NCBI RefSeq assembly: GCF_000143415.4
Contig: NW_003314372.1
Coordinates: 184,898 to 248,897, forward strand
Source: Selaginella moellendorffii
Taxonomy: Eukaryota > Plantae > Lycopodiophyta
Length of the DNA: 64,000 nt
Direction of reading: 5' to 3'
The notes beneath the pieces were generated by a model. The model was not told where the DNA came from, did not search any database, and saw only the letters and a program-made list of their open reading frames with translations. Of the stretch, positions 1 through 64,000 are shown one piece after another. A program made the translations under genes and the position numbers. Positions within the stretch are counted from its first letter, which is position 1, and each line of letters starts with the position of its first letter.

Positions 1-1794
1 CCATCTTTTTCGCCAAGCAGGCGAGTGGTAAATCTGTCATCACCCAGGTAAAGAAGTAAAAAATATGTAGCCCTGTCTATCTGGATCAGTTGTTTAAAAG
101 ACCTTCATTGACTTTCCATTTGTTGACTTTGCTGGTGCCTCGGTTCTCAGTCTCTCAGCTCTCACCATGAATGTATATACAGCTGCGTATATACACCTTT
201 TTTTTCTCCTCCTGCTTTCCTTGGCTTGCGCACTTTGCATTTTCCCACAAGGCCATTCATGCGCTTTGAGCACCTCTTCTGACTCTTCTGCTCAAGCTTC
301 CTCATTCCTTTGGTGGAACGCACCGAAAGCTTGACGAGGAAAAGCACCAGGTATCATACGCTAGCTTGTTCCTACCATCGCCCTATCTCCTCTTTGCCCT
401 TTTTTACTTCCTTCGTTCAGGCGCCGATCATTGGTTCACTACGTCCTCGAGAACCTGGGGACGGATTTTGAGCAATCTCACATCAAGCCGGATGCCTTTA
501 AAAGGTGTGTTTTATCTCATATTTTTCAAGTATTCTCATTACAGCTAGTTCACCGATCCAGTTTTCGACGATACGTGGAATGAATTTGAAGCGTTCCAAC
601 ACACGAAGTTCAACAGTGTGGTCGTCCTGGTTCACGATGGATAAATTTACACTGCTGGAACTAGGTAGTAGTGCCCGAGTTCTACCCTCCAGATCTTTCA
701 AGCCAGTCTACTTGCATTCGTGGGATCATCAAGTGAAGAGAAACATCATGATAAGACGCTCTATAGTTCCTGAAAGCGAAGAGGAAATTTTGGATTACTT
801 CCATATGGTAATTAGACATAGGCATTCTCAGGATTGATATCCTTCTCTCCTTCTCTCGTTTTGTTTTTCCAGAAACACGTACAAGAGGACGATGCCTTTG
901 TGGCGATTTCTTCAGATCATACATGGAGCTTGCTCAACTCTTTTGATGCGTTTATACCCGTTGTAGAGACCGACATAGACGCTGTGGTAAATTCATCCCA
1001 AACTTCGCTTTAGAAACTAAGTTTCTTCCTTCAGGGCTTGGTGACAGCGTGCAAATCAATGCTGGGGCGATACATGGATCGGAGCAAAATTGTTATAGTG
1101 ATCACGCTCCAGAAAGACGCGCATCTGGCCTTGAAGGATCTGCCAAATGGTCCAAATGGTAAGTTGCATGCTAAGGCATGCATGAATCTTTCCTTCTCTT
1201 CCTAGTTCACGAGCATCGAGTGCCTGGATTTTGTTAAGTTCCTGAGAATAACCTTTTGTTTCCAGCTTGATCATCTTCTACTGCAGAGGATACTATAGCC
1301 TAAGGCTCATCGTTTGTTCTTTTTTGCTGCTGCTAAATCACTGGATTCCAGTGGAGCAGACTCCCGAGACGCGTTTGGGCTCCTCCAAAATCCATGTGAC
1401 GAAAGCGCGATCAAAGTTTCAACATCGCTGCGCTATTGAGCTCACCAGATCTAGACCGTGAGGATGAGCGAGGAGGACAAAGAAAGCTTTCCAGCGATCC
1501 AACCAGCGAGAGGAGGATAGGGAGATGTAACTTCGAGTGTTCTTCCAAGAGCGCATCTAGGAATCTAATTTTGTCCATATCAATCTCATGTGGTTCCCGA
1601 ATTATTAGGCACACTCCCACACTTTTGGGAACTCCTAGTCTTCCACGGTCGCCATCACCGACGAGCGAGAATCTCAAAGGAATCTAGACTGGAGAATGGG
1701 GGATTTGACAATGTGATCCACGAGCATAGGTAAGTGTGAGTGATCTTACAGAGGATCGATCGATCGAGCAAGGCATCCGAGAGAGATTTGCATC

Positions 1795-3350
1795 ATGTAC
1801 GTGGTGGAGGACAAAGGGGGCGCCATCGCGCTCATGCTCACGGCGCTCGTCTTCCTGGGGACATGGCCAGCGATCATGAACCTGTTAGAACGAAGAGGGC
1901 GATTGCCACAGCACACGTACCTCGACTACTGCATCACCAATTACATTGCTGCCATTGTCATCGCGCTCACGCTCGGCCAGATCGGCGAGAGTTCCACTCA
2001 GACTCCCAATTTCCTGGAGCAGCTCAAGCAGGTGATCGCACCACCTTCTTCCTTTTGTTCTTCTTCGTCTGTGATTGCTGATGGGCTTCTTTGGTGGGAG
2101 GATCTTCCAGGATAACTGGCCGTCTGTTGGATTCGCCATGGCCGGAGGAATCGTCCTGTGCCTAGGAAACCTCTCCCTCCAGTACGCGCTAGCATACGTT
2201 GGTCTGTCGGTAGCCGAAGTTATCTCGTGTAGCATCACTGTCGTCGCTGGTAAGGACAAGTTTTTCCCAACTTTGGAGTGATCGATCTCGTTCCACGATC
2301 CTTCACTGTTCTTGAGTGTCCCAGGCACCACCATGAACTACTTTCTCGACGATCGGATCAACCGGGCCGAGATTCTCTTCCCTGGAGTCGCCTGCTTCCT
2401 GATCGCTGTCTTTCTCGGCTCGGCGCTGCATTCTTCCAACACCAAAGACAACCGAGCCAAGCTCGCGGCCGCAGAGCTTCTCAACAGCAAGTAAGTCACT
2501 GTTCTTCCTCCATGGCTGGATCAATCAACTTCGCTCTTACTTCGCAGTGATGGCTCCGGATCTTCTTACAAAAGGCTGGACGTCGAGATGGCGGCTGTGG
2601 AAACCAAGAACCAACCGGAGGAGGAGAACGGCACCTCCAAAACTGTCAAAGCTCAAGCTGGAACTGCCGAGTTCCTCGATCAACTCGAGCACAAGCGAGC
2701 GATCAAAGTACGTTGTACTAGTAGCTGCTTGTTCCTGAGCCAGGTTTCTTCTTTTCTGGATGTAGAACACCACCTCCAACACCATCCTGGGCCTGGGAAT
2801 CATCTTCTTCGCAGGCGCTTGCTTCTCCCTCTTCAGTCCGGCTTTCAACGTTGCCACCAACGATCAGTGGCACACTCTAAAGCCCGGAGTTCCCCGCTTG
2901 GTGGTGTACACTGCCTTCTTCTACTTCAGCACATCCTTCTTCGTGCTCGCGCTCTTCCTCAGCCTTGTCCTCCTCTACCGCCCCGCCGTCGGACTGCCAA
3001 AGTCCTCCCTCACAGCTTACGTCGCGGATTGGAATGGAAGGCCGTGGGCATTGCTCGCAGGACTCTTGTGTGGCTTTGGAAACGGGCTCCAGTTCATGGG
3101 AGGCCAAGCTGCTGGTTACGCTGCTGCCGACGCTGTCCAGGTATGGATCGAAGTTTCTCCTTCGTCTTTGATGGTTTTGTTCTTTCTCCAGGCGATGCCG
3201 CTGGTTAGCACCCTGTGGGGTGTGCTCTTTTTTGGCGAGTACATTCGATCGTCGCGAAGAACGTACATGCTGCTGGCAGCCATGCTTACAATGTTTTGCA
3301 TTGCGGTGGCGGTTCTCATGGCTTCCTCAGGCCACCGAAAGCATTCCTGA
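1795..3350 (+). CDS. UPS: Ureide permease (UPS family transporter), multi-exon
   Basis: MYVVEDKGGAIALMLTALVFLGTWPAIMNLLERRGRLPQHTYLDY, GTTMNYFLDDRINRAEILFPGV, GNGLQFMGGQAAGYAAADAVQ and C-terminal MASSGHRK are UPS signatures. GT-AG introns, e.g. 2032-2110. Confidence 0.95.
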
Positions 3351-3448
3351 GTAAAGTATACGACAGTTAACTATAATCATCTGATAGATCAAAACTAAAG
3401 AAAGAAGGGACACACGAATTCAAGCCTTTGAGATCTCAATCAAAACTA

Positions 3449-3472
3449 AGAAAGAAGAAGAAGAAGAAGAAG
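3449..3472 (+). repeat. (AAG)n microsatellite
   Basis: Run of aagaagaagaagaagaaga seen directly. Confidence 0.8.
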
Positions 3473-4009
3473 AGATGGACTTATAGCAAGAAGAAAAACC
3501 CACTACAAAAGCAACTACTGGAAATAACCAATAGATTTTAGGAGATCTACCAAACGATCTAGAGATTCTTACCAGATGCAAAGCAGTGACGAGCAGATAG
3601 AACCAATCCATTCTCCATAAAAAGTTTCGCCCGCAAGGTCGTCGAGATTTCCTCGCAGTTGAGGAATTCCGCGTGTCTGTCGATCCAGAACTGAGAGGGA
3701 GGAGAGACCACTCACCGCCGCCTGTCGATCCACCAGCGCTGGAGCGTGACGAAGAAATCTTTCTCGCGGAGACGCAATTGCTCGATCGATCGAGGCAACC
3801 AAGCCCTGACAGACAGGTGTGAAGAGCTAGAGGTGAAATACAAACCAACGGTCGAGATTACATCTCTTCTCCAGAAAGCAATGCTAAGACCGCGTCGTCG
3901 GCATTCTCGCCAGGGATTTCCAGGAGCGCGAGCAAATCCATCGCAATCCATCACTCATCGCACCATTGCTTTTCTTTCCAGAGACTTCCTGTCACTCCTG
4001 ACCTAAAGT

Positions 4010-4861
4010 ATGGGCGGATCGATCAGCGCGAGCCGGCGCGAGCTCCCCGACGGCGATGTGGTGGAGAAGCGGCTCGTCAAGGCGCTGCAGCAGCGCGCCG
4101 CGGCCGCCAAGAGCAGCGTCAAATCCTTCGACGCCATTCTCATGAAATTTTCCAAGATCGACATGGCCTTCGACCAAGTCCGTGACGTTTTCAAGCGATT
4201 TGGTACGTTTTTCCCCTTCTTTCTCTCTCGATCGAGCGAGTGCTGGATGGATCCTCGTGGCAGACAAGCACAAGAGAGGGACGATCGACCTCGAGCAGCT
4301 CAAGGCGTGTTTTCGAGAGCTCAAGGTTGAATTCACCGAAGAAGAGGTCCAGATGTTCTACGAGGAGGGCGATGTGGATCACAACCGGCGCATCAGTTTC
4401 AAGGAATTCATCGTTGTTCTTGCGCTAGCTTATCTCCTGGGCGAGCCTCTCAATTCCGATGGTGTAAGATCCAAATATCATTTTTTTCTCTTTGTTCTTT
4501 GCTCTAACCCGAGGTTTCTGTAGAAATCGAGGATTGGATTGCCGGACTTGGAGTGGAGCTTCGAGACGATCGAGGACGCGTTCGTCTTCTTTGACAAGAA
4601 TGGCGATGGCTACGTCACAAAGGAAGAGATGATCGAGTCCATCCACGAGTCCTCACACGCGACTAATACGCAACAGGATAGCATAGGCGTCGAGAGATTT
4701 GGTACGTGAATCCATCAAACTTCCATCACTTCCTTTTCAATCTCTTGCTTCTTCCAGAGGAAATGGATTGGGATAGAGATGGTAGAGTCACATTCAAGGA
4801 GTTCCTCCTAGCATTCACTGGCTGGGTTGGGATCGAAGACGATGAAGATCAAGAGGATTAA
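4010..4861 (+). CDS. EF-hand calcium-binding protein, CML21/22-like
   Basis: MGG start (possible myristoylation), SFDAILMKF.KID, EF loops DKHKRGTIDLEQ, DVDHNRRISFKE, DKNGDGYVTKEE, DWDRDGRVTFKE; ends FTGWVGIEDDEDQED*. Confidence 0.9.
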
Positions 4862-5037
4862 AACCAAGGTTCCATGAATTTTTTTTTTTCTCAAAGTTCT
4901 TCGACTAAAGTTTTGCTTTTTTTCTTTCTTGAATCATAGAATGGAGCAAACAAGAACTATACATAAGTTATCGTCAAGGTATTTCTTTCTAGACCCAACC
5001 AATGTTACGTATCATCAAGCTCCTTTTTATTCTAGTT

Positions 5038-8000
5038 CTAGCTGAGTGGAGCAAGATCCGGAACCATAGCCACAGTAACAACGAAGAACTCACAGCCGAT
5101 GCCAAGGCCATAAGGATTGTAGCGAGGCCTTGATGCTGCTGCTCCTCCGCCTCCTGGAGGAGGAGCTGCCGATGGTTCTCCAGTACTTGGCGATGGAACG
5201 CGCCTGGCAACGTTCCGGTTGATGTGAACAATCTGTCCGACGATGTACTGCTGGCCGCTCGGCAAATTCTCCAGGAACAGCGCGATCGACTCGTCGGACA
5301 AGTAGTAATTCGGGCAGTTCCTGTTGAGAGCTTCCCAGTGGCCGGCCGAGTTTGGCATGAACACGGCAAGCTCGTGAACTTCAAAGTGAGTGAAGCAGAT
5401 CTTTTCCTTCCTCGCCTGTAAAAAGTGTTCGATTGAAAAGAAAGACAAGTTTTAATAGTACCTGTTTCTCCAGCTTGTGCTTTGCATATAAGTTCTTCAG
5501 CATTTCAGCTTTGCTCTCGATGTCTTTGTTGAGATGACTCTGCGCTGCTTCCAACGAGCTACAGCGATCCATCATCTGCTGGAGGATCCCCGCAACTCGG
5601 TCGGCAAGAATCCTTATCGAGGACTGGAACTCCAGCAAGCACGGGTCCTCCCGGTTCTCACTGCCACCATTCGAAGGGCTGAAAGAAGAAAAAACGTGAG
5701 CTTCCACTAGAGAAAAAATGGTGACAAACCTGGACAGAGAATTCGAGAGCGTAGCTAGTGACTCCACGAAGCCAGCAGCTCCGTCCACTGGCGTTGAGAT
5801 GCAGTTATTCAGTCGTTCCATAAGGCCTCGGAGCCTCACGCTCGACGCTCTTAAGGACGCATACTCGGCCGCTCGGCGCTCGGCGGCACACAGATTAGTT
5901 CTTGCTTCTTCCCTGGCTTCGTGTAATCGATTCTCCAAGTGAGCACAGTTCATCTGAAAAGGCAGAGAGAGCTGCTGTTACCTCACGAGAACTGGACAAA
6001 CGAAAAACAAAATCAATCTATCCATACCTGGCATTCTCGCAAAAGTTCAGCGCTACATTCCACTTCTTCCTGCAGCTGAGCAGTCTTCGCAACGGCGTCT
6101 TTAAACTTCTCCTCCACTGCACTGAGCATCCGAGTCTTCTCGCTCAGAACAATTCCCAAGGCAGCTATCTCCTTGTCCTTCTCGCTCGCAGAGTCGCTCT
6201 CCTTTTCTCCCTTGTCTACCTCCAGTTTCTTGAGCGTTTCGGTTTCCACGACCATGTTCTCGTCAAGTCCTTCGTCGATCTGATCGCTAGCCTCTGTACA
6301 CGAACTCCCTAGACGAGCAAGCCTGCTGCTGCCTTCGTCCATCGGCTCAGCACTGCTCAAGTTTCGAACATTCGTCAGCCCAGAGTTCTCAGACAAATCA
6401 AGTATTTCTTTCTTGAGCCCACCACCTTCACCGTTTCCGCTCGACGACAGCTTTTCGATCTGCGCGTCCTGTTCTCTCAACCTCTGCTCGAGCTCTCTTA
6501 TCCGCTTCTCGTAAGCGTTGCATTGCTGCTGCCTCATATCCAGCATTCCATGCAGCTGCTTCGCATGTAAATCTTTGAGCTGCAATGCTTCCGCCGTCTT
6601 CCTGGCAGCAATAGTCTCCCGACTGTCACCTCCAGCCTTGCCTTGCTCACTCAGACCCTCCGACTCCTCGGGCTGGAAATCGGGATCCAAGTTGCACAGC
6701 ATGGAAATAGCCGAAGCAAGCTCCGCCTTTAACCACGTATTTTCCACCTCCAGTTTGCTAGTCCCTGCTATCTCTTCTAGCTCCCCATCATCTGTGCTAT
6801 CCGGTGCCCCCTCGGCTACTTTGTACAAGGCACCAACTAAAGACTCTGGAGCGTAGCGTTCCAGATCCGCCATATCTATGTCGAGCAGGCCCACGTCGAA
6901 CGGAGCAATATTTACAATGCACTGGCTGGGAGCGTCGAAGAGTCCCATGGCGGCCAACACGTCCCTCGGGATGTACAAGCTCTGCACCTGGAGAAATTCT
7001 TCCCTTCGGGCCATCTCCATCTCCCTCTTCCTTGCAAGCTTCTCAGCCAGTTGCCCCGCCTGTCCCATGTAAAGCTTCATGCAAGCTTTCCTCCTCACAA
7101 CCTCGGCAAGACACGCCTTGTAAGCGGAGCCAACCTTTCGGACAACCTTGAGCTCCTCGAAGATATCATCCTGTCGAGCCATGGCTTCTTTGAACGCTGA
7201 GAGTTGGTTTCTCATGTCTCGGATGCTTGCCTGGAGCGCTGCTACGCTTTGCATCCGCATATGGACCCCCATGCTCATCGCGTTCTTGCTCCTCCTACAC
7301 GTATCTAAAAGCTTCCACAGTTCTCGATCGCAGGCCTCCATCCTGGGTATGTGGCTCTTATCGTGAACTTCGTACATCGGTCCAAGAGCCGAGACGGCGT
7401 CGTGTGGACGAAGTGATGCTGTGTGCTGGCTATTCACGCAGTCGTCAATAAGCTTTCTTACGGTATTTACATCTTTGCTGCAAGAGCAAACACACAAAAA
7501 GGTTTAGAGAAGAAAAGAAAAGAGGTTTAAGATAAGACGCACCTAAGTGATTGAATGATGCTAGCCTGCTCCTCCTTGTAATGCAGGTGATTGTCAATTG
7601 TCTCCTCGAGCAGCCTCACGTCCACAGTTGAGCCAGTCACCAGCAAATCCTCCACACTCCTCTGGAGGATCACATACTCGTTCTTGAGCTGGGACACCTT
7701 GGCGAAGAACTGCTTATGCGACAAGGCACAGTCCTCCGCCCACTTCTTGAGGCTGCTTTCCTTCACACAATCCATCAACGTCTTCCTGCTCTCGGATTTC
7801 AATGCTGGATGCAACTTACACAAACGAAGGCGCTCCAAATCTTTGTCGAAGTTGGCCAGCAGCTCCGAGTGCTGCCGGTGCTGCCTCGTAAAGTGTTTCA
7901 TGAACTCCTGATAGAGCTGGTCGATCATCTTGTAGTAGTGCTCCATGTTGGCTCTGGCCGTCTCCAGCGCCATCTCCTGGACTTGCTGCTCGCGGTGTAA

Positions 8001-8462
8001 AGTTCTACACGCCTCAAACTTCTTCTGGCTGGAGCTCAAGATCCCACGACCCTTGTCGAGGTGGAACTTAAACTGGCGCTCGTAAGAAGGTAGAGCTCGC
8101 AGTGCCGGGTCTCTCGAGTCGTCCAAAGGGTGGCCATTCCCAGCAGTGGAAGACGGCTGTGGAGGGCACGGCGGCTCTCGTAGCGCCTCGGAAAATCTCT
8201 CCGCAAACTCTGCCTGTGGAGGGGGACAATCTGGGCTGAGCTTGTGGCGGCTGAAGAGAAACACTGCTCGATCCTGCGATGGCAAGCGATACGACCCAAG
8301 AGACCTGTGCGGCTCCAGCCGTGTATCCCCCACAATGAGGAGCTGCTCGTGCTGGAGAACACCCGTGAGCGATACGAGATAGCTCTGGACGTCCTCCACG
8401 CTCGTCGATGGCTGGCAATCCAGCTCAAACGAGAGCCCATTCTCCGCCACATGAATCAGCAT
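5038..8462 (-). CDS. ATG11: Autophagy-related protein 11 (ATG11/RB1CC1-like)
   Basis: N-terminal HVAENGLSFELDC, HPLDDSRDPALRALPSYERQF, long coiled coils, C-terminal ATG11 domain (NRNCPNYYLSDES...YIVGQIVHI...NPYGLGIGCEFFVVTVAMVPD). Confidence 0.95.
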
Positions 8463-9068
8463 GCTTGCGAGTGAAGATTACTCTGCCGCGATGGTAATTC
8501 TTCCGCTGGAGATGGATTCGAAAGACTGGGAATGCGCCAAAGCCCCTATGGCGATCCTAGGAACCCTAGTCCACGAAAATCCTTTCCTGACCTTGGATTT
8601 CGTGAAGGGCTTGGCGCTTCCTCCTCCTCCTCCTCCCTTCTCGCAGCCCTAACCCTGCCGCGCGGAGATGGAGCGCGCGCTGGGCGGCAGGGCGACGACG
8701 GCGTCGCTCATTCCTTCCCAATCTTCGTCCCGGCGCGCTCGCTCGCTCGCGGAGGATGGGACGAATCTATCCTCCTTCGATTCACACGGGAAACGCGGGC
8801 CATATTAACCTGGCGAATATCCGCCCGAAGATAGGGCAATGTTTTTAAAAGTTCTCGAATATCCTCTTATATCCTTTTCTTCTCAAACGGCTATGGCGGG
8901 CTAGGGATTGGCGAGATTGGCGCAAGCGCAGGCGTCGCGCGACCGCGATCACAATTCGCAATTCGCCCGCGAGCTGCTGTCCTCTCTTTTTTGCTGATTT
9001 GATGCGCGATCGTGATCCAGGCCTAGGGTTTCCATTAGCGAAAGGGAAAAGTAGCGTAGCCCAGCTAG

Positions 9069-9616
9069 ATGCTGGAGGAACACAGTGCACAAGCGCGCGA
9101 GGTTGATGCGATTCAGAGGCTCCAGGCGCGGACAATTTCGTCGGTAATGCGACCTTCTGATAAGCTTTTGCTCGTGCGCTTCGTTGTCTTCTTTCCTTCC
9201 TTTATAGCTGGAGGTGTTGCTCGGTTGTATGTTGCCAGGTGAGTGCTTGAATGAGTTCTATCGATTTTTCTTATATATTTCTCTTTGCCTTTTCTGGGTG
9301 AGCATGGTGTAGATTATTGTGTGCTCTGGGCTTGCATTTCTTTCAGTACTGCTTTCATCAGTTTTGCCAGAATGCTTAGCTATTCTCTGGGCTTGAGCAG
9401 CAAAGTACGCTGCTCTTGCAGGATTTGTTTAGAGCACGGGCCTGAGTGATGAAGTTTTCTTTTTTCGTTTTTTTTCCCCTTCACTTTCCACCAGGCACTC
9501 AACGTGGGAAGCGTACACCGTCCACAGAGTCACATTCTCTCGACAAAGGAAGCGACGTCGTGTTTGTGAGGGATACGATCACGGTCCCAGGGAATAACAC
9601 GAATTTGTGGCTATGA
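9069..9616 (+). CDS. Putative small 3-exon protein (75 aa), unknown function
   Basis: Exons 9069-9143, 9208-9238, 9495-9616 join in frame through canonical GT-AG sites with pyrimidine tracts. Telo-box TAGGGTTT upstream (~9024). Not in the ORF track. Confidence 0.5.
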
Positions 9617-9978
9617 GAGGAAGTTTACGGTCACTTTCTTTTTCTCTTGCTCAACGTGCAAACGGGGAATGGTCCCCTGGTGGGCTGAGTGCTTTTCCTT
9701 GATGCTCTTGGGTAGTGGTGGTCATAGCCAAAGTCTTCCATTATTGAGTCTGTTCTAAGCTTGCGTTTTGTCTAGGAGACGTTGAGCACTCAAGGAGATG
9801 GCAATATGTGGCAGATACACATCCTTCATAAGTCCACAGCGCAGCCGTCGTCTTCATGTATGTTTTCTTCACCTTTTTCCTAATCCTTTTCTCTAAACTC
9901 CTTAATATCTGTTCCTTCACAGGATGGTCCTCACTACTCATCAACAGAACTTTTAGAAATGGCCATCAAGTTTCGAGG

Positions 9979-9987
9979 TATATAAAT
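9979..9987 (+). promoter_or_regulatory. Candidate TATA box of the NIP gene
   Basis: TATATAAA about 90 nt upstream of the NIP ATG at 10070. Confidence 0.45.
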
Positions 9988-10069
9988 TCTTGCCTTTCCA
10001 ACGTAGACGAAAGCCAGCGACGTGCTTCTTTGCTTTGCTCCTTTCTGCAAACGTTTTTAGCATTCTTTC

Positions 10070-11340
10070 ATGGCTTCCGAGAGTGTGAAGGATCCCAACT
10101 TCAAGCATGACTTGGATCTGCAGAAGCAGAATCATGCTATGGAAGTGGATTCACCTTGCTCTCCTCCCACACTGAGAAGCCTCTGCATTCCCAGGACAAG
10201 ATTCCGGAAGAGGGCTACATTGTGCCAGAAGGTCACTCTATCTTCCTGCTGTTCTTTCTCTGCTGATGCGCTTCCCTTTTGGTTGTATCAGCTCGGTGCA
10301 GAAGTCATTGCCACGTTCATCTTGGTATTCGCCGGTGCTGGCGCAGGAATGGTGAACGAACTCACAAACGGCTCGCTGACTTTCTTCGGAGTGGCGGCAG
10401 CAAACGGGCTCGTCGTTATGATGATGATTCATGCTACTGGTCATATCTCCGGGGCTCACATGAATCCTGCAGTTACCGTGGCTTTTGCAACTGTCCGACA
10501 CTTTCCTTGGGCTCAGGTAAAGCATCTGCGTGCTTTTCGAGCTTCGCTTCTCCAAGTCCTTTTATCTATTCATTGTTTAACCCTTTTGTTTTTGTCTGTG
10601 ACTCGTTCCAGGTGCCGCTGTACATTGGCTCCCAGATCGCCGCGTCAGTCAGCGCTTGCTTCGTGCTCCGGCAGCTTCTCACAGAAGTAAACAAGATTGG
10701 AGCGACAGTTCCTGCCGCTGGCAACGTGGTCCAAGCCTTGGTTTTGGAAATCATCGTCAGTTACATACTCATGTTTGTAGTGGCAGCGGTTTCCACTGAC
10801 ACTCGAGCCGTAAGATGCTAAACTCTTCCCCCTCTCTCAGCTCTCTAAGCGTGGTCCAGGTTGGAGAGCTGGCCGGACTCGCTGTTGGAGCTACAGTCGC
10901 GCTCAACAATCTCATTGCAGGGTACTCTTCCTTCTCTATTCATATACTTTCTCTCGATTTTGCATTTTTGTAGAGCTCCATGGAGGTAAGCTTTGGATCA
11001 TTCTCTTGCGATTGACCTTCGTTTTTGCAGGAGAAAACCATTCCCCGGGGCATAGTGGATTTGCGTTTTCCTTGGTGCTAAAGCTTTGGCTTGTTGGCTC
11101 TTGTGTTCGTCCAGGCCTCTTTCCGGAGCGTCGATGAATCCGGCCAGGAGCATCGGCCCGGCGGTGGCGAGGAACAACTATTCCGACGTGTGGATTTACA
11201 TTGTTGGACCTGTGCTCGGCACCTTGGGTGGGGCGTGGTCTTACAATCTCATCAGAACTGTTGACAAGAATTTGTCCTCCTCGCGCTCCTTTTCGTCTCG
11301 CTCTTTCAACAAGAGAGATCAAATCGCCCAAATGCTCTAG
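10070..11340 (+). CDS. NIP: NOD26-like intrinsic protein (NIP aquaporin)
   Basis: [13 protein letters not shown] and [14 protein letters not shown] (two NPA motifs), [21 protein letters not shown]; typical NIP intron positions. Confidence 0.95.
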
Positions 11341-12224
11341 AAGATAGAGTTTGTACAAGCATTTTCCGTACTCATAAACGCGCAGTACCGTACCGTTTAT
11401 CTGTGGGCTAGATCTTGGGCTTATTTCAAATTACAATGCTCATTAAAACTACACCTCACCAACTACCTTCAATTGGATCTTCATCTTATCATCAAGATTC
11501 GTTGCCAAGAACCCTAAACTTGGCCTATGTCCGCCCAATCAGAGAATCTTGATCAAGCAATGGTGATCTTCCAATGTAATCCTTGACCGATCAAAGCTCC
11601 AAACGGACCTATGCGATCCAGGAGACGGCTACAGCGATTCCTGTGGAGTGACCACAAGCTTCCACAATTTCTCGTGGGGGCCGGTGGCCGGGGTGGTGGT
11701 GGAATTTTGAGCGGACAAGATCTGTAGGGAGTCTATGAGGACCATCGTGCTTGCCCGGAGCTACATGCCTCAGGTGGCGGGCTCCAGCTCGGCGATCGAT
11801 CGGGCGTAACAACAGAGTGATCGATCTAAAACATGGATTGGATCATCGTTGTGACGATCGCCATGGCTCGAGGCGGTGAAAGAAGAGAACTTTGCCTTTA
11901 CGTGAAGATGTGGAGCAAACGAACTCATTTGGGAGAGACGTGGGTGGTCTACTGGAGCGCTCAATGGCGAGTGGTGGGAGCTGGGGTGATCGGATCAAAT
12001 GGCTGCTCCAGGATTTCCTCCCAGCTGATTCAAGCCCGTCCCGAACTATGCGAGTTCTTCCAATTTTCGCGTTTCGCCATAGCCTAACCCTAAATGATAG
12101 AATATGCTAATTGTAAACAAAGCTGCTTGTTCGAAGATCTCGGGATAGATCAGTCTCACTGGCATCAAAGATAACTTTTCTATTTATCTCTCGATTGATC
12201 ACGCAAGGTTTTCAAGGTAACAGA

Positions 12225-13049
12225 ATGGGGGTTTGGTGGCATGACAATTTAAGATGGCAGAAATATAGTTCCGACTTGTCTTCAAAGATCATGGCTGCGA
12301 AGAACTCCGGGGCCACGACCCTTGATCTCGGTGTCATTTTTTCCAGATCCCACCCTACAGGAGATTCATACCGCATTGACTTTGGCACTATGAAACAGAT
12401 CAACACAAGAACTGGTTGCAAGCGGTCTGTCAAGATTGTCTACTCGTGGCGAGGAGAGGCATCAAATTCCAGAATCACAGCCAAGATGGTCAGCCGAGAT
12501 GATGCTGTTTTGCTTCTGGACAATCTTTTGGATACGGAGCTCATGGAGATCATCGTGCCAGAGTTGCAAAGACAGTTCCCAAGGATACAGAGTGTTACTC
12601 CAAACCCGTTTCTGCAGGGTGGCGTCAGGAGCACCCATGGACGCTACCTCCAGTTCTGCAAGGCTCTCAGAGATCAAGGTGGCGGGCTTCGTAAGCTTGA
12701 TGTTTGCTTCCATGGGAGCCCCGCGGAGAACCTTTCGTCCATTTTACAGTTTGGTCTGGATCCGTCAAAAACCAGGTACCAGGTGTTGTACTTTGCGACG
12801 GACCCATCCGTGTCTGTTCCATATTGCCGCGTCAAGCCTGGGATGGGATCAGTCACCATGATATTACTCTTGCAGATTCCCAAAGTTGCAAGTGATAATG
12901 GAGAATCAGTTCGTACATTACCAGTCTCCATGCCAGAGTGCCTGCTTCCAATTGGGACTTGTGTAGTCTCACAAGAGCAAAATAACGAGAAAGTGAGCAA
13001 AAAATCAAGAGGCATCATGAATTTCTTTAAAAACATCTTATTTGTTTAA
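12225..13049 (+). CDS. Intronless WWE-domain + PARP/ADP-ribosyltransferase-like domain protein (274 aa)
   Basis: WWHDNLRWQKYS...YRIDFGTMKQINTRTGCKRSVK matches the WWE pattern. CFHGSPAENLSSILQFGLDP...LYFATDPSVSVPY matches the ART H-Y NAD-binding motifs. First ATG at 12225. Confidence 0.75.
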   Translation: MGVWWHDNLRWQKYSSDLSSKIMAAKNSGATTLDLGVIFSRSHPTGDSYRIDFGTMKQINTRTGCKRSVKIVYSWRGEASNSRITAKMVSRDDAVLLLDNLLDTELMEIIVPELQRQFPRIQSVTPNPFLQGGVRSTHGRYLQFCKALRDQGGGLRKLDVCFHGSPAENLSSILQFGLDPSKTRYQVLYFATDPSVSVPYCRVKPGMGSVTMILLLQIPKVASDNGESVRTLPVSMPECLLPIGTCVVSQEQNNEKVSKKSRGIMNFFKNILFV

Positions 13050-13170
13050 GGCAGTTTTAAAATTAAAATTTATATTTGCAATAAATTCCTTGAACTTCTC
13101 CAAGTATCAGATTCTCACGATATCATAGAAGGATTCCCATTCAAACTTTGATACCACAATCTTTGCTAAC

Positions 13171-14892
13171 TTATTTCCACGGCTGTATGACCGCAACAAC
13201 GATTATAATGACGATCACAAGCAAGAGGATGATGCCAACACACATGCACTTCCTCGTCCCTCGTTGCAATTTCTTCACTTTCTCCAACGCTGCGGTTCCC
13301 GTCTGGACGTGATCCACTGCTTTTGACACCTGAAGTAGTTCTAATCGTCAGAAACTTCCTCCTCTTTCTAGTTCTTCTCTTACTTGGTTCTCAATGTCGT
13401 CCAGCATCTCTCCTTGAGCTTCTACCAACACGGCCATATCCATGAAGATCTGAGAGCAAACACCGTGAAAGGATTGATAAATTTATCGAGCTACCTGATG
13501 CAAATCCAGCAGCTTCTTCTCAATGTCCCTCACTGCGTCGTGCCGTTCTTGTATCTCAGCAATTGTATCGAGTATCTAGAGCGAGGATAGTGATGCTAGC
13601 AGCAAAGAAAATGCAGGATCAAAGAGTGCTTACTTGGCCTCGGCCTTGTTCCTGAACAGCCTTTTGAAAAATTGTCTCACTGTCTCCAGTTTCGATCAAC
13701 TTGTCAACAGTCTGTACCCAAAAGAAGTAACCAAACGTGAGATTCACTTCGGAATCGGAGTCCCAGAACCAACTCACCTCTTCGTCAGGCTTCTGACCAG
13801 TCACTACCAGCAGGACACAAAAGGTGTAAGAAAAGAAAGAAAGGAAAAATCAAAGTGCTTGAAATATACCAGTTTCTTTGTGGATTAGGATGGTCGGAAA
13901 CCTGTAAATATCCTTCTTTCTACGACTTCGCGATACTCATCTTGTAGTTTTTGTCTTAGATTCTGCGGTTCCGTGGTCAAGAAAAACGGGAGAAAGTTTG
14001 TGCACTTTTGGTACCTGGAATTCTTGCATCACGTCTTTGAGTTTCTTCTTCAGCGTTCTGTTGTATTATTCTTAAGGTCAGTCAAAGGCTTTGCTAGCGG
14101 AAAGTAGAAACGAGCTTACACTGTCATTGACATTCTTGTGCGGTCAGTGCTAGATCCTTCCCCACAGTTTGATTTTTTCCTATTCAGAATGTTCTGCAGT
14201 AATGGTTAGAGCATACAAAAGAGAATATAAAATAGCTTACCGCTTTGTCTAGCGACTCTATTTTATGTTTAATGTCCTGCGTTATTTTAGTGACTACATC
14301 GACTTGTGCTTCCATCTCATTCTTCTTGGCTGAGAGACATTGCATTGTGTGATTTCAATCCGAAAAAGAGAAAGCGATTGAGACAACAGCATACCTTTCA
14401 TGACATCGGATTTTGTGACAGTCTTGGTATCCTCATGGGCATCCTAAACGTAAAGCTCTTACTTGAGTTACCGAAAAACAAAAAAGAAAAAGAAAAGAGA
14501 GAGAACCTGGAGTTTCTTGAGAGCTTTCCGAATGTTTGCCATCTCAGTTTTAATGTCCGCAACCTGCACGAGAGAAGAGATAAGGTAATGCGCAGAAAAC
14601 AATTTGCGCATTCACCTAAAGCAAATGCAAAAGAGAAGCTCTATGGAGTGCAGTAGAAGAAAAACCTGCTGAAAGAATTCGGTCATTCCCATATCATCTG
14701 CTGGAGCTACCTCATCCGCATTTTTCTTCTCCGCTTTCTTGCCTTTCTTCTTGGATTTCTTCTCTTTCTCTGGTTCTTCATCCTCGACGATCTGAATATC
14801 CTGTAAACAAAGACATATATATTTTTCACTCCATTCAGCCTAAGCTTCTATAGAGAATGCAGGCCACCACTCACCCCGAGAAGATCGTTCAT
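13171..14892 (-). CDS. SYP13: Qa-SNARE syntaxin, SYP13 (SYP131/132-like), many small exons
   Basis: MNDLL start; [36 protein letters not shown]; [41 protein letters not shown]; C-terminal TM segment ending QPWK*. Confidence 0.93.
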
Positions 14893-15133
14893 GGCAATGG
14901 ATCGATGAATCGATGGGGCGATGGGGCGATGGATCAAGTAAACCCTAGCTGGAGCGCTGGATCCTCGCGGGCCAGTGTTCTTGGCACAGACATAATAAAT
15001 ACGCGGAGGAAATGACCTAATTCCTGATCTCAGGCGATATTTGCCACGCTGGTCTTTCGGTTTAGGTCGAGAGCAAGAGAGAGAGGATGGATCGATGAAG
15101 CCCTAGCACGATTGTCAGCGCCGCTCGGCCGCC

Positions 15134-17173
15134 ATGACCGACGCATCAATTCGCGCGGAAGCGGAGCAGCTCAAGGAACAAGCCAACGCGGCATTTCAAG
15201 GTAGGCACTCATTCCTGGGGATTCTCTCAGCTGATTCCTTGGGATTTTCCAGCTTGTAAGTTCTCCCACGCCAGGGAGTTGTACACACGGGCGATTGAGC
15301 TCGATGGTAGCAATCCCGTGTACTGGGCAAACCGGGCCTTCACGAATGTGAAGCTGGAAGAGTATGGAACCGCCATTATGGACGCCACCAAGGCGATTGA
15401 GTTGGATCGCAAGTACGTGAAGGTATTTCTCTAGGAAATCGAGCTAGCTTTTGGTGCTTACTTTCCGAGAACTCTCTTTTTCTTCTTGCAGGGATACTAT
15501 CGACGAGGTGCGGCATATTTGGCTTTGGGAAAATTCAAAGAGGGGCTCAAGGACTTACGGCAGGTACTGTAGAGATTTTCTTTTTGCACAAAGTGTCACG
15601 AGAAGCTTTTTTCGTTTGTTTTTCTTCAAGGTATGCAAAATTGTTCCAAAAGATCCAGATGCAATGAGGAAGATCCGGGAGTGTGAGAATGCAATCAAGA
15701 AACTAAGATTCGAGGAAGCGGTTGCCAGCGATGAGAGACGCTCGGTTGCTGGAACAATAGATTACAGTGCTTTCGGTATGTTATGTGCGTTTTGTTTTGG
15801 AGAGCTCTTTGCTAATGTTTGTTTGGTTTTTGTTTTGCAGTAGTAGAGGACTCTTACACAGGAGCAAGGATACAGGGCCAGCATTTAGATTTGGCGTTTG
15901 TGAAGCAGATGATGCAGGATTTCAAGGACGAGAAACGGTTGCACAAAAGGTGTGGATTACTATTGTTGCTGGCAATGTGTTGATTATTACGTTTCAGATA
16001 CGCTTATCAGATAATGCGCGAAGCTTTGGATTTACTCTCTAGTCTTCCGTCTCTTGTGGAAGTAACAATCCCAGACAAATGCCATATAACTGTGTGTGGT
16101 GACATTCACGGCCAGGTAGAACTCCGCTTTCTTTCGTTATACTATCGTCGGCTGACTTTTGACACTTCCAGTATTACGACCTGCTTAACATCTTTGAGAT
16201 GAACGGCCTACCTTCAAATGAGAATCCTTACCTTTTTAACGGCGATTTTGTGGATCGCGGTTCTTTCTCAGTGGAGGTGATTCTGACTTTGTTCGCTTTT
16301 AAGTGCCTATATCCTCAAGGTTTGTGTGCCTTTTGTTCTTTCCGGATTTCCGACGAGCTAGAGACTTTTTGGTTGCAGGCATTTATCTGGCGAGGGGAAA
16401 TCACGAGAGTCAAAGTATGAACAAGATCTACGGTTTTGATGGTGAAGTCAAGGCCAAATACTTCTCCGACGTTATGCCAGAGTACTTTTCCGAGATATTC
16501 TGTGCTCTTCCGCTTGCACACGTCTTGAACAGCAAAGTATTCGTTGTCCACGGCGGTTTGTTTAGCACTGACAACGTAAAACTCTCCGACATTCGAGCCA
16601 TCGACCGATTCAAGCAGCCGCCTGACGAAGGTACTAGTTTATCCGCTCAGTTTTGTGTTTCACGTTCAACTCCCTCCATGCAGGCTTGATGTGCGAGATG
16701 CTCTGGAGTGACCCTCATCCTGGCCTTGGAAGACAACCAAGCAAACGCGGGGTTGGATTATCCTTCGGCTCGGATGTGACCGAGAAGTTTTTGGAGCAAA
16801 ACAATCTCGGTATTGCTCGTTTTCCTTCCTTTTTACCTTCCAGTTCTAACTGGTGTCGTTTTAGATCTTGTTGTAAGATCACACGAGGTGAAACCAGAAG
16901 GCTACGAGCAAGAACACAAAGGAAAACTCATCACCGTCTTCTCTGCTCCAAACTACTGCGATCAGATTGGCAACAAAGGAGCGTTTGTGCGGTTCGTGGC
17001 ACCACATATGAAGCCCGAGTTCACGACATTCAAAGACGTGGTATGTGAAAAGTGGTTTCCTTCGCTCTCTCTTCTTTCGTTTTGATCGATCGTTTTCTTT
17101 GGTGTAGCCTCATCCAAGCGTGAAACCAATGGCTTACGCACCCCAAGCCTATGCGAGCAGCTTTGGATTCTAG
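15134..17173 (+). CDS. PP5: Serine/threonine protein phosphatase 5 (TPR + PPP catalytic domain)
   Basis: TPR (AEQLKEQAN...YTRAIEL...YWANRA, KGYYRRG), [54 protein letters not shown]. Confidence 0.97.
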
Positions 17174-17368
17174 AGACCGAGACGAGTGGATTCAAGATGA
17201 TGAAGAAGCTTTCGATGTTATGTGGTATTGAGCTAAGGATTTAAAACAGACCAGAGTTTTTTTTTTTCTCAGCTAGATCGCGATAACATCTCCAAAATTG
17301 CGCATGAAGAAGATTGCTCCTCCAAACAGTCCCAGCGCTCTAGCCAGCCTCTGCGGTATATACATCAA

Positions 17369-17548
17369 TCAATAAATGGATGGATGCAAGAGTGATTTTA
17401 CCATGTTGAAGGCGCTGCGCTCGTCATCGTAGAGCTCAAACTCAATCCGGCGCTTGACGCCGCGGACGAAGCCCGAGGCGCTCTCGTAGGCAGCCGCGAT
17501 CGCGCCCTTGCTCTCCTTGCCGCCATCGTCTTCGTGGATTCGCACCAT
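17369..17548 (-). CDS. Putative 59-aa small protein, unknown function
   Basis: ATG at 17548 just downstream of a telo-box; GC-rich, codon-like ORF MVRIHEDDGG...IEFELYDDERSAFNMVKSLLHPSIY*. Confidence 0.5.
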   Translation of the reverse strand: MVRIHEDDGGKESKGAIAAAYESASGFVRGVKRRIEFELYDDERSAFNMVKSLLHPSIY

Positions 17549-17634
17549 TTCCTCTCCGCCCAAAAACCCTAGCGGAAACTAGATTTTAGGGTTCTACCCA
17601 ACACTAGGGTTTTAGCGAGGCCGGAGCCGGAGGC

Positions 17635-18050
17635 ATGGCGCGGGACTGCCTGGTTCATGTCACCACTGGCGTCGCTGTTGGAGGCGCAGTGGGCGGAGCT
17701 CTAGGTATTTCTTCCTAGCGGCATTCGCGCAATCAATTGATTCCTCCTTTGATCGATTCGTTTCCAGGTGCTGTGTATGGAACATATGAGGCGTTTCGGT
17801 TCAAGGTAAGCACAAATTGGGATTGGATGCTTGCTCAAAACAAGATTTTGGATGCTTGCTCAAAACGAGATTTTGGATGCTTGCTCGAAACTTTTCTTTC
17901 GATCGATCGATCTATTGACGATTGTCTTTCCCTCTTTCCCAGGTTCCAGGGATGTTTAAAGTACGCTATGTTGGACAGACTACGCTAGGAAGCGCCGCGG
18001 TGTTTGGACTGTTTCTGGGTGTAGGAAGCTTGATTCACTGTGGAAGATAG
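17635..18050 (+). CDS. ROMO1: ROMO1/Mgr2 mitochondrial inner-membrane protein, 3 exons
   Basis: MARDCLVHVTTGVAVGGAVGGALG-AVYGTYEAFRFK-VPGMFKVRYVGQTTLGSAAVFGLFLGVGSLIHCGR*. Confidence 0.9.
17823..17891 (+). repeat. Intronic 25-bp tandem repeat (about 2.8 copies)
   Basis: ttggatgcttgctcaaaac(a/g)agatt repeated in ROMO1 intron 2. Confidence 0.85.
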
Positions 18051-18338
18051 ATTCCAAAAAGGTGAACCATCTCAATTCTGCTCCATGGTTGTAGCCTCAC
18101 TTTGGATCGATCCAGGAAAGATGGATGGATTCTCCACATCTCTTGTTCTGTATTTATTCGTAGTGGGGCTTGTTTCTTTCGTTCTTTTTTCTTCGCGGTC
18201 CATGAGCTCCATCCATAGAGCGAGCGAGGCCGACACATTTTGGTAAATCTTTCACACTTGGGAATAAGATTATCAAACGCTTTGGTAAACAAAGTTGGAG
18301 TTTTGTTCTAGAGGAGACAAACGAAGAACATATGAACT

Positions 18339-21300
18339 TTAGAGCTTCATTTCATCCGCGGTGGAGAATTGCATACGCTTGCTGTATGACAAATCGAATG
18401 GCGAGAGAAGAAAATAGCTGGAAGAATAGTCCTGCTGCTGCTGCTGCTGCTGCTGCTCGTCGTCCGGCATCACCACCCGATTGAAAGCTGCGACGACGTT
18501 CCCAGAAAACATGGAGAACTCCGGTGAGCTCTCCACTGCCGAGAGGTGGTGATCTTGCTTGCTGGGGAGCGTGAAGGCCGGCACCGAGAACAGGCTCTGG
18601 GTTTCCTCGCCACCAAAGTTGGACTGGCGTGTCATCTCTCCCAGGTGATCCCCCCAGATGTCGTAGACGAGATCGACTGTCGGTGACGAGCAGGAGGCCT
18701 GGTCGATTACGTCATCGCTCGAGAACCTGCTGCTCGTGTTGCAACTGCTGCTGCTGGAATCGTTGAGCTCGCTCGCACTCGTAGTATCGCTGCTGCTGTT
18801 CTTGGGAATCTTGCTCCCTGGAGCTCGGACAGACGGACTTATCTGCGACTGGAGCCGTGAACTGTTTGGAAAGCTAGCGGACTGCATCAGCGTTTTCTTC
18901 TTATTGGCTGGAACTCCATCGTCGTGTGTTGATGTTCCTGCTTTTGGGTTTCCACCACCATCACCACCACCATCAGTAACTGACTTTCGAGCGACCGTCA
19001 CCCATTCTCCATTCCCCGAAGCTTTGGACGCGTGATGGTGGCGCTGCTTCTCCTTGCTTGGCTTGAGCTCGCTGGCCACCACTTTCTTGCGTATCTCGTC
19101 CTTCGGAACCCAGTGTGCTGCTGAAGTGTTGGATGAGGAAGATGACAGTGACGGCGCCGAGGTCATTCTTCGGCCAACTTCGATATCCAGCCTCGAAAGT
19201 TTTGTGTCGGCGGCGGAGTGGTGGTGGTGATCGTCGGAGGAGAAGAGGGCGGGCCTCTGCGAGCTCAGTGGAGAAGCTGGTGAGGAACTCGGTGGAGAAG
19301 CTCCGCTTCTAGAAGCCTCGTGTTTCACCAGCGACACCGGGCCCTTCTTCCTCTTGCGTTTGCCACCTCGTTCCAGCTGCGTCTTCCTCGGAGACGAGGT
19401 TGGAGACATCGCTATGCTGTGCTGCTGCTTCGTAGCTTGGAGAAAATCAGAAGACGTGGAGCCAGCGCCAAGCTCGCCTTTAGAAATCCCGTCGTCGCTC
19501 GTCTGGTGTCGACCATCTTCAGCCACCTCTTCAGTCACCTTGACACGTATCTTCGACAAATTTGATGGGCCTGTCGTCTCTTCAGCGATGATGCTGCTCG
19601 GTGAGAAGTCCCTGAACAGCGGCAGGCTGCCTGCCATTGCGGAACCACTGTCGCAGTCGGAGCTACTGAGTTTCTTGCTGCCAACTTTGGCTGGGAGAAC
19701 CAGTACCGTGCAAAGCAGGCCGACGAATCCGACGTAGACAAAGAGCTTTCGGTACTTGAAGTAGGCAGGGATGTTGGCACAGAGACGAAGCATGTGATCA
19801 GGCAGGACCACCATCACAGGGACGTTGACAGTCCCGATCGAAGTAATGAGCTGGAGATTGTTGTGTCGTACTTGCGGCGAGACGAAGTCGTTTGACCTGT
19901 ACGAGAGCTCGATCAGAGTGGTTTCTCCAGCCGCTAGGAGGAATCCACCGCAAGAACCAAGCTCAAATCCTTGCGAGCTGCATCCACCACTCATAAGTGA
20001 CACCGAGTGCACTCTGAGAGGAATGTCACCTGTGTTCCTGGCTACGAAGCTTCCGTTCACAGGCTGCTTGCAAGATTCCGAGTTGATCTTCTCGGATAGG
20101 CTCGATAGATTCTCGTCAATCCCTGATGTCACAGTTGAGACAATTCGCAATGTCGTGCCAACCAGCCGAAGAGTCTCGACCGGTACGTTGTCCTCCAAGA
20201 ACTTCAATTCGGCTGAGCTTCCGGTACCGCGTACCGGTATCCAGTCGATTGCTGTGAGGTTGTTCTTCACAGCTAGAAGACCTGTCCAAGTGCATCTCTG
20301 AGTCGGACGGAACAAGAGAGGCCCCAGATCAGCTTCCTGATAAGCTCTGAGAACCGTATCAGAAAGTCCACCTTCCTGTAAAACGAACGGACTTTTGTCG
20401 TCCCGAGCTTTGCAATCGCCGGACAACCCGATGGAACATTGACAACCAGAAGCTTCCCACTCGTGGCTCGGCAACAGCTTCACGGAAACGGGTCCATCAC
20501 TGGGATTTTTGAAATGTAGCCAGACTGCCTCGGACCCTCCAACTTGGACGGTAGGAAGAATCAGTCCAGACTGCACGAAAAGGGATTGCGCAACCAGCTG
20601 TTGATGGTCATTCACCTCAACACCACCGGAGGGGAAAGTACCACTCTCAATATCGTTTTGCCCAAGTGTTCTACGTTCCAGCTTCTGCAAAATCGGCAAA
20701 AAGTGAGACGAAAAAACTAAAAGGTAAAGCAGTAATTTTCAAGACAACTTTACCTGTAACTGCGACAACTTTATATCAACTCCAGCTTCAGCGAAAAGGA
20801 CTCGCTCATCAACTTCGCCGTCGTCTCCCATGCTCGCTGATCCATGCAAGACCACAGCATGAAATGGAACTCGGATGATCTTACTTTGAGGGCTGCTGCC
20901 GTTGGTGTGAATGATCAGCGTCTCCAAGCCTGGAGAGTCCGCATCATCGGTCACCAAAGACAAGGTTTCCTCGATGCCCTGGTACCACGCGACCGCTACC
21001 TGTGCTTGCGTTCCGGGATGAACAACAAGGCCTTTCCTGTACCGAACTGCTATCAGATTTTTTCTACTCGGACTATCCACAGCATCACCCCGACTTACGA
21101 GCCTGATCACTAAACTGTCGGGCCCTGTGTTGAGTAACGTTACAGCCTGCTTCTTCACCTCTCTCCTGCTGCTAAGAAAACCAAAATTGATCACCTCTGG
21201 GACCGGCTCCAAAACCTGTCCTTGACTTCCAACTCTCACGTTAAATGGAATCAAAAGCTTTTCCTCGTCCACTTCTTTCGCTGCCAATGTAGAAAAGAGG

Positions 21301-22487
21301 GACAGTCCGAGGTAGATGAATCCGCTCCAGGTCCCTGTTGATTCGGCAGCTTTGAAGTGAACCTCGAGAACGTCCGACACGGAACCGGGACTTATCTCCC
21401 ACGGAGCCACCGGTTTCAAGGTGAGATAGCTTCCCTGCTCTCGGTGATGACCCACGCAGCTGCACGAGGAACTGTCCGAGGAACAACACCGAGTGACACC
21501 AACATCGTTGTTATGAGGATTCGTCAGGATCAACGTCCTGTTGTTCGAATCCGCCGGCCAGCCGCGAGCTTCCTTGACTCTGATAACTCGACCACCTTGA
21601 TCACCAGCCTTGTTGTGAAGTGAGATGGAGAACCGAAGAGTTTGTCCGCGGGTCACGGTCCTTCTTCCCAAGGGAGCAAGGCCTAAGGGAGAAGCGATAC
21701 CATTCCCTTGCACTTGGACGAAGAAACCACCGAGGCTGGTCTGTAGCAAAACCACCGCTTGAGCCTGTCCTAGCGACCTGGGCCAGAAGATGATGTCTAG
21801 CGAAACCTCTTGCCCGGGCCGGAGATCCAATGGGGTTGGAGCGAAAGCGGCGGCATAGAACTGGATGCTGGAGCTGAAAGGAGTAAAGATCTTGAGCAGC
21901 GTGCTGTTGCAACGATTGGATACGGTGACCGTCAATGCCGACGGCGAGAAGAGCGGCCTATCCCCCCACTCCAAGAACGGAGGAAAAATCCCAACTTTGG
22001 GAGAGGACGATGTCGATGCTGGTCCCGGAGCAGCAGCAGCAGTGGCATCAAGATCATCCTGATAGCGATGGCGATGATCCCTGAGGGCTGCTGCCGATGA
22101 CTGCAGCGGCGCAGGGAAGCCAACAAAACCCGGTTGGGAAACGACGATCTCGCAGGGTACCCTTGTCTGCTCGTCCGCCAGTGGCACAGCAGGCTTACCA
22201 GTGCCCGATTCGTGCTTGTTGCTGTCCACGACTAGATTCCTCCCAGTCTCTTGCGCTTGATCGCCCCCCACCGAGCCAGAAATGCACAACAAGACAAGTA
22301 TCGCGAACCAAGAAGCCAGGAGCGGCAGAAATTGCGACGACGCTGGCAGCGACCTGTCAAAACGAAAGCGCTCAATCAATCTATCGCCCCACAGCATAGC
22401 ATCATCCAAGAAGAGAGAGGGCCCGAGAATCGAAATATTTTACCTGGGAATGGAGGAATGGCGACCCGACGGCACCGACGCGAGCAT
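18339..22487 (-). CDS. TMEM131-like (DUF3651) large type-I membrane protein
   Basis: Signal-like segment; PPFLEWGDRPLFSPS..LTVSNRC...SSIQFY...FWPRSLG...LQTSLGGF.VQ.QG; KNNLT; F.ARNTGDIPL.V...GCSSQGF...F.L..GE...I..SY; one TM segment then a Ser-rich tail with YDIWGDH. 5' exon (ATG 22487) is inferred. Confidence 0.8.
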
Positions 22488-23261
22488 CCATGATTGCAAG
22501 GGACTCGAAATCGATGCCCCGGAGGAAGACGATGCCAGGGAGAGGAGAAATATCAGTGCCAGCAGCACCATCACACACACACCAGCGAGAGCAGCAGCGG
22601 CAGCGAGGAGCGAGAGAGAGAGATTTACGCCAAGAGCATCAGGCGCGCCGCGATGGCCAAAACCTCATTCTTCCCAAAAACCCTTCCTCTGCCGCTGCCG
22701 CTGCTTGTCTTGGTCGCAAGAACGCCCGGGAAGAAAGCTATCTATCTATCTATCCTCCCCAGAAAAAAAGACCTAAGAGCTAATAGGAAGAAGAGGAAGA
22801 ACGCTCTATAGCTAAAGCCTCTTTCTCTTTCTGTCCGTGGCCATCAAAAGAAAAAAAAAAAAAGGAGGAATAATGTTGGTATCTGGAATTGAACCACGCA
22901 CTACCTCGCAAGAAAAAGTATAGTAGCAAATTTTCTATGGTATCGAGGAAATCATCCACCCTTTCTCACTAAGATTTAATCGAATAAGAATATGGTGAGT
23001 CGCGGATCTTCACTGTTTGCTGGAAGAACAAGAACTATAGTTTTAGCACATAACACCTCTTTTCTTTTGGAATCTTGTCATCTTCCACGTACGTCCGCCA
23101 CCAATCGCTCGCCGGGAAGGTTTTCCAAGTGTCCCACTCTTGGATTCGTTTTGTTTTTCCATTCTGCTGGATCGATCGATCGACCCCACTCCTTGTTGGA
23201 TTCGTTTGTCGCTCCTAGTTACCGACCGCGATCGATGAATCGATCGATCTTCTACGAGCTT

Positions 23262-24037
23262 CTACGAGCTCACTGGCGATGGCGATGGCGCCTGTCCTTG
23301 CTCCTGCTGTGACGACGCTGGCGATGGCGATGGCGGTGACGAGGGAGTGATGAACGCCATGAGTTTCTTCTTCCAGGCCGCGTCTTCCTGCTTGTTGACC
23401 CACGAGAGGAAGGCGCTTTCGAGCAGGCAGAGCGAGTTGAGATAGAGGAGCTGATGCTCTACCGGGACGAAGCGAAAGTTGACGGCCTGGAGCAGAGGCC
23501 ACACCATTCCACCCGATACGAGGGCCGGGACTATGTCTCGCTTGACGTCGGCAAACACCTGAGAGCTCGGCTTTCCAGCCGTGAATCCCATCAATGAGAA
23601 GAAGAGTCCCAAGTGCACAGGCTCCAGCAAAGCGTCCGGGACGAGCTTTGCCACAATGAATCGCGGAGAATTTGGCGTCAGCAAAAGTTTCTTCTTCACG
23701 AATCTGTCCAGCCCCTGGTACCTGGCAGCAGCGCAATTCGTCAAAAGAGCTCCTCCGGCACAAAGGGGAAAAGAGGGAAAAGAGAAATTTGCGATCGATC
23801 GGCTGCCTACCAGTAATGACCGGCCGGCCCGACGAATCCCAATCCAAAAATGCAGCACGCCGCTGTTCTTTTCAGATCGATCGGCCTCTCCTCGTCGTCG
23901 TCTTGCATCGACGCATTAATCTTCTGCGCGATCACGTCGCCGCTTCCCCACAGGATCCCTGACACGATTGCTTGCGTGCGTACCGGGCGCGCCGCGAGCT
24001 GGCTGCGATACCACGACCACGCTCGACCTGCCGCCAT
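23262..24037 (-). CDS. Mpv17/PMP22 family membrane protein
   Basis: WYRSQLAARPVRTQAIVSG.LWG.GD..AQ, FGLGFVGPAGHYWY, WPLLQAVNFRFVPVEHQLLYLN. Confidence 0.93.
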
Positions 24038-24277
24038 CGCCGTCACTCGTCCATTGTACGCCAAAACCCTAGACTGGCCGATGGTGGTATATCCGCGAGA
24101 ATCTTTGAAAGAATCCTTCCTCGTGCTTCAAAATCTGGGATGGGATGACCCGGCATTGGCAGAAATCTCGAAATTTCTTGATCCACTGGAAGTGTGGAGC
24201 AGCGGAGCAATGGATCAAGCAGCGAACCGCGAGAAATATTTCACTGAGCCCTTGTTAGGGTTCTTCATTACCGCATT

Positions 24278-26052
24278 ATGGCTTGCGCGCTCAATGGATC
24301 GCAGCTCCAGCTCCAGGCGCTCTCGAATGACAGGCACTCGAGAATCCGTGGTCTCGATCTATGCCGATCCATGCCGCGCATCGAAATCTCCAGACTCCGG
24401 GTGAGTGAGATTTCGATTTCCCTTTTGCTTCGATCCGACTGGTTCGCTGTCCTTCCAGCAAAACAAGTCACTCAAGATCCAAGCGGGGGTGACTGTGAGC
24501 ACCACCAAGTAAGCTCTCGAATCGATTCGCGTCTAGCTGTGGCGCTCTAAGCAAAAATGCCAGGGATACTGCTGCTCTTGGATCAGACATCGATTGGGAG
24601 AACATTGGCTTTGGAATTCGTTCTACGGACTTCATGTACGTAATGAAGACCGATCGAAGCGGGGAATGGAGGTCGGGAGAACTTCTTCCATTTGGAAACT
24701 TGGAGCTCAGTCCTGCCGCTGGAGTGCTCAACTATGGACAAGTAAACAAACTTTTTTCTTTGTTTCTCTTGTACAATCCCTGTTTGATCCTTTGTTGTTC
24801 TTGCCAGGGCTTGTTTGAAGGCATGAAAGCTTACCGGACACAAGATGGCTCCGCGGTTTTGTTTCGACCAAAAGAAAATGCACTTCGTATGATCTCCGGA
24901 GCAAAACGAATGTGCATGCCGGCACCATCGGTAGGGGATTTCACTGCCGCTGTGAAGAGCACAGTGAAAGCAAACGTTCGTTGGGTATGTGGCCTCGCTC
25001 TAGCGGCTTTTAGCGGTTGTTTTTTTTTTTGTTTTCACAGGTTCCGTGACAGGTACCTCCTCATGGCAAAGGTTCTCTATACATCCGACCTTTGCTCATT
25101 GGATCCGGAGCTATTCTAGGCCTTGCACCAGCTCCGGAGTATAGCTTCATCATCTATGTGTCACCCGTGGGAAATTATTTCAAGGTTACACTGCTTTGAG
25201 TGCGCTGCTCTTATATTGACTACTGCGTGTTTGTTTTTTCTTCCTCGCAGAGTGGCTTAGCTCCTATCTCACTCAAAGTGGAAACGTTTTACCACCGCGC
25301 AGCACCTGGAGGAACTGGTGGCGTCAAGACGATTGGAAACTACGCTCCTGTAAGTTAGTGTTTTCGTGACTGGCGCACTGGGCCCGATCCGCCACTTCTG
25401 CGTTTTTGTTGCTCTAAGCTGACTTTTGTGTCGTGAAGGTTTTAAAGACACAACTCGATGCCAAGGACCAAGGCTTCTCGGATGTTTTGTATCTAGATGC
25501 TGCCGAGAACAAGTATGTCGAGGAGGTTTCGTCTTGCAACATTTTTACCGTGAAGGTAAGGTTGATTCACATCTTTGCTTGGGTAAGAAATATACTCTCG
25601 TATGCACAGGGTAACACGATCTCCACTCCTGAAACGCTGGGCACGATACTCCCTGGGATTACCAGGAAGAGCATAATAGAACTTGCTCGAGACATGGGCT
25701 ATAAGGTAGAAAACTTCTCTCAGCTTTATATATATATAACTCGAGAGACTGTCACTCGATCTCAGGTGAAGGAGACGGCCGTGACAGTGGAGGAATTGCT
25801 TGACGCAGACGAGGTGTTTTGCACGGGGACTGCCGTGGTTGTCAATCCGGTTGGATCGATCACATACGGTGATAGAAGGTGCGAGTGAGATTTTCTAATC
25901 TAGAGCAGTGACTAAAATTCGAGGTTTTGCAATTCAGGGTAACTTACAGTGATGGCGGCGTGGGAAAAGTGTCAAGAGCGCTAAGCACGTCCCTGACCGA
26001 CATCCAGATGGGTAGAAGCGAAGATAAGTTTGGCTGGGTAGAACAACTGTGA
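24278..26052 (+). CDS. BCAT: Branched-chain amino acid aminotransferase, probably plastidial
   Basis: [57 protein letters not shown] (PLP Lys), [26 protein letters not shown]. Confidence 0.96.
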
Positions 26053-26151
26053 AAGAAACACGGATAAATTCAAAGGTCCTCTCTTTCCTTTAATGCACTC
26101 TAGGGTTTAGGGTTCTTGGGCAGGTTTTGGATGGTTAGGGCTTGGGCGGCT

Positions 26152-27807
26152 ATGTGGATGATCAGGCTCCAAAGGCTTGCATCTGCGAGGGAGTTCCAGG
26201 CGCGATCGAGGCTCTGCGCGGCTAGATCGCATTCTTCTACCACATTTTCGACAGAAGAGGCAATCGGCGCCAAGGCCGCCAGTGGCAGCAGCGCGCCGCC
26301 CGAGGAAATCGCCCAGGAAGTCGCCAAAGCGACAGCAAGCTCAGGCAAGCAGGATGGATCTTTTTCCGAGGTGGAAGAGATGGTCGCGGAGGTGGGTTCT
26401 AAAGCGTCCTGGAGAGGGATCAAAGCGCTCTTTGGTCTTACAGCTACAGCTGCTATTGCCGGGGTTTCTTACGTGACCTATGGTAAGAGAGAAGAAATGT
26501 ATGTCTTTTGCTTTCTCAGTTCGTTCCTTTCCAGCTTACTCGTACGAGGATATTGAAAGGGTAGTGAAGCCTTTGCGTCAACAAAAACCTTTGATTACTC
26601 AAGACAAGCCAATTCTTGAGGTAAGAAGAGATTTATTTCCTCCCTATCAATCTGTGATAGTAACTCCTGTGTCTAACTTGGCAGAGAATACAAGATCTTG
26701 TTTACTGCACGTCTTGCGAGGGTATTCTTTCATTTTTGTAAGAATAGGTGTGCTGATCACGTAGTATATCGTTTTCTTAGTCGCCTTGGCAGCAACTGAC
26801 GCGTATTTGGATTTGAGGAGGTCCGTGGAAGAGCAAGTTAAGGCATGTTATCTGTTACCACGGCTCGGTTCTGGCGATTTAACTTGGTTTTCGTCTTTTG
26901 CAGGGTTTTGCGGCTCCGTCGTCTGATAAGTTGCTACCCGATTTGATTCCTCAGGAGCAGCATGTCTACACAATTGTCCTTGATCTAAATGAGACGCTGG
27001 TGTTTTCGGAGTGGAAGGTAGTGGCTTTTCAGCAACCCCGTCCTCGTTTTAAATGTGATGTTACAGAGAGAGAGGGGCTGGGGTACTTTCAAACGCCCTG
27101 GAGTTGAAGCTTTTCTCGAAAAGCTAGCACACTACTATGAGATAGTTGTGTATTCTGATCAGCTAAGCTTTGTAAGTTGTTCACCCGGTGGCTTTGCTTT
27201 GCTCACGGCTCTTTGTTTTCTCAGTACGTGGATCCCATTTTGGAGAGGCTTGATCAGAAGGGTTGCATCCGCTATCGGCTAGCACGGGATGCCACGAACT
27301 ATCTCGATGGGAAGCACTTTCGAGTGAGTATAACTTTGGTATGGTAGTGGACTTAAAGGTTGGTGTTTTTCCTGCCAGGACTTGTCCAAACTAAACAGGG
27401 ATCCGAAGAAAATCATGTACATCAGCGGCCATGCTTTGGACACTTGTCTCCAACCCGAGAACGCAGTTCCTATCAAGCCCTGGAAACTGGAAAGCGACGA
27501 CACTGCTCTTCTCGACCTCCTTCCCTTTCTCGAATGTAAGCCTCATTCATTCCTTTGTCATATCTTTCGCATTCTAATCACGGATCGTATCGTATAGTTG
27601 TGGCGAGACAACGCCCCCCTGATGTGCGTACTGTTCTCGAATCATACAAGGGACGTGACATCGCGACCGAGTTCCGCGAGAGAGCAAAGCAAAACCAGAG
27701 GTTTGAGAGCTGGATTTCCATTTAGTAAATCTTGACAACCTCTCGTTCGTTCCAGGCGAGTACAGGAAAGGAAGCAAGGCCAGGGGAAGTTCTGGCGTGG
27801 GTTGTGA
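26152..27807 (+). CDS. TIM50: Mitochondrial import inner-membrane translocase subunit TIM50
   Basis: Presequence-like N-terminus and TM segment; SDKLLPDL, VYTIVLDLNETLV, WGTFKRPGVEAFLE, DLSKLNRDP, LQPENAVPIKPWK. Start could be 26131. GC-AG intron 26843-26903. Confidence 0.93.
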
Positions 27808-28191
27808 GAAGAGCAAAGGAGACTAGCCTACTTATAGAACGAACTTAAGCATCAAATCAAGATCAAGAGCGAGCGCAAAAAATTTTCTTTCAGTTTTTAC
27901 TTTTAGCCTGTACAGTTTTGCGCAACGGGAAAAAACATTTTTACATTTGCCATTAATGTTATGGTTGATTCCAAACAAACGGGATAAGTTTTGAATATTC
28001 TTGTTGGATACACCGACAACGAGTCGCAACGAGTCCGCAGCTTTTTGCCGAGTGTGATGAGCTGGTTACTCTATAAGTTTGGCACTTGGAAGAAATCCAG
28101 GAGGGAAGGAAGAGGGCTTTCTTTATAGCAAGGTAAAGTACCCGCTCGCGGGAGGAGGAAGCTCTCTCCCTCTCTCTCTCCTCCAAGATCG

Positions 28192-30616
28192 ATGGACACC
28201 ACGGCGTTCATCACATCGCTGGTCACCTCGCTGCTAATCTTCCTCTTTCTGTCGCTCCTCTACGTCTTGCTCGCGCGGCGGCCCAAGAATTACCCAGTCT
28301 ACTACCCCGCCGTGCTCATCCGCGAGGAGGAAGGCAAGGGAAATCCCGAGGTTGCGCGCCTGCGCACGCCCTTCCAATGGCTGAGCGAGGCCTGGCGAGT
28401 CACCGAGTCGGAGATTGTGAGCTTCGCGGGCCTGGACGCTGCCATCTACATTCACCTCCTGGATGCCGGTAAGAGCGTTTGCGCAAGAATTTCCTTCCGA
28501 GGCAAATCCATCGATCCATGGCTGTGCAGCGCTCAAGATCCTGAGCATAGCGGCGCTGTTTTGCCTCCCCGTGCTCGTCACGGTGGCAGCACTGAGTGAC
28601 GACTACGCGAGAAAAGCGAGGCCAAGCACCGGCGGCTCCACCACCGCCACGAACTCCACCGATGCTACATTCTCTGGCCTGGACAAGCTGGCCATGGGAA
28701 ACATACCGGTGAGTGGAAATCAATCGTCTCGTCTCAATCGTCTTGGCTGATGCATTGGCGGCGCAGGAGCGGAACTCCAAGATCTGGCTCTTCGCCATCG
28801 GCGCTTACTGGCTCTCGGCGGCGGTCTACATCGTGCTGTGGACAAAGTACCGCCGAATCTCCAAGCTCCGCAAGTCCGTGCTATCCTCGGGCGCCAGGCC
28901 CGAGCAATTCGCGGCGCTGGTGCGCGACATTCCCCGCTCCCACCGCGACACCGCCCAGATCGACGCCTTCTTCCGCCGCATCCACCCCGACTCCTACGAG
29001 CGATGCATCCCGGTGGGCGATCTCGGCGGCGCGTCCAAGACGTGGAAGGCGATGGAATCCACCAAGGCGAAGCTGGATCGCGCGCAGGCCGGGGTGACGA
29101 GCAGCAATCGCCCGCATCACAAGACTGGGACGCTCGGATTGCTCGGTCCCAGCGTCGACTCCGTGGATTTCTACAAGGAGAAGCTCCGGGAGGCGAGCGA
29201 GCGGCACAAGAGCAGTAAAACCGCGGCGGCGGCGGCGCCGCCGGGGAGAGCGGCGATCCTGGTTTTCAACAATCCGGCGGCGGCGGCGGCTTGCGGGCAG
29301 TGCGTCTACTCGGCCTCGTCGGCGGGGCGATGGGTGACGAGCCCGGCGCCGGAGCCACGCCAGATGATCTGGGGGAATGTAAAGATCCCCTGGTACCAGC
29401 GTTACATCCGGCAAGCGATCGTCTACACGCTGGTGGCGCTCACCATCCTCTTCTTCATGATACCCATTGGTTTCGTGTCCGCCTTCTCGACGCTGGACAA
29501 GCTCGAGAAGCTAGTGCCGTTTGTGAAGAACATCGAGAAGATCAAGGTGTTGAGCACCGTGCTCCAGGCCTACTTGCCGCAGCTGGCGCTCATCGTGTTC
29601 TTGGCCCTCTTGCCGACGCTGCTGCTCTTCCTGTCGCGGATGGAGGGGATTGTGTCGCAGAGCCATGTCGAGCGCGCCGCCGCCGGGAAGTACTTCTACT
29701 TCAACGTCTTCAACGTGTTCTTGGGCATCACCATCACCAGCTCGCTGTTTGACACGGTCAAGAAGATCCAGAAGGAGCCCAACTCGACCGTGTCACTGCT
29801 GGGCGCGGCCATTCCACCTGCGGCATCCTTCTTCATCACCTTCATCGCCCTCAGGTAAGTGTCAGTAGCGCAAGAGTTCTTCCTGGAAACTTAGCTAGTT
29901 TTCTTCATTCTTGCACAGGTTCTTCGTTGGCTATGGCTTGCAGCTCTCGAGGCTGGTGCCGCTGATCATCTTTCGCATCAAGAAGAAGTATCTCTGCAAG
30001 ACGAAAGAGGATATCAGAGCTGCATGGGCACCCAAAGATTTTAGCTATGCCACCAGAGTTCCCGGAGACATGCTCATACTCACCATTGCACTCTGCTATG
30101 CTGTGATCGCACCCATGGTTCTTCCTTTTGCGCTTGTCTACTTTGCCTTTGCGTGGATCATCGCTCGGCACGAGGTTGGAGCTCTCTTCCCTTTGCTGTT
30201 TCTTCCAACTTTTGTGCTAAGATCTCTTTCTCCAGGCGTTGAAGGTGGTGGTGCCGGCTTATGAGAGCTACGGTCGAATGTGGCCTCACATCCACACTAG
30301 AATTATTGCAGCTCTTCTCGTCTCGCAGCTTGCAATGCTCGGCTACTTCTCCATCAAGAAGTTTGTGTTCAGTCCCATCTTGGTGCCGCTGCCCATCGCC
30401 ACACTGCTCTTCGCCCTCATCACCAACAAGATCTACTATCCCACCTTCAAGAATCCACCGCTGGAGGTGACCGGTCTCACCAAGGAGCACATCCCCACCG
30501 TCTCGAGCATCGTCACTGCCTACACACCGAGTTATCTCGACGAAGAGCACGAGCGGGACAAATTTGAAGACGCTCGATCTGCGGTGACGTCGGCGGGGAT
30601 CACAGCGCCTGTTTGA
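28192..30616 (+). CDS. ERD4: CSC1/OSCA family channel, ERD4 (OSCA3)-like
   Basis: MDTTAFITSL...NYPVYYP, GLDAAIY, LDKLAMGNI, RPEQFAALVRDIP, APEPRQMIWGN, KYFYFNVFNVF, SYATRVPGDML, YESYGRMWPHIH. Confidence 0.95.
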
Positions 30617-30698
30617 TCGATGATCGATGGATTCCTGCCTGTGCCTACTTACTTGTTTTGTGTAAATTTGTGTTATTGTGTATGATAAGCTCCGCCTT

Positions 30699-31576
30699 TC
30701 AGCCAGTGTGCTCGGGCTTGACTCTTGCATCTCCGTTGGACAGTCCGGGGATTGGCTGCGCAGCACTTCTTCGAGATTCCTGCGCACTCGTGCGTGTAAG
30801 TAGAACTAAAAGAATTGTTTTTTTTTTTTTTGCTAAGTTTGAGACTGACTGACCAGAGCCGATGCTGTACGTAACATTCGGTATGTTTCAGTCTCCTCGG
30901 GGAAGGCCTCCTCCACCTCCTCCAGTATGTGCTTTCGAAGTGCCTGCAAAGAGATTTGAGACAAGAGCAAAGAGAGGTCCCAGGAAGAACTCGCCTTGAA
31001 GGCGTCGACTTTGCCTTTGGTTGCCTGGTTTCGCTGAATGCAATGGTTAAGAAGATCCTTGGTGAATTCGTCGGGATTCTTGCCTTCGTCAATGAATCTG
31101 GCAAAACAGGTTGCTCAATCGGATCGCTGGGATGGATCGATTACCTTATCACCTCCACGGGGATCTCAAGGTTGCACTGGTTGGAGGAGGATTGCATCAA
31201 GTTGAGATCCTTGACAAGCTCATTCCTGGTTCCATGTAAAACATTAAATCAAACGTGTGAGAGAGACTCCAGCTCCAACGCTGAGGAGAGGGAGAAGGAT
31301 TGATTTTGAGGGAGATTCCAGCTCTAGCTCTAACGCTGAGAAGGAGATGGAGAAGGATTGATTTTGAGAGAGATTCCAGCTCTAACGCTCACAAGAAGGG
31401 GGAAAGATTGTTTTTGAGCTCCAGGGAGGAATTCTTGCTTACAGGCGCTCCAGGACGAGCAGCTGCGATGGAAGCGTGAAAGAGGAGACGGAGCAGTGGA
31501 GCTGATGAAGTGTGGCGAGCGCGCTGTGCAAGCTCTCCTCCATCCCCGCCAGCGCCATTTTGCTGTTACTCTCCAT
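30699..31576 (-). CDS. MED10: Mediator subunit 10, 5 exons
   Basis: Joined exons: ...LATLHQLHCSVSSF..SQLLVLERL/NELV...IPVEVIR/FIDEGKNPDEFTKD...NQATKGKVDAFK/ALRKHILEEVEEAFPEE..YR.../ESRR...LSNGDARVKPEHTG*. GC-AG intron 30994-30944. Confidence 0.92.
31261..31416 (+). repeat. About 50-bp tandem repeat (3 degenerate copies) in MED10 intron 1
   Basis: Unit gagagattccagctctaacgctgagaaggagatggagaaggattgatttt. Confidence 0.8.
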
Positions 31577-31632
31577 CGCCTAGGGTTAGGGCTTTGAGCG
31601 GGCTTTGAGCCGGCTTTGAGCGCGCTTGGGCT
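31577..31632. promoter_or_regulatory. 56-bp bidirectional spacer between MED10 and MRD1, with telo-box and repeated GGCTTTGAGC
   Basis: ctagggttaggg and three ggctttgagc units between divergent ATGs at 31576 and 31633. Confidence 0.6.
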
Positions 31633-34561
31633 ATGGGGTCGTCGTCGCGCGTGTGCGTCAAGAATCTGCCCGCCTATGTCACCGATGACAAGCTCAAGGA
31701 GCATTTCGGCGCCAAGGGACAGGTGACCGATGCCAAGGTGATGCGAACCAGGTGAGAGAGAGCTTGCTTTTCATCCATGGATGGAGACGAGATTGCGACA
31801 TTGATTCCTTGCTCCACTCGCGCAGAGAGGGCAAGTCTCGGAGGTTTGGATTCGTGGGATTCTACAGCCAGGAGGAAGCCGAATCGGCTGTCGCCTACTT
31901 CAACAGGTCATTCCTCGACACCTCCCGCCTGGTTTGCGAGGTAGATCATCATAGAATTTTTGTTCTCGCAATCTCGCAGTCTCGGAGCATCTAGATTTTT
32001 CTTTCTCGCAACCTCGACGCTACTCACATTCTCGTGATATTGTCAGGTGGCACGCTCCGTTGGAGACGCAGCTGTGCGGCCATGGAGCCGTCACTCTAAA
32101 GGAAGCTCTGCGTACGAGAAGACGCATGCTCCAGAGGAGAAGGCCCAGCTCAAGCCGAAGAAAACCGTCTCGGTGGACCGCGATCAAGAGCAAGATCCTG
32201 GGCTTGACGAGTTTCTCAGCGTGATGCAACCGCGTACAAAGACGAAGGTCTGGGCGAACGACGACGCTAAACTTACAACTCAACACCCAAGCAGCAAGGC
32301 GAGCGACGATACGGGACCAGTCTCCGACTTGCACTACCTCAAGAGCAAGGTCCGGCAGCAGTGGAGTGACGATAGTGACGACGAGAAGGAAACGGAAGGA
32401 GAAGCCAAGCCGCAACAGCAAGCTGATACTGGCGATCGTCCCGGGAATGAAGAAGCTGCTCAGGATGTAGCGGAGACAGATACTGGGAGGCTTTTCGTGC
32501 GGAACCTTGCGTACACCACGAGGTAAGTTCTTTAAAGGACGTAAATGTGGAGCCTCATTCTCGTGTTTTTCTTTTTACAAGTGAAGAGGAACTGGTTTCC
32601 TTGTTCGGCCAGTACGGGGAAGTTGTCCAAGTTCATGTGATTTGTGACAAGGAGACGAACCGCTCGAAAGGCTACGGGTATGTTGGCTTCATGCTACCGG
32701 AAGAAGCAACGAGGTATTTTCTCAGGTGCTGAATTCTTTGAAGGGTTAACTTCTCGTCTTTATCCAGGGCGATGACGGAGCTCGACAATTCTATCTTTCA
32801 AGGAAGACTTCTGCATGTTCTACCTGCGAAGCAGCAAACTTCACAAGTCAAACACAAACTGTGAGTTCTTCCGTTTCATGTCTATGCTTGACTTCTCATC
32901 TCCGGGATTCTAGAGATCGCCCCATGAACCTGAAACAAGAGAGGGAGGTGGAGCGCAAGAAAAAGGAGTCGAGCGGCAATACGCAAGCATGGAATCCTCT
33001 GTACATGCGGCCAGATACGGTGTGTAAAGTTGACTTGCCACTTCTTACAATTTGCTCTGACGCAGGTGGCAGAAAACGTGGCCAGGCAATATGGGATCTC
33101 CAGACGTGAATTTCTGGATCCAGAAGCCGAGGACGTTGCAGTACGTCTTGCTCTGGGAGAAACGCACGTCCTTTCGGAGACGAAGCGGTCATTAGCTCAG
33201 CAAGGCGTAAATGTGGAACTGTTGGAGAAGATCAGCGCTAGTAAAACCTCTGGAGTAACTAGAAGCTCTCGCGTCATCCTCGTCAAGAATCTTCCCTTCA
33301 GCACAACGGAAGCGGACCTCTTCGGCGTGTTTTGCCCTTATGGAAGTCTTGGACGGCTCGTGCTTCCACCGACGAAAACCGTTGCTATCGTATGTGAGTT
33401 TTCTTCGTCTTGGTGCCTCCCTCCTGATCGGTTTATCTGTTCGCTTGATACAAGGTGGAGTTTCTGGAGTCCTCTGAGGCACGCAAAGCCTTCGAATCTC
33501 TAGCATACCGGAAATTCAAGTAAAGTCGTAACGGCTGGCTGAGTAAACGGTCTAATCTCGGATAAATATACTCTTGCAGGCACGTCCCATTGTATCTGGA
33601 ATGGGCACCACAAGATCTTCTTTCCGAAAAGAAAGATGGTGGCGTTGTACCCGCAAAGCTTGAGGGAACTTCGATAAAGGACCAGCTTGTAGCAAATGAC
33701 GAAGGGGCCGCTTCAACGAGGGTACGCTACTAGACTCTTTTGTATGAAGCTCATCGAAATTCGGCCTTGGCAGTCAAGCACTGTATTTGTGAAGAATTTG
33801 AACTTCAAGACCACTGACGCGAGCCTAAGGAAGCACTTCGAAGGCCGAGTAAAAGCCGGTTCCTTGCGGACAGCAACGGTGCGTGTTTGGTTTTCCTTCT
33901 CCCCGGGAGAGACTGTTGCTAAAATGGTTTGTGGAACTTGCAGGTGAAAAGAAAGCCATCCAAAACTGGAGCATCCTTGTCAATGGGTTTTGGCTTCGTG
34001 GAGTTCGACTCGACTGACACGGCCGAGCGCGTCTGCAAGGAAATGCAGGTGAGAGAGAGGTTTTGCTGTCACACCGGGGATAATCGATCGTCCGAGTGCA
34101 GGGGTCTGTTCTTGACGGTCATGCTCTCGTTTTGCAACCAAGTCGTGCTGGCGACGACGAGAAACCAAGCAAAGTCGATGCAAGAGGAAGCTCTTCCAAG
34201 CTCATCGTGCGGAACGTGGCATTCGAGGCAACCCGGAAAGACTTGAAGCTGCTCTTCTCTCCTTTCGGACAGGTACGAAGTTTAGCGAGTTTGGAAAAAC
34301 GATTCGAGCCTTTCGCTCCAGGTGAAGAAGGTGAAGCTGCCCAAGAAGTTCGATGGCAACCATCGCGGCTTTGCGTTTGTGGAGTTTGTGACAAAGCAAG
34401 AGGCCCAGAACGCGTTTGAGGCGCTTGGGAGCAGCCATTTGTATGGGCGGCATTTGGTTCTCGAGTGGGCGCGCGAAGGAGAGACGCTCGACGAGTTGAG
34501 GATCAAGGCAGCATCACAAGTGGCGCCCTCCAAGCCCAACAAGAGAAGAAAGCTATCCTAA
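31633..34561 (+). CDS. MRD1: Multiple-RRM ribosome biogenesis protein MRD1/RBM19
   Basis: SRVCVKNLP...[80 protein letters not shown]. Confidence 0.95.
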
Positions 34562-34604
34562 AGAGTCGTGACCTAGGTAGAGTAGAATACAGCAAGAGAG
34601 AGAG

Positions 34605-35368
34605 ATGGCTTCGTCGTCTTCGTCATCGCCGCCAGGGACAGCGGCGACGGTGGTGGTGGTGGCGGCGGGAGGAGCGGCGGATCCAGCAGTGGAACACCAT
34701 CAGCCAGCACCATCACGGCGCCGCCTGGTCAAAGCTTCCTCGTACAGTAATTCTCTCTCTCCCTCTCCGGCTTTCTCATGGTCTTCCTTTCTCAGGCTGA
34801 ATAGCGCCAAGCGCGAGCGCGAGGCGGCGTCCGCTACACCCCCTCTCCCTCTCAAGAGAAGCAACAGCAAAGGTAATCTCATCGCCATTGCGCTAGAGTT
34901 TCTCTCGGATCAAACCACTGTCAACTTTGGATTGTTTCGCAGGAAATGAAGAGCAGCAGCACGCACCAAAGCATGGAAGGTAATGAATCTCTTCGCCTCC
35001 TTTTGCGACTCACACTTTGGCTCCTGTATTGGCAGGCCGCCTCTCAATCCTGCAGCGCCTCAAGACGCGCGGCCTCTTGGACGCCAAGCACAGGCACGTA
35101 AAACTTTCTCGGTGGAAGATGGAAGTATTTATTGTGTGTGGTGATTCAGGGGATGCGACCCGCTGCTCCGGCTCTCGTAAAGCACGGGGACGAGCTGAGG
35201 ATCCAGCAGGCGAAGAGAGCGGCCTTGGTTCGTGCACAGTCGGTTGGAGCCACTGGAAGTTTCAAAAGCTTCGACTCGCCGTTTGGTAACTATCTCCTTC
35301 CAGTCCTTCCTAATCAAGCATTGGCAGCCAAAACTGTGTCCCGAGGTAGTAGCAGCATCGCAAGCTAG
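34605..35368 (+). CDS. Small multi-exon protein of unknown function, largely disordered, with C-terminal FKSFDSPFGNYLLPVLP motif
   Basis: Five exons joined by short introns (one GC-AG, 35094-35149) give a continuous frame ending at TAG 35368. The first donor site is uncertain. Confidence 0.6.
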
Positions 35369-35394
35369 GTGAGCTATGTATGATCAAAGACGAT

Positions 35395-37941
35395 TCATTC
35401 CTTCTTGGTTCTCTTGCTCGTGCGCTTCACTTTTGGAGAGTTAGTCGTAGTTTTGGATGTCAGCCTGGACAGAGGCTTGCTGGAATCTACTACCGAGCAA
35501 AGTCAATAAAAAACACGATGAGAAATGGTCTCACCTGTGATGTCCGATCCTTCCTTGCCGCGTGTGTTCTTCCGAACAGGTGTACCGCGAGAGGTTTTGG
35601 TAGTCACCACACCGTCCTCCACCGTTTCCTCAGGGGTGTTGCAAGAGCCTTTGTAAGGTGCCATGTAGCAGAACCTGGAAAGCCAGTGAGGAATCGCCCG
35701 AGGTGGAAAAAAAAAAAAAAAAACAACGAACCAATGGTCTGGCAACTGTCCATGCCATTCCGGATCCATCACCCTCCACTTGAGGCATTTGGAGCACTGG
35801 ACCCAGTTTTTGTCGGGGGCAAGCCCCTCCTTCTCCTCCTTCAACAAAAGGATAGACACTTAGTGATAGTCCTCGTAGAAACTAGCAGTGCTTACCGTGG
35901 TTAACTTCTCCACGCGAGTTTCCCAGTACTTGTCAGCTTCCTCCCCGAGCCATTTCTCCATAGCAGCATACATCTCACAGTCCTCGAAGCCCTGCTTGCT
36001 ATTCAACACGCCTACTCTGCCTCTGTCAAACTCCTGCATGGCCGACATTATCGTTTCAACTCTATATGCAAAGTTGTACCATCAGTTTGGTCGTTTCCAC
36101 GACACCAATCACTCCTCGTCCCCATTCAGCACTGTGCACCATATTTCCAACCCTTTTGTAGGACTGTTCGAAGAGATGCACGACGACGGTGAGAGAGCCA
36201 ACAAGTAAAACATACCTCGACAAGTCTGCCGTGCCAGTAGAGGAAAATACCACAGTTTCCGCGCTTCCGCTCTAGCTCCATTACGCCCAGAGTCAGCTGG
36301 ACTGGTTTCCCCATGAGAGTAGCACTGGTCACCCAGGTGCTGTTTAGCGTCTTGGCGAGACATTTTGTTGTCACCTAAAGAACAAAACAGCCAAGTCCAT
36401 CAAAGAACCACTCAAACTGGATCCTCAGACCTTCTTCCCCTGGATCGAAACAATCATGCGTGGCTCCAAAAACATGACTTCCACATAAGCTCGAAGCGAA
36501 TAGTCGAGCGGGACCTGTCATGGACACTGGTTTTGGAAGACGGCGTACGAGAGATGGAATATATCCTACCTCGGGGCTTGTTTGTCCAGGTCGACTCCGC
36601 ACGCGCCTAGACCTTATCATGATGTCATCACTTTCGTTCCAGTCCAAGGAGAAAGACGACCCCCATTTCTCGAGATCGAAAACGTAAATGATAGTCCCCG
36701 TTTCGCCTGCGAGCCTTTGAAACTCAGCACCAATTCCATACTCGTCAAAAGGTCCGTATGTGCATATCACGTCTCGATGCTTTTGTGAGTCTTCCAGCGT
36801 CTGCAAACCGGTGTCGATATCCATTCTGCCCGCCCGTCTGGTATACGTGACAATCGGCACCTCGAGGACCTGCATTGTTGCCAAACTTTTAGTACCTTAG
36901 AGACACGAGAACACGAGCAAGGCGGTACATCTTTGCCTTCGTTATAGCCAGTTGAGAGCAGTGCCATTGACCTCGTCTCCTTGCTTTGCGTGAGGACAAG
37001 GGCACCTCTACCGAGACGCATCACCCCTGTCTGATTTACAAACAAAGAAACCAGTAAACAAGAGATTGAGAAAAGGAAAAGAAATGAGAACCTTGAAGCC
37101 AACTCCAAACCTCCCGATTTGCTCTGGATCGTCTTGTTCGGGTTTCTTGTGGCCAAAAGACACCATCTTCACAATGTCTTTGTGAGTCATCCCAAGGCCA
37201 TCGTCCAGGAAACAAAGCATCGGCACTTCTGATACCTCGGGGCTTTTCAACGTTCCCATCTGAATCGAAATCTCAAGACTGGAAGAGTGGCTATCAGTTC
37301 ATGCACGAGAAAAGTTAAAGATAGCTCACCGCTTGGCTCCCGCATCGCAGGCGTTGTCAATGAGCTCGGCGACTGCACCAAAGAGCCAACTCGAATGCGT
37401 CTGGCTGAGCGTGGTGAGGTACTCCGGGTGCATTTGCGCGATCGGCCTCTTGGCTGGCCCGGGCCTGGCGCGGTAGGCAACGTCCACAAGCTTCATTATC
37501 TTCTTGGTGGCCTCGTTCTCCTCCGCCGGTGGCTTCAAGAGAAGCTGGACGTCTCCGACATTGATGACCGCAACCTGGTCGAGTGCGTGTATAGTGCGTG
37601 TGAGAGAGACAGAGAAAGACATCTCTTACCCGGGAGTGATCGACGAGAAAGGTGAGCAGCTTATCCCACTCCCGGTAGTCACTCTCGCCACGGGCCATGA
37701 TCTGGAACAGCGGAAGAGGCTTCCAATCGAACGCGCGAGCTGCATTGAAAGCAACGATGTCGAGGCGCTTGGGCCTGATCGAGCGAGGGAAAAAGGCGGG
37801 AAGACGAATGAGAAGCGCAAAACCAAAGCTTACGCACAGCTCCAATGGCGCATTCGAGGAGCACACCGCGCATATGTGCTTGGCGTCGACGTTGAAAAGC
37901 CTGCCGTTCCATGCCTTGGGAGTGCGCGGCGGGAGGACCAT
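35395..37941 (-). CDS. MORC: MORC-family GHKL ATPase with S5 fold and CW zinc finger; extra N-terminal SPOC-like domain
   Basis: HPEYLTTLSQTHSSWLFGAVAELIDNACDA, DDGLGM, IGRFGVGFKTGVMRLG, SLRAYVEVMF, GIFLYWHGRLVE, VGVLNSKQGF; CW: WVQCSKCLKWR...LPDHWFC...SCNTPEE; basic tail to TGA 35395. Confidence 0.92.
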
Positions 37942-37983
37942 GGCGCTCGGCGCTCATTCAAACCCGGCCAACCAGCCCTAAAT

Positions 37984-38133
37984 AAACCCTAGCTCGGAGT
38001 TCGAAGGGGATGGCGGGAAATCAGTCTAGACGCCGCGCAGGTACCGCGCAGCGTGTCGCCCTGCTGGCTGCACGTCCCCAGCACCGCCATGAACGCCTGC
38101 GCGTCGCCGCCGCCGATGCCACCGCCAGCGCTT
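37984..38133 (-). pseudogene. Duplicated fragment of the 3' end (E domain) of the neighbouring PPR gene
   Basis: Closely similar to 39188-39370 (DAQAFMAVLGTCSQQGDTLRGTC vs DAQAWMAVLGACSQQGDTLRGTC), with an internal deletion of about 50 bp. Confidence 0.85.
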
Positions 38134-38545
38134 GCTCCAGCAATCCCAAGCTGGGTGGCGAGTTTGAGCAATGCTTCTGCTGAAAAGACGTAAAATCTTT
38201 GTTGCTCTCGTTTTCAGTCTTCAACACCATTCAATAGGCACGCTCGTTTCTTTGTTTCTGCGATAAGAAAACACAAGTTCATATTTAATTTAAGAAAACC
38301 AGGATATAAAACAATGATATTTTTGTAATTGATTTTCTAGTTTTGTGGAGGCCAAAAAAAAAAACACTTTCATCATATTCCACAGCGAGTTTAAAGTCAG
38401 CACTTCATCAACCATGAACTACAGCATCGATATGTCTGATTATGATCACAGAGCGCCTTACCAGAATTGATATAGCCGCCCATCTCTGATCCAATCCTCC
38501 TCCAGGAAAAAGAATTAAAATGTGGAACACCCATCGACTCCTAAG

Positions 38546-39179
38546 TTACGGCTCCCATCTTTCTTGTAGGTCTTGACAGGTTGCTGAGGAATTAGTAGGA
38601 GCTGGGAGTTCGAAAGAACTCCAGGGAGCTTTGAGCTGGTTTATGTTGAACTCTTTACATTGAACGCAACGATTAGCAATTACTGTTGCTTGATCCTTGT
38701 TCCTTGATCCATTGGACGCTTGATCCTTGTTCTCCTTTGTCAGCTTTTGTCCGTGAAGGAGCGAATGGTCTGCCATTTTTTGCATGGACTTTGTTGGAAA
38801 AGCGCAGACTTGATCGAAGGAATCAGATCCAAGCTAAGCCATTTCCAAAGTTGGCATGTTGAAACACTCTCTGTCATCTCTCTTGTCACCACCAAAAACT
38901 CACCTCCAGACCGCTCAAGCCCTGGATCTTTCCTTTCACGACCTTCCCAAACTCCTCTAGCAAGTAAACCAACAACGGATTCAGCTTCACCGCAGCAGCT
39001 TTCCTGTCCATGACTGTCTGGTTGTAGTTTCCACACTCTTATAATTCGGTCCTCAGCCTTGGAACTAAGCTGGAACACCAAAGCGCACACCCAAAACTTT
39101 CATCCAAGTACATGCTCGCATGGGAAGATCTCGGATTGTCCTCCTCCTCTCTCTCCGGTAGTCACTCTGAAGAGTTCAT
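38546..39179 (-). pseudogene. Possible decayed paralogue of the SPOC/CW gene
   Basis: Stop-interrupted frames with SPOC-like DRKAAAVKLNPLLVYLL and CW-like CQLWKW, PCKKW, RCVQCK...ATCQDLQE. Shares a 14-nt block (agagtgactaccgg) with the MORC 5' region. Confidence 0.3.
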
Positions 39180-39192
39180 GGCGTGCCAACCC

Positions 39193-42100
39193 TTAGCTCG
39201 GAGCAGCAAGCTTGGAATTGGAGAGCGCAACGTAGGCGGCAGCCGCGGCCTGGGGGTGGCGGGCAATCAAGCTCGATGCCACGCAGGTACCGCGCAGCGT
39301 GTCGCCCTGCTGGCTGCACGCGCCCAGCACTGCCATCCACGCCTGCGCGTCGCCGCCGCCGCCGCCGGCACCACTGCGCTGCACCAGGCGGTGCGCTTGC
39401 TCCACCCATCCCGCTCTGCCCAGCATGTCGACCACGCACCCCGTGTGCTCCTCGCGCGGCCACACGCCGTAGTCCGCCGCCATGGACGCGAAGCACGAGC
39501 AGCCGGCTTGGAGCATCCCGGCGTGGCTGCACGCCCCGAGGATGCTGATCAAGGTGACGTGATTCGGGCGGACGCCCTCGCGCTGCATCGCGTGGAACAG
39601 CCGGAACGCCTCCTCGGCGTGCCCGACCCCGGCGTAAGCTGCCACCATTGCGCTCCATGACATGATCGTCCGCCGCTGCGAGTCCATGGCTTCAAACACC
39701 TCGCGCGCCGCCGCCACCCTGCCGCTCTTGGCGTACATATTGACGGCCGCGTTGTCCAGCGCCGCCGAGCGCAGCTGGAGCTGGAGGCTCCAGCCGTGCA
39801 CCTGACTCCCGCGCCGCGCGTCACCCGCGCCGGCGCACGCGTCCAGCACGCTGATGAGGGTGATGGCGTCGGGCTTGACGCCGTGCTGCTGCATGCCGCC
39901 AAACACCGCCAGCGCCAGGCGCCCGCGGCCGTGCTGCGCGTACGCCCCGATCATGGCGTTCCACGACACGACGTTGCGCTGCTCCATGCCGGCAAACACC
40001 GCCGCCGCCTCGTCGATGCTGCCGCAGCGGGCGTACATGCTGCACAGCGCGCAGCCGACCACGGCATTGGTGCGCAGGGAGAGCGCCGGCGTGTCGCGCG
40101 ACTGGAGGACAATCCTGCCGTGGATGCTCCGGCCGTGCTCCACCATCTCCGCCTTGTCGCAGGCGTTGAGGAAGTTGACGTAGGTGACCCTGTCGGGGTG
40201 GAAGCCGTGCTGCTCCATTTGCCGGAGGAGCAGCAGCGCCTCGTCTCCCCTGCCGGCGTTGGCGTAGCCAGCCATCATCACGTTCCAGGAGATAACGTCC
40301 CGCGCCGCCACCATGGAGGCGAAGATAGCGGCGGCGCGATCGACGTCGCCACGCTTGGCATGCATGTTGATGCACGCGTTCCTCACTGCCACCTCCTCCT
40401 CCACGCCACTCCCGGACAGGCCGGACTCGAGCCACTCCCCGACACCGCGCGACGCCGCCAGGGACGCATCCGACAGCAGGCACACCGCCGACGTCGAGTC
40501 CGGCTTGACGCCATGCAGCTGCATCACCTTGTAGAGATGCAGCGCCCGCCACGGCTGCGCGTTGAGAACGCACACTCCCATCATCGCGTTCCACGGCACG
40601 ACGTCGCCACCGCCGCTGCGCACCGCCGCCATCTTGGCAAACATCCCCGCCGCGCCATCCACGTCCCCGCATTTACCCAGCAGGCTGATGAGTCCCGTCC
40701 CAATCGCGGCATCCCAATCCAGCCCTGTGTCCAGGATCTGCGCCACCATCTCCTTCGCCGCCACGGTCAGGACCGAGGACACTCGCGCTGGCTGCTGTGG
40801 CTGCTCGGACGCCATGCCGGGGGAGCCGAGCAGCGTAAGCTTGTTGTAGAGGCCACACAGGGATATAAAGGTGACTCGGTCCGGCGGCACGCCTTCTAGA
40901 TGCATTTGCCGCAGAAGCTGCAAGCCCGCCATCACCTCCTCCGCTTCAAATCCTCCTCCTCCTCCTTGGCCTTGGCTGCAGCGACGGGCATACGCAGTGA
41001 TGAGACCGTTCCAAGTGACCGCATTGCGGATGCTACACCTGTGGAACATGCTCCAGGCGTCCTCCACGCTGCCGAGCTTGCCATACATGTAGACGAGCGC
41101 GTTGCACAGCATGGCGTCGCAAGCGGCGGCCAGCGGCGGCGTGGTGCACCACTCGTCAGCCTGCCGCAGCTGCGCCAGGCTGCTGCACGCGTTCACCACC
41201 GGCAGGAGCGTCACCGCGTTGGGCTGCACGCCGCCCTGCAGCATGGCGCGGAAGAGGTGCAGCAGCTGCGCGCCGTGGCCGTGCTGCGAGTAGCCGGACA
41301 GCATTGCGTTCCACGACACCTCGTTCCTCTCCGCCATGGAGTCGAAGACGAGGCGCGCGTCCTCGATGCTGCCGCACTTGGCGTACATGGTGACGAGCGA
41401 CGTGCCGATCTGGACGCTGGGCTCCGTCCCAGCGGCGGCGCGGCGGCGGATCAAGTCGTGGACCGATCGCCCCTGATCCAGCAGTCCCGACTCGCCGCAC
41501 GCTACCAGCGCCGCGCACAAGGTGGCGACGCCAACCTCTCGCTCCGGGGCGTCCAGTGCCGCCATCATCCTGTGGAAGAGCTCCAGGCCCCGATCGCTTC
41601 GACCATTGCGGGCGCAGGCACAGATGATCGCGTTCCACGCCAAGGCAGTGGGACACTGGACTGCATCGAACACCGCAAACGCCTCGTCCAGGCGCTGGCA
41701 CCTCCCATACATGTTGACGAGGGCGGCCGTGACGGACGGATCATCGCGGATGGCGGCGGCATGGATGCAGCGATCGTGGATGGCTTTGCCTTGATCCAGC
41801 GCCGCAAACTCGGCGCACAGGTTGACGACGGTGACAATGGTGACGGCGTTGGGAGCCACGCTCCACGTCTCGCCCCCGCCGCCGTCGTGCTCCGCCATGC
41901 TCCAGAAGAGATCCAGCGCCTCCTCCAGATGCCCGGACTGGGCATACCCCGCGATGAGCGCCGTCCACGTCACGACGTTCCTGGCGCGCGGCGCCATGGC
42001 GTCGAAGGTGGCGCGCGCCTCGCCCAGGCTGCCGCAGCGGCAGTAGGCGGTGATGAGGGCGGTGCAAACGATCACGTCGTCGAGGAATCCCCGCGCCGCG

Positions 42101-42660
42101 ACGCTGGCGTGGATGATCCGCGCCTCCCTCGCGCTGCCACAGGCATTGGCAACGCTGGTGAAGCTCACCCGGTCGGGCACCACGGAGGCCTCGAGCTGCA
42201 TGGCGCGGAACACCGCCAGGGCGCCACGGCCATCACCGGCGGCGGCGTGGGCGGCGATGATGGTGTTCCACGACACGAGATTGGGGTGCTCCATGGACGC
42301 GAACACCGCCCTGGCCTCCTCCACGCGACCGCATTTGCCATACATGTTGATGAGATGGTTGAGCACGAGAGTGGAGGAGGATCCGGAGGAGCTGTGGCTG
42401 GAGAGGATGTGGGCGTGAATCCTCTGGCCCTGGGACAGCGCCTTGAGCCGCGCACACGCTTGGAGCAGCCGGGCATACGTGCTCGCCTCCGCCGCAACGC
42501 CGCTCCTCTCCACGCACGCGACCATCCGTTCCACGCTCTCCCTGCTCAATGCCGATGGCCGGTGCTTGCGCACCACCACCGCAGGCAGCGCCGCTGGGAT
42601 CGCCGCCGCGTGCATCCATCGCCGCTGCTGGCGATCGCGCGGGAGGCGATTGACAAGCAT
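39193..42660 (-). CDS. PLS-class pentatricopeptide repeat protein with E domain (no DYW), intronless, 1155 aa
   Basis: Repeated NMYGKCG..EEA..VF..M...N.VSWN.MI..YA..G; E motif HTGCVVDMLGRAG...WMAVLGAC...YVALSN then stop. Confidence 0.95.
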   Translation of the reverse strand: MLVNRLPRDRQQRRWMHAAAIPAALPAVVVRKHRPSALSRESVERMVACVERSGVAAEASTYARLLQACARLKALSQGQRIHAHILSSHSSSGSSSTLVLNHLINMYGKCGRVEEARAVFASMEHPNLVSWNTIIAAHAAAGDGRGALAVFRAMQLEASVVPDRVSFTSVANACGSAREARIIHASVAARGFLDDVIVCTALITAYCRCGSLGEARATFDAMAPRARNVVTWTALIAGYAQSGHLEEALDLFWSMAEHDGGGGETWSVAPNAVTIVTVVNLCAEFAALDQGKAIHDRCIHAAAIRDDPSVTAALVNMYGRCQRLDEAFAVFDAVQCPTALAWNAIICACARNGRSDRGLELFHRMMAALDAPEREVGVATLCAALVACGESGLLDQGRSVHDLIRRRAAAGTEPSVQIGTSLVTMYAKCGSIEDARLVFDSMAERNEVSWNAMLSGYSQHGHGAQLLHLFRAMLQGGVQPNAVTLLPVVNACSSLAQLRQADEWCTTPPLAAACDAMLCNALVYMYGKLGSVEDAWSMFHRCSIRNAVTWNGLITAYARRCSQGQGGGGGFEAEEVMAGLQLLRQMHLEGVPPDRVTFISLCGLYNKLTLLGSPGMASEQPQQPARVSSVLTVAAKEMVAQILDTGLDWDAAIGTGLISLLGKCGDVDGAAGMFAKMAAVRSGGGDVVPWNAMMGVCVLNAQPWRALHLYKVMQLHGVKPDSTSAVCLLSDASLAASRGVGEWLESGLSGSGVEEEVAVRNACINMHAKRGDVDRAAAIFASMVAARDVISWNVMMAGYANAGRGDEALLLLRQMEQHGFHPDRVTYVNFLNACDKAEMVEHGRSIHGRIVLQSRDTPALSLRTNAVVGCALCSMYARCGSIDEAAAVFAGMEQRNVVSWNAMIGAYAQHGRGRLALAVFGGMQQHGVKPDAITLISVLDACAGAGDARRGSQVHGWSLQLQLRSAALDNAAVNMYAKSGRVAAAREVFEAMDSQRRTIMSWSAMVAAYAGVGHAEEAFRLFHAMQREGVRPNHVTLISILGACSHAGMLQAGCSCFASMAADYGVWPREEHTGCVVDMLGRAGWVEQAHRLVQRSGAGGGGGDAQAWMAVLGACSQQGDTLRGTCVASSLIARHPQAAAAAYVALSNSKLAAPS

Positions 42661-42701
42661 TCATGGTTTTCTTAGGTCTAGGGTTTATTGGCTTTTGGGC
42701 G

Positions 42702-43409
42702 ATGATCGAGCTGGAGCTGGAGCGCCTCGCCCTGTCCAGCGCCGCCGCGCCGCGCAAAAAGCAGGAGCAGCAGCACAGCAAGAGGAAGAAGAAGAAGGGC
42801 AAGAAGAAGAAGAAGCAATCGGGCGGGCGGCAGCAACCTCAACGGGGTGATTCTCGCAATCCTTTGTCTCGCGCCTTCCGCGCCTCGGCCGACGACGGCA
42901 TCGCGGGGTTTGTGAGGAAGGCATGCGAGGCTCTGGCGGAGAGGAAGCGGCGGATCTTCATGTGGGAGGCGACGCTGCTCCTGGGGACGCATTTCATGAA
43001 GCAGGCTTTGCAGCAAGCGACTGGCATCGCGGAAACTGCTGATGCGAGGGAGGTGTTCTGGTCCATCGTCCAAGCCAAGGCTGGGATAGAGCAGTACAGA
43101 GAGATTGTGGCTAGAGCCGCGGGGAAGAGGCAACCGAGACCCGCTCTTCCGCCGCCTCCCGACACCGCCAGTGGCAGCAGCTCTCCCACCGCTGCCGCCG
43201 CCGCCACCCTCGCTCCTCCTCCCACTTTGGATCTCAATACCAGCAACAAGCGGTCGCTGGAGGTGGTGATCAGGGATCTGGACGAACACGACGAGGAGAC
43301 ACAGAGGTTGGAGGAGGAACAGGAGAGGAAGCGGCTCAAGATGCAAGAGACCATCCAGGAGCTCAGTGTGCGCTTTGAGGAGGCCGTGAATTTTGCTACT
43401 CCACTCTAG
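42702..43409 (+). CDS. Divergent PHAX-like (phosphorylated adaptor for RNA export, RNA-binding domain) protein, intronless
   Basis: Lys-rich NLS-like tract, then FVRKACEALAERK...LG...I...VFWSIVQAK...YREIV, resembling the plant PHAX RNA-binding domain. ATG 42702 follows a telo-box; an in-frame ATG at 42663 is also possible. Confidence 0.6.
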   Translation: MIELELERLALSSAAAPRKKQEQQHSKRKKKKGKKKKKQSGGRQQPQRGDSRNPLSRAFRASADDGIAGFVRKACEALAERKRRIFMWEATLLLGTHFMKQALQQATGIAETADAREVFWSIVQAKAGIEQYREIVARAAGKRQPRPALPPPPDTASGSSSPTAAAAATLAPPPTLDLNTSNKRSLEVVIRDLDEHDEETQRLEEEQERKRLKMQETIQELSVRFEEAVNFATPL

Positions 43410-43554
43410 CTAGATTATAGTATAGCTCTCGTCACGTCGAGATAAACGCATGCAACAGAGCAACACTCTCGCTCGTGTTCCCTGTTCTTGCAAGAAACGC
43501 GCGTCCCTTATTCTCTTGTTATACGCTGCTTAGCTTACCAGCCGGTATGGCTGC

Positions 43555-43928
43555 TTAGCTTCCCACCTTGTAGCCTGCCAAGAAAGAAACGGGTATGACC
43601 GAAGTGAGTAAACGAAAAACGTACCAGCGCAGCGGAAGTTCTTGGGGATGTTGTTCTTGAAGCCGCAGCGCTTGGGCACGGTGAGAGCGTTGGGCATGTT
43701 GCGGATGACTCCGGCGTTTTTGGCTGCCACCAGGGTGCTGCACAGGCAGTTTACATCGTTCTTGAAGTGGGAGACGGCAGTGCAGCACGAGCTGCCCGGG
43801 TAGCCAGCGCTGCTGCTCACCGCATTCAGGCAGCCAGCCAGCTGAATGTAATTGTTGCTGCAAGCAGCCTCGGCATAGCACACGAGCACCAGCACCAGCA
43901 TTGCCACCGCCACCACTGCTTTGGCCAT
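43555..43928 (-). CDS. Non-specific lipid transfer protein (8-Cys), 2 exons
   Basis: Signal peptide plus C-C-CC-CXC-C-C pattern; intron just before the C-terminal GYKVGS*. Confidence 0.92.
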
Positions 43929-44213
43929 GACAAGGATCGAGCAAGCTGCGTTACAAACCAAAAGCTCCAAGAAGAAAAACTTTAGAACGAAACTGACTAG
44001 AGCTATCTCCGTTTAAATAGAACTCACGGATCCATTGATCGAGTGTGGAAACAAACCGAAGAGCACAGCCGGCGCCTGTTGATTGCACATCCTTCCTGGC
44101 GGTGGCGATGGTTTCTGTGCTTCATAAATGGACCTCGGGACGATTTAACAGCTTCCTCACCAAACAACGTACGTCACTCTGGATGCGTGGAAACTGGTGC
44201 TGTTTGAGCACCA

Positions 44214-45319
44214 TCACTTGTGAACAATCCGGAACGACTCTATCGCCTGCAGCAGTAACAAGCACGAGTCAAGCGGCAAAGAAAAAATGAAGAAACTTGT
44301 ACCTCTTGCAATGCTTTCCTGTCCCTGTCTCCATCAGCCTCCCAGTACTGCAAACTCACGTAAAGTTTGTTTGAGAGCTCGGCATTTCCGAAAGCAGTAC
44401 AAGTACCTGGCCGGTTGCCGTGTAGAGCTGCTTGTAAAACTGCGTCTCGCCAACACCGGCCACCGAGAAGAAATGGCGCTGGGCTTCCCCGGGCGTCTGG
44501 ACGGTGTAGTCGAGATAATACATGCCGTTTCTCGACACAGCATTCACCAGCCGAGCCGCTGTTCCAGGCGGCCGCTTGTAGCTTCTATCCATGCTGCCAA
44601 CCTGCGTGAATCCTCAAGAAACACTCTCTCTGCCTGTGCGCACGTCAACTCACCACGCTCGCGGCGAACGCGTCCACGGATCCCAGTGAGCCGATCCCGG
44701 TGAAGTCGGCACCCAGGTTCGTGATGATCACGTTCACTGCTTGAGCGACGATAGCGAGTGAGATCCAGAGATGAAACTCTCGTCGTTATACCGTTTGGGA
44801 AAGTAGCCTTGGATGGATGGAATGCCACCACTCTTCTGGATCCGGCTTTCCCCTCGCCTTTTATCCAGTCTGCATTCACGCTGAGACGATTAGAGAAGAA
44901 CTTGCAAAACAAGGTAGCACCTTTGGGTACAGTGAGGGAGAACTTGTCTTGTTCCTCGTATACTTGATATTCATCTGAGGCTCCTGTCTTGCATCAAAGT
45001 TTAACGAACGATTGACAAGTACAATACCAGCAGCAAACACAGGCGTCGCCGGCATCGCCAACAGAGGCACCAACAATAAGAGATTTCTCTTGCTCAGCCT
45101 GGAAAGCACGAAAAAAACAGTAGTCGCAAAGAGAGCACCAATACCCCTTACAGTGGACAGGCAGCAGCAGCAGCAGCATTGAATGGCGGTCGACTTGAAG
45201 TGGCTACACGGCAGCCGCAGTGAAGAAACGAGACATATCGTTACTGCCAGAATGAAATAATCACCTGGAACTGCTGGACGAACATAAGTACCAACGCAGT
45301 TCGTATGCACACTTGCCAT
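44214..45319 (-). CDS. PPD3: PsbP-domain thylakoid lumen protein, PPD3-like
   Basis: Twin-Arg-like KRNLL; NVIITNLGADFTGIGSLGSVDAFA, DRSYKRPPGTAARLV, MYYLDYTVQTPGE, LYTATGQ, ESFRI. Confidence 0.85.
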
Positions 45320-45460
45320 GGCGCCACACTTCCCTGGCTGCCCCTATCTATTCTACTCTTGCAACCTGTGGCGAGAAACCAAACCTGAAGAACTTAGTGG
45401 CAAACACGATCTTTTCGCTTGTATAATAAATAAGAATAGTGAGCTCCATCCATCGATAGA

Positions 45461-47583
45461 TCAATCTTCATCGCTGTCACTAACTACTGCTCTCCGCCTG
45501 TGCGTTTGCTGCTTTCTGGGAGGCGAATTTTGCTGCTGCTGCAGCTGTTCCCTATCCCTGTCTTTCCTCTTGCGGCGGCTATCCCTTGCCTCCACTTCCT
45601 CCTCTTCTTCCTCCCCCTCGTCATCTTCCTGCTCTTCCTCACCTTCATCACCTCGCGCACCTCTATTGCGGTCGCTCTCGTCTGAATCCTCGTCTTCCAA
45701 AATATCCCTCCTGCTCCGCGAAGAAGGGCGTCGCTCCATTGCCTTTGGTGGTTGCTGTATGCATGCGAAGAAACAGCCAGATATTAAGTATGCGGCTCTT
45801 GATGAGCTTACTTACCCGCTTAACCTGGTTGATTCGTCTCTCCGCCCTGCTTTCGGCGTCAAGCTGCTCTTGGTACCGTCGGTTGCTACGCCCCTCGTCG
45901 TCATAATCTTCATCCTCCTGAAAAACGATTACCATAAGCTATTGCCGATGAAAGTAAAACAGAGTTGACGAACCTCTTCAAGCGCCCCTTCAAGGTATCC
46001 AGGAGACAGCTGAGGTTCTCTCTCCCGTGTAGGGGGGTATTTACGCATCGTCTTCTCCTGCTTTTTTTGGAGATCTTCTTTGCTTTTAATCCTCTGTTCT
46101 GCTGCCTGGGCGATTCAAAACGTCAGAACTAAGTAACAAGCACAAGGACAACCTTCTCTTTTTGTTCTTTGTCCTTCTCGGGATCGAAGTCCGTGATCAC
46201 GTTCTTCACTTTGAAAACCTTCTTGTGCGTAGAATCCACGAGAGCAGTCAAGAGACGGTGCGACTTCGATCTCAACGACGAAGGCATGAATCTCATCTTA
46301 CGTGCCAGCCTCCCTTGGGCTTGTAATAATCCCTACAAGAGAGAAGAAGTTGAATATAATCAAACCGAACTGCGAAAAGTAAGAAAGTGTTCGAACCTTG
46401 GGCTGACGGATAAACAAGTGTGATTCGTCTTGTTGCCCATCTTGAACAGCAAGATCCAGAACTTCATTGCCGAGAAGAAGTTGCATGCTACCATCGGACC
46501 ACTTCACAAACCGGGCGTTGCTCTCGGCCTACACACGTATAAGTAAATAGCCGTTCATCACAAAAGCGTACCGAGCGCGAGCCATCCCGATTCCTGACGT
46601 ATCTCCAGCGCACCACGTTCTCCTCTATACGTATACGGCGTCGGCCAGTTTCATCAACAAATCCATCCTCTTCGACATATGTCTTTGGATCAAAAGGCCT
46701 TTGCTCTATATCCATAATGTTGGAGATCCTGACGAGATTCATCTGGAAGCAAAGGCCCGTAAGCTCACGAGATAATGAAAAAAAAAACAAGTGCCAAACT
46801 ACTTGCGTTGTGAGCCTGAGTTGGAGGTTGCCTGAGTGGAACTTCTACTGTAAGAGGTTCACCCTTGGGTTTCTTGATTTCTGCGCGCTCTTCATCAGAG
46901 TAATACTGCTCCTCGTCATCCTCTGCGCCCCGCTTACTATCTTTGTGGTAGCTTCCCTCCAAGTCCGAGCCCTCCCCCTGCTTCACACTATCAATGACTG
47001 ACTTTGGATGACACGAACAAGCAGCTTCGTCCACCCTACCTCTGGACTCGACGGCTTGCGAGGGCCGTCAACTCCTCCTTCCTCCTGATCGTCGTCATCA
47101 GAATCACCCAATGCTGCACGAATTCTAGCACCACGCTGCTCCTCCACCTCCTCGCTGCGATTTTTCCCGTGAGAAGAGAGGCCAGGAAACAAGCCAACAG
47201 CATACCTGCGAGTTGCTTCCCTTTCCTCCCCCTGGACTTGTCCATCGTTCTCAGAGCCGCTGGCGGCGCTCCCTTCTTCACCACCTCCGTCATCACTGCT
47301 CCTCCTGGACACTCTCTCATGCTCGCTCTCCTCCTTGTCGCCCTCACTGGCTTCCCTCTCGCCCTCGCTCTCTTCCCTGTCGCCACCGCTCTCGGCACCA
47401 CCGCCCTCTGCCTCGCCTTCGCCTTCGCCCTCCTCCTCCTAGAGCACCAGCGGCAGATCTTTCAGTCCAATGTTGGCAGCGATCGATCCAACTTACAGAG
47501 TAGGAGGCGGCGGCATCGGCGTCGTCATCCGACTCCTCCCCGAAGAGCGACTCCATGAGATTCTCGCGCTTCTCCTCCCCCAT
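45461..47583 (-). CDS. LEO1: Paf1 complex subunit LEO1 (VIP4)
   Basis: Acidic N-terminus; [85 protein letters not shown]. Confidence 0.93.
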
Positions 47584-47669
47584 TTTGCGAAACACCCCCA
47601 AGAACCCTAATTACCTGGACCTAGGTTTTAGCTGTCAAGGTTAACTGTTCGTCTCCTCGTCGCACTGCC

Positions 47670-47771
47670 ATGGCGGCGGATGTGAGGGGCGGGGTCGGTG
47701 GCGGCGGCGGCGGCGTCGGCGTCGGGAAAGCCAGAGAAGCGCGCCGCGCTTGGATGCGCCACTGTTGTTGA
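47670..47771 (+). other. Candidate 33-aa upstream ORF in the ACR 5' leader
   Basis: gccATGG context; MAADVRGGVGGGGGGVGVGKAREARRAWMRHCC*; followed by a probable 5'UTR intron ending just before the ACR ATG. Confidence 0.45.
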
Positions 47772-47867
47772 GGTGATCGAGCAGCATGCAAGTTGCGGGC
47801 GTGCGGTAGGTTTCTAAGCTTAGCTAAATCGCGCAAACTTGTTGAGCTGGATGGATTGCCTGCCAGA

Positions 47868-49607
47868 ATGTCGGGGCGAGGCTGTCCCTATTTCGATCCT
47901 GACTACGATACTCTCATCTCCAGGCTCAACGCTCCCAGGTGCGTGATTCTTCCATTTTCTATCCCGCCCTTGTTTCATTTCGCTTCTTTTCTCCTCAGCG
48001 TTGTCATCGACAACTCGAGCTGCGATGATGCAACGCTTGTCAAGGTAGCTATCACTGGTGTTGTTTGTTCTCCCTTGCATTTTCCCAGAGTTTGCGGTGG
48101 TTTTGCAGGTTGACAGTGCCAACAAGCACGGGATTCTACTGGAAGTTGTGCAAGTGCTCACGGACTTGGATCTCACCATTTCAAAGGCGTACATCTCGTC
48201 GGATGGTGGCTGGTTCATGGACGGTATGGTTTCTCGTCTCTGCGGCTTGTTTTGTTGATGGTTCCCTGCAGTTTTCCATGTCACCGATAAGCTGGGACAC
48301 AAGCTCAGGGACCAGGGCATAATCGACTACATACAGCAGGTTGGTCTGGCGTTTTCCTTCTTGCAACTTTCGTGTGAAACCAAAACCATGCTTCGCAGTC
48401 CCTTGGAGATGCACAGGCAACGACGAGTCAGGTGAAGACTTCCCTTGCACCGACTGTTGGGACGCAGTCCAGTGGCGGGCACACGGCAATTGAGCTCTCT
48501 GGAAGAGATCGGCCGGGTCTCTTGTCAGAGATATCGGGGGTTCTAACGGGCATGACGTGCAATGTAGTGGCAGCCGAAGTGTGGACACACAACAAGCGTG
48601 TTGCCTGCGTCGTTTACGTGACCGACGAGGCGACAGGCTGCCCGATAAAAGACCCCGAGAAGCTGGCCAGAATGAAAGAGCAGCTCTCGCAGGTGTTGAG
48701 AGGGGACGACGAGAACAGGCTTGCAACGACCGATTTCTCGTCGGGCCTCACGCACACAGAGAGACGATTGCACCAGATGATGCTGGCCGACCGCGACTAC
48801 GATGTTCCCAGCAGCACAAGCAGCATCAACGCGGTCCTGGATGCCAGGATCAGGCCCGTCATAAGCTTGCGGAACTGCCTCGAGAAGGGCTACTCGGTCG
48901 TGAGCGTCCAGTGCAAGGACCGTCCCAAGCTGCTCTTTGACACAGTGTGCACGCTGACAGACATGGAGTATGTGGTATTTCATGCGTCAGCCAGAGCAGA
49001 CGGCCCATACGCATACCAGGTTTGCCAGTTTTTTTTTTTCTCTCTTTTTTCTCGCTCATCCGGTTCGTCCGTGACAGGAGTACTACATCAGACACATGGA
49101 TGGCTGCACGCTGGATCTGGATGCCGAGCAGGAGCGCGTGGTAAAGTGCTTGGAGGCAGCAATCGAGCGGCGAGTGTCCGAGGTACTTCTTAAAAATCTC
49201 CTCTCGGTTTGCAGTAACGCTCGCTGCTCCAGGGGCTGCGACTGGAGCTGTGTACCCGAGACCGGGTTGGTCTGCTGTCGGACGTAACCAGGGTGTTCAG
49301 GGAGAAGGGGCTGTCGGTGACAAGGGCCGATGTGTCCACCCGGGGCGACAGGGCTGTCAATGTGTTTTACGTGACGGACACATCGGGCAAGGCGGTGAGC
49401 ATGAAGGTGGTGGAGGCGCTGCGGCTGGAGATTGGGCAGGCAATCCTGGAGGTGAAAGAGGAAGTCAAGGAGGGAAGAGGAGAGGGAGCGGCGGAGGTGG
49501 CGGCGGAGGTGGCGGCGGCGGGGGGCATGAGCCGGTCGCGCTTCTCGTTTGGGAACCTGTCGGAGCGATTCTTTCACGGCCTGGGCCTCGTCAAGTCGTA
49601 CTCTTGA
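47868..49607 (+). CDS. ACR: ACT domain repeat protein (four ACT domains)
   Basis: [89 protein letters not shown]. Confidence 0.96.
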
Positions 49608-49725
49608 GAGAGCACGTTTAAAGTGGTGGTGGAGCGCGCATTTGTTTGTGTAAATATCTTCTTCTCGTGTCAATACAAAACACCATGGGCGTCGTGTATG
49701 CGGAAACCGACCTAGGCCTGGTGTG

Positions 49726-50742
49726 ATGGAGGGTCTTGTGCATGGCGGCGGCGGCGGCGCTTGGTCCTGTGCTGGCGCCGCGGCGGTGGCGATGCAGCGG
49801 CGGGGGCGCCAGCAGCCGGTGCGATTGAGGGCCAGCGCCAGCAGCAGCAGCAGGAGTGGCGATCCATTGGAGCGACTGGCGGAGGAGGCCCGGCAAAAGG
49901 TGGGAGGAGCGGCGCGGACGGTGTCGGACACGGCGCAGCAGCTCTTGAGGGATGCCAGGCGGCGGGCGCAGGAATTCCAGGAGGAGCAGCATGTCCGCGA
50001 GCGTGTGCGGAAATTCACCCGGAGTGCCAACCAGAGAATGGAGGACATGGGGTTTGAGGTGAGGAGAAATGCCAACGAGTGGAATCGCAAGTATCGCTTC
50101 ACGCACAGGGGGGCCGAGTTTGTCGACTACGTCAAGGACCAGCTCCACGCCGCGGACTCGCGCCTCAGGATCAGGCAACGAGCGCGAATGTTTGGCGTTG
50201 ATGCGCGGATGAAATGGCCCACTGTAAGCTCTCAGCTCTTCCATCTCCATCCCATCCTCTTTTGATACAATTCGTTGCCTTGCAGTACAGGAGACGGGTT
50301 TCACAGTTCCTCGACACTCCTCTGGGCAAGTTAGTGAGCGTAAGTCCTGCTTCTCGTTTTGTTCTTCACCATCTCATCACTCTCTCGTTTCGACCAGACG
50401 ATCATGTTTGCGTGGCTCGTTCTCTCGGGCTGGATATTCAAAGTCTTCGTTATCTCTATGTGGGTTCTCCCCATAGCAGCGCCTTTGCTCATCGGAACCA
50501 TTGCAAGGAACACCATTGTCGAGGTACACGACTGAATGGGAGAGTTTTCCCCTTGTGCTAAAAGCAAGCTTTGTCGGCAGGGAGCTTGTCCCAACTGCAA
50601 GACGCAGTTTATTGGCAGCCGAGGTCAAGTAATCGTGTGCCGGGGTTGCAGGAACGTCGTGTGGCAACCACGAGATGACTTCTCCTCTTCCAAGGGGACC
50701 GGGGACCCGGATATAATAGACATCGACGTTGAAAACACCTGA
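49726..50742 (+). CDS. Conserved plastid-targeted membrane protein with C-terminal CxxC..CxxC zinc ribbon, unknown function
   Basis: Transit-like N-terminus, coiled region, KWP.YRR....FLDTPLGK, two TM segments, GACPNCK...IVCRGC..VWQP, IIDIDVE. Confidence 0.8.
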
Positions 50743-50888
50743 GGCTCCCTGTGCGCGAATAAGGACGAACATGTTGCGGTGCTTTCTCGCGTCGTTCAAG
50801 CGTTGTAAATGTTACAAAATTCTTGTCACTTCTCGTTGGCACAACCAAAAGAGCTGTGTTCTTTGATGTATGTATATGCCACTCTTAT

Positions 50889-53544
<2,656 letters not shown>

Positions 53545-53754
53545 CGTATCCTGCTCGCGATGGATCGATGGATCGATCGCCCTGCCCTAACCCTAGCATA
53601 GTGGAGAGTCTCCCATGTGTTTTTTAGGTGCCAGAGCGAGTCATTGTAGACGGCGCGTCTCACTCTTTCTTCTTACATTCCTTGTTCCTTGCCCTAATAA
53701 GCGCAAGTAGAGAAGGAAGAGGTCATGCAGATTTAGGGCAGCAGCGCGAGGACG

Positions 53755-54065
53755 ATGCTGCGACGGGCGGGAGGAGGCGGCTCCTCGTCGTCGTGGGAGG
53801 ATATGGTGGCAGCTCGCCACTACCAGCAGCAGCAGCAGCAGCAGCAGCCACAGCGGCGGGACGAGGATCTGGCATTGTTTCAAGACATGCGCATCCGGGA
53901 GGAGCACAACGGCAGCATGGAGGCAGCAATGGATCAGCAGCACACTCCACTCCATGGCAGCAGCAACGGTAAAGCTTAGTTACAAACAAGAACATTCTTC
54001 TTCATTCTTGTCTCTGTGCGAGACTTGCTGACCGATTGGTTTTTGTTTTCTTCCTCGCTCTCCCT

Positions 54066-54100
<35 letters not shown>

Positions 54101-55732
54101 GTTCCTTCGCATTCGCAGGCAAAGGAAGCCACATTCGAGGAGGATTAGCTCACGCGCGCAGCAGGGGATCCAATGATCTGCTCACATCCGAGACTGACAA
54201 GAACGACTACGATTGGTATGTCACGTATAGACATGGGATGATTGAAACATGGATGTTTCCGCAGGCTGCTCACTCCGCCCGGCACACCGCTATTCCCATC
54301 GCTAGACCGCGACTGGCTCGTCGCAAGTCCCACGCAGCGGGAGAGGGAGCCCCAAAGGGAGCGGGAGTCGTCTCGTTGGCCGAGCAAGCTGTCCAGAGTG
54401 AGTGTGCTTTGTTGGAACATGTGCCTGCTCTGCTCTGCTCTGCTCAGCTCATTTCTCTTTCTTGCTTTGCCTCCTTGTTTTTTTCTTTTCTTTTCTTTCT
54501 TTCTCCACAGCTCTCTGCGCCCGAGGCCCAGCAGCTGCTGGTGTCGTCGTCATCGTCAGGTTCCTCTGGAGGATCCGGCTCCAGGCTGTACACTAGCAGC
54601 ATCAGCAGCAGCAGCGGCGTGAGGGGCAATCCCAGTCCCCGAAGGCAGAGTGCTCCGCCCGCTACTACGTCCTTCTCCTCCTCGAGACCCAAGCAACTGG
54701 TTGCCGCCACTAGCACCGCCGCCACCACCTCCGTCGCCAATGGCAGCAGCGGGAATGCAAGGCCCTCCACTCCGACCAGAAGGCCGTCCACGGCACCATC
54801 TCCTTCCCCGTCCCTCTCCTCGTCTGCTCGTCGCCCGTCCACGCCGACCCCAGCGCCCAGGAGCAGCACCAGCTCCAGGCCTTCCACGCCAACAAGGCCC
54901 TCGCCAGCTTCCTCGAGGTCGTCCACGCCAACCAGGAGATCCTCCTCCTCTACGTCTACTCCCACCTCCACACTCGTCACCTCGACCATGTCCAACGGCA
55001 GAAGCTCGCGGGGCACGTCTCCAGTTCGCCGGTCGCAGCAGCCAGCGGCAGCTCACGAGCGCTCGTCATCGAACTCTCGCGGCGCAGCAATCTCGCGAAC
55101 GGATTTGGGAGGTGCCGCATCTACGTTGCCATCCCACCTCACCAGGAGTTACAACCACTTGGACCGTGATATGTCTAGCTTCAGCAGGCGGGCCGTCACC
55201 TCCACAAACGACTCTCTAATCCACCCCAAGTCGGAGCCACTCAGGAAGCCTGCCACAACAAAAGCTTGCAGCGGCGGCCCAAGGGAGACCTCCTTTTACG
55301 GGACGAGCATCTCCAAGAAGTCGCTTGACACGGCGATCAGGCATATGGTAACGCCATTCTCTTCCGAGGCCAGGATGGCTGACTTTGTCCTGCGTTGCTT
55401 TCTTCCAGGACATTCGCAGGAGTTCGCCCAGCGGCTTCCGTTCCGTCCCCGCGGTCACGTCCTCCTTCCCAAAGCCGACAACCATGCCTCGCTCCTCGCA
55501 GCTTCATCAGCAGCAACAGCAGCAGCAGGCGTATGACAGATTGCTGTCGTCGGAGCGGCAAGAACAGCAGCGGCAGCAACACAAGCAGCAAGACAAGAGC
55601 AAGCAGCAGCCGGTGGAACTGTTTGAGCACGAGTCCTTGGACGGGACGGATAGCTTCCTGCTGGAGCTGACTGAAGCCAGATTCCTGGATGAGGCGGATT
55701 ACCTCAAGGACCCTCCAGACATCATGAAATGA
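53755..55732 (+). CDS. Basic Ser/Pro-rich protein, BPP-like (microtubule-associated family)
   Basis: DEDLALFQDMR.REE, DLLTSETDKNDYDWLLTPPGTPLFPSL, RPSTPT repeats, SKKSLDTAIRHMDIRR; poly-Q tracts. Confidence 0.8.
54058..54100 (+). repeat. (CT)n/(CTCTCC)n microsatellite in intron
   Basis: Seen directly. Confidence 0.85.
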
Positions 55733-55789
55733 ATCGAGAGCTAGATTCTTTTGGTTCGATGTTACACTTGATCTTCCTCGATCGGGAAG

Positions 55790-58700
55790 TTAATCATCGC
55801 CATCGTTAAAAATGGGTTGCCCTTTTCTGTTGCTTGGGGCGATATGCAGTCTTGCCGCTAGTGGCCGCGGTGATCGTGACTTGCGATCAAATCCTCGGAC
55901 ACAAACGTAACCTGTGATGCGAGATCATCTTGCTTGAGTAAACTCCAATCCAATCTTAAGAAAATCTTACCCTTCCAGAAACAAGCTTGAACCTCGTCTG
56001 CGGTTAGACCTGCATTTTAGAAATCCAGCCTCAGGCTTCCACGAGAGAAAAAAATTTATAAAAAAAAGCCGCCATACATACCTCTGAAAATGGCTGGAAC
56101 TGATGTTCCGAAGTATACAAACTTTCGATGCAAATTCCACAAAAGGCTACGTGATACATTTAAAGGAAAATTGCCTGTTTCACTGTCTGCGAACACCTAC
56201 ACACGAGCAAGAGAGTCAAATATTAAGTGAAAGGAGCAATGGAATATTACCTCGTTCACTTGGAAATAGGTGCCATTTAAAGGAAAACTTCCACGCATTG
56301 CCGTTCGACATGGAATCTAGACAATAATACAAATAAATCCATTAGCAAATCATCACCAAGCCCTCACACACCAGCAATGTTCCTTTCACAAATTCGTCAT
56401 CAACGCGTTGTTGATTCTCAAGCTGTGAGTTTTGCGGTTGCTCGTCTTCACAATTCACAGAGAAGACATCAAAGAGTCATGCGAGTGTGTCAAGCTCTTC
56501 CTTACCTTGGCTCCATAGTGCCAGTAAGTAGAAACAAGGGTCGTCTTTCTCCCTGGGTTCCAGCTGCAACATTTTCACACCTCCGAGTCAATTATCAACA
56601 CCTTGCATGAATCAATAAACCTGTTGAACCAGCGGATGGTGATCTGGAAGCTCATACCTGTGAAGGACAGTAGTGTCAGGCAGGACGAATGTAACAAGCA
56701 ACAATCTAAACAAAACTTACACATAGTGAACTGTTCGAAGGCGAAAAATGTTTTTTAACTTCGGAACGGGAATGTAAGCAAATTCGGGAGGCAATACCAT
56801 GAGTTCCTTGGATGAGGCAGATGCGACAGTATATTGTGGTGGTGCCTGAGTTTGCTCGATCAGATTCAAATGCAAAGTCTCGCTTCCTTGTGTGAATAAC
56901 AGATCTTCCATGTCGGGACATGTTGATGAGCCCTCGCATGACTCTGACTCGGGCTCAGGCTCGGGAGATCCAGGCTCCTCAATAATTGGCTCGCATTTCT
57001 TAGGTGTTGCAACAACATTTGTAAGCGTGGCTGGAGGCAGCGAGACTGGAGGCGGGAGTGTCAAAACTTCTTCTTGTTGTTGTGGTCCTGCCTTGTCACC
57101 TTGTTGTTGACATTGTGTAGGAGGGGCTGGCAAAGCAAGCCTAGCACTGAGCAAAAGACGATTTGTTTTCTGGTTAGCACAAACAGCAGCAGGACAAAAG
57201 CTTTTTACCTTGCATACGCACTTGCAAAGTGCCTACACTCCATTCTCATGGGACAGGCATTGCAATTAGGCCGGGTTTTAGTGCAAAACACCTGGGAATA
57301 GACAGCGATTTAGTCCAGTACATTGTCCAGCTAAGTGTGGACTTCTTACCTTCCCAAACGTAATCATCTGGTAGTGTAGCTCGTATCTGAATGAGGAGTT
57401 AGAAAAAAGGTGTGAGCGACAAGACCATGCCTTACAGCGTGAGTCGATCCAGCGTGCACAGCCTCGGCCATATATACTTTTGGACGGTTTCTTGCACCGG
57501 GTATCTACATGCGCAAGGCGAGGATCAATCCAGGGCCAAGAGAAAGAAGGCAACACGGCTCACAGTTCCAAAAGATGAAGCTCCAGTTCTTCTGGCAACG
57601 GCTGAATAGGCACCCAACCGAGGCGCACCAAGATCCTTCCAACGTTCGTATCCACCTACAAGGCACAAGTATCCAAGTTCTTGCTAGCTCAGCTGCGTAA
57701 AGCTACTTACAGGAAACGCGAGGTGGTCCAGTGCCAACAATCGAATGCATTCCACGCTCTTTAGTCCAAGGCCCCGTATGCTCAACAGGAAGTCCCTGTA
57801 GACACAAGTCCAAAATCAAAACAGCGCAGGATGGATGGAAAAGCACACAAACTTTGCGTCTTGGGGTGGCACATCTCTGATCCATTCGAGATCGATGCTG
57901 CCGTGTTCTTCATACACCCTATCTAGGAACCCCTGCAAGAATGCGGACTTTGTTAAATCTCCGCAACAACCCGTGCTCTAGATGCATGCAACTGACCTTC
58001 ATCCGGCCAGCCAAGATGTTGTTCATCCCTCGCTCCTTGATTACGTCCGCCACTTCCTTCGTTTCAGCCAGCCTCACCGCATGCCAATCTGCACTATCTT
58101 CTGGCCTTGGTGCTGCAGTGACACCACTCAGTCCGGGACTTGTTTCCTCGTATTCTTTCAAGACTTACCATTTGGTCCCCGAGAAGTCACCTTAGACTTG
58201 ATGCTTTCCCAGTCATATGACTTCTTTGTGCTGCCACGGGTATGCTCCAACAACGCACGCTCTTTGCCGGTCACGGTCGTCTCCTTCCGGGACCTCTTGT
58301 TGCTGGCCTTGGTTTCATTCTCCTCGCCATGCGACAGAGCTGTCGTGCTCGCACAAGTGGTGATGGTAGCTGCTACGCTTACCTCCGTGAGGCAGCTGCT
58401 GTTGCTGCTGGAACTCAGATCGTCTCCCGGTTGTTGATCAGCTGTTTCTTCATCCACGCTCGGCGGCTGCTCCTTGTCATCTACGCTCGGCGGCTGCTCC
58501 CTGTCATCCACGCTTGGCAGCTGCTCCTCGTCACCCACGCTTGGCGGCTGTTCCTTGTCATGCTTTGTAAACAAGGCCCGCCGGACCTTACGCCTCCCCT
58601 CCATAAACACTTCTTCCTCCTCTCCCTCGACACACACAACTTCTTTGTGCTTGCATTGGCTGCGAACATCATCTTGAGGAGTGCAGCAATGTTCGCGCTC

Positions 58701-59982
58701 GCAGGAGCAGGAAGAACAAGTAGCATCAGGCTGATTCTTGACTGGAAATCTCGAGGCCATCGCCATGAATGCGGAGCTGAAATTCAAAGAGATGAATGTA
58801 AACAAGCAATGCCTGTGGTAAAAGTTAAACCGATTAAACCTCGACAAATGGTCCGACACATTCTGCGTGAGGAATGCTCCGATAACAGAATCCACTACTG
58901 ATCCTTTCCACTTGCTAAATTTTCGATTTCCTGCTCGACAAGAAACAAGTTCAGCTAGATTGGATTTCAGTTTTACCTTGGATGAGATGCATCTTCTCAA
59001 TGAAACAGAGTGCCTTTTGTTTCATGTCCTGCCTTTCTTTCTCCCAGTTCTTCGTCGTCTCATCGCTCTCTCCCTCGTTAGCCATGAGAAGCTTCCACAC
59101 CCGAGTGCTCTCCGGATCGAGCTGCACCTTTGCCCGAGGTTTCTTCTTCTTGATATTGCTCGCTGGAACCACAGGTCCAGCGCCAACAAAGGGCACCAGG
59201 CTCAAGCTGCTGTTATCCTTAAGCATCAACCTCTCGAGCAGTCTAGCCAGCACCTCCACGCCCTGTTCCACGGATTGCATTTGTGCCTTGTTCTTTTTCG
59301 CCTTGCCGCCTTGAGCTTGCTGCAGCTGGAGGAATTGCTTGTGCCAGGGAAACTCCTGGTCGATCTCCTCTTCCTCCTCCTGCCGCTGTTTGGATTGCTC
59401 GACATCGACAACAAGCTGCCGCTGCTGCTCCACAAGCACAGAGCGCTCCACAAGCACGGATTGCTCGGAAACAATCTGTTGGTGGAGAGGCCCCCTGATT
59501 TGTACCGTGAATCCCAGACCCCCGGCTTCAGATCCGATCGGCACGGACTGCGACAGGAATACCTCCTGCTTTCGCCTCTTCCTGGGCCGGGGAGACCTCT
59601 GGGCATTGTTTTCTGGTCTCGCGCCACCACTCCTCGGCTTTGGCCTTGGCTTTGGCTTGCTCGGGCTCGGGGTGGTCGACGTCCCAGTCGGGACGAGTGC
59701 TACTACTTTGGGCCTGTGCTTCCTGCGCTTGCTCGCCACCTCCTGCTGCGGCACCTCAATTCCCCCATCCGGCTGCGCCTCGTGCCTGTGAATTTCTTGG
59801 CGCTCTTGTTCTTCTTGGCAGGAAACAAGGGCCTCGTGCTCCACAGCCGCAGGCGCCACATTCAAGTCGAAATCTCTGTCTCTTGACGTTCCTTTGGAAG
59901 TGCGCGACGAGCGTGGACGCCTGAGGTGAGCTGCAGCTCTAAGAGCTGCGCGGCTCCCATCTCCCCTCTCATCCACAGCCAT
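55790..59982 (-). CDS. DME: DEMETER/ROS1-family 5-methylcytosine DNA glycosylase
   Basis: Domain A (MHLIQGNRKFSKWKGSVVDSVIGAFLTQNVSDHLSSSAFM), HhH GLGLKSVEC with catalytic K, FPVDTNVGRI with catalytic D, FeS motif CTKTRPNCNACPMRMEC, domain B (LRTVHYVYELPD, IPCRTAMRGSFPLNGTYFQVNEVFAD, YVCVRGFD). Start ATG 59982 is inferred. Confidence 0.95.
58449..58560 (-). repeat. 27-bp coding tandem repeat, 4 copies, in the DME-like gene (D-x-EQPPSV-x)
   Basis: DKEQPPSVG DEEQLPSVD DREQPPSVD DKEQPPSVD in the ORF track. Confidence 0.9.
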
Positions 59983-60377
59983 AGCCCCACAGAGAGACCC
60001 TCGCTTACCACGCCATAGCCATCTCCCTCTCTCACGCTCGGCCCAGCCCAAGCCTCGACAAGAAGCCCAGGATTTACTTTAGTCAAATGCGACAACTCCA
60101 CCACATTGCTTTTACCACTGCCAGGCACAACCCTACAACACTGTTGCTGACTGATCGTTTTCCCCGGCCCCGACTCTATCAGGGTTCCATCACCTGATAG
60201 GGTCCTCTCTCACTGACTGACCAAGGAAAGGAAAGAGAAAGAGCTAAACTAGGCCAGTTTGACAAACTAGCCCCTGCATTAAATAAAGAGGAGAGTTCGC
60301 TCAATCTGTTTTGGTGGACTACCTGCATTAAACAAAAAAAAAAAACCAAACTTCGCCAGCGCCACGCCACGCCACGC

Positions 60378-62816
60378 CTAATTCTTTCTCATGTTCCGCC
60401 CCGCTCGGATGACTTCGTCTACGAGCAGCAGCTGAGAAGCAATCACCGGCCTGCCTCCAAAGAAAAGCTTGGGCTGTTAGAACGAGAGAGGGGGCCAAAG
60501 CAAGACGAGGGATTCGCTAACGTACGCTGCATCCACGATTTGGCGCTTGACGGAATAGTTGTCAAACACACCCTCCACCTGTGGGTCCATTGCTTCGCCC
60601 GTGTTGATATTCAAGCCCACAATGTTTCCATTGTCGTGCTCCGACTGCACAGTGTCGCGAGTCAAACACTCCCGTAGCAAACAAGGCACTTGTTTGTGTA
60701 CCTGGAGCGTGATGAGCACATCCTGCGTGTCTAGCCCGGCATTCTGGGCCAGCGTTTTTGGCACCACCAGAAGTGCGTCAGCGAATGCTTCCACACCAAG
60801 TTGAGCACGCTATATCAACCCCATCAAGACAAAAAAATAGCGTCAGCGACAAATTACAAGAAGCCACTGTATATGTACCCCTTGAACGGTTCTCTTGACA
60901 ATGTTCATCAAATGCTGCCTGGCCGCCACCTCAAATGCCCCTCCACCCTGCTCGTTGCTGGTCAGTCACCCTCACTCCCAAACGAAATCATGCACTTACC
61001 AAAACAATGGCCTCGTCCTCGATGGTGTTTTTGACCGACCTTAACCCATCTCGGATGGCATCCTTGATTTGAGCAATTGTATGGTCATCTGGACCTGCAC
61101 ACGCACACACAAAACAGAAGTAGCTGAGAACACCGCGAAAGTATGGCCACCAACCTTTGATTAAGATTGTGCAAGAGTGTGGATTTTTAACGTTCTCCAC
61201 GAAGGTGTACTTCTCTTCACCAAGAACGTGCTCGTATACGGTACCGGCCCATCCCAGGACGTCCGGACTGAGATCTTCCACCGAATCCACGGAGTGTCCA
61301 CCACAAGCGAGGATCAGTCTCTCCATGTTTCGGCGCTTGGCCCTCCTTAGAGCAATAATCTACAAGGTGATGAAACGTCAGCAATGCCCATGGACAAGTC
61401 CGGATTACTACCCCTTCTTTCGCAAACAAGTCCAACGAGATGGGATCTATCCCCTTTTGGTTGATAACAACAAAAGATTTGTCCGTTCCATCGCAAACCT
61501 GGTGCAAACATGAAGCCGTCAGGAAAAGAAAACACCGGCAACATCCTGTACCTGTTTTTTCAAAGCGATTATTCTCATCACTTTGTCGTCAACTTGCTTC
61601 CTTTCTGCGGCCACCATCTTCTCCCTCTGCTCCGCGTTAGAATAGAAGAAACCTGCGTTTATTTCGCTGCCGAAGGCGTGAGATGATGTATACAACCTTA
61701 GAATGCAAGAAAAGGGCTCGTGTACCTCTTTTCGTACTCAAGGGAGACATTGCACGTTAAAATAAAGGCATTGTCCACCCTTTTCTTCATGTCCGGATGA
61801 CGAGACCCGTGGTCGAGAACAAGGCCTTCTACCTGTCAAAGACGAAAAAGATGAGGCCGATTACGGATGAGGTTAAGTAGAAAGACAGACAAGGCGTGTA
61901 TCGGTATCGAACTTATGCCTCATGTGCATTATTTCCACCATGAAGAGATCCAGGGGCTCTTGCGGCTTCTTGACACAAAGAACCTGCAAGCCGGTGTATT
62001 AGACTCAAAATGCATGTAAAAAAGGCCATCTCCTTTATACCGCATTAACAACGATGTCAGTCAACTGGTCTGCCAAAGCCTCGTGCACCTGGTGAGCATT
62101 TTGTTTGAGTGCCAAAGAAAGAAGAACACAGATGAGAGGCTACCTTCGTTCTCAACGTTGTTCTCGCGACCATTTTGAGGATCTCCTTGTCAGGAGAATC
62201 TCCAATCTCGACTGGAATTTTGAAGTTCTCAAGGAACTCTAGCGTGGCCCTCTTGGCAATATCAAAACCATCCACCAGTATGCGCGGATGCATTCCTGAA
62301 AAGCAAAAAAAAAAAAAAAAAACAGAAGAGGTGCGTCGAGAAACAACGATCCGCTTTGGGCTACCTTCACTGATGAACCGCTCCGACTGTTTCATCAATT
62401 CTCCGATCAAGATGACTGTGGAAGTAGTTCCATCACCGCTAATGTCATCCTGCGCTACAGCCGTTCGGGCAATCATGATGGCTGTGGCGTTTTGTATTTG
62501 CTTCACCGAAAAACAACCGTGAGCATTTCCAAGAAGGAAGGAGGAAAGAAGAGCCTACCATGTCCCTGAGCAAGGTATTGCCGTCTTTGGTGATCTTGAG
62601 GTCGCCCGAGCCCCCAACGAGCCTGAAAGCCTGGTCTAAGCAATCCAAGAAAGAATCCAAGACCAAAGAGAGAGCAGCTTACATTTTCATGGTTCCTTTG
62701 GGGCCCAGATTGGTGCACACCACATCCTGGAGGCCCTTGGCAGCGTTGATGTTCATGTGCAGTGCCGCCGACCGGTTGAGCACCTCGGCATTGGGATTGA
62801 GCGACCGGATCGCCAT
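60378..62816 (-). CDS. CCT6: T-complex protein 1 subunit zeta (chaperonin CCT6)
   Basis: [85 protein letters not shown]. Confidence 0.97.
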
Positions 62817-62832
62817 ACTTGAAAGTGCCGCA

Positions 62833-62852
62833 AAACCCTAACCCTAACCCTA
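62833..62852 (-). promoter_or_regulatory. Telo-box array upstream of CCT6
   Basis: aaaccctaaccctaacccta. Similar telo-boxes occur near the starts of SYP13, ROMO1, Mpv17, TIM50, MORC, PHAX-like, LEO1 and GFAT. Confidence 0.65.
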
Positions 62853-62904
62853 TGAGAGTAAAAGGCTTTTTTGATTCAGCAAATCTTGGAAGTGGACACC
62901 GATC

Positions 62905-63593
62905 CTACGACTTGGCTCCGGATGATCCAGCTCCAGAAGATGATGAAGCGGCGGTAATGCCGCCGCCCGCCGCCTTCTTCTTGTTGTAATCCTTGACGGC
63001 AGCTTTGATGGCGTCCTCGGCGAGCATGCTGCAGTGGAGCTTCACCGGCGGCAGTGCCAGATGCTTGGCGATGTCACTGGTGAGAAACCAACAGAATTAG
63101 TGACGAGGACGACGCACCAGCGAGAATGGAATCCTTGGTTCCCCATTCACCTGTTGCGGATGCCCATCACGTCGTTCACGCCCTTGCCCTTGACCCATTC
63201 GGTGGCTGCAAATTAGCAGCAGCGACGGATGATCGATCCATCAGGAGTGACTCACTCACACTCACCCACAGACGAGGACGCGATTGCCGATCCACACCCA
63301 AATGTCTTGAAGCACGAGTCCACAATCTTGCCCGATTCGTCCACCTTGATCTGGAGCTTCATCACATCACCGCAGGCGGGTGCGCCCACCAGGCCCGTGC
63401 CCACGTTTGGATCCGCCTTGTCGAATGAGCCCACATTTCTGGGATTGTCGTAATGATCCACCACCTTGTCATGGTAGGGCCTGCACGATCGGAGAGACGA
63501 CGATCGGGATCGCGCTCGCGCTGCTGCAACCGCCGCCGCCTCTGCGATGGATCCTCGCGCAATGGATCCCCGCGCGGCCTGCCAGAACATCAT
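62905..63593 (-). CDS. ISU1: Mitochondrial Fe-S cluster scaffold IscU/ISU1
   Basis: YHDKVVDHYDNPRNVGS, VGAPACGDVMKLQI, FKTFGCGSAIASSS, LALPPVKLHCSMLAEDAIKAA. Confidence 0.97.
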
Positions 63594-63692
63594 CCTCCTT
63601 TCCCCGTGCCCTAATTAGGGCTCGACAGGGGAATTTTGTTTAAATATGCCACGCTGGACATACCGTTTGGACCCGGGTCAAAAGAGCTGCCC

Positions 63693-63779
63693 TGTATCAA
63701 GGTATGAGAGTTGGTGTGTTGTGTAGTCTCCTTTGCTTCATCATGGTATCAGAGAAGGGGGGGGTTGGGGGGGGGGGGA
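63693..63779 (+). mobile_element. LTR-retroelement fragment: LTR end (...TCA), tRNA-iMet primer-binding site and G-rich tract
   Basis: ...ttcatCA TGGTATCAGAG (63744-63754) is the canonical plant PBS. It is preceded by TG at 63693 and followed by poly-G. Gene density ends here. Confidence 0.5.
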
Positions 63780-64000
63780 TTTCCAAATCTTGAGTGATCT
63801 TAAGGTTCTCTTGAGATTTAAGCCCTGATCTCATCCTCTATCTATACTATCAAAATTCTTGTGGCTATCATGCACATACCTTAAAGATCTTAAGTAATCT
63901 GATGGTTTTGAGCATGGGAAAGCACAAAAATGAAGGATCTAAGCTTCTCCTCTCTGATGAGAATGTATTTCGTTGGTTCTCCCATTGTGAAAACTAAGCT

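Follow-up and report, generated by a model that had tools for sequence, protein, structure and literature searches.

An intact intronless gene and its annotation

The window, that is, the whole stretch of 64,000 nucleotides of Selaginella moellendorffii DNA analysed here, carries on its plus strand an uninterrupted open reading frame of 274 residues (12225–13049), with neither a stop codon nor a frameshift. The start ATG lies at 12225 and the stop codon at 13047–13049, as read from the ORF list and the sequence. The product is comprised of an N-terminal WWE domain and a compact PARP-type ADP-ribosyltransferase (ART) domain, connected by a linker and followed by a short tail. The features of the locus, in window positions, are as follows.

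11964–12053, plus strand: counterpart of the 5′ exon of the allelic 310-residue model; noncoding in the window haplotype, where the frame differs after WLLQ and a stop lies in the allelic frame
12225–13049, plus strand: intronless complete coding sequence of 274 codons and a stop; 98.2% identity to the allelic copy, without indels
12225–12440, plus strand: WWE domain, residues 1–72 (Pfam PF02825, AlphaFold pLDDT 89–98, Foldseek matches to HUWE1 and TRIP12)
12441–12533, plus strand: linker, residues 73–103; residues 76–89 are predicted to be disordered (AlphaFold pLDDT <50) and are followed by a helix
12534–12977, plus strand: compact PARP-type ART domain, residues 104–251 (partial PF00644 match; aligned to PARP12 by VIA-align)
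12711–12713, plus strand: codon of His163 (in FHGS), first PARP triad residue; profile-aligned to the HGT of PARP12 and Tpt1, and at least 90% conserved among 39 relatives
12776–12875, plus strand: "intron" of the GenBank model EFJ08170, which appears to be coding; its excision costs the protein YFA, S-x-x-Y and the central strand and puts what follows out of frame
12789–12791, plus strand: codon of Tyr189 (in LYFA), second triad residue; profile-aligned to the YFA of PARP12, and Y, W or F in relatives
12813–12824, plus strand: Ser197-x-x-Tyr200, the S-x-x-Y motif; present in nearly all relatives and aligned to the PARP12 segment
12903–12917, plus strand: Glu227–Thr231, candidates for the third triad position; alignments disagree, and pLDDT is about 65
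12978–13046, plus strand: lineage-specific C-terminal tail, residues 252–274; low-confidence helix (pLDDT 30–53)
13080–13085, plus strand: AATAAA, a putative polyadenylation signal read from the sequence, 31 nt past the stop

An earlier note, written from the letters of this DNA, had described a 274-residue intronless ORF among intron-rich genes. Both parts of this description hold: the reading frame is continuous, and in the allelic annotation the aquaporin, syntaxin and PP5 genes next to it span more than their coding lengths. The GC content of the gene is similar to that of its surroundings. No further copies or relics of the gene were detected in the window by searching six-frame pieces with the family HMM. 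A weak tblastn match at 37099–37272 (E 1.8) was also seen, which that HMM search did not support as a further copy.

The sole close database match of the product is GenBank EFJ08170 (SELMODRAFT_429141), with 99% identity across the first 185 residues. EFJ08170 is 213 residues long and drops a 100-nt "intron" at 12776–12875, and the resulting frame shift puts unrelated sequence in place of the Y-F-A strand, the S-x-x-Y helix and the central strand. Since 12776–12875 aligns with conserved motifs of the algal relatives, we regard this intron as an annotation error; the EFJ08170 gene model is, as judged from these alignments, most probably wrong and is corrected here. The allelic model EFJ12273 from the other haplotype (locus L001, GL377640.1) is not spliced across 12776–12875 and has a C-terminal end identical to that of the window ORF, and the one haplotype difference within this segment is synonymous. 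EFJ12273 comprises 310 residues and carries an extra 5′ exon. Because the counterpart of this exon is out of frame and stop-bearing in the window, the ATG at 12225 was taken as the start. Relatives share a leader of the form M-C-x..C-A-D-P ("MC..CADP"), and no upstream exon for it was found within 900 nt in all plus-strand frames.

The gene is syntenic in both haplotypes. The two copies differ at 15 of the 825 positions of the ORF with no indels, and the frame is intact in the other haplotype, where the earlier note had considered that frameshifts might occur. The flanks compared, 800 nt on the 5′ side and 100 nt on the 3′ side, are 89–93% identical between haplotypes, with about 15 gap openings. 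Eight of the differences are synonymous and seven are non-synonymous, giving a pN/pS of 0.25; such a synonymous count has a binomial P of 0.009 under neutrality. The gene is thus intact and under purifying selection. All five differences in the core ART segment (residues 155–251) are synonymous, and the WWE domain (the first 72 residues) holds four of the seven replacements, including W4L in the other haplotype; this split between ART and WWE involves small numbers and was picked post hoc.

These comparisons bear on the idea that the locus holds a decaying or non-functional copy, whose ORF is still open but disused. The long branch of the protein in the ART tree described below, the missing family leader and W4L in the other haplotype would fit such decay, as would the fact that the exact 274-residue product was not found in the protein collection searched, which includes transcript-derived assemblies. 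Against it stand an 825-nt ORF that is intact in both haplotypes without a single indel, compared with about 15 gap openings in about 700 nt of flanks, and the pN/pS value with its P of 0.009. We therefore consider decay highly unlikely. Very probably, this is a real, constrained gene that belongs to a family combining a WWE domain with a short PARP-type ART domain.

Domain structure and NAD-site residues

Both domains are recognised by Pfam above their gathering scores, as the earlier note had anticipated in proposing a HMMER check against PF02825 and PF00644. PF02825 covers residues 4–70 (profile positions 3–66 of 67) with 40.5 bits against a cut-off of 21.1, and the WWE-like N-terminus that had been read from the letters is confirmed, with WW at 4–5, YRIDF at 49 and KQIN at 57. 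PF00644 covers residues 155–214, which is only profile positions 46–113 of 199, with 28.7 bits against a cut-off of 26.7; this match, together with FHGS at 162, LYFA at 188 and SVPY at 197, bears out the compact ART core. The same profile is matched by 31 of 39 relatives, with a best E-value of 3.7e-14. Beyond PF02825 and PF00644, neither RST nor any other domain was detected in Pfam at E<=10, and none in NCBIfam.

To view the fold, we ran AlphaFold2 on an alignment of 45 family sequences and obtained a model with a mean pLDDT of 81.6. The WWE domain of the model matches those of HUWE1 and TRIP12 in Foldseek with probability 1.00, target TM of 0.73–0.80 and about 30% identity, and the matched structures were solved with ADP-ribose or ATP. 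The fold and the motif pattern (W..W..Y, Y-x-I-D-F, M-x-Q-x-N, G-x-x-R) are common to the WWE domains of HUWE1, TRIP12, Deltex and RNF146 and to this protein; in those proteins, however, the WWE domain is joined to an E3 ligase, whereas here it is joined to an ART domain and contains a family-specific insertion of about seven residues (S..HP.G) ahead of the Y-x-I-D-F strand. Residues Y49, Q58 and R67, which belong to the family consensus, are all present. They are candidates for the ADP-ribose contacts of RNF146, as judged by motif position rather than by superposition.

The second domain of the model (about residues 104–251) consists of six strands and four helices, and is followed by a C-terminal helix (254–274) of low confidence; most relatives stop directly after the last strand and have no such tail. 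In Foldseek the second domain matches the catalytic fragments of PARP12, PARP15, PARP10 and PARP14. The comparison with the PARP fold that had been suggested for an AlphaFold model gave PARP12 as the best match in VIA-align (Z 13.9, rmsd 2.8, 138 of 183 residues aligned, model range 104–251). PARP14, PARP15 and PARP10 score about 13, the PARP domain of Arabidopsis RCD1 (5ngo) 12.8 and tankyrase-2 (TNKS2) 12.5, these matches spanning Z 12.3–13.3. Because these Z scores tie, the fold alone picks no PARP clade.

The model further reveals that, compared with a normal PARP domain, about 45 residues are absent from the part that links the central strand to the final two strands. The central strand spans residues 209–217, and only ten residues lead from it to E227 and the next strand, where other PARPs carry the acceptor/ARTT region. 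Roughly one quarter of what a PARP domain normally contains is accordingly missing from the ART core, which is cut down in the acceptor/ARTT region, as reflected by the 138 of 183 PARP12 residues aligned. The earlier note had called the gene minimal; the family has not become so by losing domains, and it is the ART core itself that is shortened.

The His, Tyr and S-x-x-Y residues of the NAD site are retained. The family profile aligns the motifs F-H-G-T, G-x-Y-F-A and S-x-x-Y with the corresponding motifs of PARP12, and their counterparts here, H163-G164-S165, Y189 and S197/Y200, are kept in nearly all relatives. The S-x-x-Y motif presumably contacts nicotinamide, as is general for PARPs. The loop before Y189 is 3–4 residues shorter than in the relatives and lacks their G-x-G-E/D (GEYF), in line with the earlier observation that the Gly-rich G-x-G before YF is missing.

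The third triad position is placed differently by different alignments. When the protein is aligned to the Selaginella paralogue by BLASTP, S228 falls at the polar position that follows a Gly in the family; MAFFT and BLASTP against P0064 put R230 there, and hmmalign handles G226-E227 as an insertion. E227 adjoins S228 and was considered as the catalytic Glu; this assignment was dropped, as the alignments disagree. No Glu had been evident at this position to the earlier note, and the alignments speak neither for nor against that reading. Across the family the position is variable, being S, E, D, N, H or K. In polymerases this third residue is Glu, and in mono-ARTs it is Ile, Leu, Thr or Tyr. 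Judged from the alignments, this variability resembles mono-ARTs or inactive members more than polymerases.

Relatives, descent and place among plant PARPs

Searching 1.84 billion cluster representatives exhaustively with phmmer returned only 85 proteins at E<=0.001, 24 of which are named. Relatives of the same architecture occur in the streptophyte algae Mesotaenium, Chara braunii, Netrium, Klebsormidium nitens (two tandem genes) and Closterium, in the lycophyte Diphasiastrum and as a second Selaginella gene (EFJ08533/EFJ11172), and in the gymnosperms Cryptomeria, Ginkgo and Welwitschia; neither an angiosperm protein nor an SRO is among the 24 named matches. Further matches come from metagenomes; they contain the same short ART domain without WWE and score as high as the plant ones. 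A word-based protein search with the single protein recovered its own annotation only, and one with a 19-sequence family profile (8000 candidates) added, among the matches listed, only a few gymnosperm-like proteins. In a maximum-likelihood tree built from 40 ART domains, 16 of the 37 inner branches lack support; the tree is star-like and does not place our protein, whose branch is very long (2.18 changes per site).

The earlier note had raised a retro- or horizontal origin. Acquisition from a non-plant donor might be read from the ART-only metagenome relatives, which score on a par with the plant ones, and from the lack of introns amid spliced neighbours. The best whole-length matches of the same architecture, however, are streptophyte. 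The paralogue in the same genome carries one short intron (about 46 nt, just ahead of F-H-G-T), which the window gene lacks; the Klebsormidium homologues are spliced, one gene taking 3050 nt for 417 residues; the GC content is like that of the surroundings; and the gene is syntenic in both haplotypes. Since the same-architecture relatives are streptophyte, the data argue for vertical rather than horizontal descent, and we regard a non-plant donor as extremely improbable. Retroposition likewise finds no trace at the locus, where neither a poly-A tract nor a target-site duplication or flanking direct repeat was observed apart from one chance 12-nt direct repeat; intron loss or retroposition may still account for the missing intron.

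In surveys, the PARPs of land plants fall into Clade 1, Clade 2 (SRO) and, in moss only, Clade 6 (PMC2964712; PMC4245714), and the WWE-bearing Clade 3 is stated to lack plant members (PMC2964712). The plant WWE domain is said to occur in RCD1/SRO1 only, and that of RCD1 reads PAR (PMC10115779). Full-text literature that combines WWE and PARP with Klebsormidium, streptophytes or lycophytes yielded nothing that describes the present family, and the suggestion that it is undescribed stands as far as the plant PARP/SRO survey literature searched is concerned.

A further explanation would derive the gene from a plant SRO/RCD1 gene by truncation, with loss of the RST domain. RCD1/SRO1 (plant Clade 2; WWE, PARP-like, RST) indeed share with it the order of a WWE domain followed by a PARP fold, and the structural likeness of RCD1 equals that of the human PARPs (5ngo, Z 12.8). 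RCD1/SRO1, however, possess RST and long disordered regions, whereas our protein has neither, is half as long and keeps both His and Tyr. As the earlier note had stated, RST is absent: no match is found in the protein at E<=10, where PF02825 and PF00644 are the only hits, nor in any of the 39 relatives scanned, and only 23 residues follow the ART domain. The family is present in streptophyte algae and predates land plants, whereas SROs are reported from land plants only (PMC2964712; PMC6908617).

Profile searches point in the same direction. Searched against PDB sequences, the family profiles rank PARP12, PARP10, ZAP/PARP13, PARP16 and PARP15 above tankyrase and PARP1; this ranking toward Clade 3, with PARP12, 10, 13 and 15 above PARP1 and tankyrase, is only suggestive. 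With neither family profile is RCD1 among the 60 best PDB sequences, which do include PARP12, 10, 13, 15, 16 and 1. In the ESM Atlas, the Streptophyta WWE_5/PARP clusters (0.88–0.89) lie below the nearest clusters, which are PARP11-like and PARP12 (0.93–0.94). We did not file the family under SRO because of the missing RST, the algal occurrence and the absence of RCD1 from the best 60 PDB sequences, and origin as a truncated SRO copy is very improbable. Taken together, the gene lies outside the PARP1–3 and RCD1/SRO architectures, as had been proposed, being a stand-alone WWE plus PARP-type ART gene without RST. On the sequence comparisons, the family appears to have been inherited from streptophyte algae and to be distinct from the plant RCD1/SRO proteins.

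The closest resemblance in architecture is to human PARP11, and to the WWE-ART part of PARP12 and PARP7, which are Clade 3 mono-ARTs with the WWE domain directly N-terminal to the PARP domain within about 300 residues. Like PARP11/12, our protein keeps the H-Y residues of the NAD site. PARP12 is both the best structural match and the best PARP sequence match of the family profile (E 6e-6). Compared with PARP11/12, the ART domain is about 45 residues shorter, the Gly-rich loop before Tyr is missing, the third triad residue is ambiguous and identity amounts to 14–19%. A compact ART core is also found in Tpt1/KptA, the RNA 2′-phosphotransferase with a minimal ART fold, whose H-G-T helix segment scores best of all PDB sequences against the ART profile (E 2.4e-6, limited to 33 residues). 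The protein itself has no PF01885 match and carries a WWE domain in place of the N-terminal RNA-binding lobe of Tpt1; PF01885 is weakly matched in only 3 of 39 relatives (E 0.0018), and no Tpt1 chain is among the 50 best structural matches.

Possible function of the protein

By analogy with PARP11/12, this nuclear gene may encode a functional WWE plus shortened PARP-type ART protein that acts as a reader and mono-ADP-ribosyltransferase, a reading we hold to be slightly better than even. In this mechanism, the WWE domain would recognise a ligand that contains ADP-ribose, be it poly(ADP-ribose) units or else a terminal ADP-ribose or nucleotide. The ligand-bound WWE would recruit or regulate the short ART domain, which in turn would take up NAD+ and transfer ADP-ribose as single units. 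Transfer of mono- rather than poly-ADP-ribose is expected, since the family has no conserved Glu at the third triad position and about 45 residues are cut from the acceptor/ARTT region. Catalytic activity of the ART domain is itself a prediction that we rate at just under an even chance.

The main competing explanation is that the protein is a reader-only pseudoenzyme, in which ADP-ribose is read by the WWE domain, and the PARP-like domain, being catalytically dead, serves as a scaffold or as a ligand-binding module, as reported of RCD1. RCD1 and SRO1 have neither PARP nor MART activity, and RCD1 binds PAR (PMC10115779). Such a state would agree with a third triad position that is not clearly Glu, with the lack of a Gly-rich loop before Tyr and with the shortened acceptor region. 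Moreover, the His is gone from the proteins of Ginkgo, Welwitschia and Diphasiastrum and from related Logan proteins, yet their WWE domain is well conserved, and because of these gymnosperm and Diphasiastrum relatives the conserved role of the family may not need catalysis. On the other hand, the His is retained in both Selaginella genes, Cryptomeria and the algal proteins, and unlike the degenerate relatives our protein keeps His163, Gly164, Tyr189 and Ser197/Tyr200 all together. Within the species, the ART core shows five synonymous and no non-synonymous differences, against four non-synonymous ones in the WWE domain. The human mono-ARTs lack the Glu as well. A pseudoenzyme thus seems rather unlikely to us, and the reader plus mono-ADP-ribosyltransferase is the reading that we prefer.

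Several observations were nevertheless counted against a functional protein: the missing Gly-rich loop, a third residue that is possibly Ser or Arg, an ART core shorter by a quarter, the long branch, the absence of the exact product from transcript-derived collections, and the position within the WWE domain of all four non-synonymous differences of the first 72 residues.

The biology of plant ADP-ribosylation rests on PARP1–3 and the inactive RCD1/SRO proteins. With the gene and its relatives there would be a second WWE-PARP lineage, the older of the two, which is found in streptophyte algae, lycophytes and gymnosperms and whose NAD-site residues are still present in Selaginella. This small, readily expressed protein could be used to ask whether a PARP11-like mono-ADP-ribosyltransferase exists in plants, what a PARP domain can do without the acceptor loop, and what link there is between the family and the origin of RCD1.

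A more specific possibility concerns the substrate. Human PARP10, PARP11, PARP15 and TRPT1 ADP-ribosylate phosphorylated RNA or DNA ends (PMC6582358). By analogy, the ART core of about 130–150 residues might be an active, near-minimal PARP-type transferase without acceptor/ARTT that is guided by the WWE domain and modifies targets other than proteins, for instance phosphorylated RNA or DNA ends, which we consider quite unlikely. If true, no WWE-PARP "reader-writer" with catalytic competence would have been found in plants before, and the protein might be related to the stock that gave rise to RCD1/SRO.

Gene models and neighbourhood of the WWE-ART gene

The intronless WWE-ADP-ribosyltransferase (WWE-ART) gene at window 12225-13049 is misrepresented by GenBank model EFJ08170 (213 aa), in which 100 nt of true coding sequence (window 12776-12875) are spliced out and the frame is thereby shifted. 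The allelic model EFJ12273 (310 aa), from the locus of the other haplotype (L001, GL377640.1), differs in that it keeps the counterpart of this segment as coding. The allelic model also contains an extra 5' exon, which is probably an untranslated leader or a prediction artefact, because its counterpart in the window haplotype is frame-shifted and stop-bearing. Gene order around the WWE-ART gene is identical between the two haplotypes; ATG11, PP5 phosphatase, TOM5, Romo1 and TMEM131-like genes lie farther away. The nearby features are as follows.

Window 10070-11340 (L001 4204-5477), + strand: spliced MIP aquaporin gene, upstream
Window 11964-12053 (L001 6001-6280): region of the extra 5' exon of the allelic model
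Window 13171-about 14900 (L001 7230-8947), - strand: convergent syntaxin/SNARE gene, downstream

Comparison of the two open reading frames (L001 6281-7105 versus window 12225-13049) demonstrates that inter-haplotype replacements cluster in the WWE domain (W4L, S16P, L33F, and F39V), while the ART core carries synonymous differences only. Such a pattern may be due to relaxed or to diversifying selection acting on the reader domain, or may have arisen by chance.

Duplication and loss of the catalytic His in the family

Klebsormidium nitens (DF236955.1, L002 1-7050) has a tandem pair of spliced family members, GAQ77965 and GAQ77964; the duplication of the WWE-ART family is therefore old and recurrent. 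The catalytic His is replaced in relatives P0009, P0013, P0017, and P0028 (Ginkgo, Welwitschia, and related) and in P0007 (Diphasiastrum), with the motifs F-K-G-S, L-F-K-S, and N-A-P at this site. The WWE domain of these members is still well conserved. These proteins are likely pseudoenzymes.

Relatives of other architecture

Two relatives from Logan assemblies, P0010 and P0016, share the leader "MC..CADP..GVYW" and the WWE domain of the family, and, in place of the ART domain, carry downstream of these a second WWE-like region and a RING-type Cys/His motif. Both may represent WWE-E3 ligases of the same lineage, which, should the two proteins turn out to come from plants, would conflict with the claim that WWE domains in plants have no link to E3 ligases. 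Additionally, a metagenome subgroup (P0025, P0055, P0056, P0066, P0073, P0078, and P0084) has the family-type short ART domain without WWE, together with a conserved coiled-coil tail ending in the motif "..ISWY.H......FYFPDLP".
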